NCBI GenBank assembly: GCA_038065125.1
Contig: JBBTRP010000060.1
Location: 10,848-48,105 of the forward strand
From: Patescibacteria group bacterium
GTDB taxonomy: Bacteria > Patescibacteriota > Patescibacteriia > JACQRZ01
Direction of reading: 5' to 3'
Length of the DNA: 37,258 bases
How positions within the stretch are numbered: the first letter of the stretch is position 1; every line of letters starts with the position of its first letter. The notes under the pieces are model-generated. The model did not search any database, was not told the origin of the DNA, and worked only from the letters and a program-made list of their open reading frames with translations. Shown here one piece after another: positions 1 to 37,258 of this stretch. The position numbers were made by a program, and so were the translations under genes.

Positions 1-2
1 CC

Positions 3-2081
3 AAGAGCAGTACAACCACAAACCCCCCAGTCCGCACTGCAGAGGTGACGGTTGACAGAATCGTGGAAAAACCGCTTCCCCGCATTACATCAATTTCTAA
101 TATCAAACCAAAACCAAACGATGAAGGTGTTGTATTTTCTGTGCTCGCGACGAGACGGGCACAGGTAACGTTTGATGTCGCATTTGCGGAGGAGACCTCT
201 GATCCCGTAAAACTTCGAGTTTTCGCGCTCGATGCATCAAAGAAAAAATTTACTGCCGAGAGCGAAATCGCGGGGAAAAAGACCAGTGAAACAGTTACTC
301 TACAAGAACTTCCCGAAGGTACCTACACGCTTCACGCTGAATTTGTTAATACCTATGGAACCACAGGAGAATCCTTTACTCTCCCGGGAAGGATCACCGT
401 CGTAAAACCAAACGAGCCCCCCATTCTTTCTATCACAGACCCTGACCCGGATCCGATTGACTCGGCACAATCTCGAACCTACTTTGCACTTGATGCGCGA
501 AATCGGGAAAGCACATTTCCTTTTACTGTTTCCGTCCAGGATCCGGACAAAAGAGCGGGTGAAAAAGTGCCAACCGTACTCTTCACCATCAAAGACTCCA
601 GCGGAGCGACTCTGGTGAGATCCACGGTATCAGCGCCAAACTACAATGACTCCAAGGATCGTGATCGCATCGGGACACGAAAAGTAACCAGTTCCGATAC
701 TACTGATACGCTCTATACCCTTCAGGAGTCTGCTTTTACAAACGCAAACCGCGAGGTTCTCAGGTCGGCAGGGAAAGGTGGTCGTCTTTCACTTCTCAAG
801 CCAGGCACTTACACGCTTTCCGTAGGAGCGACGGACGCTCGAGGGGATACCGTCACGAAGTCGATGACAGTTCTCGTCAACGACGTTCCAATCGTGCAAT
901 CCATCACCTCTGACCCCCAGGCTCCGGTCATGGTAAAAAAGAAAACTGACTCAGCAACCGTTGCGGTTACGGTCACGGCAACGGATACCGACGGCGTATC
1001 GGAGGTGCGTATCAAGAAGGACAATGATGGGGGCACTCTTGCGCAGCGCATTGGCACTTCAAACGAGTATCAGGCAACCTTTACGCTTCCAGTCGGGGCA
1101 TATATCTTTACCGCTGAAGCGAGTGACACCCATGTTGCTGGCCATACAGAGACCGGGGTTTCGCGCACCGCGCTTACCGTGAGTGTAGTAAAAGAAAATG
1201 AGGCTCCGGCAAAACCAACCTTGTCGACGATCCCCGTCGGGAAAAAGTCGTTTGTCGTTCCGGACGATCTGGTAATCATCAAACTCGAAAACTTTGATGA
1301 TGTGGATGGAGATCCGCTTAGGGTTGAGTTTTTTATCGGAGAAAAAAGAGTAGCTACCAAGAAAATCTCTGATCGTGAGTATCGGCTCGATGCAATCCTG
1401 AATGGCGCCCAGACGATCATCGCGAAAGTATCTGACGATAAAAATCATACCACTGTTTCTGATCCACTCTCGGTAACGTTTGTCGACAAGATTGAAATTG
1501 AGCAGAACGCTCCAAACGGCACAGTAAAAAATCAGCCGATAGTTACCGAGTTCACAACCATGACATCTCAAGAGGGACTAATCATACTCCCTGAAGGTGT
1601 TCGAAAAGCGGACGTCCGCTTTAAAATCAAGGCCAGCGACAATGACGGCTTGCGTGCACTTCGCATTTTTGAGCAAGGAAATGAGTTAGCGGGAAAAACA
1701 GTCCAGTACTCGCCCGCAGTAAAGCAAGTCTCGCACGAAATTCCGTTCGAGCAACTTGATGCGGGCGTGCATCAGTTTGTCGCACGGGCCATGGATGTTG
1801 GAGGCACACTTTCCCTTCGCAAGGAGTTCTTCGTGTATGTTGCCGGGGATGCTCCGGCGCGCACACGTACAGACACAGGGTCATCGGCAAAGTGGGGAAG
1901 TCCCGGGATTTCACTCAAGGAAAATATTTTGTCTTCGTATGAGACGGCGCGCGGCATAGTTTCCACGCGTATAAAGAAAACAACCCCCTCAAAGGGCGGC
2001 GCGCCGCGTCTCTCGATCCCGCAACAAAAAAAGCCCGGTGCTGACCAGGCAAAGGTTGACGTCAGAAGAACGAGGAAGTAG
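3..2081 (+). CDS. Large surface/secreted protein with about 5 tandem Ig-like beta-sandwich repeats (5'-partial)
   Basis: Frame is open from the window edge (KSSTTTNPPVRTAEV...), so the ORF-track start at 45 is internal. Recurring motifs: N-x-x-P starts (PNEPP, VNDVP, ENEAP), DxDG turns (TDTDG, DVDGD, SDNDG) and G-x-Y-x-[LF]-x-A strands (GTYTLHAE, GTYTLSVGATD, GAYIFTAEASD, GVHQFVARAMD). Basic low-complexity C-terminal tail. Confidence 0.8.
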   Translation, partial: KSSTTTNPPVRTAEVTVDRIVEKPLPRITSISNIKPKPNDEGVVFSVLATRRAQVTFDVAFAEETSDPVKLRVFALDASKKKFTAESEIAGKKTSETVTLQELPEGTYTLHAEFVNTYGTTGESFTLPGRITVVKPNEPPILSITDPDPDPIDSAQSRTYFALDARNRESTFPFTVSVQDPDKRAGEKVPTVLFTIKDSSGATLVRSTVSAPNYNDSKDRDRIGTRKVTSSDTTDTLYTLQESAFTNANREVLRSAGKGGRLSLLKPGTYTLSVGATDARGDTVTKSMTVLVNDVPIVQSITSDPQAPVMVKKKTDSATVAVTVTATDTDGVSEVRIKKDNDGGTLAQRIGTSNEYQATFTLPVGAYIFTAEASDTHVAGHTETGVSRTALTVSVVKENEAPAKPTLSTIPVGKKSFVVPDDLVIIKLENFDDVDGDPLRVEFFIGEKRVATKKISDREYRLDAILNGAQTIIAKVSDDKNHTTVSDPLSVTFVDKIEIEQNAPNGTVKNQPIVTEFTTMTSQEGLIILPEGVRKADVRFKIKASDNDGLRALRIFEQGNELAGKTVQYSPAVKQVSHEIPFEQLDAGVHQFVARAMDVGGTLSLRKEFFVYVAGDAPARTRTDTGSSAKWGSPGISLKENILSSYETARGIVSTRIKKTTPSKGGAPRLSIPQQKKPGADQAKVDVRRTRK

Positions 2082-2088
2082 AAAAAGA

Positions 2089-2592
2089 CTAGAACGGACT
2101 CTTGTCCGAGAAGGTGATGCGAACCGCAGATTCACCGCCGGTGTTCATCTCGATAAACGCGTATTGGCCCACGGCGAGTTGTTTTTGGTCGGCACGCTGA
2201 GGAACGAAATAGGGTTTTCCATCAACAACGGTTTCTTTTTGGAAAAAATATTCGGTCGGGGCAGAGAGTCCTACGGAAAGTTGTCCGGGCCGCTCAAAGG
2301 GAGCGGCTCCCTCCTTCGAATCAAGAATCGCAACCTTGATGGACTCCTCGGAAACGGATTTCACGAGAGCATAAAAGGACTGCGGAATCACCAGTTCTTG
2401 TTGTTGGGGTACGGAGAGTCGAGGTGCTCCACCTGTAGCGGGACCGGGCGTCGGAGCCGACACTTGAGGCGGTGTGCTTTTCGGTAAGGGTAGAGAGGAT
2501 ATGAGCGCAATCAATCCAACGAGCGCGGCGCCAACGCCAATCCACGTCCACTGTTCTCGAGTAAGTTTTATTTTTGTGAAAGAAGACATCAT
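2089..2592 (-). CDS. Single-pass membrane protein: N-terminal TM helix, Pro-rich linker, small beta-rich (OB-fold/DUF5666-like) domain
   Basis: 167 aa ORF. Hydrophobic WTWIGVGAALVGLIALISSL, then PLPKSTPPQVSAPTPGP linker. The C-terminal pattern (ALVKSVSEESIKV...QLAVGQYAFIE...AVRITF) resembles OB-like domains; the fold is a guess. Confidence 0.7.
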   Translation of the reverse strand: MMSSFTKIKLTREQWTWIGVGAALVGLIALISSLPLPKSTPPQVSAPTPGPATGGAPRLSVPQQQELVIPQSFYALVKSVSEESIKVAILDSKEGAAPFERPGQLSVGLSAPTEYFFQKETVVDGKPYFVPQRADQKQLAVGQYAFIEMNTGGESAVRITFSDKSPF

Positions 2593-2613
2593 AGCTAAAG
2601 AATATCACTCCCT

Positions 2614-2656
2614 AGTATACCACTCCCTTGATTCGGGCCGCAAGACAAGCTAGAGT
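2614..2656. promoter_or_regulatory. Overlapping divergent sigma70-type promoters (ileS on +, 167-aa gene on -)
   Basis: Plus strand: TTGATT (2628-2633)-17 nt-TAGAGT (2651-2656). Minus strand: TTGCGG-18 nt-TATACT (2619-2614) with an upstream TG. Confidence 0.5.
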
Positions 2657-2664
2657 AGAAAAAT

Positions 2665-5607
2665 ATGAAAAGCATTTCTGAGCGAGAAGAAGAGATTTTG
2701 GAGTTCTGGGATCGCGAGCGAATTTTCGAGCGATCGGTTCAGGAGCGGCCCGCCGAAAAAGAATTCACATTTTTTGATGGCCCGCCGTTTGCGACCGGCC
2801 TCCCGCACTATGGCCACCTCCCCTCGTCTTTTCTGAAAGACGCGGTGCCGCGCTATTGGACCATGAAGGGATATCGATCTACGCGCGTGTGGGGATGGGA
2901 CTGCCACGGTCTTCCCATTGAAAACATCATCGAGGAAAAGTTGAAGCTCAAGAGCAAACAGTCAATCGAAGAGTACGGCGTTCAGAAATTCTCGGAAGCG
3001 TGCCGCTCGGCGGTCCTGACCTACGCAGAAGAGTGGAAGAAGATTATCCGCCGCTTAGGGCGCTGGGTCGACATGGATCGCGCCTACAAGACCATGGACC
3101 GCTCATACATGGAGAGCGTGTGGTGGGTGTTTGCCGAATTATGGAAGAAGAAGCTTATTTATGAGGGCAAGAAGGCGATGCACGTCTGTCCGCGGTGCGA
3201 GACCGCGCTTTCAAATTTTGAGGTAACGCAAGGATATGCGGAGGTGGCCGATATTTCGACAACGGTCGCGTTCAAGCTCACCAACGCAAAAGAACGTCTC
3301 GGAGTCGACGGGCCGGTTTCAATTCTTGCTTGGACCACCACACCCTGGACGCTTCCTGGTAACGTTCTCCTTGCCGTAGGACCGGAAATAAAGTACGCGC
3401 TGTTCCAGAACAAAAAAACAAGCGCGTTCGTACTCTTGGCACTGGACCGGTGGAGTGAGTATGCGAAAAAAAGTGACGCGGGGGACTACGTGCAGCATGA
3501 TGGCATTCTCAAAGGGCGTGATCTTGAGGGTCTTACCTATGAGCCCTTGTTTCCTTATTTTGCAAACACGAAAAACGCCTTCCGCGTCGTTAGTGCTGAT
3601 TTTGTGACAACCAATGACGGAACCGGCGTCGTCCATATCGCTCCTGCCTTTGGCGAAGATGACTATCGTTTAGGCGAGCGGGAGCGAGTCGATTTTGTGC
3701 AACATGTCGGCATGGACGGGCGATTCACGACAGACGTCACTGATTTTTTCGGACAGGAGGTCAAGCCAAAGGAAGACCCGACGAAGACAGACGTCGAGAT
3801 TATCAAATGGCTTTTTAAGAACGGAAAGCTTTTCCATAAAGAAAAATACGTACACAGCTATCCGTTTTGCTGGCGATGCGACACGCCGCTTCTCAACTAC
3901 GCAACATCAAGTTGGTTCGTATCGGTTACCTCCCTAAAAAGTTCACTCCTAGCAAACAACGTACAGACCGCCTGGGTGCCATCGGCAATCCGTGACGGCC
4001 GGTTCGGCAAGTGGCTTGAGGGCGCTCGAGACTGGGCGATCTCGCGCGACCGGTACTGGGGTGCACCTCTCCCGGTGTGGAAGAGTGAGGACGGAGACGT
4101 GATTGTCATGGGGAGTATTGCAGAGCTGGAGCGCCTCTCGGGCCGTACAATTGACGATCTTCACAAGCACGTGGTTGATGAGATTGTCTTTGAAAAAGAG
4201 GGGAAAACCTACCGGCGGATCCCCCAAGTCCTTGATTGTTGGTTTGAGTCCGGGTCGATGCCCTATGGGCAACTGCATTACCCGTTTGAAAACAAGAAGC
4301 AATTCGAAAACGGCTTTCCCGCGCAGTTCATCGCCGAGGGACAGGATCAGACGCGCGGTTGGTTTTACACTCTCCACGTGCTTGCAACGGCGCTTACCCA
4401 GGGACCACATCCCTCGATTCCGGTATCAGAAAGTTCATCCGCATTCCGGAATGTAATCGTGAACGGGATCGTCCTTGCTGAAGATGGAAAGAAGATGAGT
4501 AAGCGCCTGAAGAATTATCCAGACCTCATGGGCGTGATCGAAGCGTATGGCGCTGACGCGGTACGATACTATGTCCTTTCCTCTCCGGTCGTTCATGCGG
4601 AGAATCTTAATTTTTCAGAAAAAGGCGTCCGAGAACTCTATAGCAAGTACGTCAATACGCTCTGGAATGTGCTGTTGTTCTATCAGCAATCGCGGAGCGA
4701 TATACCCGATGACTACGTCTGGGGCGGAAAGCATGTGCTGGATCGATGGATCACAACGCGCCTTGAACGTCTCCGTAAAACGATAACGGAAAACATGGAC
4801 GCGTATCGAGTCGCGGACGCTACGCGGCCGATCCTTGATTTCGTTTCCGATCTTTCCCAGTGGTATGTGCGCCGGTCGCGGGATCGACTGAAAACTCCGG
4901 ACACCGATGATTATCGCGAGTGTTTGTTAACACTTGAACGAGTGCTTGCGTCGCTCTCCCTGGTGATCGCTCCATTCACCCCATTTATTGCAGAGATGAT
5001 CTATCGAGGTCTTCCTGCGTGGAAGGGGAAGAAGGACTCTGTCCATTTAGAGACGTGGCCGTCCGAATTGCATCAAGGGGACCTCGAGATCGAAGAGCAG
5101 ATGGATGGGGTTAGAGCGATTGTCGAAATGGGTCTTGCGCTCCGGGCAGAGGTAAAAATTAAAGTTCGTCAGCCGCTTGCAACTCTTGTTACCACCGTCC
5201 AGCTGCCGAGTGAACTTTCCCTATTGATCGCGGAAGAAGTGAACGTCAAGCAGGTCGTCTCCGGTGACATTCCAAAAACGTATTCACGGAAAGAAGAGAA
5301 AGGAGTGGTAGTTGCGCTGGACACGACACTCACTCCGGAGTTAAAGCAGGAGGGACTCCTGCGAGAGCTCATTCGCCAAATCAACGCGCAGCGCAAAGAG
5401 GCGGGACTTACTCGATCAGATAGGGTTTGCCTTCAGTACGAAACGTCCGACCCCGAGATTGAACAGGTCATTCAGTCATACGCTGAGCAGCTAAAAAAAT
5501 CGGTTCTCGCACTATCAATCTTTTCGGAAAAGAGCGATTCTATGGCCGACCTTCTCGTTGACGGCAAACCGGTTCGCATCGCATTCCAGCTAAAGACTAA
5601 AAGCTAA
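2665..5607 (+). CDS. ileS: Isoleucine--tRNA ligase, type 2 (archaeal/eukaryote-like)
   Basis: DGPPFATGLPHYGH (HIGH), GWDCHGLP, WTTTPWTLP editing motif, EGQDQTRGWFY, KMSKR (KMSKS); type 2-like C-terminus without the type 1 Zn finger. Confidence 0.97.
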   Translation: MKSISEREEEILEFWDRERIFERSVQERPAEKEFTFFDGPPFATGLPHYGHLPSSFLKDAVPRYWTMKGYRSTRVWGWDCHGLPIENIIEEKLKLKSKQSIEEYGVQKFSEACRSAVLTYAEEWKKIIRRLGRWVDMDRAYKTMDRSYMESVWWVFAELWKKKLIYEGKKAMHVCPRCETALSNFEVTQGYAEVADISTTVAFKLTNAKERLGVDGPVSILAWTTTPWTLPGNVLLAVGPEIKYALFQNKKTSAFVLLALDRWSEYAKKSDAGDYVQHDGILKGRDLEGLTYEPLFPYFANTKNAFRVVSADFVTTNDGTGVVHIAPAFGEDDYRLGERERVDFVQHVGMDGRFTTDVTDFFGQEVKPKEDPTKTDVEIIKWLFKNGKLFHKEKYVHSYPFCWRCDTPLLNYATSSWFVSVTSLKSSLLANNVQTAWVPSAIRDGRFGKWLEGARDWAISRDRYWGAPLPVWKSEDGDVIVMGSIAELERLSGRTIDDLHKHVVDEIVFEKEGKTYRRIPQVLDCWFESGSMPYGQLHYPFENKKQFENGFPAQFIAEGQDQTRGWFYTLHVLATALTQGPHPSIPVSESSSAFRNVIVNGIVLAEDGKKMSKRLKNYPDLMGVIEAYGADAVRYYVLSSPVVHAENLNFSEKGVRELYSKYVNTLWNVLLFYQQSRSDIPDDYVWGGKHVLDRWITTRLERLRKTITENMDAYRVADATRPILDFVSDLSQWYVRRSRDRLKTPDTDDYRECLLTLERVLASLSLVIAPFTPFIAEMIYRGLPAWKGKKDSVHLETWPSELHQGDLEIEEQMDGVRAIVEMGLALRAEVKIKVRQPLATLVTTVQLPSELSLLIAEEVNVKQVVSGDIPKTYSRKEEKGVVVALDTTLTPELKQEGLLRELIRQINAQRKEAGLTRSDRVCLQYETSDPEIEQVIQSYAEQLKKSVLALSIFSEKSDSMADLLVDGKPVRIAFQLKTKS

Positions 5608-5624
5608 AAGCTGTCAGCTTTTTA
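5590..5624 (+). repeat. Short heptamer tandem repeat across ileS stop / ruvA start
   Basis: CTAAAGA CTAAAAG CTAAAAG CTGTCAG CTTTTTA. Confidence 0.6.
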
Positions 5625-5626
5625 AT

Positions 5627-6199
5627 ATGATCGCATTCCTCACGGGCACCGTTGCCGAGCGCGGTGGCGCGTCGATCGTCCTTGAGGTCCACGATGTCGG
5701 ATATCGGCTTTCTGTTCCCGAAAGTACGCTGCGAACGTGCGCGGTCGGGGAGCGGCTCACGCTCCATGTCCACTACCATCAGCGCGACGAGGCACCTGAA
5801 CTCTACGGGTTTCAGACGAAAGAAGAGCTTTCATTATTTTCAAAATTGATTTCTGTTTCCGGAGTGGGTCCCAAGACCGCTCTTGCCGCTCTTAGTGTTG
5901 CGTCGCCAGACGGCATTGCGGGAGCGATCGCACGGGGCGATGCGGGACTTCTACGGACGGTCTCGGGCATCGGTTCAAAGACTGCTGAACGGATTGTCGT
6001 TGAGTTGCGCGACGCGCTTGCGCGCGAGATGGTCGCACACGCCAACGGGAGAGAGGGGAGCGATGTCGATCTTATCGAGGCGTTGGTCGGTCTTGGATAT
6101 TCACCCCTCGATGCGCAGCGCGCGCTTCGCTCGATTCCACCCGAGTGCACCGACGTGTCCGACCGACTAAAAGCCGCACTCAAGGGCCTGGGACGATAG
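5627..6199 (+). CDS. ruvA: Holliday junction branch migration protein RuvA
   Basis: MIAFLTG..., DVGY, ELYGF, HhH motifs VSGVGPKTA and VSGIGSKTAERIVVEL, C-terminal EALVGLGY. Confidence 0.96.
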   Translation: MIAFLTGTVAERGGASIVLEVHDVGYRLSVPESTLRTCAVGERLTLHVHYHQRDEAPELYGFQTKEELSLFSKLISVSGVGPKTALAALSVASPDGIAGAIARGDAGLLRTVSGIGSKTAERIVVELRDALAREMVAHANGREGSDVDLIEALVGLGYSPLDAQRALRSIPPECTDVSDRLKAALKGLGR

Positions 6200-6207
6200 C
6201 GACGATT

Positions 6208-7278
6208 ATGGGACAAGGCGACATTCAGGCGGGGGAGTGGAATGCTTTTTTGCGCGCCCATCAGCACGTTCAGTTTTTGCAATCGTGGGAGTGGGGGATG
6301 TTTCATGAGTCGCTGGGGCGTGCCGTGTCACGAACAGTCCTTTGCGATCACACAGGTCAATTTTCAGGAATTGGTCAGTGTGTGGACCTGCCGATCGTGG
6401 GTAAATTTTTTTATACGCATCTTCCGCACGGTCCGGTTGCCCAGGACTCTCGATCCGCCGAGCGTACACTGATTCGAGTTTTGCGGGCGACTCGCGAGCG
6501 CGGCGCCGTCTTTTTGCGCATCGAGCCACTCGCAAACCTTGAGCAATCGGAGCTGATCACCAAAAACAGCAAGAGGGTTCCCGACGTCCAGCCCTCTCAT
6601 ACGAGAATTCTTGATCTTTCTTGTTCGCGTGAGGAGCTACTCTCTCTGATGCATCCAAAGACGCGTTACAATATCGGACTTGCTCAAAAAAAAGGAGTCA
6701 CCGTATCTTCCTTGAGCGAAAAGTCACCCGAAGAGCGTACAGACCTCATCCATGCAGCGTGTGAACTTCTTAAAGAGACCGCAGGACGAGATCGGTTTTT
6801 CCTACACCCGATACAGTACTATCAGTCTCTTCTTGAAACGTTTCCCTCCCTCGATACCCGGAAAGGAGCAGACAGTCCCGCAGTGGAGCTTCTCTACGCC
6901 TCCACAGAGCAGGGGATCCGCGCCATTGCGATCGTGCTTTTTTTTGGCGACACAGCAACCTATCTGTATGGGGCGAGCAGCGGAAAGTTTCGTAATCTCA
7001 TGGCTCCCTACGCGCTGCACTGGCACGCTCTCTCACTAGCACAGAAGGCCGGGTGCCGATGGTACGACTTTTGGGGTATTGCACCAGACGACTCGGAAAA
7101 TCATCCGCTCGCGGGCGTCACTCGCTTTAAGGAGGGATTCGGGGGGGAGCGGATGCAGTATCCCGGAACCTATGATATTGTATTGAAGCCCTTCGAGTAC
7201 CGGATTTATCAGGTCGCACGAAGTATCCATCGTCGCACTCGTCGTTCAACGGATAGGACACGGGCCTCCGAAGCCTGA
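6208..7278 (+). CDS. FemABX-family peptidoglycan peptidyltransferase (lipid II:aminoacyl-tRNA transferase)
   Basis: FLQSWEWG, PHGPV, FLRIEP, MHPKTRYNI, ATYLYGAS, YDFWGI, GVTRFKEGFGG. ATG 6208 is preferred because the track start overlaps ruvA. The 3' end overlaps a tRNA. Confidence 0.9.
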   Translation: MGQGDIQAGEWNAFLRAHQHVQFLQSWEWGMFHESLGRAVSRTVLCDHTGQFSGIGQCVDLPIVGKFFYTHLPHGPVAQDSRSAERTLIRVLRATRERGAVFLRIEPLANLEQSELITKNSKRVPDVQPSHTRILDLSCSREELLSLMHPKTRYNIGLAQKKGVTVSSLSEKSPEERTDLIHAACELLKETAGRDRFFLHPIQYYQSLLETFPSLDTRKGADSPAVELLYASTEQGIRAIAIVLFFGDTATYLYGASSGKFRNLMAPYALHWHALSLAQKAGCRWYDFWGIAPDDSENHPLAGVTRFKEGFGGERMQYPGTYDIVLKPFEYRIYQVARSIHRRTRRSTDRTRASEA

Positions 7279-7306
7279 AATACAGGTTCGATTCCTGTCG
7301 AGTGCA
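7235..7306 (+). tRNA. tRNA-Arg (anticodon CCG), no encoded CCA
   Basis: Acceptor GCACTCG/CGAGTGC; D arm GTTC-AACGGATA-GGAC with A20; anticodon arm CGGGC-CTCCGAA-GCCTG; T arm ACAGG-TTCGATT-CCTGT. Confidence 0.95.
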
Positions 7307-7416
7307 GAGGTGAACAAAAAAAGTATTCAAGCGATTTTTACCTTTAAATTATAGGAATTTTACGGGGAGACGACTTTATTGATACGAACACTTTCCTGGT
7401 TCAAGATTTTTACGAC

Positions 7417-7527
7417 TTTTCCACACAAGAAAACAAAGGATTATGGGGAAAACCAATCCAAAATCAAATTATGACAAGGAAAATTCTGGGGATAAAGTGT
7501 TGATAAAGTGTGCCTTTCTGTTGATAC
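7417..7527. promoter_or_regulatory. Cluster of DnaA-box-like 9-mers in an AT-rich spacer
   Basis: TTTTCCACA 7417-25, TGGGGAAAA 7444-52, TGGGGATAA 7487-95, TGTTGATAA 7498-7506, TGTTGATAC 7519-27; each 1-2 mismatches from TTATCCACA or its reverse complement. Confidence 0.55.
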
Positions 7528-7597
7528 CTTTTTGTATTCAGTATCGAGAAAATAAGGATTTGTTATAAATATAAGGGAAATATTGTCCAGGAAGTAC

Positions 7598-7626
7598 TTG
7601 ACAAGATTTTTCATTTCACATAGAAT
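7598..7626 (+). promoter_or_regulatory. Sigma70 promoter of rpoBC
   Basis: TTGACA-17 nt-TAGAAT. Confidence 0.8.
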
Positions 7627-7652
7627 GGAATAACTCGTGCTCACTTTTGTTG

Positions 7653-7767
7653 TTCAGGTAACTGGAGAATTTATACTCAGTGTAATGAGTCAAACGAGGT
7701 AAGATGCAGAAAAGTAGATCCATTGGAGGCATCCAATGGGATTAATTTTTTTTATCTTACTTCGTTT
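7653..7767 (+). ncRNA. Putative structured cis-regulatory leader of rpoB
   Basis: Three hairpins: TTCAG-GTAA-CTGGA; ACTCA-GTGTAA-TGAGT; and a long stem with 7692-7705 pairing 7754-7767, capped by CCATTGGA-GGCA-TCCAATGG. Confidence 0.55.
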
Positions 7768-7774
7768 TTAACGT

Positions 7775-10700
7775 ATGGCTCCACGATCCAACCGTCGCTA
7801 TTTTACGCAAGAGCACAACGTTATCCCGCTTCCCGATTTGATCGAGGTGCAGAAAGACTCGTATCGATGGTTTGTCGAATCGGGACTCAGGGAGCTACTC
7901 GAGGAGGTTTCGCCGATAAATGATTTTACCGGGCGCGATCTCGAGCTTGAGTTCGTCGACTATTATTTCGATGAGCCAAAGTTTGACGAGAAAACAAGTC
8001 TTTCAAAAAATTTGACGTACGAAAGCGCTCTCTGGATTCGCGCAAAGCTCTCAAATAAGCGGACCAACGAGGAAAAGGTCCAGGATCTCTACCTGGGCGA
8101 TTTCCCGCTCATGACCGACCGCGGGACGTTTATCGTGAACGGCGTCGAGCGCGTTGTCGTCTCTCAGCTGATTCGTTCGGCCGGTGTTTTCTTTACCTCT
8201 CAGACGTATCGCGGGTCAGACCGACGGTACTATGGAGCAAAGCTGATCCCGAATCGTGGCGCGTGGCTGGAGTTTGAAACCGATGAGAGCGGATGTATCT
8301 GGGTCAAGATCGACCGCAAGAGAAAGGTCGCCTGCACATCGCTCCTGCGCGCTTTCGGATTTGCCTCAAACGAGGAGATCCTTCCGCTCTTTTCCGCCGT
8401 CGACACGCACCCCGACACAAAATATCTCGAGGCAACCCTGGAAAAAGACAATGCGCACGACGAACTCTCAGGCCTCGTCGAAATTTACAAGCGCATCCGT
8501 CCGGGAGATCTCGCGACCCCCGATAACGCGCGCACGCTTATCCATGATATGTTTTTCCGGTTCGACCGGTATGACTTGGGTAGGGTCGGACGCCATAAGA
8601 TGAACCAGCGATTTGGGCTCGACTACTCTCCCAAGACCAAAGACGGGCGCGTGCTGAAACGGGAAGACATCGTCGCGCTGATTTCAGAAATCATCAACTA
8701 CAACAACTCGCAGAAAGAGCCGGATGACATCGACCATCTCGGCAACCGCCGCATCCGCGCGGTCGGCGAGTTGATTCAAAACAAATTCCGCGTCGGTCTC
8801 GTCCGTATGGAGCGCATCATCAAAGATCGCATGAGCACCCTGGATGTGACGACGCTTTCCCCGACAAAACTCATCAATGCGCGGCCGGTCATCATCGCAG
8901 TCAAGGAGTTCTTCATGTCTTCGCAGCTCTCTCAGTTCATGGACCAGACCAATCCGCTCTCAGAGCTGGAGCATAAGCGCAGAATCTCGGCACTGGGGCC
9001 GGGCGGACTCTCCCGCGAACGCGCGGGTTTTGAGGTGCGCGATGTGCACCCGACCCACTACGGTCGAATCTGTCCGATTGCCACTCCCGAAGGGCCCAAC
9101 ATTGGTTTGGTTGGCCACCTTGCATCCTACGCGCGACTCAATGAGTTTGGATTTATCGAAACCCCGTTTCGCATCATCGTGAAGGAGGTCGCAAATGACG
9201 GAAGTGCCGGCGTTGGCGAGATCGTACGGAGCGATATTGTTAAGCCTGACACGCACGAGGTGCTTGGTACTGCAGGAGAAATTATCGATGCGGTAAAGGC
9301 AAAAGAACTTTCTAAACATGCCGCAGTGTTCCCGACTCTCTTGGTTAAGCCGCGCGTCACCGAGACGGTCATTTATCTTGATGCATTTGTCGAAGAGCGA
9401 CACATCACCACCGCCGCGACTACGCCATTGGATCCGAAAGGATATTTTGTAAACGACAAGGCTGAGATGCGTAAGTACGGTCAGCCGTCATTCGATTCGG
9501 TTGAGCTCATTGACTATATGGACGTCGCGCCGAATCAGATCGTGTCAGTCTCGACATCACTCATTCCTTTTCTCGAACATGACGACGCGGCACGCGCGCT
9601 CATGGGATCAAACATGCAGCGCCAAGCGGTGCCGCTCGTGCGCCCGCAGGCGCCCATGGTGGGAACCGGCGTTGAGGGGCGAGCCGCGTACGACTCGGGC
9701 CGTCTCACGGTCAGCGAAGTAGACGGAACCGTCATTGGCGTGGAAGGAGACCAGATTACCGTTCAGACCGAGACTGAGGAGGTCAAGACCTATGGCCTCG
9801 CAAAATTTCTCCGCTCAAACGCCTCAACCTGTATCAATCAAAAACCGATCGTGAATCGCGGTGATACCGTCACTAAGGGAACTGTGCTTGCCGACGGTCC
9901 CGCAACGCAGAACGGTGAGCTCGCGCTGGGACAAAACGTCCTGGTCGGATTCATGTCGTGGGAGCTCGGGAATTACGAAGACGCCATCCTCATTTCCGAG
10001 CGCATGGTGCACGACGACCGGTTCACCTCAATTCATATTGAGAATTACATGCTCGCGGTTCGCGACACGAAACTCGGCCCCGAGATCATTACGCGCGATA
10101 TTCCTAACGTAAGCGAAGAGAAGCTCAAAGACCTCGACGAGGACGGAATTGTTCGGATCGGTGCGGAGGTCTCATCCGGAGACATTCTCGTGGGTAAAAT
10201 CACCCCCAAAGGGGAGACTGAGCTCTCACCGGAAGAAAAACTGTTACGCGCGATTTTTGGAGAGAAGGCAAAGGATATCCGAGACTCATCCCTCTATTTG
10301 GAACATGGTGAGCACGGCAAAGTGATCGATGTGAAGATCTTCTCGCGCGAGGGCGGCGACAAACTCCCCTCCGGTGTGATCAAGAATATCCAGGTGACGG
10401 TAGCGCACTTGAGAAAAATCCAAGTAGGCGACAAGATGGCGGGCCGCCACGGAAACAAAGGCGTCATTTCCCGCGTCGTTTCGATCGAAGACATGCCGCA
10501 TCTTCCCGACGGCCGCACCATCGATATCGTGCTCTCACCACTGGGTATCATCTCCCGTATGAACTTGGGACAGATTCTGGAAACGCATTTGGGAATGGCC
10601 GCTCGTCGACTTCATTTTACCGTGGCGACACCGCCACTGGACGGCATCGGCGAACCGCAAATTAAACGACTCCTGGCCGAGGCAGGATTCCCTGAAGACG

Positions 10701-11128
10701 GAAAGCGCAATCTCATCGATGGGCGCAACGGCGATCAGTTCGCCAATGCCACGGTGGTCGGTAAAATGTATATGATGAAGCTCATCCATATGGTGGAGGA
10801 CAAGATTCACCAACGCTCGATCGGACCGTACTCACTAATTACACAGCAGCCGCTTGGCGGTAAAGCGCAGTCTGGGGGACAACGGTTCGGAGAGATGGAG
10901 GTGTGGGCGCTGGAAGCCTATGGCGCAGCACACACATTGCAGGAAATTTTGACCATCAAATCGGACGACGTCACCGGCCGTTCAAAGGCGTATGAGGCGA
11001 TCATCAAAGGCGAAAAAATCATGAAGCTCAACGTGCCGGAAGCCTTCAATGTGTTGGTACGCGAATTGAAGGGCCTCTCCCTTGATGTGGAGCTGCTTAA
11101 AGAGCACGATCGAGAAGAAAAAGACTAA
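7775..11128 (+). CDS. rpoB: DNA-directed RNA polymerase subunit beta
   Basis: [67 protein letters not shown]. Confidence 0.99.
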
Positions 11129-11139
11129 CCACTACCACC

Positions 11140-14100
11140 ATGGGACCTGAAGAAAAAAAAGACTCTATCCAAATTTTTGACTTCGAGGCGATCAGATTGA
11201 AAGTCGCCTCACCCGACGACATCCACCGATGGTCGTACGGCGAGGTAACTCGCCCGGAAACTATTAATTACCGGACGCAGCGACCTGAAAAGGACGGTCT
11301 TTTTTCTGAGCGTATTTTCGGCCCGACCAAAGACTGGGAGTGCTACTGCGGAAAATACAAAAAGATCCGCTACAAGGGCATTATTTGCGACAAGTGCAGC
11401 GTCGAGGTGACGCGCTCGATCGTTCGGCGTGAACGGATGGGCCACATCGACCTCGCCGCTCCGGTATCCCACATCTGGTTTCTGCGCGGTGTGCCGTCAA
11501 AGATCGGCCTAACACTGGATATCTCTGTTCAGAATCTAGAAAAGATCATCTACTTCGCGAGCTTCATTATTATTTCCGTCAACGAGGCACTGAAAACCGA
11601 AACGGTCGCGCAGATCGATGAGGAGGCGAAAAGCAAAAAGAAACAGATCGATAATGAGTTTAATCAAAAAACCCAAGCGCTCCGCAATCGCCTGGAAAAA
11701 GAGGGGGCCAAAGAAGAGCTCATCGACAAACAGATTTCTGAGATCTTGAAGGAAAAAGCTGCCGCTCTTTCGGGACTGGATGAGCGAGTACACCTTGCCG
11801 AGACTGAACTCAAAGATCTCAAGCCCCTCAAGATCATTTCTGAAAATACCTATCGCGACCTCTCCGTGCGGTATGGCCATCTTTTTGAAGCCGGCATTGG
11901 CGCAGAAGCCTTGCGCACGCTCCTTTCTTCGACCGATCTGAAAGCCCTTGAGAAAAAACTCGAGACAGAACTTGAGACCGCGCAGGGCTTGAAGCGGGAG
12001 AAGCTGGTGCGGCGGGTGAAGCTCGTTAAGAGTTTTATCGTCAACAGCATCCGCCCCGAGTGGATGATCCTCAATGTCGTCCCGATCATTCCGCCAGATC
12101 TTCGCCCCATGGTTGCGCTGGACGGCGGGCGTTTTGCAACATCCGATCTCAACGATCTCTATCGCCGCGTCATCAATCGCAATAATCGCCTCAAGCAACT
12201 CATCGACTTGAAGGCGCCAGAGGTCATCTGTCGTAACGAAAAGCGTATGTTACAGGAAGCGGTCGATGCGCTCATCGACAACAGTGCACGGCATGGCAAG
12301 ACCGTCATCGCATCAACGGGCCAAAAGCGCATGCTCAAGAGTCTTGCTGATATGCTTAAAGGAAAGCGCGGTCGCTTCCGTCAGAACCTCTTGGGAAAAC
12401 GTATTGACTACTCGGGCCGCAGCGTGATTGTCGTTGGGCCGCACCTCAAACTCCATCAGTGTGGACTCCCCAAGCGCATGGCGCTCGACCTCTTCAAGCC
12501 GTTCGTGATGGGGGAGCTCATTAAGCAGGGGCACGTGTACAACGTCCGCAGTGCGTCGCGATTCATCGAGTCCGGACGCGATGAGGTATGGGATATTCTT
12601 GAAGAGATCATCAAGGGCGCGTACGTGCTTCTCAACCGCGCGCCGACCCTTCACCGCTTGGGTATTCAAGCTTTCAAGCCGGTGCTCATCGAGGGTAAGG
12701 CGATTCAGATTCATCCGCTCGTGTGTACAGCGTTCAATGCCGACTTTGATGGCGACCAGATGGCCGTACACGTTCCGTTGTCCGATGAGGCGCGGTGGGA
12801 GGCGGAAAACATCATGCTCTCAAGCCGCAATCTACTCAAGCCCGCAACCGGAAGCCCGATCGCCGTCCCGATCCAGGACATTGTCTGGGGCGCATTTTAC
12901 ATGACACATATTCCGGATGCCGAATATGCGCGGGACGAAAAATCCATAAAACGTTTCGCTGACGAGCATGAAGCGACTGTCGCGTATTCGGCCGGAATCA
13001 TCGGCCTTCAGGAAAAAATCATCGTGAACCCCTCACCGGAACTTCTCGTACGTCTTCATCAGAAAGATGCGGAGTCGCACCATCTGGAGACGTGTGTCGG
13101 TCGGATTCTCTTCAACCAGATTTTTCCCGCGCCCGTGCCGTTTTGCAATAATAAGGTAGACAAGAAGGTCATGGGAGAAATCATCTCGCTGTGCCTGGAG
13201 CTTCTCGGCATGGCGGAGACTGCAAAAATTCTTGACGACATCAAAGATCTTTGTGGAGAGTACCTGACGCAGTCCGGTCTCTCGTTTGGCATGGACGACA
13301 TTCCCACACTGACCGAAAAACCCGAGATTATCAAAAAGACGGAGAAGCGGATCGACGAGATCGAGCAGCAGTATGAGATGGGCCTCCTCACCTTCTATGA
13401 GCGGAGAAACCGTATCATCACTGTGTGGACGGAGACACGCGATATACTCGCAAAACTCTCCAAGGCTTCCCTGGACCGAACCAGTTCGGTGTTCTCCATT
13501 ATCGAGTCCGGCGCTCGCGGAACCTGGGCGCAGCTCAATCAAATTGTCGGCATGAAGGGACTCCTGGCAAGCCCGTCCGGAGAAATTATCGAGCTCGCAG
13601 TCAAAAGCAGTTTTAAAGAAGGACTGGGGGTGCTTGAGTATTTCATCTCGACGCACGGCGCGCGAAAAGGATTGGTGGATACGGCTTTGAGAACCTCAAA
13701 CGCCGGATACCTCACCCGCCGTCTCGTTGACGTGTCGCAGGATGTGGTGGTCACCGACAGTGACTGCGGAGACAAGAAGGGAATTGAAATGATCAAAAGC
13801 GAATCCGACGCGATTGGACTGGATATGTATGACCGCACCGTCGGGCGCGCCGCCGCCGCTGACGTTTCCGGGAAGGACGGCGAGGTGCTGATCAAACGGA
13901 ATGAGCTCTTTACGAAAGAACATGCGCACATCTTGCGCACTGCGGGCGTTGAATCTCTCACGATCCGGTCGATCCTCACCTGTAAGTCGGTCCGCGGCGT
14001 TTGTCAGCGCTGCTACGGATTGGATCCGGCATACAACGATCTCGTCAAGCTCGGGACGGCGGTCGGCATCATTGCGGCGCAAAGTCTTGGCGAACCGGGA

Positions 14101-15168
14101 ACGCAACTCACCATGAGAACCTTCCATACTGGCGGTGTCGCGGGCGTTGACATCACACAAGGCTTGCCGCGCGTCGAAGAGCTTTTTGAAGGGCGCGCGC
14201 CCAAGAACCGGGCCGTGATTGCCGAAGTCGCAGGTCGCGTGTCCGTGACGGAAAAACAGAGAACAACCGCGACTGGTGATGGCAAGGAGGTCGCAAAGAC
14301 CGCGCCGAACCAGAAGATTGTCGCAATTCATTATTCAGACACGGAAGACGAACTCTATAAGTTCTCGACCCGCAAGAAGGAGGACGACACTGAGGAAGGC
14401 ACTGACGAGATCATCGAAGAGAAAAAAGCAGCGCCGAAAAAGAAAAAAACGAAACTCGAAATTCGCGTGGTCGAAGGCGCGAATGTTGCCACAGGAGACG
14501 TACTCTTCGTGACCACTTCCGGGATCGAGGTGGCCGCACGGCGCCCCGGGGTCGTGACGCAAGTGGGAAAGACGGGCCTCAAAATATCCGTCGTGAGCGA
14601 GAGTATCCGCGAGTCCATCGTTCCCTCCAATACGTATGTGCTGGTCAAAGACGGGGATCTGGTGGGTGTCGGCGATCAACTGACCGAAGGCAACCTCGAC
14701 CTTCAGACGCTCTACCGCTACAAAGGGCGCAACCGGACACAGCATTACATTATCAACGAGATTCAGCACATCTATTTTTCTCAAGGTCAAAAGCTCAACG
14801 ACAAGCACATCGAGGTGATTGTGCGCCAAATGTTCTCGCGTATTGCGGTGACCGATGCGGGCGAGACCGATCTTCTGTCCGGAGAGATCGTCGAGAGAAC
14901 CGAGTTTTTGGAATCAAATGCAAAGGCGCGAAAGACAGAGCTCAAGGAGGCAAAAGGCGATGAGCTCCTCATGGGAATCACGAAGGCGTCGCTCTCCACC
15001 CGTAGCTGGTTGTCTGCAGCATCCTTCCAAGAGACGGCGCGCGTCCTCATCAATGCCGCCGTCACCGGCAAGGCAGACCACCTCGAAGGACTCAAAGAAA
15101 ATGTCATCATCGGCCGACTGATTCCGGTTGGAACCGGCTACCAGGTCCGCAAACGGCGAGAGCGATAA
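11140..15168 (+). CDS. rpoC: DNA-directed RNA polymerase subunit beta'
   Basis: Zn finger ECYCGKYK...CDKC, catalytic NADFDGD, bridge helix [43 protein letters not shown]. Confidence 0.99.
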
Positions 15169-15185
15169 GCGCTTCGACTCGTGCA

Positions 15186-15989
15186 ATGAATACTCAGCAC
15201 CCTCAAATACTTACCGCTGCCATCGAGTTCGCGCGGGCAGTCGCTCCGCTTTTTGTGGAGCGATTTGGTAATGCAGGCAGCGTTGAACGCAAAGAGGGAA
15301 ATGCGCGTAATCTGGTCAGCGAAACAGATCAGGAGATCGAGCGGCGTTTGCGCGCGATGATCTCAGAGCGATTTGCAGACCACGCGATCGTCGGAGAAGA
15401 GGGGATAAGCGACTGGACCGAGGCGCAGAAGAAAGAATTCGTCTGGATCCTCGATCCCATCGACGGCACCACCAATTATATTCAAGGCATTCCATATTGC
15501 TGTATCTCCATCGGTGTCTTTCGTCAGGGAGCGCCTCACGTCGGCGTCATTTATAATCCGATTAGTGACACGCTCTACGCAAGCGAGACAGGAGCGGGGG
15601 CGACAAAGAATGGTATACCGATTCATACGTCCGACACCCGAGAGCTGCCCGCGGCATTCGGGTCGGTCGGATGGGATCGCGACCTTGCTGCCGGGCAAGA
15701 ACTCATCTCCTCGCTCATTTCTCAGGCGCGAAAGCTGCGGGTGTTCGGATCGCACGCGCTTAGTATGTGTGCGGTTGCGGACGGGTCGTGTGATTTTTTC
15801 TTCAATGCAGGGACCGGGGCTCATCTGTGGGATGTCGCGGCGGCACAGTGTATCGTGTCAGAGGCGGGTGGGTTGACCACCGATCGGTCGGGTGCGTCTC
15901 TCACGGCATTTGAAAACATCAATCGGATCGTCTGTGCTTCGACCACGGATTTGCACGGACAACTTCTCAATATCGCTCAGAGTTTTTAA
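15186..15989 (+). CDS. Inositol monophosphatase family protein (SuhB-like)
   Basis: VGEEG, WILDPIDGTTNY, WDVAAA...EAGG metal-binding motifs. Confidence 0.92.
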   Translation: MNTQHPQILTAAIEFARAVAPLFVERFGNAGSVERKEGNARNLVSETDQEIERRLRAMISERFADHAIVGEEGISDWTEAQKKEFVWILDPIDGTTNYIQGIPYCCISIGVFRQGAPHVGVIYNPISDTLYASETGAGATKNGIPIHTSDTRELPAAFGSVGWDRDLAAGQELISSLISQARKLRVFGSHALSMCAVADGSCDFFFNAGTGAHLWDVAAAQCIVSEAGGLTTDRSGASLTAFENINRIVCASTTDLHGQLLNIAQSF

Positions 15990-16010
15990 AAGTCTGTCAG
16001 GTGAAAATGA

Positions 16011-16046
16011 AGAGACCGCGACTTGAATGTTCGTCGCGGTCTTTTG
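16011..16046. terminator. Intrinsic terminator between convergent genes (likely bidirectional)
   Basis: AGAGACCGCGAC-10 nt-GTCGCGGTCTTT followed by T-rich tail. Confidence 0.8.
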
Positions 16047-16061
16047 TATGTTGCCACCGGA

Positions 16062-17015
16062 TTAGGCGACTATAATTTCGCGCATCAGCACGCGGAATTT
16101 TACCACCCGTTCCAGGTATTCTTCCACGCTTGGCGACTCCACCATGCGGGTTAGTTCGGAGACAGAGCCCAGAATCGCTTTGCGATCATCTCTCCCGCCA
16201 ATGACGCGGACCGCAAACTCGCGCAGCGCGTCCGTGTGCATTGGGCCGATCAGATCGAGTGCGCGGAGTCGTGCATACACGTTTGCCGTCTCAAGGTCCC
16301 GGTCGGGGAGATGGGAGAATCGGGACAGCATTTCTGAACGCAACATCTCCGGAAGACACCGATCTAGGGCGGCCAAAAAGACCGACTCCAGAGCGGGGTC
16401 GAGGAGCATGAGGTCAAGCCGCAAGCGCCGCAGGATCCCGAACGCCGTGAATTTGCGCGCCTCCTCGCACGCAAAGATGATCGAGTCCGCGGGGTTGGGG
16501 TAGTGCAGGCTCGTCTGCCCGTCGAACTTGACGTACGACGGGAAGATGTCCACATAGCGCACCCCATGTCCGTTCAGGGAAAAGTTGGAAAGGAACGCGT
16601 CGATGCCGACCTCGTGCGTGCCTCGCACAAGAAGGCCGGTGATAGCGGTAACGATCCCTTCGACGACCTCGCGAGCCCGATCCGGCTGATCTCTGATGAT
16701 CTTTGCGCAGTCCGTCCCTTCATGTGAGATGTGGTGGACCGGAAAGCCGTCCTCACGGACCTCCATGTCGTACTGCTCCGGAAGGGGAACGTTGTATCCC
16801 CGTAGCCGTTCAATGAAGGCGGCCGCGATGGCGTTGATGTGTTCCGCTTCGCGCGCGCGCGCATCGGGTTCGAGTGCCTCAAGGATTCCCGGGCAGGGAA
16901 CTTTGAGAATGTAGGGTCCTTTTCCGTTTCGGACGGAAAGGACCAGGCCATATTTGGCGGAATATCTTTCGACCACTTCCACCCCATACGATTGGCACAG
17001 GGCCTTCTCGTCCAC
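16062..17015 (-). CDS. Hypothetical protein with protein-kinase-like (PKL) fold signatures
   Basis: 317 aa; GTG start with perfect SD TAAGGAGG 7 nt upstream. YILK38VP (beta3 Lys), VPLPE, GID139AFLSN144F (DxxxxN catalytic loop), YVD156IFP (DFG equivalent). Confidence 0.7.
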   Translation of the reverse strand: MDEKALCQSYGVEVVERYSAKYGLVLSVRNGKGPYILKVPCPGILEALEPDARAREAEHINAIAAAFIERLRGYNVPLPEQYDMEVREDGFPVHHISHEGTDCAKIIRDQPDRAREVVEGIVTAITGLLVRGTHEVGIDAFLSNFSLNGHGVRYVDIFPSYVKFDGQTSLHYPNPADSIIFACEEARKFTAFGILRRLRLDLMLLDPALESVFLAALDRCLPEMLRSEMLSRFSHLPDRDLETANVYARLRALDLIGPMHTDALREFAVRVIGGRDDRKAILGSVSELTRMVESPSVEEYLERVVKFRVLMREIIVA

Positions 17016-17114
17016 GGTACTTCCTCCTTAACACGTCAAGGTACTCACTCGGAGAATCACGATGATTCCGAGTCGGTTCTTTCCTTTCTTAGCGGTCTCG
17101 CCAAAAAGAAAGAA

Positions 17115-17924
17115 TCAACTCGAAAGATCGCTTACATCCTCCCACGTTCCATCAAATGCATAACCGGACAGGCGACCTTCTTCGGCAAGGCGGGGAAATA
17201 CGTCACGTTCAAGTTTGAGCGCGTCGGGAGCTATGTATCGAAAGAGTGCAGGTTCCATGACGTACACGCCGGCGTTCACCAGATGAGAGAAGGTTGTCGG
17301 GTTTTCTGGCTTCTCTTCAAAGCTCGCAATCCGTGATCCCTGCAACCTCGCAAGACCCCACATGGAGACGTGCTCGACAGAGGTGAGCGTCATGGTCGCG
17401 ATCGATCCGCGCTGTTGTTTATGAAATTCCAACAGATCCAAAATATTGAGGTCTGTCAACACGTCTCCGTAGAGAACGATAAAGCTTCCCGATCCCATCG
17501 CAGCTTGTGCTGCACGAAGTGGTTGCGCGGTGCCGGGGGCAAGTCCGTCCTGGGAGAGATAGACGAGTGAGACTCCAAATTTTTCACCCGTTCCAAAAAA
17601 ACTTTTGATGCGTTCGGAGCCCGTGCCGCAGGAGATCACGATATCATCAAGACCCCGCTCGTGAAGACCAGTGATGGTATGCTCCAAAAGAGGCTTTCCG
17701 AAAATCGGAAGCATTGCTTTTGGAATGACCTTTCCAGAGTCAGGATCCTTTACGCCTTTTCCGCCGGCAAGAATCAAAACCTTTACCGGATGATGGTGTG
17801 TCGCTTTTGAGAGGAGCGATTCGATCGCGTGGGAGCGATTGCGGATTTTTTGCCCGTCAATGAGGGAGTCGATCTTTTCCAAAAGATCTTTGCGCAGCGT
17901 GATGGTAAGACGTTCGCGAGTCAT
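17115..17924 (-). CDS. Ribbon-helix-helix (CopG/NikR-like) domain fused to a sugar-phosphate nucleotidyltransferase-like domain
   Basis: N-terminus MTRERLTITLRKDLLEKIDSLI...NRSHAIESLL (RHH pattern), then ILAGGKG, PKAML, YGDVL, FEEKP, VNAGVY, WED. Start taken at ATG 17924; alternative 17942. Confidence 0.88.
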   Translation of the reverse strand: MTRERLTITLRKDLLEKIDSLIDGQKIRNRSHAIESLLSKATHHHPVKVLILAGGKGVKDPDSGKVIPKAMLPIFGKPLLEHTITGLHERGLDDIVISCGTGSERIKSFFGTGEKFGVSLVYLSQDGLAPGTAQPLRAAQAAMGSGSFIVLYGDVLTDLNILDLLEFHKQQRGSIATMTLTSVEHVSMWGLARLQGSRIASFEEKPENPTTFSHLVNAGVYVMEPALFRYIAPDALKLERDVFPRLAEEGRLSGYAFDGTWEDVSDLSS

Positions 17925-17935
17925 GGGGGAGGTGA

Positions 17936-17975
17936 ATATCATATATTATCATACATCATCATACAAATCGTGCAA
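17936..17975 (-). promoter_or_regulatory. Promoter of the RHH fusion overlapped by three TATGAT direct repeats at 10-bp period (putative operator)
   Basis: Plus strand ATCATA at 17938, 17948, 17958; minus strand TTGCAC-16 nt-TATGAT. Confidence 0.55.
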
Positions 17976-18022
17976 ACCTTATTTTTCCGATGGTTTTGAG
18001 GGGATATGCACAGGATGACGTG

Positions 18023-18051
18023 TTGTACTGCCGCATAAAGAGGCGTATACT
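18023..18051 (+). promoter_or_regulatory. Sigma70 promoter of ftsK
   Basis: TTGTAC-17 nt-TATACT. Confidence 0.6.
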
Positions 18052-18065
18052 TTACTATACACACC

Positions 18066-20288
18066 ATGCCATCCATCAAACGAGAACGGCGAGCCACGAG
18101 GCGAAGCGAATCAAAGACAACCGGACCGCGAGCGCGATCAGCACAATCGCTCTCCCTACCCCGCAGAGAACTCGGGGTCGTTTTTCTTTTTACCTGCGCG
18201 ATCCTCTCCCTACTCGCGCTCTTGGGGCTCGCGGGGAGTGCCGGCGTGTGGATTGCGGCAATCCTTGCGATCCTCTTTGGGCAGCTCAAAATAATTTTCC
18301 CCTTCGTCCTTGCTGCATTCGCTACGCTTTTGTTGAAAAAGCGCGATATCTCATTCCACTGGCTCCAGGCAATCGGATGTTTTTTTCTCCTCTTCTCGGT
18401 GGCTGCATTTTTTCATCTCCAGTATCCGCCGGGCGAGTCGTTCCGGCAGAGCATCGCGGGGCAGGGCGGGGGACTCCTCGGATTTTTCTTGTCCGACGCA
18501 CTGCAGAACGTGGTTGGATTTTGGGGTGCGCTGTTCGTGCTCATCGCAGTTGCTGTTAGCGCATTTCTCTTGGTAGTGAATACATCGGCCGCAGCATTTT
18601 TTCAATGGATAAAAACCCCGTTCTCGGCCGTACTCCAGGGGCTTTCACGCGTGAGACTTCCGGAACGAGCGCGGCAGGAAGCCGCACCTGACACGCAGAC
18701 GCTTCTGGACGAGGAGGCAGACACCGCGTCACGCAGCGTCTCTGGGCATCGAGAGCCCAGCTTCTCGCGCAAGGAGCGCAATGACGAGGAGCGGGGCTCT
18801 GAGGAGAAGATTGCAGACACGATCGAAGTCCTCCAGCCCAAAAAGCAACAGAAAAGAGTTCAAGTGCCTCTCTCGCTTCTGAATAGCTCACGTCAGCAGC
18901 CGACGAGCGGAGACATTCGGACGAATAGCCTCATCATCCACAAGACTTTGGAGAACTTTGGTATTCCGGTCGAGATGGGGGAGGTCAATGTTGGCCCGAC
19001 TGTGACGCAGTTCACCCTCAAGCCCGCTGAAGGCATTAAGCTGGCCTCCATCACGGCTCTTCACAACGATCTCGCGCTCGCTCTCGCCGCTCACCCCATT
19101 CGCATCGAAGCCCCCATTCCGGGCCGTGCGCTCGTCGGGATCGAGGTCCCCAATCAGAAAACCGCCCTGGTTTCCTTGCGAGAAATTTTGGAGTCCGAGG
19201 AGTTTCGCAACCGCAAGAATAACCTTACCGTCTCGCTGGGCAAGGACGTGTCCGGCAAGGCGCGCATCGCGTCTCTTGCCGCCATGCCGCATCTCTTGAT
19301 CGCGGGGTCAACGGGGTCAGGAAAGACCGTCTGCATCAATACCCTCATCATGAGCCTCTTGTTTGAGAATGGCCCCGAGGATCTCCGGTTTATCATGGTC
19401 GACCCCAAGCGTGTCGAACTGCCCTGCTACAACGACATCCCGCATCTCCTCACCCCGGTGATCACCGACGTGAAAAAAGCTCTCAACGCGTTGCGGTGGA
19501 CCATTCACGAGATGGAGCGGCGGTTTGATGTTCTCTCGCGGGCTACGAAGCGTGACATCGCGTCATACAACAAAGCGCACGCCGAAACGCGCCTTCCCTA
19601 TATCGTCATCATCATCGACGAACTTGCCGACATTATGGTGACGGCGGGCGTCGAGGCGGAGAGTCTTATTATTCGCCTGGCGCAGATGGCGCGCGCGGTC
19701 GGCATTCATTTAGTGCTTGCAACCCAGCGCCCTTCGGTTGATGTGATCACGGGCCTGATCAAGGCAAACATCACCTCGCGCATCGCGTTTGCGGTCGCGT
19801 CGCAAATGGACTCGCGAACGATCCTGGATACTTCGGGTGCAGAAAAACTCATCGGTCGCGGAGATATGTTGACCATTTCCGCCGATCTTTCAAAACCACT
19901 GCGTATTCAGGGAGCGTATGTGTCTGACGAGGAGATCGACCGGGTAACGCGATTTCTTCGCGAGAGCGGCGAGCCTTCGTATCAGGACGGCGTCACGGTA
20001 AAACAGGCTGTGCCAACGATTGATGGTGCGCTCTCGGGAGACGACGATGACGACGATGAGCTCCTCGAGCCCGCCAAAGAGGTGATCCTGCAGGCGGGCA
20101 AAGCGTCCGCATCGCTTCTCCAGCGCCGATTGCGCGTGGGCTACGCGCGCGCCGCGCGTCTTCTTGATCTTTTGGAAGCGCAAGGATTTATCGGCCCCGG
20201 CGACGGCGCAAAACCCCGCGAGATCCTGGGAAACGACACTATCGAGGATACTGATCCAGAACTCGAAGAACCGAGGGGGAGTTTTTAG
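18066..20288 (+). CDS. ftsK: DNA translocase FtsK/SpoIIIE
   Basis: N-terminal TM segments, RIEAPIPG, Walker A GSTGSGKT, IIIDELAD, LATQRPS, gamma domain SASLLQRRLRVGYARAARL. Confidence 0.97.
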   Translation: MPSIKRERRATRRSESKTTGPRARSAQSLSLPRRELGVVFLFTCAILSLLALLGLAGSAGVWIAAILAILFGQLKIIFPFVLAAFATLLLKKRDISFHWLQAIGCFFLLFSVAAFFHLQYPPGESFRQSIAGQGGGLLGFFLSDALQNVVGFWGALFVLIAVAVSAFLLVVNTSAAAFFQWIKTPFSAVLQGLSRVRLPERARQEAAPDTQTLLDEEADTASRSVSGHREPSFSRKERNDEERGSEEKIADTIEVLQPKKQQKRVQVPLSLLNSSRQQPTSGDIRTNSLIIHKTLENFGIPVEMGEVNVGPTVTQFTLKPAEGIKLASITALHNDLALALAAHPIRIEAPIPGRALVGIEVPNQKTALVSLREILESEEFRNRKNNLTVSLGKDVSGKARIASLAAMPHLLIAGSTGSGKTVCINTLIMSLLFENGPEDLRFIMVDPKRVELPCYNDIPHLLTPVITDVKKALNALRWTIHEMERRFDVLSRATKRDIASYNKAHAETRLPYIVIIIDELADIMVTAGVEAESLIIRLAQMARAVGIHLVLATQRPSVDVITGLIKANITSRIAFAVASQMDSRTILDTSGAEKLIGRGDMLTISADLSKPLRIQGAYVSDEEIDRVTRFLRESGEPSYQDGVTVKQAVPTIDGALSGDDDDDDELLEPAKEVILQAGKASASLLQRRLRVGYARAARLLDLLEAQGFIGPGDGAKPREILGNDTIEDTDPELEEPRGSF

Positions 20289-20364
20289 CTCCCAGCATTC
20301 CTACAAGCTACGTCCTACCCCCAAGATCCTTTTGAATATAAGGAAAGTTTTTTGAGTTATCAAC

Positions 20365-20392
20365 TTGCGTTTTAGCCCCCATTCGGTAAGAT
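20365..20392 (+). promoter_or_regulatory. Putative promoter for the rodZ-like gene and recA
   Basis: TTGCGT-16 nt-TAAGAT, ending 8 nt before ATG 20401. Confidence 0.45.
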
Positions 20393-20400
20393 TTTTTTAT

Positions 20401-21108
20401 ATGAGCGCTGTCACTTTTGCAGAAAAAATTTTTACAACAACAAACATCGGACGACAGCTTTCTGAGCGTCGTACAAAGTTCGGTCTCACGACCGAGGATA
20501 TTGTCAGCGCCCTCAATATCAGCAAACGTAACCTCTCTGCACTGGAAGAGAATCGGTTTGATGACATCCCGGAAGGCATCTACCGGGATTTATTCGTCAA
20601 GACCTATGCAACGTATCTAGGATTTTCTTGGGACGAGATGGCGCCTGCGTACGCAACGCAAGTCTCGCTCTACACTGCGCACACATCGCTTCGTCAGGAG
20701 TCAGCTCCGCCCACCGCGGTTGGCGACCGAAACCTCTGGGTTGCCCACCGGATTCTTAAGAACATGAGTATCGTCGGCGGAATCGGCGCGTGTGCGCTCT
20801 ATCTTCTCTTCCTCGCATCCGGCATCATGCGCCCGCCCGCCCTTACAATCGCCTCTCCTACCGACCATGAGTCGAGTCGCTCCGGCCGAGTGCAGGTTTT
20901 GGGGTCTACCGCGACGGACGCCAACGTCACTATTAACGGCAAGGCCGTTCCTCGCGGAGCCGATGGGACATTCTCCCAGGATTTGATCCTGACCGAAGGT
21001 GCAAATACCATACGTATTGTTGCGGCGCGCAAGTACAGCAACCCCCACACTATTACCCGTACCGTCTTTTTTACCCATGAAACGCTCGGCATGAGCGCAC
21101 CCCGCTAA
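20401..21108 (+). CDS. RodZ-like protein: HTH_25-type domain, TM helix, C-terminal Ig-like domain
   Basis: IGRQLSERR...[13 protein letters not shown]...[10 protein letters not shown]; [18 protein letters not shown]; PPALTIASP...VTINGKAV...GTFS...[12 protein letters not shown]. Confidence 0.8.
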
Positions 21109-21112
21109 ACCT

Positions 21113-22204
21113 ATGTCAGCACCACAATCAACGCTTGACCGCGAGCGGCTCCGCGCCGTGGCAGAAGCGGTCGAACATATTCGCGACCGGTTCGGCGACG
21201 GGTCAATCATGAAGTTGGGAGAATCAAAAACCATGAACATCTCGGTCGTTCCGACCGGATCGATCAGCCTTGATATCGCCCTGGGGCCCGGCGGCATGCC
21301 CCGCGGTCGCGTAATCGAGGTGTATGGGCCGGAGTCTTCGGGAAAGACGACACTTGCCCAGCACGTGATCGCGGAGGTCCAGAAGCTCGGCGGTCTTGCC
21401 GCGTTCATCGACGCAGAACACGCACTCGATCCGGAATACGCCAAGAAAATCGGCATCAACATTAACGATATGCTGATCTCGCAACCGGACAATGGCGAGC
21501 AGGCGCTGGAGATCGTGGAAACGTTGGTGCGCTCAAACGCCGTTGATGTTATTGTCATTGACTCAGTTGCGGCGCTCACCCCCAAGGCAGAAATTGAAGG
21601 GGACATGGGCGACTCGCACATGGGACTGCAGGCGCGACTCATGAGCCAGGCGCTCCGAAAACTCACCGCGATCATTTCGAAAACAAAAACGATCGTCATC
21701 TTCATCAATCAGACGCGACAGAAGATCGGCGTGTATTTCGGCAATCCCGAAACCACGACCGGCGGGACGGCGCTGAAGTTTTACGCATCGGTCCGTATCG
21801 AGATCCGAAAGACCGCGCAAATCAAACAGGGCGATCGCATCATCGGCAACCGCGTGAAAGTAAAAATCGTAAAGAATAAAATCGCGCCGCCCTTCAAGCA
21901 GACCGAGTTTGATATTATGTACAATGAGGGCATCTCCCTTCCCGGCGACACACTCGACACGGGGGTGCTGTACGGCGTGCTCACCAAAAGCGGAAATTCG
22001 TACTCCTACAAAGACACGAAGCTCGGTGTGGGCAGGGAGAACGCGAAAAGCTTCCTCGGCTCAAATCGCGATCTCCTCAAAAACATCCGCGAAGACGTCT
22101 GGGCCGTGCTTGCCGAACAGGAGAGAACAGACGCAGACACGACCTCAGAATCGCGCGAAGGAAACACAGAAGCGGCCACAGTAGAGGTTTATGAGTTAAG
22201 GTGA
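21113..22204 (+). CDS. recA: Recombinase RecA
   Basis: [47 protein letters not shown]. Confidence 0.99.
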
Positions 22205-22212
22205 TTCCAAAA

Positions 22213-22245
22213 AAAAGAGACACTCCGTTCAGGAAGGTCTCTTTT
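22213..22245. terminator. Bidirectional intrinsic terminator between recA and efp
   Basis: AAAAGAGAC...GTCTCTTTT with inner TCC-GTTCA-GGA; A run before and T run after. Confidence 0.7.
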
Positions 22246-22258
22246 GTATGTTTATCCA

Positions 22259-22300
22259 AAGCTCGTGAAGCTCGAGAAGCTGCCCGAAGCTCATGAAGCT
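22259..22300. repeat. Five AAGCT-anchored 9-10 bp tandem repeats
   Basis: AAGCT at 22259, 22268, 22277, 22287, 22296. Confidence 0.7.
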
Positions 22301-22304
22301 ATTT

Positions 22305-22874
22305 TTACGACACTCGCTCGACGTACTCTACTGTATCGGTGTTGATTCGAACCGTGTCTCCTTCTTTTACGAACAGGGGAGCGTTGATGGTAAGGCCCGT
22401 CTCAAGCGTCACAGGTTGTGTGACGTTGCCGGCAGTATCGCCCTTGATTCCGGGAGGGGCGGTGATAACCTTGAGGTCGATTTTTGGAGGAAGACTGACC
22501 GTGATGGGGCGGCCGTCAAAATAGAGAATATCGACTGGCGTTCCCTCTTTGAGGAGTTGTGCTCGCTCTCCTAACACATCCGCGTCGATCGAGATCTGCT
22601 CAAAGCTTTTTTGGTCCATAAAGTGCACGCCCGATCCGTCCGTATACATATAGTCCGCCTTGCTCTTTTCCAGGTCCGCCTCTTCAACGCGCTCGCCGGC
22701 CTTAAAGCTGTACTCAAGCACTTTGCCGTTGATGAGGTTCTTCATCTTTGTTTGCATGACGGGTTTTCGCTGTTGCATGCGCACGAAGTTGGCCGTCTGC
22801 ACCGTATAGGGTTCTCCGTTCATGAGAATATTGATGCCGACGCGGATCGAGTTGAGGGAGGGAAGGACAGGCAT
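22305..22874 (-). CDS. efp: Translation elongation factor P (atypical tip loop)
   Basis: 189 aa; KNLINGK, FMDQKSFEQI, PGIKGDTA, LETG, PLFVKEGD, YVER. Confidence 0.95.
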   Translation of the reverse strand: MPVLPSLNSIRVGINILMNGEPYTVQTANFVRMQQRKPVMQTKMKNLINGKVLEYSFKAGERVEEADLEKSKADYMYTDGSGVHFMDQKSFEQISIDADVLGERAQLLKEGTPVDILYFDGRPITVSLPPKIDLKVITAPPGIKGDTAGNVTQPVTLETGLTINAPLFVKEGDTVRINTDTVEYVERVS

Positions 22875-22882
22875 AGGGTGGG

Positions 22883-22922
22883 TTATGAGGTTGGCAGATT
22901 ATAAGGTTTACAGGTTAAGAGG
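22883..22922 (-). repeat. Five degenerate octamer repeats just upstream of the efp start
   Basis: mRNA sense CCTCTTAA CCTGTAAA CCTTATAA TCTGCCAA CCTCATAA. Confidence 0.55.
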
Positions 22923-22958
22923 ATTTCTTCAAACCTTCTAGCCTTTGAACAGCCTAAC

Positions 22959-23195
22959 CTACTGAATTACGAATGGGAGGAGCGCCATCACCCGGGCGCG
23001 CTTGATGGCAAGATCAACTTTGCGTTGGTGGGAGGCACAGGTGCCGCTTCTCCTCCGGGGCGCGATCTTTCCGTAGGATGAGGTGAACCGTCGTAGAAGT
23101 GTTGCGTCTTTATAGTCAATTTCAAGTGTAGGATTAACACAGAAGAAGCACTCCCTTTTTCGTTGTGGCCCGGCGTGTCGTTTTCTTTGGATCAT
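22959..23195 (-). CDS. rpsR: 30S ribosomal protein bS18 (Zn-binding form)
   Basis: CFFC, IDYKD, GKIAPRRRSGTCASHQR, AIKRAR, ALLPF. Confidence 0.97.
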   Translation of the reverse strand: MIQRKRHAGPQRKRECFFCVNPTLEIDYKDATLLRRFTSSYGKIAPRRRSGTCASHQRKVDLAIKRARVMALLPFVIQ

Positions 23196-23210
23196 ATGAG
23201 GTTGAGGTGA

Positions 23211-23645
23211 TTAGAAGGGGATCGTTTCTATCGTCTGCTCGTCTGCGGGAGACTGTTGGGCGTTGTACGGTGAGCTGGGAGTGGCATCATCCTGTTCGGC
23301 GGGTCGGGGGCCTCCTGTCGGCGCGTCTAAGATAATCATGTTGTCGGCGATTACTTCCGTCGAGTAGCGCTTGACGCCGTCCTGTCCGGTCCAGTCGCGG
23401 GTCTGAAGTCGCCCCTCGATATAGGCGCGGCGCCCCTTGGTCAGGTATTGCCCGCAGATTTCGGCAAGCTTTCCCCAGGCGACAATATTATGGAATTCCG
23501 CCTTGTCCTGCCGCTGGCCGCTTGCGTCTTTGTACGAACGATTGGTGGCGACCGAAAAGCTGGTGACCGACTGCCCTGTCGGGGTTGAGCGCACTTCCGG
23601 ATTTTTCGTGAGTCGCCCGATCAACATGACTTTGTTGAGATCCAT
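23211..23645 (-). CDS. ssb: Single-stranded DNA-binding protein
   Basis: LNKVMLIGRLT, FSVATN, YIEGRLQTR, C-terminal IPF. Confidence 0.98.
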   Translation of the reverse strand: MDLNKVMLIGRLTKNPEVRSTPTGQSVTSFSVATNRSYKDASGQRQDKAEFHNIVAWGKLAEICGQYLTKGRRAYIEGRLQTRDWTGQDGVKRYSTEVIADNMIILDAPTGGPRPAEQDDATPSSPYNAQQSPADEQTIETIPF

Positions 23646-23666
23646 AGGGAGAGCTTTTAGTCTTAG

Positions 23667-24353
23667 TTAAAGGATGTCGTTTTTTAGGATTTCGTCGAGC
23701 TTTTTATCGAGTTCCTCGTAACTGACTTTTTGCTGTTTTTTCTTCGCGCTTGCCGTGGACTCTTCTTCTATCGGTTCATCGGCAGGAGTGGTTTTTGTTT
23801 CTTTTTTCTCTTCTTTTTCTTGGATTGGGACCGCGATCGGGCTTGGAGCAGCGCTCATCTGCGGTTGAGGGGTCTGTTCGAGCGGGGCGGGCTCTGCGGG
23901 TGCTGGAGTGCTCTGCTGGACAACCGGTGCGGGTGCAGGAGCTTTGGACTCCTCGCCCAAAGATTCAACAATATCGGCAACCGATCCGAACACGCTCTTT
24001 CCGGCCGTTTTTCCGAACGCTTCTTGTTCGAGCGTTGGCTTTCGATCAAAGACCTTCGGAACGCCGACAGACTTCTTTCTGAGAATGCAGTGGCGCAAAA
24101 TATCCGCGGAAAGCGCCAAGAGTCGGTCGATTTTTTTGAGGTCCGGTCCAGTGCAGTCAAATTCAACCAAAATATAGTACCCGTACTGTTGAGCTTTTAT
24201 CGGATACGCTAAGTGCTTTCGATCCAGATTCTGACGAAAGTGAATAATAGCACTTCCTTTTTTGAGGACGTCCTCCATTCGGAGAATGACCCCATCGATT
24301 TCGTTTTCCGCAAAGCGGCCGGACAGAATCGCGAGGAGTTCGTAGTGGTTCAT
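23667..24353 (-). CDS. rpsF: 30S ribosomal protein bS6 with long C-terminal extension
   Basis: MNHYELLAIL, LAYPIK, GYYILVEF, ILRH; position in the rpsF-ssb-rpsR operon; about 130 extra residues. Confidence 0.93.
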   Translation of the reverse strand: MNHYELLAILSGRFAENEIDGVILRMEDVLKKGSAIIHFRQNLDRKHLAYPIKAQQYGYYILVEFDCTGPDLKKIDRLLALSADILRHCILRKKSVGVPKVFDRKPTLEQEAFGKTAGKSVFGSVADIVESLGEESKAPAPAPVVQQSTPAPAEPAPLEQTPQPQMSAAPSPIAVPIQEKEEKKETKTTPADEPIEEESTASAKKKQQKVSYEELDKKLDEILKNDIL

Positions 24354-24356
24354 GTG

Positions 24357-24384
24357 AGTACAGGGTTTAGGGACTAGGGTTTAG
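24357..24384 (-). repeat. Heptamer repeats directly upstream of the rpsF start
   Basis: mRNA sense CTAAACC CTAGTCC CTAAACC CTGTACT cacATG. Confidence 0.6.
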
Positions 24385-24408
24385 TCGGCTCAAGGTTAAA
24401 TAAAAAAT

Positions 24409-24510
24409 CCACACCTTCTTTGAGTTGGTGGCTCAAAGAGCGAGCAGTGGAGCATTCCCAGTGGAAATGCCCGAGCCGGTACGGCTCATGGACAAAGCGC
24501 ACGTGTGTGG
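24409..24510 (-). ncRNA. Putative structured ribosomal-protein leader of rpsF-ssb-rpsR
   Basis: Closing stem CCACAC/GTGTGG encloses hairpins GAGCCG-TAC-CGGCTC, GCATTTCC-ACT-GGGAATGC and TCTTTGAG-CCACCAA-CTCAAAGA. Confidence 0.55.
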
Positions 24511-24524
24511 CTTCGAATGCAAAA

Positions 24525-24553
24525 ACCCTATCACGTCTCAAAAAAAGAAGCAA
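24525..24553 (-). promoter_or_regulatory. Putative promoter of the rpsF operon
   Basis: TTGCTT-17 nt-TAGGGT with extended -10 TG. Confidence 0.45.
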
Positions 24554-24565
24554 GCCCCCGGCAGG

Positions 24566-25978
24566 TTACGTGGTCTTGAACCGTGAAAGCAGCTCTTTTG
24601 GAATGCCTCCGAGAAGGATGAGAATGCCGGCATACACTACAACCGCCCCCAGGCTTCTGGGAATGACGGGTGTTCCGGAGAAAGTGAAAAGGAACACCGC
24701 CATGCCCGTACATCCCAGAAGCGTTTTTGCAAGAGATGAGAATGAGAGTCGCAAGCCCGATTTTTGTAAGAAAAGGACTCCTCCCAGGATCACAATAAGG
24801 AGTTCTGACGCGACCGTCATCCATGCGGCACCCCAGTAGGAGTAGCGGGGAATCAACAGGGCGTATCCCGAGACACCAATAACCGCGGTAAGCGCATAGC
24901 GCCATAGCATGGTCCGTTGCGCGTGGATCACGGTGATGAGGTGTCCGAAAAAACTTCCGAAAAACACGCCACCGCACGCGACGATCAAAATCTGCAAGAG
25001 GGACCCCGCCGGCGCAAACGCCTCTCCCGAGACAAGAACCATCACGTCGCGTGCAACAAAGAGTGTGCCGACCACCAACGGGAACGCGCTGAAAACCATA
25101 AAGTCAAACGATCGCTGGACGGTGCGGTCAAAGCCGTCGCGAGAGCCGTTTGACCAGTGCGCCGCAATCGGCGCCATCGCAAGCCCCATGAACATCATGG
25201 GAAAACTGGTGAGAATATCGATCACGCGATACGCCGCGCCATAGAGTCCCACGTCTTCTTGGCTCTTGAGGAGCGAAAGAAAGAGAATGTCGGTGCGAAG
25301 GTAGAGGAGGTTGAATACGATGGAGAGCGCGATCGGCCAGCTGCGCCGCCAAATGTCCCCTGCAAGCGCGCGATCCCAATAGAGTTTGAGCGGCGTGAAG
25401 TGATGTGCAGGGATTGCGAGCACGAGAAATTGCACCATGTTGTTGAGCGTGATAACCCCGATGATGCCATTGAGTCCCAGGTCATAGTGGACCACTCCCC
25501 ACACGCCCGCTATAAGAATAATGTAGCTGATCACGTCGGAGAGGAGGGGAATATCCATTCGAAGATGGACTTGGTAGATGACCCTGCCCATCTGGATCAG
25601 CGAGGAGAAGAGGAACGAGACGGCCATGAGCGCGATGCCGATCTTGATGTGTTCTGGGTAGGGGAAGAGAAGTGAGACGAGCGGTGCAACCACAGTGAGG
25701 ATCGCGATGATGACGACGCGCATCGTGAAGGCGACGGCAAACTTTTTTTCTTTCTCCCCTGGTTCGGCGAGCATCTGGATTGCGATGATGGAGAGTCCGC
25801 AGTCCGCGATGATTGCAAAGAACTGCAAGAATGCCGTGATGGTCGTGTACGCCCCAAAGCCTCCCGTATCCAGGTAGCGTGTCATCAGTCCGAACGCGAC
25901 CACGCCCAAGACGGTCGTGAAAACCTTGCCAAAGGTCTGAATGCCGGTGTTTACGAGAATTTTTTTTGAGAGAGACAC
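24566..25978 (-). CDS. MOP-superfamily oligosaccharide/polysaccharide flippase (Wzx-like)
   Basis: 470 aa with many hydrophobic segments; TRYL...FGAY, ADCGL, LYLRTDILFL, VGLYGAAYR, LLIPRYSYWGAAW. Confidence 0.88.
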   Translation of the reverse strand: MSLSKKILVNTGIQTFGKVFTTVLGVVAFGLMTRYLDTGGFGAYTTITAFLQFFAIIADCGLSIIAIQMLAEPGEKEKKFAVAFTMRVVIIAILTVVAPLVSLLFPYPEHIKIGIALMAVSFLFSSLIQMGRVIYQVHLRMDIPLLSDVISYIILIAGVWGVVHYDLGLNGIIGVITLNNMVQFLVLAIPAHHFTPLKLYWDRALAGDIWRRSWPIALSIVFNLLYLRTDILFLSLLKSQEDVGLYGAAYRVIDILTSFPMMFMGLAMAPIAAHWSNGSRDGFDRTVQRSFDFMVFSAFPLVVGTLFVARDVMVLVSGEAFAPAGSLLQILIVACGGVFFGSFFGHLITVIHAQRTMLWRYALTAVIGVSGYALLIPRYSYWGAAWMTVASELLIVILGGVLFLQKSGLRLSFSSLAKTLLGCTGMAVFLFTFSGTPVIPRSLGAVVVYAGILILLGGIPKELLSRFKTT

Positions 25979-25981
25979 GGG

Positions 25982-26016
25982 GGAGTAGCTTTTAGGTTAG
26001 AGGTGATAGGTTAGAG
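25982..26016 (-). repeat. Heptamer repeats directly upstream of the flippase start
   Basis: mRNA sense CTCTAAC CTATCAC CTCTAAC CTAAAAG CTACTCC cccGTG. Confidence 0.65.
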
Positions 26017-26026
26017 GGTTGCTGCG

Positions 26027-26056
26027 TTGACTGAGGAGTTTAATATATGATATATT
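26027..26056 (+). promoter_or_regulatory. Putative promoter of the SpoIID-domain gene
   Basis: TTGACT-18 nt-TATATT with extended -10 TG. Confidence 0.5.
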
Positions 26057-26069
26057 TTGTCGAGAAATC

Positions 26070-28238
26070 ATGATGCGATATTCAAAATCAGTAGTTTTTT
26101 TTATCGCCCTCTTGGGGTGGGCGGGGGCTTCTTTTTTTTCGATTTTTGCTGCCAATCAAATCGGGCTTACTATAGCAGACGCAGGCACCGTCCGCAAAAC
26201 AGCTCCGCGTCAAGTGTTGCTGGCGGCACTTCCTACGATCACCACGGCAGAGTCGCTCATACTCGCGCCACTTCAGAAGCAGGAGTTTGTCATCGGATTC
26301 AAAAATACCGGGAAAAAATCGTGGAAACCCACGCGATCCGCGCCGCTCTCATTGCGATCGGACGTCGGGGGTGAGAGCTATTTTCATCACGCATCTTGGG
26401 CGGCAAAAAACATCGTACTCAAAAAAATTGACGTCGTGCCCGCGGGGCATGTCGCGTATTTTAAGTTCATTCTTGAGGCACCAAAAAAAGAGAGTGAGTA
26501 TCAGGAGCGGTTGCTGCTGTTCCTGGGAGACGTTCCGCTTTCGGGCGGGACATTCACGCTTCCCATCACCGTGACGCGCACAATCGCATCCGCTCCGAAA
26601 GAAGCGCCCCTCTCTGCCACGTCATCCGTACAAGCGCCTCTTCCCGTTCAACCGCCGCCCTCTTCCATAAAGGCCGTTCTAGCCGCGCAAAATATCATCC
26701 AAGGAGATCCCGTATTGGCGATTCCCTCAAACGGGGAAGGCTCGTTCAAGGTCGGGTTCAAAAACACTGGCACCGTCTCGTTTGCGGACGCACAAACACC
26801 GGTCACATTCCGGTCTCTTGCAAAACGCGAGAGTTATTTTTACGGTCCGACGTGGGCGGGAAAAACAAGTGTGAAGCGCATGACCTCCGGTAACCCCGGC
26901 GAGCTCACGTTTATCGACTTCACGCTCCATGCGCCCTCAAAGCAGGGGACCTACACCGAGAAACTTGCGCTTTTTGAGGGAGATCGAAAGCTTGTGGGAA
27001 CAGAGGTCGACCTCTCAATCGTCGTCGGCCCTCCCGCGCCAAAAGTCCCAACACCGCCTCGCGGGTCGCTTGCCGTGCAGCCCTCAAATACTCTCGCCGT
27101 GAGCCCGCCACCCCTTCCGGTTGTTGCGCCGCAGCAGATGAGTATTGCGACAAGCACGACCGAAACACCGTTCGTGCCGCAGGGCATTGTTGATGACCTC
27201 CGTGAAAGCGAAAAGAAAATCCGCATTGGATTATTCAATACGCGCGATCCAATCCGCATGACCGCGAATAAAGAGTTTGAGATTCGCGACACGAACGGAA
27301 CATTTTTTGGCTCTTTTCCCAGCGGCACCAACGCAAGTGTGACATTCGATTTTGTTACGCGGCTCTATGAGGTGGCAACGCCCAACGGAACGTCGACCAC
27401 CGCGGTTCCGGTCCGTTTTTCTGCAGCGCAAACACAGGTAGCGTCCAGGGGGATAGTGCACGCTGCTGCAGACGGGTCTGTCGCATCGTCGACGCCGGAC
27501 ACCACATCGACGACACCGTCCGCGGCACATGCGACAACCTCACCACAAATTGCTCCTGCGACACCCGCGACTTCACCAACGATATCAGATCAGGATATTG
27601 TTTTTGAAATTCTTTCCTATGTGCATCGGCCGGGATGGAGCTCAGCGATCAACGACAACACGTTTCGTGCGGTACTCGAGGTGCGCTACGCGCCGGCCAC
27701 CGACAAGCTTTGGGTCATCAACGAGCTTTTTCTCGAGCAGTATCTCAAAGGACTTGCCGAGACCTCAAACAACTCGCCGTATGAGTATCAGAAGGCTTTG
27801 CTCATTGCCGCGCGCACATATGCTCTGTACCACATCAACCGCAGCACAAAATATGCAAGCGAGCACTTCACGATTCGCGCAACCGATGCGGATCAGGTGT
27901 ATCGCGGATACGGCGCCGAACAGCGCCTACCCAATGTCAGTCGTGCAGTTTCTGAAACGCGCGGTGCGATCGTCACGTACAACGGCGAACTTGCCATCAC
28001 TCCTTATTACTCCCAGAGCGATGGACGCACTCGGAACTGGGAAGAGGTCTGGGGTGGCGGACCTAAACCGTGGTTGATCGGGAAAAACGATCCATGCTGC
28101 TCAGGACTTAAGATGCTTGGGCACGGCGTTGGGATGTCTGCGCGCGGCGCGCTCCTCATGGCGATTCAGGGCAAGGGATATGAAGAGATTTTGAAATACT
28201 ACTACACCGCCATCGAACTTCGTCGCCGGTATTTATGA
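26070..28238 (+). CDS. Secreted SpoIID/LytB-domain lytic transglycosylase with two N-terminal Ig-like (NBR1-like) repeats
   Basis: Signal/TM N-terminus; duplicated GFKNTG...ESYF...W...F-x-L-x-AP...Y-x-E; INELFLEQYLKGLAE, AARTYA, DQVYRG, GHGVGMS, ILKYYY. Confidence 0.9.
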   Translation: MMRYSKSVVFFIALLGWAGASFFSIFAANQIGLTIADAGTVRKTAPRQVLLAALPTITTAESLILAPLQKQEFVIGFKNTGKKSWKPTRSAPLSLRSDVGGESYFHHASWAAKNIVLKKIDVVPAGHVAYFKFILEAPKKESEYQERLLLFLGDVPLSGGTFTLPITVTRTIASAPKEAPLSATSSVQAPLPVQPPPSSIKAVLAAQNIIQGDPVLAIPSNGEGSFKVGFKNTGTVSFADAQTPVTFRSLAKRESYFYGPTWAGKTSVKRMTSGNPGELTFIDFTLHAPSKQGTYTEKLALFEGDRKLVGTEVDLSIVVGPPAPKVPTPPRGSLAVQPSNTLAVSPPPLPVVAPQQMSIATSTTETPFVPQGIVDDLRESEKKIRIGLFNTRDPIRMTANKEFEIRDTNGTFFGSFPSGTNASVTFDFVTRLYEVATPNGTSTTAVPVRFSAAQTQVASRGIVHAAADGSVASSTPDTTSTTPSAAHATTSPQIAPATPATSPTISDQDIVFEILSYVHRPGWSSAINDNTFRAVLEVRYAPATDKLWVINELFLEQYLKGLAETSNNSPYEYQKALLIAARTYALYHINRSTKYASEHFTIRATDADQVYRGYGAEQRLPNVSRAVSETRGAIVTYNGELAITPYYSQSDGRTRNWEEVWGGGPKPWLIGKNDPCCSGLKMLGHGVGMSARGALLMAIQGKGYEEILKYYYTAIELRRRYL

Positions 28239-30172
28239 CGAAATCTGAATCTTCCGACACGCCTGAACGCATCCCGCACCGGCAGACACCAGATCGTCCA
28301 GGGCAGTCACGCGTCGATCGCGTGATTCGCGAGGGGACCCGGATGGTTGAGCAGGGAACCCATCAACGCGCACTCGTCGGAGCGCTTGCCGGCATTTGCG
28401 CATTTCAGGCGCTGGATGCGGGCAGTATGTCTGCGGCAGTGCGATTCGAGATCGACAAGAAAACCGGTTGTATAGACGTCGTGCAAACCGCAAGCGGTAC
28501 GCACCCGGATTCACGTCTTTCGTTCGGCCCGCTTGCGCGGCCCGGCACGGGAAAAGCTCCCGCAGCATTCGAGCCCTCCCCACTATACACTGCGATTTCA
28601 AAAACCGACCTGACAATTCCCGGCGTGAACGAGTCGATTAGGAATCCGGGTGTATTCAAAACACTTGTCGGCACGGGCATCGAAGCTTCGAGAAAAAAAT
28701 ACAAACTTCCCCTTACCACCCTCTCTTCAATGACGCTTGGCGAGGCGGTCCTGATCGCGTCTGACATTGTCGAGAGCGCGTATACCTATGACAATCGGAT
28801 GGTCGACGGGACGAAAGAGTACGACGAGAATTACACCCGCATGGTCGACGGTCTGCCAACCGATGTTCGTCTTGCAAAAGGGCAGGCCGGCGAGATCGGT
28901 GCCATCTGTCGCAACTACGCGGTGGACTTTGAAAATGTCCTTGAGGCGATTCGCGATATGTCCGGGGCGTCTTGGGCGACACGCGTGCATGTCGACTCGA
29001 TCCGTTCGCCCCAGCAGCGCCATGCGTGGAATGTGATTTTTGAGGACGTGCCCGGACGAACACTGATGGCCGTCGGGGACGTGACGTTTTCCGATTCAAA
29101 ACTATCCAAGAAAAAAGCGGAGTCCGGCGCGCGTTTCTCCTGGAGTCCGCGGCCGCTTGCCACCGAATTGAGCGATCGCGATGCCAAGGATACCGATCAC
29201 CAGAGCCTTTTGGAGGTGTATCGCACGCAACTGGAAAAAGGTTTTAGCGCTGATGAGCAGATTGAATTTTTGACCGCGTCTCTTGAACTATCCGAACACA
29301 CGGTCAACACGCGTAATTTTTCCACCGAACTTATGAGAACCGCAGCAGACCGACTGTACGAGCGCGTCCGTCCCGGCGACAAAGATTCTGCATCACGTAC
29401 CCGCTCGTTCGTTGAGAAGATTTTGACCGATGTGACTCGCGCCGTCCGTACGTTTGAGGGGAGTGGTCATATTGAGGCCGATACCGCCGACTACGATCAC
29501 GCGGGGCGCGCGTTTCTCTCGGCGGTCGAGCACCGAAAAGATCTCAGTCAAGACGATAAGATCGCACTGTACAAGAAGAGTATTGGCGTGACCAAGACGG
29601 GATACGTTCGCACGGCAGATGCGTATGCCGCAAGCGGCAGGGTTCATGAAGCGGACGAGTGGTACCGACAGGCGATCAAAAAATTCCGTCGGCCGGTTAC
29701 CTTCACACATGCCGCCGCGTTCTATCGTACCCAAGGAAACGCATCCATGCTCAAGAAAGTCTTGGGGGAGTTTGATCGCGACCTTGTCCTCGCGTCCTAT
29801 TATGATGACCCGCTGAATCAGTATGATGGAAGCTTCAGTCGCGGTGAGATCGCGCAACAGGACAGAGATTTTGACACTGCACTCATCTCATTCGGTAGTG
29901 CGTATCGCGCCGTAAAAAATGACCACCCCGAGCTGATGGTTCGTGCGGGCGTTGAGTACGCGAAAACGCTCCTTGCGCTCGGGCGCATCGACGAGGGGAG
30001 GGAGGTTGCGGATGCGATCGTGAAGCGCGTTGCCCGGGAACGCGCCGAGAATCCCCATTGGACTCCAAACATGCTCCTTGATGATCCCGACCCAAAGATA
30101 CTTGAGAGCGGGGCAAATCTTTTTGCGTACTTCTCGCGACAGGCAGTACAAAGTACTAAAAAAAGATTATAA
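28235..30172 (+). CDS. Transglutaminase-like (Cys-His-Asp) domain protein with C-terminal TPR-like helices
   Basis: IC225RNYA, H263AWNVI, GD282VT; TPR-like ADAYAASGRVHEADEWYRQAI and YAKTLLALGRIDEGREV; ATGA overlap with the upstream gene. Confidence 0.72.
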   Translation: MTKSESSDTPERIPHRQTPDRPGQSRVDRVIREGTRMVEQGTHQRALVGALAGICAFQALDAGSMSAAVRFEIDKKTGCIDVVQTASGTHPDSRLSFGPLARPGTGKAPAAFEPSPLYTAISKTDLTIPGVNESIRNPGVFKTLVGTGIEASRKKYKLPLTTLSSMTLGEAVLIASDIVESAYTYDNRMVDGTKEYDENYTRMVDGLPTDVRLAKGQAGEIGAICRNYAVDFENVLEAIRDMSGASWATRVHVDSIRSPQQRHAWNVIFEDVPGRTLMAVGDVTFSDSKLSKKKAESGARFSWSPRPLATELSDRDAKDTDHQSLLEVYRTQLEKGFSADEQIEFLTASLELSEHTVNTRNFSTELMRTAADRLYERVRPGDKDSASRTRSFVEKILTDVTRAVRTFEGSGHIEADTADYDHAGRAFLSAVEHRKDLSQDDKIALYKKSIGVTKTGYVRTADAYAASGRVHEADEWYRQAIKKFRRPVTFTHAAAFYRTQGNASMLKKVLGEFDRDLVLASYYDDPLNQYDGSFSRGEIAQQDRDFDTALISFGSAYRAVKNDHPELMVRAGVEYAKTLLALGRIDEGREVADAIVKRVARERAENPHWTPNMLLDDPDPKILESGANLFAYFSRQAVQSTKKRL

Positions 30173-30198
30173 TTTAAAGGAAAAGTAGCATTTTACCC

Positions 30199-30227
30199 TT
30201 GACAAAAGGGCTGATTTGTGATATACT
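30199..30227 (+). promoter_or_regulatory. Sigma70 promoter of pilT
   Basis: TTGACA-17 nt-TATACT with extended -10 TG. Confidence 0.8.
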
Positions 30228-30262
30228 AATTCTATTCATTTTTACCTATTTTTTCCCTTATT

Positions 30263-31315
30263 ATGCTTTCACTTCACTCTCTTCTTACGGACGTTAAGAC
30301 TGTCTCAGCGTCTGACGTGCATGCGGTCGTGGGCAGTCCGCCGCTGGTACGCGTTCACGGCTCTCTCGTCTCGCTTGTGGGGTATGATTCAATTACTTCA
30401 CACGAGATGGAATCATTGGTTGACGAACTACTGGACCAGGATGCCCGCCGCGTATTTGCAGACACCAAAGAGTGGGGCGGCGCGGTGCAGCTCTCCGACG
30501 GAAGTCGCTTTCGCGCAAACCTTTTTTTTGAGAACGGAAACCCGGCATTTGTGGCGCGCTTGATTGCGTCTGCAATCCCGACACTCTCCGATATCGGCTT
30601 TCCCGAGTCGGCGGTGAACCTGATCAACGCTGACCGTGGACTTGTGCTCGTGACCGGGCAGACAGGCAGCGGAAAGTCCACCACCCTTGCCGCGCTCGTC
30701 GAGTATCTCAATGCGACAACCGCAAAAAATATCGTGACCCTGGAAGATCCGATCGAGTATGTTTTTTCGTCCAAGAAGTCGCTCGTCAAACAGCGGGAGG
30801 TCGGGCGCGATATCAACTCGTTTTCCGAAAGCCTCAAACACATCGTTCGGCACGACCCCGACGTGATCATGGTGGGTGAGATGCGCGACCCCGAAACCAT
30901 CAAGGCCGCTCTCACTCTTGCAGAGACCGGCCACCTCGTGCTCTCCACCCTGCACACCTCAGGCGCCGGCCAGACCGTGAATCGCATCATCGATAGTTTT
31001 TCCGCAGAGCAGCAGAATCAAATCAGATCACAGCTTGCGCTCTCGCTCCGCGGCATCATTTCTCAGCGGCTCGTGAGAAGTCTCTCGGGCGGCCGCGTTG
31101 CGGTCCGCGAGATCCTCGTGAACACGCCGGCAATTGCCAATCTCATTCGCGAGGACAAGATCGAGCACATCGAGTCCGTTCTCCAAACCAGCGCATCACA
31201 AGGCATGGTGACCCTGGACGCAGCACTCTCCTCCCTCTACCGAACCAACACGATCTCCTACGACGTCGCCCTCGAACACGCCACCGACGTCGCACTCATT
31301 GGCAGTAGAGCATAA
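30263..31315 (+). CDS. pilT: Type IV pilus retraction ATPase PilT/PilU family
   Basis: GQTGSGKST, TLEDPIE, DPDVIMVGEMRD, TGHLVLSTLH, AIANLIRE (AIRNLIRE motif). Confidence 0.93.
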   Translation: MLSLHSLLTDVKTVSASDVHAVVGSPPLVRVHGSLVSLVGYDSITSHEMESLVDELLDQDARRVFADTKEWGGAVQLSDGSRFRANLFFENGNPAFVARLIASAIPTLSDIGFPESAVNLINADRGLVLVTGQTGSGKSTTLAALVEYLNATTAKNIVTLEDPIEYVFSSKKSLVKQREVGRDINSFSESLKHIVRHDPDVIMVGEMRDPETIKAALTLAETGHLVLSTLHTSGAGQTVNRIIDSFSAEQQNQIRSQLALSLRGIISQRLVRSLSGGRVAVREILVNTPAIANLIREDKIEHIESVLQTSASQGMVTLDAALSSLYRTNTISYDVALEHATDVALIGSRA

Positions 31316-31338
31316 GTACACATCTCGAGTAGACATAT

Positions 31339-31378
31339 AAAACACCGCAGCACTCAGTTTGCACCCCGCGGTGTTTTT
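31339..31378 (+). terminator. Putative intrinsic terminator after pilT
   Basis: AAAACACCGC...GCGGTGTTTTT (large loop). Confidence 0.55.
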
Positions 31379-31404
31379 GGTGTATCGTGTCTTTATTCTC
31401 TATT

Positions 31405-31476
31405 GCGCCCGTCGTTCAACGGATAGGATGTCAGGCTTCGAACCTGAAGATGGGAGTTCGATTCTCTCCGGGCGCA
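31405..31476 (+). tRNA. tRNA-Arg (anticodon TCG), no encoded CCA
   Basis: Acceptor GCGCCCG/CGGGCGC; anticodon arm TCAGG-CTTCGAA-CCTGA; T arm GGGAG-TTCGATT-CTCTC; A20 present. Confidence 0.95.
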
Positions 31477-31520
31477 TGAGAGTGAAGCGAATATGCAACC
31501 GAGCGACAGAACTGAAAAAA

Positions 31521-32102
31521 ATGAAAAAACGAGTCATCATTGTTCATGGGTGGGGGGGCGCGCCGAGTGACGGGTGGTTTCCCTGGCTGAAGGAAAAAAT
31601 TGAAGAGCGGGGAGATCAGGTGGTGATTCCTGCGATGCCCGAGCCCAACGCGCCGCATATCGACGCGTGGGTCCGCGCGTTGTTTGAGGTTGCTGGAGTT
31701 GCGGACGCGCAGACATTCTTTGTCGGGCACAGCATGGGGTGCGCTGCGATCGTTCGCTATTGCGAGGCGCTCCCTGAGGGCGCCCTGATCGGCGGGGCGG
31801 TGTTTGTCGCAGGATTTTTCAAACGTGTCACAGCGCTCGATCAAAAAGAAGAAGAACGCGAGATACTCCGCGAGTGGCTCGACGCGTCCGTTGATTTTTC
31901 CGCCGCCGCGACACGCATCAAGAAGAGTATTGCGATCTTTTCAGATAATGACCCCTACGTCCCAATTGAGAACGTTGACGACTTCCGTGACAAGCTAGGA
32001 TCAGAAATTATCATCGTTCCCGGAGCGGGCCACTTCTCCGGACCCCGGGACGGCACGCGCGAACCCCCGATTGTTCTTGAGAGTATTTTGAAAATTTCTT
32101 AA
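31521..32102 (+). CDS. Alpha/beta hydrolase, RBBP9/YdeN family
   Basis: IIVHGWGG, WFPWL, GHSMG nucleophile elbow, SDNDPYV, GAGHF. Start moved to ATG 31521, downstream of the tRNA. Confidence 0.92.
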   Translation: MKKRVIIVHGWGGAPSDGWFPWLKEKIEERGDQVVIPAMPEPNAPHIDAWVRALFEVAGVADAQTFFVGHSMGCAAIVRYCEALPEGALIGGAVFVAGFFKRVTALDQKEEEREILREWLDASVDFSAAATRIKKSIAIFSDNDPYVPIENVDDFRDKLGSEIIIVPGAGHFSGPRDGTREPPIVLESILKIS

Positions 32103-32126
32103 TGAAAGTGCGATACTGCCTGAGAG

Positions 32127-32164
32127 TCATGTATTGTTGACATGAGTTATATCTGACATATACT
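32127..32164 (+). promoter_or_regulatory. hicB-hicA promoter with inverted repeat over -35
   Basis: TTGACA-16 nt-TATACT; TCATGT-7 nt-ACATGA palindrome at 32127-32145. Confidence 0.6.
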
Positions 32165-32172
32165 TTGACCAT

Positions 32173-32400
32173 ATGAGTACGTATACGGCGGTCTATAAAC
32201 ATACAAAAAAGTGGTACCTTGGATGGATTGAAGAGGTCCCCGGGGTCAATAGCCAAGGTAAGACGTTGAAAGAAGTCAGAGAAAACCTACGTGAGGCGCT
32301 GCAGCTTGTCGTTGAGACAAACCGCCTCTTAACGCGGGTTGAAGCGGGAAGCAATGGAATCGTCCGAGAAAAAGTGAAGATTTCTTTTAATGAAGCGTGA
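32173..32400 (+). CDS. hicB: HicB-family antitoxin (short form, no obvious DNA-binding domain)
   Basis: YTAVY...WYLGWIEEVPGVNSQGKTLKEVRENLREAL. Confidence 0.88.
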   Translation: MSTYTAVYKHTKKWYLGWIEEVPGVNSQGKTLKEVRENLREALQLVVETNRLLTRVEAGSNGIVREKVKISFNEA

Positions 32401-32584
32401 AGATCTCATCCGCCATCTTTTGAGTCAGGGATGTATCTTTATCCGTGAAGGCGCACGACATAGCGTCTTTTTTCATCCGGAAACAAAAAGAATCTCAACA
32501 GTTCCTCGGCACAAAGAGATAGACTCTTTTTTGGGCAGAAAAATATGCCGCGATCTTGGTAGTGATGAAATACAGAAACGGTAA
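32390..32584 (+). CDS. hicA: HicA-family mRNA interferase toxin
   Basis: MKREDLIRHL..GC...REGARHS...VPRHKEI...ICRDLG; overlaps hicB by 11 nt. Confidence 0.9.
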   Translation: MKREDLIRHLLSQGCIFIREGARHSVFFHPETKRISTVPRHKEIDSFLGRKICRDLGSDEIQKR

Positions 32585-32724
32585 AAGGATATATCTGAAC
32601 ACACACCGCGTCATTTTTATAACCATCTTTTGTTAAGCGTCTTGAGAAACGCCTCAAAAAAGAGTCGCTTGATCCTCTGGACAAAACTGAGCCAACATGG
32701 AAGGATATTGTAATATCATAATGC

Positions 32725-32800
32725 GCGTCGCTAGCTCAATCGGCAGAGCAGGGGCCTCTTAAGCCCAAGGTTCCGGGTTCGATTCCCGGGCGACGCACCA
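32725..32800 (+). tRNA. tRNA-Lys (anticodon CTT) with encoded CCA
   Basis: Acceptor GCGTCGC/GCGACGC-ACCA; D arm GCTC..GAGC; anticodon loop CTCTTAA; T arm CCGGG-TTCGATT-CCCGG. Confidence 0.95.
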
Positions 32801-32833
32801 AGGAAATACTTTTTTCATAACGGTTCAGAATGT

Positions 32834-33979
32834 ATGAATGAACGTCAGAAATTCGGCGCTGTGGTGCTTGCGGTGCTCATGTTTCTTGCGGGATACCTCG
32901 TTGGGAAGAATGCCGAAAAACTGGCAGGCCCCCCGGGCGACGCGTCTCCCATTAAGATTGGATTCATCGGTCCCTTGAGCGGGGACACCGCAAATCTCGG
33001 AGAGAATATGCGCCTCGCGGTCGAGCTTGCACGCGACGAGGTCAATGCCGCGGGCGGGGTGAAGGGGCGCACACTCGATGTCATTTTTGAAGATGGAAAG
33101 TGCGATGGCAAGGAGGCGGTGAATGCCGGGAACAAACTCCTCAACATCGACAAGGTCACCGCGATTATCGGCGGGGTGTGCTCGTCAGAAACGTTGGCGG
33201 TTGCGCCGCTTGCCGAGAAAGCAAAAGTTCCGCTCGTCTCTGCCGCGTCCACCAATCCCAAGATTACGACTGCGGGGGAGTACACGTTTCGGTTCGTGCC
33301 GTCTGATTCGTTTCAGGGCACCTTCACCGCCGATCATTTCGTGAACACCCTGAAGAAGAAAAAAGTTGCGGTGATGTACTGCAAGAGCGATTACTGCGTC
33401 GGCATCAAAGACGCATTCACAAAAAAATTCAAAGAGCTGGGCGGCGAGGTAGTTGCCGAAGAAGGGTTTGAGCGCGACGCGCGCGACCTCCGGTCCCAGA
33501 TCACAAAAGTGAAAGCTGCACAGCCGGAACTCGTGTATTTTGTCAGCTATACGGAAGGCACGATCGTGGGACTCAAACAGATGAAAGAGCTGGGCGTGAC
33601 TGCGCCGGTATTTGGCGCAGACGCGTGGGATGACCCCAAGATCGGCAAGGAGCTCAAAGATAAGGCGCACAAAGCGCAGTACTCACTGCCGGCAAACCAG
33701 TCCTTGCCACAGGAGTTTGTTGAGGCTATGGAGAAGCGCACCGGCGGCAAGGAGCTCGTAGTTTACGCACCACGTGCCTATGACATCCTCAAAAGCCTTA
33801 CCGAGATCATGGGGCAAAAAGGAGTGGGACCCGAGAACATCAAAGCGGGCCTATCTGACCTCAAAGACTGGAAGGGGATTGCGGACACCTACAGCCTCGA
33901 CGAGAATGGCGATGTTCTCTCCGCAAAGTACGTCATCAAAGAATTCAACAAGGAAGGAAAGGCGAAAGAGGTGAAGTGA
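32834..33979 (+). CDS. Branched-chain amino acid-type ABC transporter substrate-binding protein (LivJ/LivK family)
   Basis: N-terminal membrane anchor; IKIGFIGPLSG, VNAAGGVKGR, EDGKCD, IIGGVCSS, FRFVPSD. Confidence 0.92.
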   Translation: MNERQKFGAVVLAVLMFLAGYLVGKNAEKLAGPPGDASPIKIGFIGPLSGDTANLGENMRLAVELARDEVNAAGGVKGRTLDVIFEDGKCDGKEAVNAGNKLLNIDKVTAIIGGVCSSETLAVAPLAEKAKVPLVSAASTNPKITTAGEYTFRFVPSDSFQGTFTADHFVNTLKKKKVAVMYCKSDYCVGIKDAFTKKFKELGGEVVAEEGFERDARDLRSQITKVKAAQPELVYFVSYTEGTIVGLKQMKELGVTAPVFGADAWDDPKIGKELKDKAHKAQYSLPANQSLPQEFVEAMEKRTGGKELVVYAPRAYDILKSLTEIMGQKGVGPENIKAGLSDLKDWKGIADTYSLDENGDVLSAKYVIKEFNKEGKAKEVK

Positions 33980-34005
33980 AACTCTGCGGCATCGCAGAAA
34001 CAAGA

Positions 34006-34030
34006 AAACCCCCGAAAATCTCGGGGGTTT
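34006..34030 (+). terminator. Hairpin terminator after the substrate-binding gene
   Basis: AAACCCCCGA-AAATC-TCGGGGGTTT. Confidence 0.7.
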
Positions 34031-34054
34031 AACGATCACGGACCGGTTTTCCAC

Positions 34055-34083
34055 TAGACAAAACACTTTCGAGGGTGTATACT
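34055..34083 (+). promoter_or_regulatory. Sigma70 promoter of the 494-aa gene
   Basis: TAGACA-17 nt-TATACT. Confidence 0.65.
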
Positions 34084-34180
34084 AACTTCATACAATAAAA
34101 AAAGGGGATAAACCCCCAAAATCCACCCTTCAAAAATAAGCGAGGGTGCGAAAATAAAAATACATAATCATACAAAACGT

Positions 34181-35665
34181 ATGAAGAATGCTTTTGAAGA
34201 GCTTGGGATTGCGAGTCTCGGGCTTTTTTTGTCCCTTGGTTTGTCGCTCAATGTCTACGCGCAGACCGAAGTCGTGAAGTCTGTTGAGAGTCAGAAGTCA
34301 GTCGAGACTACTGCATCCGCACAAGCGACGACTCCTTCGCCTGCGGACGCTACCGTAACGCCTCAGAAAGCAGCTCCTCAAGAAGGAAAAGACAGTGTGC
34401 CGTTGTTGGGCCGCGATCTCAAGGTGGAACCACAGCACGACCCGGGTCCCGGGGATAACGGCGAGATGAATGGCGGGTCATACGGCCAACCGCCTCCAGA
34501 CCGCCGTGAAATTTCTGATTTCAATCGTCAATTTCAAAAAGATGTTCCCTCGCAGGCAAACCAGGTTCTCAAAGATCTGAAAGGGCTTACGCTCCCCGAC
34601 GTGAAGGAGTGGAAGGAGGCGCTTGCGACGGTTCTTGCTGATGCCAAGAAGTGCGTGAGTGACATGGCAAAAGCCGCGTCCGACGAAAAGCGCGATGTCA
34701 TGAACGAGTGCTATGGGAAGAATCTCCATCGCGAGATGGACGACATCCGCCAGAAGTTCGTTCCCAAGCAGGAGATCGATAACGAGCTCCGCCAGATGAA
34801 AGATCAGGAGCGAGAACTTAATCGTTTCCTCAACAATTTGATCGGTTCGCCGAAATCTGAGAAGCGCAAGCGCGCTCTTGCCGGTGAGCCCAGCCCCATC
34901 GTAAAACAGATCAACGCGCTACTTGAATCGATCGACACAAATCGCAAGTCGATTCAGAATCCCGGAGCCGACACCGATCAACGCAGCGCATTGGAAGCAT
35001 ATCGTAGCGAGAGCCAGGGCACCTGGGAGGAGATCAACAAATTGCGTGCAGTGATCGAAATTCCTCAACAGCTCAAAGACGTGAAGGCGCAATTAAAATT
35101 CGCGACGGCGCAGGTGAATCCGACGCCACGCAAAGACGGGAGTTTCGGTCCCGTTCCATTCGAGAAGGCGGCAAACTTTTTCGGGGTCGATTTCAAGGCG
35201 CTCCAGTCAGCTGTTGCCGAGAAGGCCCAGATCGTTTCTGACATCGAGTCGGCGGTCACAAACGGCGATGCGGAAACCGCGCAGTCGCTGATGCAGGAGA
35301 GTATTCATAACGGCTGGCATCCGGGCGACCTGCGAGGACTCCTGGACATGATGAAGGGAGCGTATCAACAGACAAAGGCGATTCGGGACAACGAGCTCCG
35401 CGAGCAGCTCATCGCGATTATCGATCCGATCGTCGAGTCGATGAATGCCGCCGAGTTCCGCGAGGCGCGCGAAGCCATGGAGCAGGTGAACCGTGAAATG
35501 CACAACTACGAGCGCTACTTCAATGGTCCGCAGCGATCGGGTTCGAATAAGAAGATGGATGCGGCGTTCGATCAGCTTGAAAAATTGATGATGAAAAAAT
35601 TTGATAAGAATATGAGCGACGATCGCGATGACCGAAAGGAAGGAGGTGACGAGTTCGAGGACTAG
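34181..35665 (+). CDS. Secreted all-alpha hypothetical protein with probable helical-bundle repeats
   Basis: Signal peptide ending VYA-Q; low-complexity linker; long amphipathic helices; acidic tail. Confidence 0.8.
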   Translation: MKNAFEELGIASLGLFLSLGLSLNVYAQTEVVKSVESQKSVETTASAQATTPSPADATVTPQKAAPQEGKDSVPLLGRDLKVEPQHDPGPGDNGEMNGGSYGQPPPDRREISDFNRQFQKDVPSQANQVLKDLKGLTLPDVKEWKEALATVLADAKKCVSDMAKAASDEKRDVMNECYGKNLHREMDDIRQKFVPKQEIDNELRQMKDQERELNRFLNNLIGSPKSEKRKRALAGEPSPIVKQINALLESIDTNRKSIQNPGADTDQRSALEAYRSESQGTWEEINKLRAVIEIPQQLKDVKAQLKFATAQVNPTPRKDGSFGPVPFEKAANFFGVDFKALQSAVAEKAQIVSDIESAVTNGDAETAQSLMQESIHNGWHPGDLRGLLDMMKGAYQQTKAIRDNELREQLIAIIDPIVESMNAAEFREAREAMEQVNREMHNYERYFNGPQRSGSNKKMDAAFDQLEKLMMKKFDKNMSDDRDDRKEGGDEFED

Positions 35666-35688
35666 TCACGCCAGCGACTCCGCCCATT

Positions 35689-35732
35689 CCCGCCCGAGTT
35701 TTGGTTCACAAGACTCGGGCGGGTTTTCTTTT
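35689..35732 (+). terminator. Strong intrinsic terminator
   Basis: CCCGCCCGAGTTTTG-GTTCA-CAAGACTCGGGCGGG-TTTTCTTTT. Confidence 0.85.
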
Positions 35733-35758
35733 CCGTTGCCAATGGTAGGATTCTCTTC

Positions 35759-36619
35759 ATGGATATCCTGCCGCAACTCCTTGCCAATGGGGTGATTGCC
35801 GGAGCGGTGTACGCTCTCATGGCGATCGCGTTTTCCCTGTCATTTAGCACGGGGAAATTTTTTAACCTCGCGTTGGGAGCGATGGTTCCTGTCGGCGGAT
35901 ATGCAGTCTATGCACTCTCTGTGCAGAATAATTTTCCGCTCTTTTTCAGCGTCCCCACCGGGCTGTTCATCGCCGGCATCATCAGTATGTTCTGCGAGCT
36001 CTGGGTATTCCGCCCCCTCCGGGCCAAGCGCGCATCGAGCCTTGCGCTCATTATCGCGTCGTTAGGAATTGCGACTGCCGCAAGTGCGATTCTTGCGATG
36101 CTCTTTTCAAGTCAGCTACAGCTTTTGCCTCGCGTACTGGATCAGTCACGCTTGATCGAGGGAATTTCGGTTACGAATTTGCAGCTCTTCACGATCGCGC
36201 TCTCGCTGGCGATGAGCGTGGTGACGATCGGCATCATCCGTCTGACCGCATTCGGGCGCGCGGTGCGTGCGGTCAGCGACGACAGCGAGGTCGCCTCAGT
36301 GGTTGGCATTAACGTCGAGCGCATACATCTCACCGTCGCATTTTTTACCGGCGCGCTCTGCGCCCTTGCGGGCATCTTGATTGGGATGGACGTGGGCCTT
36401 GAGCCGACGATGGGGCTGTTTTACTTTTTGAGCGGGGTGATCGGGTCAATTGTCGGCGGCATCGGAACTATCGGCGCGAGCGTGTTCGGATCATACCTTG
36501 AGGGACTCGTGGAGAACGGTGCGCTGATTGTCATTCCCGGAGAGTGGAAAAACGCGATTGCGTTTGCGCTCCTCATCGTCATTCTTTTGATCCGACCGCG
36601 CGGATTGTTGAGAAAGTAA
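35759..36619 (+). CDS. livH: Branched-chain amino acid ABC transporter permease, LivH-like
   Basis: QLLANGVIAGAVYALMA, FNLA, FGRAVRAVSDD..VA..VGIN, VGGIG, LLIRPRGL. Confidence 0.9.
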   Translation: MDILPQLLANGVIAGAVYALMAIAFSLSFSTGKFFNLALGAMVPVGGYAVYALSVQNNFPLFFSVPTGLFIAGIISMFCELWVFRPLRAKRASSLALIIASLGIATAASAILAMLFSSQLQLLPRVLDQSRLIEGISVTNLQLFTIALSLAMSVVTIGIIRLTAFGRAVRAVSDDSEVASVVGINVERIHLTVAFFTGALCALAGILIGMDVGLEPTMGLFYFLSGVIGSIVGGIGTIGASVFGSYLEGLVENGALIVIPGEWKNAIAFALLIVILLIRPRGLLRK

Positions 36620-36620
36620 T

Positions 36621-37258
36621 ATGGAGTATCTCATACACATCGCGATTCTTGCATCCATTTACGGCATTCTCGCATTGGGCCTGAATCTTGTGGTCGGATG
36701 CACCGGGCTCGTGTCGCTCGCGTCAGCGGGGTTTTACGGTATCGGCGCGTATGCAACCGCGATTCTTCTCTCCCGCGCCGAGTTTTCATTCGTCGGTGCG
36801 CTCATCATCGCCGGCGTAGTCTCCGCGATTGCGGCAGCACTGATCAGCGGTGTTCTCTCGCGATTTCGAGACGATACGTATATGCTGGTCTCGTTGGGGT
36901 TTGTCAATATTCTTGCCGGCGTCTTTGTGAACTGGACCGATCTCACCGGGGGGCCATTGGGGATTGCGGGAATTTCTCGGCCTACGATTGCGGGAATTTC
37001 ATTTTCGTCCCAACACGCATTTCTATTTCTTTCACTCCTGATACTTGCGTGCGTATGGGGTGTGGTTTCGTGGATCTCGGCCTCATCATTTGGGCGCGCA
37101 CTCAAGGGGATTCGTGAAGATGAGGTGATGATGCAGGTGCTTGGGTATCGGACGGAACAATACAAATTTTTAGTATTTGTCTTGTGTGCCGTGCTCTCAA
37201 GTGTTGCGGGGTCGCTCTATGCAACCTATGTGAGCTTTATCGATCCGGGAACGTTCAC
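36621..37258 (+). CDS. livM: Branched-chain amino acid ABC transporter permease, LivM-like (3'-partial, absent from the ORF track)
   Basis: Manual translation from ATG 36621: MEYLIHIAILASIYGILALGLNLVVGCTGLVSLASAGFYGIGAY...RFRDDTYMLVSLGF...TGGPLGI...FGRALKGIREDE; runs off the window. Confidence 0.9.
   Translation, partial: MEYLIHIAILASIYGILALGLNLVVGCTGLVSLASAGFYGIGAYATAILLSRAEFSFVGALIIAGVVSAIAAALISGVLSRFRDDTYMLVSLGFVNILAGVFVNWTDLTGGPLGIAGISRPTIAGISFSSQHAFLFLSLLILACVWGVVSWISASSFGRALKGIREDEVMMQVLGYRTEQYKFLVFVLCAVLSSVAGSLYATYVSFIDPGTF

Follow-up and report, generated by a model that had tools for sequence, protein, structure and literature searches.

A peptide shared by two convergent envelope-protein genes of a Patescibacteria bacterium looks like a lineage-private candidate recognition motif

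Why would two convergent neighbouring genes, encoding proteins unrelated by descent, specify almost the same 11-residue peptide? We addressed this question in a 37,258-nt stretch of DNA from a Patescibacteria group bacterium, hereafter the window; coordinates are positions within it, and C60 and C75 denote contigs of the same genome. The host is a tiny groundwater bacterium. The ORF at 3..2081 (+ strand) carries the first copy, GGAPRLSIPQQ, at 1995-2027 (...KGGAPRLSIPQQKK...), and the ORF at 2089..2592 (− strand) carries the second, GGAPRLSVPQQ, at 2433-2401 (...TGGAPRLSVPQQQE...). Both ORFs were translated and the coordinates re-checked. The copies are inverted relative to each other and lie 373 nt apart, and the stop codons of the two genes are separated by 7 nt. 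Ten of the 11 residues are identical, while 9 of the 33 bases differ. Third codon positions account for 8 of these differences, and the ninth, on a first position, produces the I/V difference (P = 9.6e-5, hypergeometric, for at least 8 of 9 differences on third positions). Across first and second codon positions together, 1 of 22 differs. These counts bear out the identity at the peptide level with scrambled wobble bases that a preliminary description of this DNA had reported. The flanks, as it also stated, have no visible similarity: a BLASTP alignment of the two proteins is only 16 residues long, and blastn-short on the flanks of both copies returned nothing beyond words of 7-8 nt.

The large ORF comprises the 3' 692 codons of a secreted surface protein, and its frame is open at the 5' end. 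The ORF with the signal peptide starts at C60:10396, ahead of the window, and a run of N breaks it; by sequence, this signal peptide makes the large protein extracytoplasmic. Full-length variants in the database are 906 aa long; in them, two thrombospondin type-1 repeats precede the Ig-like repeats. Pfam matches are to Big_7 (1.9e-8) and Big_13 for the window ORF, and to TSP_1 (4.7e-13) and Big_7 (7.1e-12) for P0011, which together with P0013 is a member of the large protein's cluster. The protein is adhesin-like, with neither a membrane anchor nor a sortase signal, and carries the motif near its C-terminal end. Its C-terminal tail (1845..2078, +) is predicted to be non-globular, from our reading of the sequence and from a single-sequence AF2 model of low overall confidence (positions 1380-2078; mean pLDDT 46, with residues 156-229 below 50 and a helix at 179-200). 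The tail runs from a predicted helix (ENILSSYETARGIVSTRIKK) through the motif to a basic end, KKPGADQAKVDVRRTRK. The motif ends 17 residues before the C-terminus; these 17 residues are polar or basic, and the sequence after the motif contains no hydrophobic segment. We found no orthologue of the large protein: its last 153 residues, compared with proteins of 380-1211 aa, matched only themselves, and matches to other ORFs (~1,800 aa) in 15 family genomes were limited to its TSP1 repeats (query residues 6-107). At the level of search listings, no paper combines ‘thrombospondin type 1’ with ‘Patescibacteria’.

The small protein (167 aa) is membrane-anchored through an N-terminal transmembrane helix at residues ~12-34 (2491..2559, −; residues 12-32 in the AF2 model). 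Ahead of this helix lie Lys and Arg residues, and the positive-inside rule is an established guide to membrane topology; the rest of the protein should therefore lie outside the cell. The motif, residues 54-64, falls within a proline-rich linker (residues 35-71; 2380..2490, −), ~20 residues beyond the anchor and ~8 residues before an OB-like beta-barrel domain. AF2 gives pLDDT values below 50 at residues 33-59 and 61-64, and the strands begin at residue 72. Thus, the low-complexity setting initially described for both copies stands for the small protein and is weakly supported for the large one, given the low confidence of its model. The OB-like domain (residues 72-167, ending ...RITFSDKSPF; 2092..2379, −) is modelled with pLDDT 81-94 across residues 71-167. 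Its best VIA-align match is 7zhr_A (Z 6.9, rmsd 2.2, 64 residues aligned), a middling score, as are all with Z <8; those of the top matches that we recognised are all OB folds. Foldseek gave no match at E <= 0.001, Pfam nothing but a spurious match of the small protein at E 0.087, NCBIfam nothing, and a profile search against PDB sequences nothing below E 0.38. A homologue at the same genomic position in a relative matches DUF5666 below the cut-off (E 0.065; 14 bits against a cut-off of 27), and Atlas treats the DUF5666-like identity of the domain as a lead only (score 0.85). In search listings, six papers mention DUF5666, but never in the title or abstract.

The small protein has relatives at two distances: P0001, P0016 and P0017 are 99% identical or in the same cluster, and P0002, P0018 and P0005 are 44% identical. 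The latter retain the core, as GGAPRLSIPE in P0002 and P0018 and as GGAPRLLIPE in P0005, within linkers that are otherwise different, so that the core reads GGAPRL[SL][IV]P. In alignments A1 and A3 (4 sequences), 7 of the 9 core positions are invariant, against 6 of 21 in the preceding linker and 1 of 9 in the following residues; these figures represent two independent lineages, that is, one deep pairwise comparison. The shared 11-mer falls exactly onto this conserved island. Conservation of the motif relative to its flanks, which the preliminary description listed as a check, therefore holds for the small protein, and the large protein has no orthologue in which to observe it. The core is followed by PQQ in both copies of the genome and by PE[TA]E in P0002 and P0005; this difference fits copying or co-evolution within the lineage. 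The change from Ser to Leu in P0005 argues against an essential modified serine. Because the base differences follow codon phase, and because relatives with 44% identity retain the core between variable parts of the linker, we take the peptide, not the DNA, to be the thing that is kept. This agrees with the preliminary description: orthologues of the small protein keep the core, and the two copies do not resemble an inverted duplication in neutral decay.

The genome contains exactly two copies of the motif, in these adjacent genes. Within the class, the motif occurs in 1 of 401 genomes, the one studied here, and in none of the other 400. It is also absent from the small-protein homologues found at the same position in 4 family relatives. 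We therefore abandon a sorting, cleavage or glycosylation signal that would serve the whole proteome or clade. In the 4 relatives, no neighbour within 15-20 kb of the homologue shares a peptide with it (best non-paralogue, 6-7/11), except for a paralogue in G005 at 9/11. These homologues work without the motif and share no peptide with their own neighbours, an observation that speaks against the recognition function proposed below. Neither the motif-bearing linker nor the large protein was found in 15 family relatives, and no relative of the small protein was found in 60 related genomes, in genome_contigs or in metagenome_contigs. A library of 1.84 billion representatives yielded only P0001, P0002 and a low-complexity match, P0004, for the small protein. 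A search of 5.8 billion proteins, limited to E <= 10 for the motif profile, revealed no second motif-bearing protein (71-2000 aa) in the P0002/P0005 lineage among 1087 candidates scored; contigs of this lineage are short (2.5-7 kb).

Pattern scans of public DNA, which covered CGN, CTN and TCN codons and would miss other codon choices, found the motif in no protein comparable to the window pair at any of 148 loci. Of the 68 loci in genome_contigs, we read 10, from the residues around the motif, as one oxidoreductase family (GGAPRLSIP[AGS]YRLP) and most others as wrong-frame matches in GC-rich DNA. We examined 80 of 95 stretches from metagenome_contigs, and read 6 as the same GGAPRLSIP oxidoreductase family and 1 as the P0008 type discussed below. 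DNA contigs from two other studies have no differences from the window, and hence reveal no population variation. Search listings returned no paper with GGAPRLS, GAPRLSIP or GAPRLSVP. Judged from these sequence searches, two proteins in a single lineage are the only carriers of the motif.

Downstream, the pair is flanked by the genes for IleRS, RuvA, FemAB and RpoB/C; the genes on its upstream side encode secreted proteins without annotation. There is no protease or sortase gene, whose co-occurrence was suggested earlier as a check, near the pair, and the single sortase of the genome (PF04203, 89.8 bits) is encoded on another contig, at G000:C75:17097-17516. A terminator-like hairpin followed by a T run is predicted for the small gene at 2023..2050 (−; stem 2050-2033, then TTTTTTTGTT). 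It sits in the coding tail of the large gene, directly adjoining the first motif copy. Such sites are consensus matches only, and 2 were found compared with 1.4 +/- 1.2 in shuffles. There is no + strand terminator-like site between the two genes. RNA-library contigs cover 2017-2357 and 2449-2700; strand and transcript ends are not readable from these contigs, and the gaps between them are uninformative.

We compared the motif with known systems in which short peptides or small modules direct surface proteins. Like LPXTG-type sortase signals, it is short, lies close to the membrane-proximal end of a surface protein, has a basic tail after it and occurs in a genome with a sortase. Unlike them, the tail of the large protein, ...TTPSKGGAPRLSIPQQKKPGADQAKVDVRRTRK, has no LPXTG-like pentapeptide and no hydrophobic segment between motif and basic end, the small protein bears the motif after an N-terminal anchor, and there are two carriers in the genome and none in 400 relatives of the class. 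We therefore rejected a sortase-dependent sorting signal: the basic end and a genomic sortase are present, but the pentapeptide and the hydrophobic segment are lacking. Short linear motifs occur in disordered proline-rich segments and include ligands of SH3-like or WW-like reader domains. The peptide resembles them in its length of 9-11 residues with Pro and Arg, its position in a flexible linker, its conservation as an island amid variable flanks and its presence in two proteins unrelated by descent. It differs in that no reader domain was found here and in its distribution, which is limited to one small lineage. A flexible segment is predicted for both carriers, from a weak model in the large protein, and conservation relative to flanks is seen in the small protein across two deep lineages.

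In donor-strand complementation or exchange, as in chaperone-usher and type V pili, a terminal peptide completes the incomplete Ig-like fold of another subunit. An Ig-repeat protein and a small beta-barrel protein encoded side by side recall this arrangement, in that the terminal peptide of one might complete or occupy a beta-fold of the other, whereas none of the Pfam matches in the neighbourhood points to a chaperone, usher or pilin-type gene. Cohesin-dockerin, SLH and other non-covalent anchoring modules are folded, comprise 40-150 residues and belong to known families. Here too, we propose a secreted protein without its own anchor that would be held by a membrane- or wall-bound partner; the shared element, unlike those modules, has 9-11 residues and matches nothing in Pfam or NCBIfam. 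An unannotated family of secreted proteins (P0006, P0008 and P0009), absent from the genome studied here and without Pfam or NCBIfam matches, contains the identical 9-mer GGAPRLSIP in the block ...Y.G....GGAPRLSIPID.... In that family, the 9-mer lies inside a folded block that is conserved, P0008 and P0009 sharing 41% identity over 174 residues, and similarity to the window proteins ends at the motif (tblastn E >= 0.015, alignments of 13-34 residues). By our own estimate, any given 9-mer would occur by chance ~20 times in a database of such size.

The best reading of these data is that the core is a short linear motif kept by selection on protein sequence, in exposed flexible segments of two extracytoplasmic proteins. 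We tentatively favour the view that it is, quite possibly, a lineage-private recognition peptide read by one extracellular partner. The motif would have served the small protein first, because it is also present in the lineage with 44% identity. The large gene probably gained its copy once, from the linker of the small gene: ~33 nt would have been copied, inverted, into the 3' end of the convergent large gene, giving the same codons in the same frame on the opposite strand. Both copies may thereafter have been kept at the amino-acid level while their wobble positions were randomised. The common partner that we infer for both peptides could be a domain of either protein or a third envelope component. 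By binding it, the large protein, which has no anchor, would make use of the membrane-tethered protein's site or compete with that protein for it, for example for non-covalent retention at the cell surface. Selection on the large protein's copy rests on the improbability of chance and on the codon pattern, and a chance match would give the same codon pattern. When the large protein's last 66 residues were modelled in complex with the OB domain (residues 66-167, alignment A3), the score was 0.02 against a mark of 0.32, to which we give no weight either way. We also considered a narrower and doubtful proposal, the sortase-independent tethering of an adhesin. Its C-terminal peptide, captured through a 33-nt inverted copy from the convergent neighbour gene, would mimic the linker of a housekeeping membrane-anchored OB-domain protein and occupy the same receptor pocket, possibly the small protein's own OB barrel after displacement of the linker bound in cis.

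Several alternatives can be weighed against a recognition peptide. It is quite unlikely that the identity arose by chance between two low-complexity segments in which G, A, P, S and Q abound. Composition is biased in both segments, random wobble bases are predicted by chance as well, and the exact GGAPRLSIP recurs in unrelated families, namely HdrA/GltD-like oxidoreductases and the P0006/P0008/P0009 proteins. By our own arithmetic, the whole crude ORF set of the genome (987 ORFs, 337,523 aa) would contain ~0.7 matches of 10/11 between any two proteins, and for adjacent genes a few would be expected over ~250,000 scanned windows. The weight therefore rests on the adjacency of the two genes and on the match to the sole conserved island of the small protein's linker. 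For this adjacent pair, the analytic expectation of a 10/11 match is 1.4e-6, and in 60 shuffles the best 11-mer match was 5/11 (16 times), 6/11 (42 times) or 7/11 (twice), and never higher. In the surrounding 13.6 kb, the small protein's next best 11-mer match to any ORF is also 7/11. Across the genome, 79 protein pairs share such an 11-mer, and by our reading just 6, this pair included, are neither paralogues nor contig-end overlaps. Alternatively, the peptide may matter in the small protein only, and the copy in the large gene may be a relic of a local inverted copy without a common function, persisting for other reasons such as the overlap of the tail with its neighbour's 3' end signals. 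We consider this unlikely. The inverted orientation, the short distances between copies and between stops, the hairpin beside the first copy and the lack of large-protein orthologues that might show constraint all agree with it. However, neutral decay of 8 of 11 wobble bases should also have hit first and second positions, which are nearly intact, and the terminator-like element does not span motif codons 1995-2022.

A shared processing site, at which one extracytoplasmic protease or modifying enzyme recognises both peptides, is rather unlikely in our view. Such an enzyme might free the OB domain of the small protein from the membrane and cut the basic C-terminal tail off the large one. The positions of the motif, between anchor and domain in one protein and shortly before the C-terminus in the other, would suit this, as would the flexible segments predicted around both sites, and conservation at the peptide level is expected just as for a recognition peptide. 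Yet no protease or sortase gene lies beside the pair, a sorting signal would need a hydrophobic segment that the tail does not have, and P0005 has Leu in place of Ser; a dedicated enzyme for two substrates would also be uneconomical, and the genome has no further carriers. Finally, an imperfect inverted repeat might be selected as a nucleic-acid element, forming a stem in a read-through transcript or a DNA cruciform. The RNA duplex of the + strand arms reaches -38.4 kcal/mol, compared with -22.5 +/- 3.8 for shuffled arms (0 of 300 shuffles reach it), 26 positions of the two copies are paired with each other in the minimum-free-energy fold of 1960-2470, and there is no + strand terminator-like site between the genes. 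We nevertheless judge this explanation highly improbable. Pairing is automatic when a G/A/P/R-rich peptide is encoded on both strands, the mismatches fall on every third base, in step with the codons of both genes (24 of 33 positions match), and a perfect repeat would reach -76.9 kcal/mol. By our reading of the arms, only 1 of the 9 differences yields a G-U pair, the reverse of what compensatory change would give. The loop would span 373 nt, and the first 6 kb hold 17 other inverted pairs (20-26 nt, 71-80% complementarity), from a repeat finder that missed the motif pair.

Overall, the peptide looks like a real but lineage-private candidate recognition motif. Its immediate value is as a well-controlled case of conservation at the level of the peptide, not the DNA, rather than as a new system. 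If the tethering proposal is true, the locus would exemplify how a surface protein gained anew is fitted into an envelope scaffold that is already there. Should the motif serve docking or recognition, it would reveal how large adhesin-like proteins may be attached to the envelope without the usual anchors in ultra-small uncultivated groundwater bacteria, and that a working interaction motif can arise when a very short stretch is copied, inverted, from one convergent gene into the other.

The window spans C60:10848-48105 in a 1.04-Mb genome (75 contigs, 52% G+C). It encodes a secreted large protein (3..2081, +), whose ORF is open at the 5' end of the window and ends in ...RIKKTTPSKGGAPRLSIPQQKKPGADQAKVDVRRTRK*, and a small protein of 167 aa (2089..2592, -) that contains ...PTPGPATGGAPRLSVPQQQELVIPQSFYALVK.... 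The two genes are convergent, with 7 nt between their stop codons. The preliminary description had noted the same peptide in both, with the wobble bases scrambled. The 33-nt stretches encoding GGAPRLSIPQQ (1995-2027, +) and GGAPRLSVPQQ (2433-2401, -) differ at 9 bases, 8 at third codon positions and 1 at a first position (I/V), so that observation is correct to the base. The identity is at the peptide level, and the hypergeometric P for the third-position bias of the differences is 9.6e-5. DNA-run contigs of three studies that cover part or all of the stretch show zero differences.

The 5' part of the large gene is broken by a run of N in this assembly. Full-length versions of 906 aa, found as database cluster members (P0011 and P0013), carry two thrombospondin type-1 (TSP1) repeats (PF00090, 49.6 bits where the cut-off is 21.6, E 4.7e-13) as well as Ig-like repeats (Big_7 at E 7.1e-12). 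An ORF from C60:10396, with a signal-peptide-like start, reads into the same WSPWSPCSTTCG repeat as the large protein. The sequence preceding this repeat differs from that of P0011, and the run of N lies at that place as well, suggesting repeat collapse in the assembly or strain variation. The tail comprises ~75 residues after the last Ig-like domain, with one predicted helix and the motif; inspection of the sequence revealed no hydrophobic segment in it. Tails are identical in all strain variants, and the last 153 residues matched only themselves. In the 15 family genomes, other ORFs match the large protein at its TSP1 repeats only.

Two TSP1 repeats of eukaryote type (WSPWSPCSTTCG), in a genome of ~1 Mb, are encoded just upstream of the window (C60:10396-10850) and in P0011/P0013, and three family relatives have such repeats in ORFs of ~1,800 aa. 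Also upstream on this contig are two adjacent genes for secreted proteins of 764 aa (L002:1189-3483, +) and 414 aa (L002:3489-4733, +), neither matching a Pfam family. Their C-terminal stretches are nearly identical (...LALS[IT]DRVGLDVAELFETEEPVEVGEILVVGKADRKLKK... to ...GIALEAY), suggesting that a cluster of large surface proteins has recently undergone duplication or gene conversion here.

The AlphaFold2 model of the small protein has an N-terminal helix (residues 12-32), residues of pLDDT under 50 (33-59 and 61-64), and a confident beta domain (pLDDT 81-94) with strands from residue 72 to 162. The best structural matches of this domain are OB folds (7zhr_A, Z 6.9, rmsd 2.2, 64 aligned residues), rated middling; Foldseek gave no match at E <= 0.001, and no Pfam or NCBIfam family matched. 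The tail of the large protein likewise has pLDDT under 50, in a single-sequence model of low confidence (mean pLDDT 46). Both copies are predicted to lie in flexible segments.

Relatives of the small protein are very few among 5.8 billion clustered and 1.84 billion representative proteins. Three (P0001, P0016 and P0017) are near-identical strain variants, and one deep sister lineage, at 44% identity, comprises P0002/P0018 (168 and 173 aa) and P0005 (184 aa), which read GGAPRLSIPE or GGAPRLLIPE. The proposed conservation of the motif relative to its flanks is borne out in these only deep relatives: in a four-sequence alignment, 7 of 9 core positions (GGAPRL[SL][IV]P) are invariant, against 6 of 21 before the core and 1 of 9 after it, although P0002 and P0005 are 80% identical to each other, which effectively reduces the evidence to a single deep comparison.

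Isoleucyl-tRNA synthetase is present in all 16 family genomes, and the ileS locus has at least 1.3 kb of upstream sequence in 12 of 15 relatives. In four of these 12 (G002, G015, G003 and G005) a protein of the same build is encoded divergently to ileS, as in the genome studied here, with tandem copies in G005. These homologues consist of a membrane helix, a proline-rich linker and a ~100-residue domain ending in YS.[ES]SP[FL] or similar. None of the four contains the motif or has an Ig-repeat protein as a neighbor, and the best peptide match between a homologue and a non-paralogous neighbor within 15-20 kb is at most 7 of 11, against 10 of 11 here. Judged from these loci, the small protein is an envelope protein conserved in the family, and the linker motif and the large neighbor are lineage-specific additions. 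The G005 locus (L194; G005:C57:23500-43400) contains at least four tandem or near-tandem small anchor-plus-OB-like paralogues of 167-219 aa upstream of ileS, one with a sub-threshold match to DUF5666 (E 0.065).

The suggested search of the proteome and relatives returned exactly the two copies in six frames of the genome for each of GGAPRLS[IV]PQQ, G.APRLS[IV]P, APRLS.P and PRLS[IVL]P. A degenerate DNA pattern matched this genome and none of the other 400 in a set of 401 from the class; a reversed control pattern matched one genome. A codon-restricted scan of public contigs yielded 68 loci (genome_contigs) and 95 stretches (metagenome_contigs), 80 of which were fetched. None of the 68 loci and 80 fetched stretches resembles either window protein: 16 are HdrA/GltD-like oxidoreductases (GGAPRLSIP[AGS]YRLP), one is of P0008 type, a few other long ORFs could be assigned to no family, and the rest read as wrong-frame matches in GC-rich DNA. 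A motif profile search retained 8 of 1087 candidate proteins at E <= 10, namely the large protein, P0001 (a 99% variant of the small protein), P0002, P0005, the oxidoreductase P0007, and P0006, P0008 and P0009, an unannotated secreted family unrelated to the window proteins outside the motif, with GGAPRLSIPID inside a conserved folded block (...Y.G....GGAPRLSIPID...). Atlas clusters of 54-143 members place that widespread family (also L141) in Chloroflexota, Actinomycetota and Acidobacteriota; it has no Pfam or NCBIfam model. Given these distributions, the motif is private to this lineage, where it is limited to two neighboring extracytoplasmic proteins. It is no sorting signal of the whole clade, and two defining features of sortase signals are absent. 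No known family fits it, and none of the papers in the library searched contains it.

Could the two copies instead form an inverted repeat acting as a nucleic acid? The duplex of the two arms on one strand reaches -38.4 kcal/mol, a value attained by none of 300 shuffles (-22.5 +/- 3.8), and 26 positions of the arms pair with each other in the minimum-free-energy fold of 1960-2470. However, a perfect repeat would reach -76.9 kcal/mol, and the mismatches are in codon phase and not compensatory. The pairing arises because a G/A/P/R-rich peptide is encoded on both strands, and we consider such an element very improbable. A terminator-like hairpin of the small gene (2023-2050, -; stem 2050-2033 plus a T run) lies within the coding tail of the large gene, in codons for QQKKPGADQA, and adjoins the first copy; terminator-like sites are no more numerous here than in shuffled sequence. 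An RNA-library contig of 341 nt begins at 2017. The window also contains tRNA-Arg(ccg) (7235-7306), tRNA-Arg(tcg) (31404-31477) and tRNA-Lys(ctt) (32725-32800). The first overlaps the end of a mechanical, FemAB-like ORF (6145-7278) and the second lies inside another (31359-32102), whose hydrolase domain begins only at residue 59; the limits of both ORFs are therefore over-extended.

For the large/small pair alone, a 10-of-11 match has an analytic expectation of 1.4e-6, and the best match in 60 shuffles was 5 (16 times), 6 (42 times) or 7 (twice). A crude collection of 987 ORFs contains 79 protein pairs that have an 11-mer in common when one mismatch is allowed. For 15 of them BLASTP gives no alignment of at least 40 residues, and nine of these read as near-identical sequence where ORF and contig ends overlap, leaving six, including the pair studied here. 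By arithmetic from the per-pair value, chance alone should yield ~0.7 such matches across all pairs of proteins in the genome. The weight therefore falls on the adjacency of the genes and on the exact coincidence of the matched 11-mer with the conserved island of the small-protein linker. Contig-end ORFs (for example C37/C44, C64/C62, C57/C63, C36/C72, C12/C19, C12/C4 and C30/C73) have identical stretches of 17-18 residues in common, which look like assembly k-mer overlaps and could join those contigs. Because conservation of the large-protein copy cannot be compared, we give chance and a functionless relic jointly about a quarter of the probability.

PQQ is common to the copies within this genome only, which fits one inverted copying of ~33 nt, from the linker of the small gene to the 3' end of its convergent neighbor. 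Long purifying selection would then have acted on both copies, and a common reader may recognize both peptides outside the cell. The most economical mechanism would be docking or tethering of the large protein, which lacks an anchor of its own; a shared processing site is the main functional rival. The peptide would belong to a known type, the short linear motifs of surface proteins, and its distribution is confined to a single uncultivated groundwater lineage.

Follow-up and report, generated by a model that had tools for sequence, protein, structure and literature searches.

A candidate autoregulated repressor joining a NikR-like RHH head to a degenerate sugar nucleotidyltransferase in Patescibacteria

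Our analysis of a 37,258-nt stretch of DNA from a Patescibacteria group bacterium (the window) revealed a gene that probably encodes an autoregulated one-component repressor, in which an RHH head would bind DNA and a worn-out sugar-activating enzyme would form the sensor half. We consider this reading, in which an RHH factor regulates its own gene and senses through a former enzyme, the best one because the catalytic arginine has been lost systematically from the enzyme half and because the repeats upstream of the gene are conserved. The initial annotation had described a repurposed enzyme acting as an autoregulator; comparison among relatives supports an RHH factor with a conserved operator, whereas the loss of catalysis and the sensing of a ligand are what we infer from the sequence. 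The gene and the parts of its product, including the nucleotidyltransferase (NTase) domain, are as follows.

17115..17924, minus strand: RHH-NTase fusion gene, 269 aa from the ATG at 17924, where the homologue N-termini align
17808..17912, minus strand: putative RHH DNA-binding module, NikR-like, with an R-x-T-x-T strand (residues 5-39; Pfam RHH_1, NikR match, AF2 helices)
17121..17783, minus strand: sugar-1-phosphate NTase-fold domain, proposed to bind the effector (residues 48-268; Pfam NTP_transferase)
17718..17765, minus strand: degenerate signature loop G54-K69, GGKGVKDPDSGKVIPK, which replaces GGxGTRLxPLTxxxPK

The open reading frame list gives 17115..17942 on the minus strand (275 aa), and use of the upstream in-frame ATG at 17942 would furnish the protein with an extra MIFTSP. 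The homologues all begin with M-x-R-E-R-L-T-I-T-L, which makes the ATG at 17924, giving 269 aa, the probable start codon. Because a Shine-Dalgarno sequence is absent there, with CACCTCCCCC standing before the ATG, the start codon and the mRNA 5' end are uncertain. The ATG at 17942 falls within the third of the upstream repeats, six bases past the -10 element, and the fusion mRNA may thus be leaderless from 17942; alternatively, it may have a leader of 18 nt in which a Shine-Dalgarno sequence is lacking. In one metatranscriptome run, 0.12 of the sampled words were present, and contigs covered 17783-18018 and 18032-18200 at a depth of ~3, from which the transcript start cannot be read and to which DNA carry-over may have contributed; the run was therefore not used as evidence. 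The Pfam and alignment data agree with an RHH head joined to an NTase domain in the 269-aa protein. Likewise, the motifs LILAGG, PK, YGD, EKP and NAGVY were all found as annotated, and the protein indeed lacks a beta-helix domain, its C-terminus being WEDVSDLSS. A Pfam scan of the protein revealed nothing beyond RHH_1 and NTP_transferase.

A word-indexed search with the fusion protein returned 2772 proteins at E ≤ 0.001. Of the 120 best-listed homologues, 119 align over 95% or more of its length and are themselves 266-321 aa long, and their source names are Patescibacteria or Doudnabacteria 'NDP-sugar pyrophosphorylase' or 'nucleotidyltransferase'. When one genome per species was scanned, 147 loci with a relative were found, and the best 80 of the 147 were used; L001-L060 are those with matches from residue 1-4 on, in which the RHH domain is present, and L061-L080 are those matching the NTase part only. 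Fused forms occur in many Patescibacteria lineages as well as at five Nanohalarchaeota-labelled and two Altiarchaeota-labelled loci. In an even sample of the phylum, 37 of 301 genomes (~1 in 8) carry one full-length copy; among the genomes of that sample with completeness of at least 90% and contamination of at most 5%, 31 of 254 carry a full-length copy. In small-genome groundwater bacteria and some tiny archaea, relatives precede sugar-breakdown genes and have the conserved repeats before them.

The putative DNA-binding head was recognised by sequence and structure comparison. Pfam RHH_1 matched residues 5-39 with 20.1 bits (E 6e-4), slightly below its 20.5-bit cut-off, and was detected at E ≤ 0.01 in 12 of 30 aligned homologues. 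In the AF2 monomer model, helices at residues 12-21 and 30-42 follow an extended N-terminus (block pLDDT 67-84, strand unassigned), a prediction consistent with the RHH strand-helix-helix topology of ~45 residues. Homodimer modelling with two copies gave scores of 0.00 and 0.02, which speak neither for nor against dimerisation. When solved chains were searched with residues 1-50, the best match was Escherichia coli NikR (1q5v; E 4e-4), which has R-V-T-I-T-L where the fusion protein has the strand R-L-T-I-T-L. In the 30-sequence alignment, D23, G24, R28-N-R-S-H32 and E35 are invariant, and the strand residues R5, T7, I8, T9 and L10 are conserved at 90% or more. In NikR, the bases are read by the R, T and T residues of this strand. 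According to excerpts of a review (PMC7055735), NikR is tetrameric, its ends bearing two RHH domains, and its operator is GTATGA-N16-TCATAC, with GTATGA as the half-site.

Sites of the same kind stand directly before the fusion gene, where two overlapping elements were delineated.

17938..17964, minus strand: candidate operator, in which the (G/A)TATGAT half-site stands in three direct copies spaced by 10 bp, from the repeats and their conservation in orthologues
17948..17976, minus strand: predicted sigma-70-like promoter, TTTGCA, 17-nt spacer, TATGAT (promoter scan; the -10 is the middle half-site)

The three TATGAT copies, reported earlier to be spaced by exactly 10 bp, are located at 17963-17958, 17953-17948 and 17943-17938 on the minus strand, and the spacing is exact. 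With up to two mismatches allowed, the triple pattern has a single occurrence in the window, none of 100 dinucleotide-preserving shuffles contains it, and a scan of the 1.04-Mb source genome found the triple nowhere else. Single TATGAT hexamers were found there 423 times, compared with ~428 expected from base composition. As the middle repeat is the predicted -10 hexamer, the first repeat would belong to the spacer and the third would overlap the site where transcription is expected to begin. Relatives share this layout, in the form of a TTGACA / half-site / half-site promoter.

The repeats, proposed initially as an operator that orthologues should share, proved to be widely conserved. Specifically, by a strict pattern, TATGAT-type repeats are present within 600 nt upstream in 49 of 54 bacterial loci, against a background of one cluster in 280,199 nt downstream of starts; the strict TATGA pattern is absent within 600 nt from 5 of the 54 bacterial and 7 of 7 archaeal loci. 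Pairs of TATGA[TCA] 8-14 bp apart were found in 41 of 61 upstream 140-nt regions, compared to 30 of 3023 control windows from the same loci. The half-site consensus from 111 sites is G(78) TATGA T(87) A(85), and the sites are arranged as 10-bp direct repeats in 24 regions and as the palindrome GTATGATAnTATCATAC in 18. Short repeated half-sites by the regulated promoter, as expected for an RHH protein, are thus evident from the comparison, and their overlap with promoter elements is predicted from the sequence. In ~25 loci a second promoter, TTGACA-N7-GTATGATAnnGTATGATAnTATCATAC, is located 1.5-2.7 kb upstream. The Nanohalarchaeota-labelled orthologues have an R-I-S-I-T strand together with a different upstream palindrome, GTAATACAAAGTATTAC, in 5 of 5 loci; this covariation of strand and palindrome is what a strand that reads the site would predict. 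The palindromic operator TATGATANTATCATA, with one mismatch allowed, matched 90 of 301 genomes of the phylum, and its reversed control also matched often. By a hand count, matches were present in 17 of 37 regulator-bearing and 73 of 264 other genomes, a weak enrichment, and because the pattern is too common in AT-rich genomes, this phylum-wide test was not used as evidence. An Rfam scan of the conserved leaders of 13 related loci detected rRNA only.

The C-terminal part of the protein belongs clearly to the NTase family and fold. The match of Pfam NTP_transferase to residues 48-268 scored 103 bits, above the cut-off of 21.2 bits, and Foldseek retrieved 8x7s (E 1e-20) and 3hl3 (TM 0.74-0.81), with GMPP/VTC1 also close (TM about 0.7-0.8). 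The nearest structures are active enzymes, the UTP-Glc-1-P uridylyltransferase tlr0611 (8x7s) and the Bacillus anthracis proteins 3hl3/4ecm, along with GDP-mannose pyrophosphorylases from plants and humans, MurU and RmlA. None of the NCBIfam enzyme equivalogs scored near its cut-off (Arch_glmU, 113.7 against 292.1; ManC-type, 110.4 against 440; MurU, 92 against 250). In the 30-sequence alignment, P68, K69, Q125, G131, Y152-G-D154, E204-K205, N217-A-G219, Y221, W261 and D263 of the domain are invariant, and W189-G190 is likewise strongly conserved. Nearly all active-site residues outside the signature loop are retained, among them the Lys of the PK motif (K69), the metal-binding D154 and D263, and E204-K205, roles that we take these residues to have by alignment and from the literature on RmlA and GlmU.

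The signature loop itself has degenerated. It reads G54-G-K-G-V-K-D-P-D-S-G-K-V-I-P-K69, equal in length to the canonical GGxGTRLxPLTxxxPK, and has GKGVK in place of the G-x-G-T/S-R that carries the catalytic Arg. The conserved Arg, which the initial annotation called missing, is indeed gone, but a Lys has been substituted for it, and the Thr before it is replaced by Val. The loss is systematic, as had been suspected: Arg is present in 7 of 61 fused proteins compared to 18 of 18 readable unfused relatives (of 20 unfused loci, L076 and L080 are without a readable frame). Among the 61 fused proteins, the Arg position holds K in 18, Y in 13, R in 7, N in 6, D in 5, F in 5, S in 3, Q in 2, T in 1 and a gap in 1, and the Thr position holds V in 41, I in 6, Q in 5, L in 2, A in 2, T in 2, M in 1, D in 1 and a gap in 1. 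The loop is deleted in L054 and L059 and is interrupted by a 35-residue insert in the homologue P0120. The accessible parts of PMC4643126 report that in GalU the changes T20M/R21H lower Vmax by about 500-1000-fold, that R18A in GlmU causes a loss of about 6000-fold, and that GalF, which is naturally without T-R, shows residual activity with a Vmax ~1000-fold below that of monomeric GalU; restoring T-R in GalF gave a 10-fold gain. GMPPA is described, in the excerpt of PMC11228364, as a non-catalytic paralogue that binds GDP-mannose. The source genome has five NTP_transferase genes elsewhere, one of them scoring 251.6 bits. Given the near structures, the lack of an equivalog match, the GalU, GalF, GlmU and GMPPA precedents and the five other NTP_transferase genes, we favor an NTase domain that would bind ligand and be weakly catalytic or non-catalytic. 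Weak catalysis is possible because Lys occupies the Arg position and both metal-binding Asp residues and the Lys of PK are kept.

We examined how this state arose in a quick IQ-TREE analysis of the NTase domains of 61 fused and 18 unfused proteins, rooted on the unfused sequences, with SH-aLRT as the measure of support. The fused forms make up one clade (SH-aLRT 99), save for an unfused sequence from an archaeon, on a long branch, that falls next to the Altiarchaeota pair. The Altiarchaeota-labelled members, in which the RHH domain occurs together with a full GRGTRMRP motif, come first with their canonical GTR; K prevails in the early branches, and Y, F, D, N and S are derived. Arg reappears in three small groups on the tree.

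Several other explanations of the locus were weighed. If the protein were an enzyme whose RHH-like tail served to form oligomers or to contact other proteins and nothing else, the TATGAT copies might be ordinary tandem -10-like elements that need no regulator. Indeed, TATGAT is one base from TATAAT, the middle copy is the predicted -10, and the RHH_1 score is below threshold. However, paired sites are ~40-fold enriched upstream of orthologues and near-absent elsewhere, palindromic forms exist, the repeats at L040 and L042 lie downstream of a separate TTGAC-17-TATAAT promoter, and half-site and recognition strand both match those of NikR. In the genomes of five relatives, moreover, good double sites are confined to the regulator's own cluster. 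The placement at L040 and L042, the palindromes and the confinement to the cluster all argue that the conserved repeats are more than plain -10 boxes, and we consider the regulator-free account highly improbable. It would also be most surprising if the repeats were the operator of another regulator, a true NikR or other RHH protein, with the fusion gene merely a target. That GTATGA is the known NikR half-site (PMC7055735, in excerpt) favors such an arrangement, but NikR_C was found in none of five genomes (the source genome, 94% complete, and four relatives), from which we conclude that a true NikR is not the binder of the repeats. Furthermore, the sites track the upstream region of the fusion gene in 49 of 54 loci and, in five genomes, are limited to its cluster.

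Another possibility, which we think unlikely although it has real points in its favor, is a bifunctional 'trigger enzyme', that is, an active NDP-sugar pyrophosphorylase that also represses its own operon through the RHH domain. The near-complete invariance of the active-site positions outside the loop (K69, D154, E204-K205, D263) would suit such a protein, as would the Lys that takes the place of Arg in this protein and in 18 of 61 family members, the Arg in 7 of 61, the combination of GRGTRMRP and RHH in the Altiarchaeota-labelled members, and the residual activity of GalF without T-R (PMC4643126, in part). On the other hand, Thr gives way to Val, Ile and other residues in 59 of 61 members, and Y, F, D, N, S, Q or T stand in place of Arg in 35; the loop varies, is missing from two members and is split by an insert in another; equivalent changes cost characterised enzymes 500-6000-fold (accessible parts of PMC4643126); the source genome already has five other NTP_transferase genes; and the best NCBIfam enzyme model reaches 113.7 bits against its 292.1 cut-off.

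Gene neighbors were called at 57 of the 60 fused loci (L007, L055 and L056 were left out after ORF matching failed) and assigned by Pfam. At 42 of the 57 loci there is at least one glycolytic/gluconeogenic gene within two genes downstream, and 15 are without one. GAPDH lies within two downstream genes at 28 of 57 loci and is the next same-strand gene at 22; PGK and then GAPDH follow at six loci, two of them archaeal, and a PfkB kinase is the next same-strand gene at five. At position +2 we found PFK at three loci, enolase at two, and class II aldolase, pyruvate kinase and ROK kinase at one each, and an IMPase-family gene occurs at +1 or +2 at 24 of 57. On the upstream side, a stand-alone NTP_transf_3 gene and an aminotransferase of class I/II are present at many loci, and PGM/PMM, a G6PD-6PGD fusion and a TrmB regulator at single ones. 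A physiological link to central sugar metabolism is thus supported by the gene context of the relatives. The initial annotation had instead named a divergent ftsK and a possible connection to envelope precursor pools. The divergent ftsK is peculiar to the source genome, other loci having other upstream neighbors, and the conserved context is that of central carbohydrate metabolism (GAPDH, PGK, PfkB, PFK, IMPase family); the envelope-precursor reading was rejected on account of these glycolytic/gluconeogenic neighbors and of the lack of a conserved ftsK nearby.

The source locus retains the conserved frame of regulator, a variable gene and a convergent IMPase-family gene, the latter two being as follows.

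16062..17015, minus strand: gene for a 317-aa protein with a protein-kinase-like fold, a probable operon partner with its own strong AAGGAGG Shine-Dalgarno sequence
15186..15989, plus strand: IMPase-family gene, convergent and not behind the operator (Pfam Inositol_P, E 4.7e-60)

Control of gap by the regulator was also considered for the source genome and rejected: its gap-pgk-eno genes are on contig C72, downstream of rpsB-tsf, and are not accompanied by the operator. The glycolytic role of the relatives may therefore not hold in this genome.

The 317-aa protein matched no Pfam family above threshold and, by sequence, nothing meaningful among solved structures (best E 0.42). A word-indexed search returned one homologous protein and a profile search 367 representatives; K38, D139, N144 and D156 are conserved at 90% or more. 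Its AF2 model (pLDDT 96.8) has kinase folds as its only structural matches, with Foldseek TM values of 0.3-0.47 and VIA-align Z scores of 14.4 for Bud32 (rmsd 3.9 over 190 residues), 12.2 for YihE and about 10-12 for APH, MtnK and choline kinase. Its distant homologues are encoded at the corresponding place in L030, L032 and L040, and PFK comes next after this slot in L035 and L040.

These data suggest how the protein might work as a repressor. What we observed are the domain architecture, the decay of the loop, the position of the operator and its conservation, and the neighboring genes; that the protein binds DNA and represses, that catalysis is lost, and which effector acts and in which direction are what we infer. 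A NikR-type RHH dimer would insert its two-stranded sheet (R-x-T-x-T) into the major groove at each (G)TATGAT half-site, and with three half-sites at 10-bp spacing, the dimers would line up on one face of the DNA. As the half-sites reach from the spacer across the -10 hexamer to where transcription is predicted to start, their occupancy would block RNA polymerase. The autoregulated unit would be a probable two-gene operon of the regulator and the kinase-fold gene. In the NTase domain, the base-, sugar- and metal-binding residues are kept and the G-x-G-T-R phosphate loop is lost, so that turnover would be inefficient and a sugar-1-phosphate or NDP-sugar, the presumed effector, could be bound and alter the affinity for DNA. 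In relatives, protein and operator would control the promoters of the local carbohydrate cluster (GAPDH, PGK, PfkB kinase, aminotransferase).

As a tentative proposal, which goes well beyond the single locus and which we hold possible rather than probable, the fusions may constitute an undescribed family of transcription factors common to Patescibacteria-labelled bacteria and DPANN-type archaea. The family might have begun when a NikR-type RHH domain became joined to an NDP-sugar pyrophosphorylase that was still active, a 'trigger enzyme' state that the Altiarchaeota-labelled members would continue to show. The enzyme might then have decayed in steps, from R to K and on to Y/F/D/N, until it did no more than sense sugar phosphates or NDP-sugars, and it would now switch the sugar-catabolic genes around it (gap, pgk, pfkB, a kinase) as their local master regulator, in organisms dependent on external sugars. 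Very few transcription factors of the bacteria of small-genome candidate phyla have a predicted operator, target genes and a sensor domain, and the fusion family has all three: it offers a 7-8-bp half-site that many lineages have kept, a regulon made up of nearby central carbohydrate genes, and a sensor that can be followed back to its enzyme ancestor one residue at a time. If our reading is true, the family would be a clear natural case of an enzyme turned ligand sensor and of the NikR DNA-reading head reused for a non-metal signal.

The earlier statement that no characterised example was known agrees with our survey of the full-text literature, which contained no description of the fusion (subscription journals and database annotations were outside its scope); the accessible portion of a paper on archaeal fusions likewise makes no mention of an RHH-NTase fusion. 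Several known systems nevertheless share parts of the design. GalF and GMPPA have the same NTase fold, with GMPPA/GMPPB chains among the structural matches, and have likewise lost the T-R of G-x-G-T-R while retaining the sugar and nucleotide pocket. They regulate a partner enzyme by protein-protein contact, however, whereas the fusion protein has a putative DNA-binding head and an operator that its orthologues share. PutA, BirA and NadR combine a metabolic enzyme fold with a DNA-binding domain, PutA also being an RHH user, and autoregulate related genes with catalysis retained. The fusion proteins differ from these in the enzyme family and in the catalytic loop, which is degenerate in most members. 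CggR and the SorC-type proteins are repressors of central glycolytic genes, the role presumed for the relatives studied here as well, and, as in these relatives, the regulator lies directly upstream of gap and pgk with an operator in its own promoter. The domains are unrelated, the fusion protein being without a SorC or DeoR-type sugar-binding domain, and at the source locus the downstream gene is the kinase-fold gene rather than gap. NikR (1q5v, 2hzv) and the fusion protein have in common an N-terminal R-x-T-I-T-L strand and an N-R-S-x-A-I helix start, the GTATGA operator half-site, and the layout of an RHH head followed by a C-terminal ligand-binding domain, both of these being putative in the fusion protein. 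They differ in that the C-terminal domain is the ACT-like, nickel-binding, tetramerising NikR_C in NikR and an NTase fold in the fusion protein, and in that the half-sites are N16 apart in NikR and adjacent in the fusion family, as 10-bp direct repeats or a tight palindrome. Finally, the genomic context of NikR is nickel uptake, whereas that of the fusion family is carbohydrate genes.

Two features lie on the 3′ side of the regulator gene (RHH-NTase), which encodes a proposed repressor joining a ribbon-helix-helix head to a degenerate nucleotidyltransferase fold:

16062–17015, minus strand: kinase-fold gene, 317 aa, with a confident protein-kinase-like predicted fold

17050–17072, between the regulator stop codon and the kinase-fold gene: perfect small palindrome, GAATCA-CGA-TGATTC

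Structure prediction places the product of 16062–17015 with confidence in a protein-kinase-like fold, and K38, D139, N144 and D156 are conserved positions in it. A Pfam search with this protein returned no family above threshold; a profile search returned 367 representatives. In several lineages the kinase-fold gene is again found immediately 3′ of the RHH-NTase gene, a slot that is filled by GAPDH or a PfkB sugar kinase in other loci. The intervening palindrome is embedded in a longer imperfect inverted repeat. On the minus strand it lacks a downstream T-run and so does not resemble a terminator. Only 18 bp (15168–15186) separate the rpoC stop from the start of the IMPase-family gene on the same strand, and the latter is therefore probably cotranscribed with rpoC in the window. 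Its convergent placement against the regulator cluster is kept in 24 of the 57 related loci with called neighbor genes.

At the regulator start (17925–17942, minus strand), no Shine-Dalgarno sequence is present. Where one would be expected, immediately before ATG 17924, stands CACCTCCCCC, which resembles the 3′ end of 16S rRNA rather than the complement of that end. Because a second in-frame ATG (17942) lies only six bases past the predicted −10 element, the regulator mRNA may be leaderless. In four loci of other genomes (L015, L016, L020 and L038), ∼100 nt separates the palindromic operator from the regulator ATG, and these long leaders carry multiple copies of CTACAG followed by multiple copies of CTGTAG. 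The regulator leaders of L033 and L039 are also long and repeat-bearing, with ATCATTTTAAC-type repeats. In all six leaders the repeats could form a long hairpin or a second set of binding sites.

Two further elements recur upstream of the regulator gene in related loci:

0–300 nt past the second operator, 1.5–2.7 kb upstream: conserved leader (L005, L008, L009, L014, L016, L019, L021, L026, L033, L036)

2–3 kb upstream: stand-alone NTP_transf_3/IspD-like nucleotidyltransferase, ∼248 aa (L011, L014, L016, L019, L020, L026, L027, L039 and others)

The conserved leader, for which no Rfam family reached the gathering threshold, has a TTGACA/GTATGATA promoter-operator before it and a class I/II aminotransferase gene after it. 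Its first elements are a Shine-Dalgarno-like motif, AGG(A/C)AG, and a small, proline-rich ORF of the type M-W-E-P-K..K-I-F-x-P-P-S-A-F, a candidate leader peptide. The stand-alone nucleotidyltransferase gene, often adjoined by HAD hydrolases, shares its cluster with the degenerate RHH-NTase; we speculate that it may encode an active enzyme whose product or substrate is sensed by the regulator.
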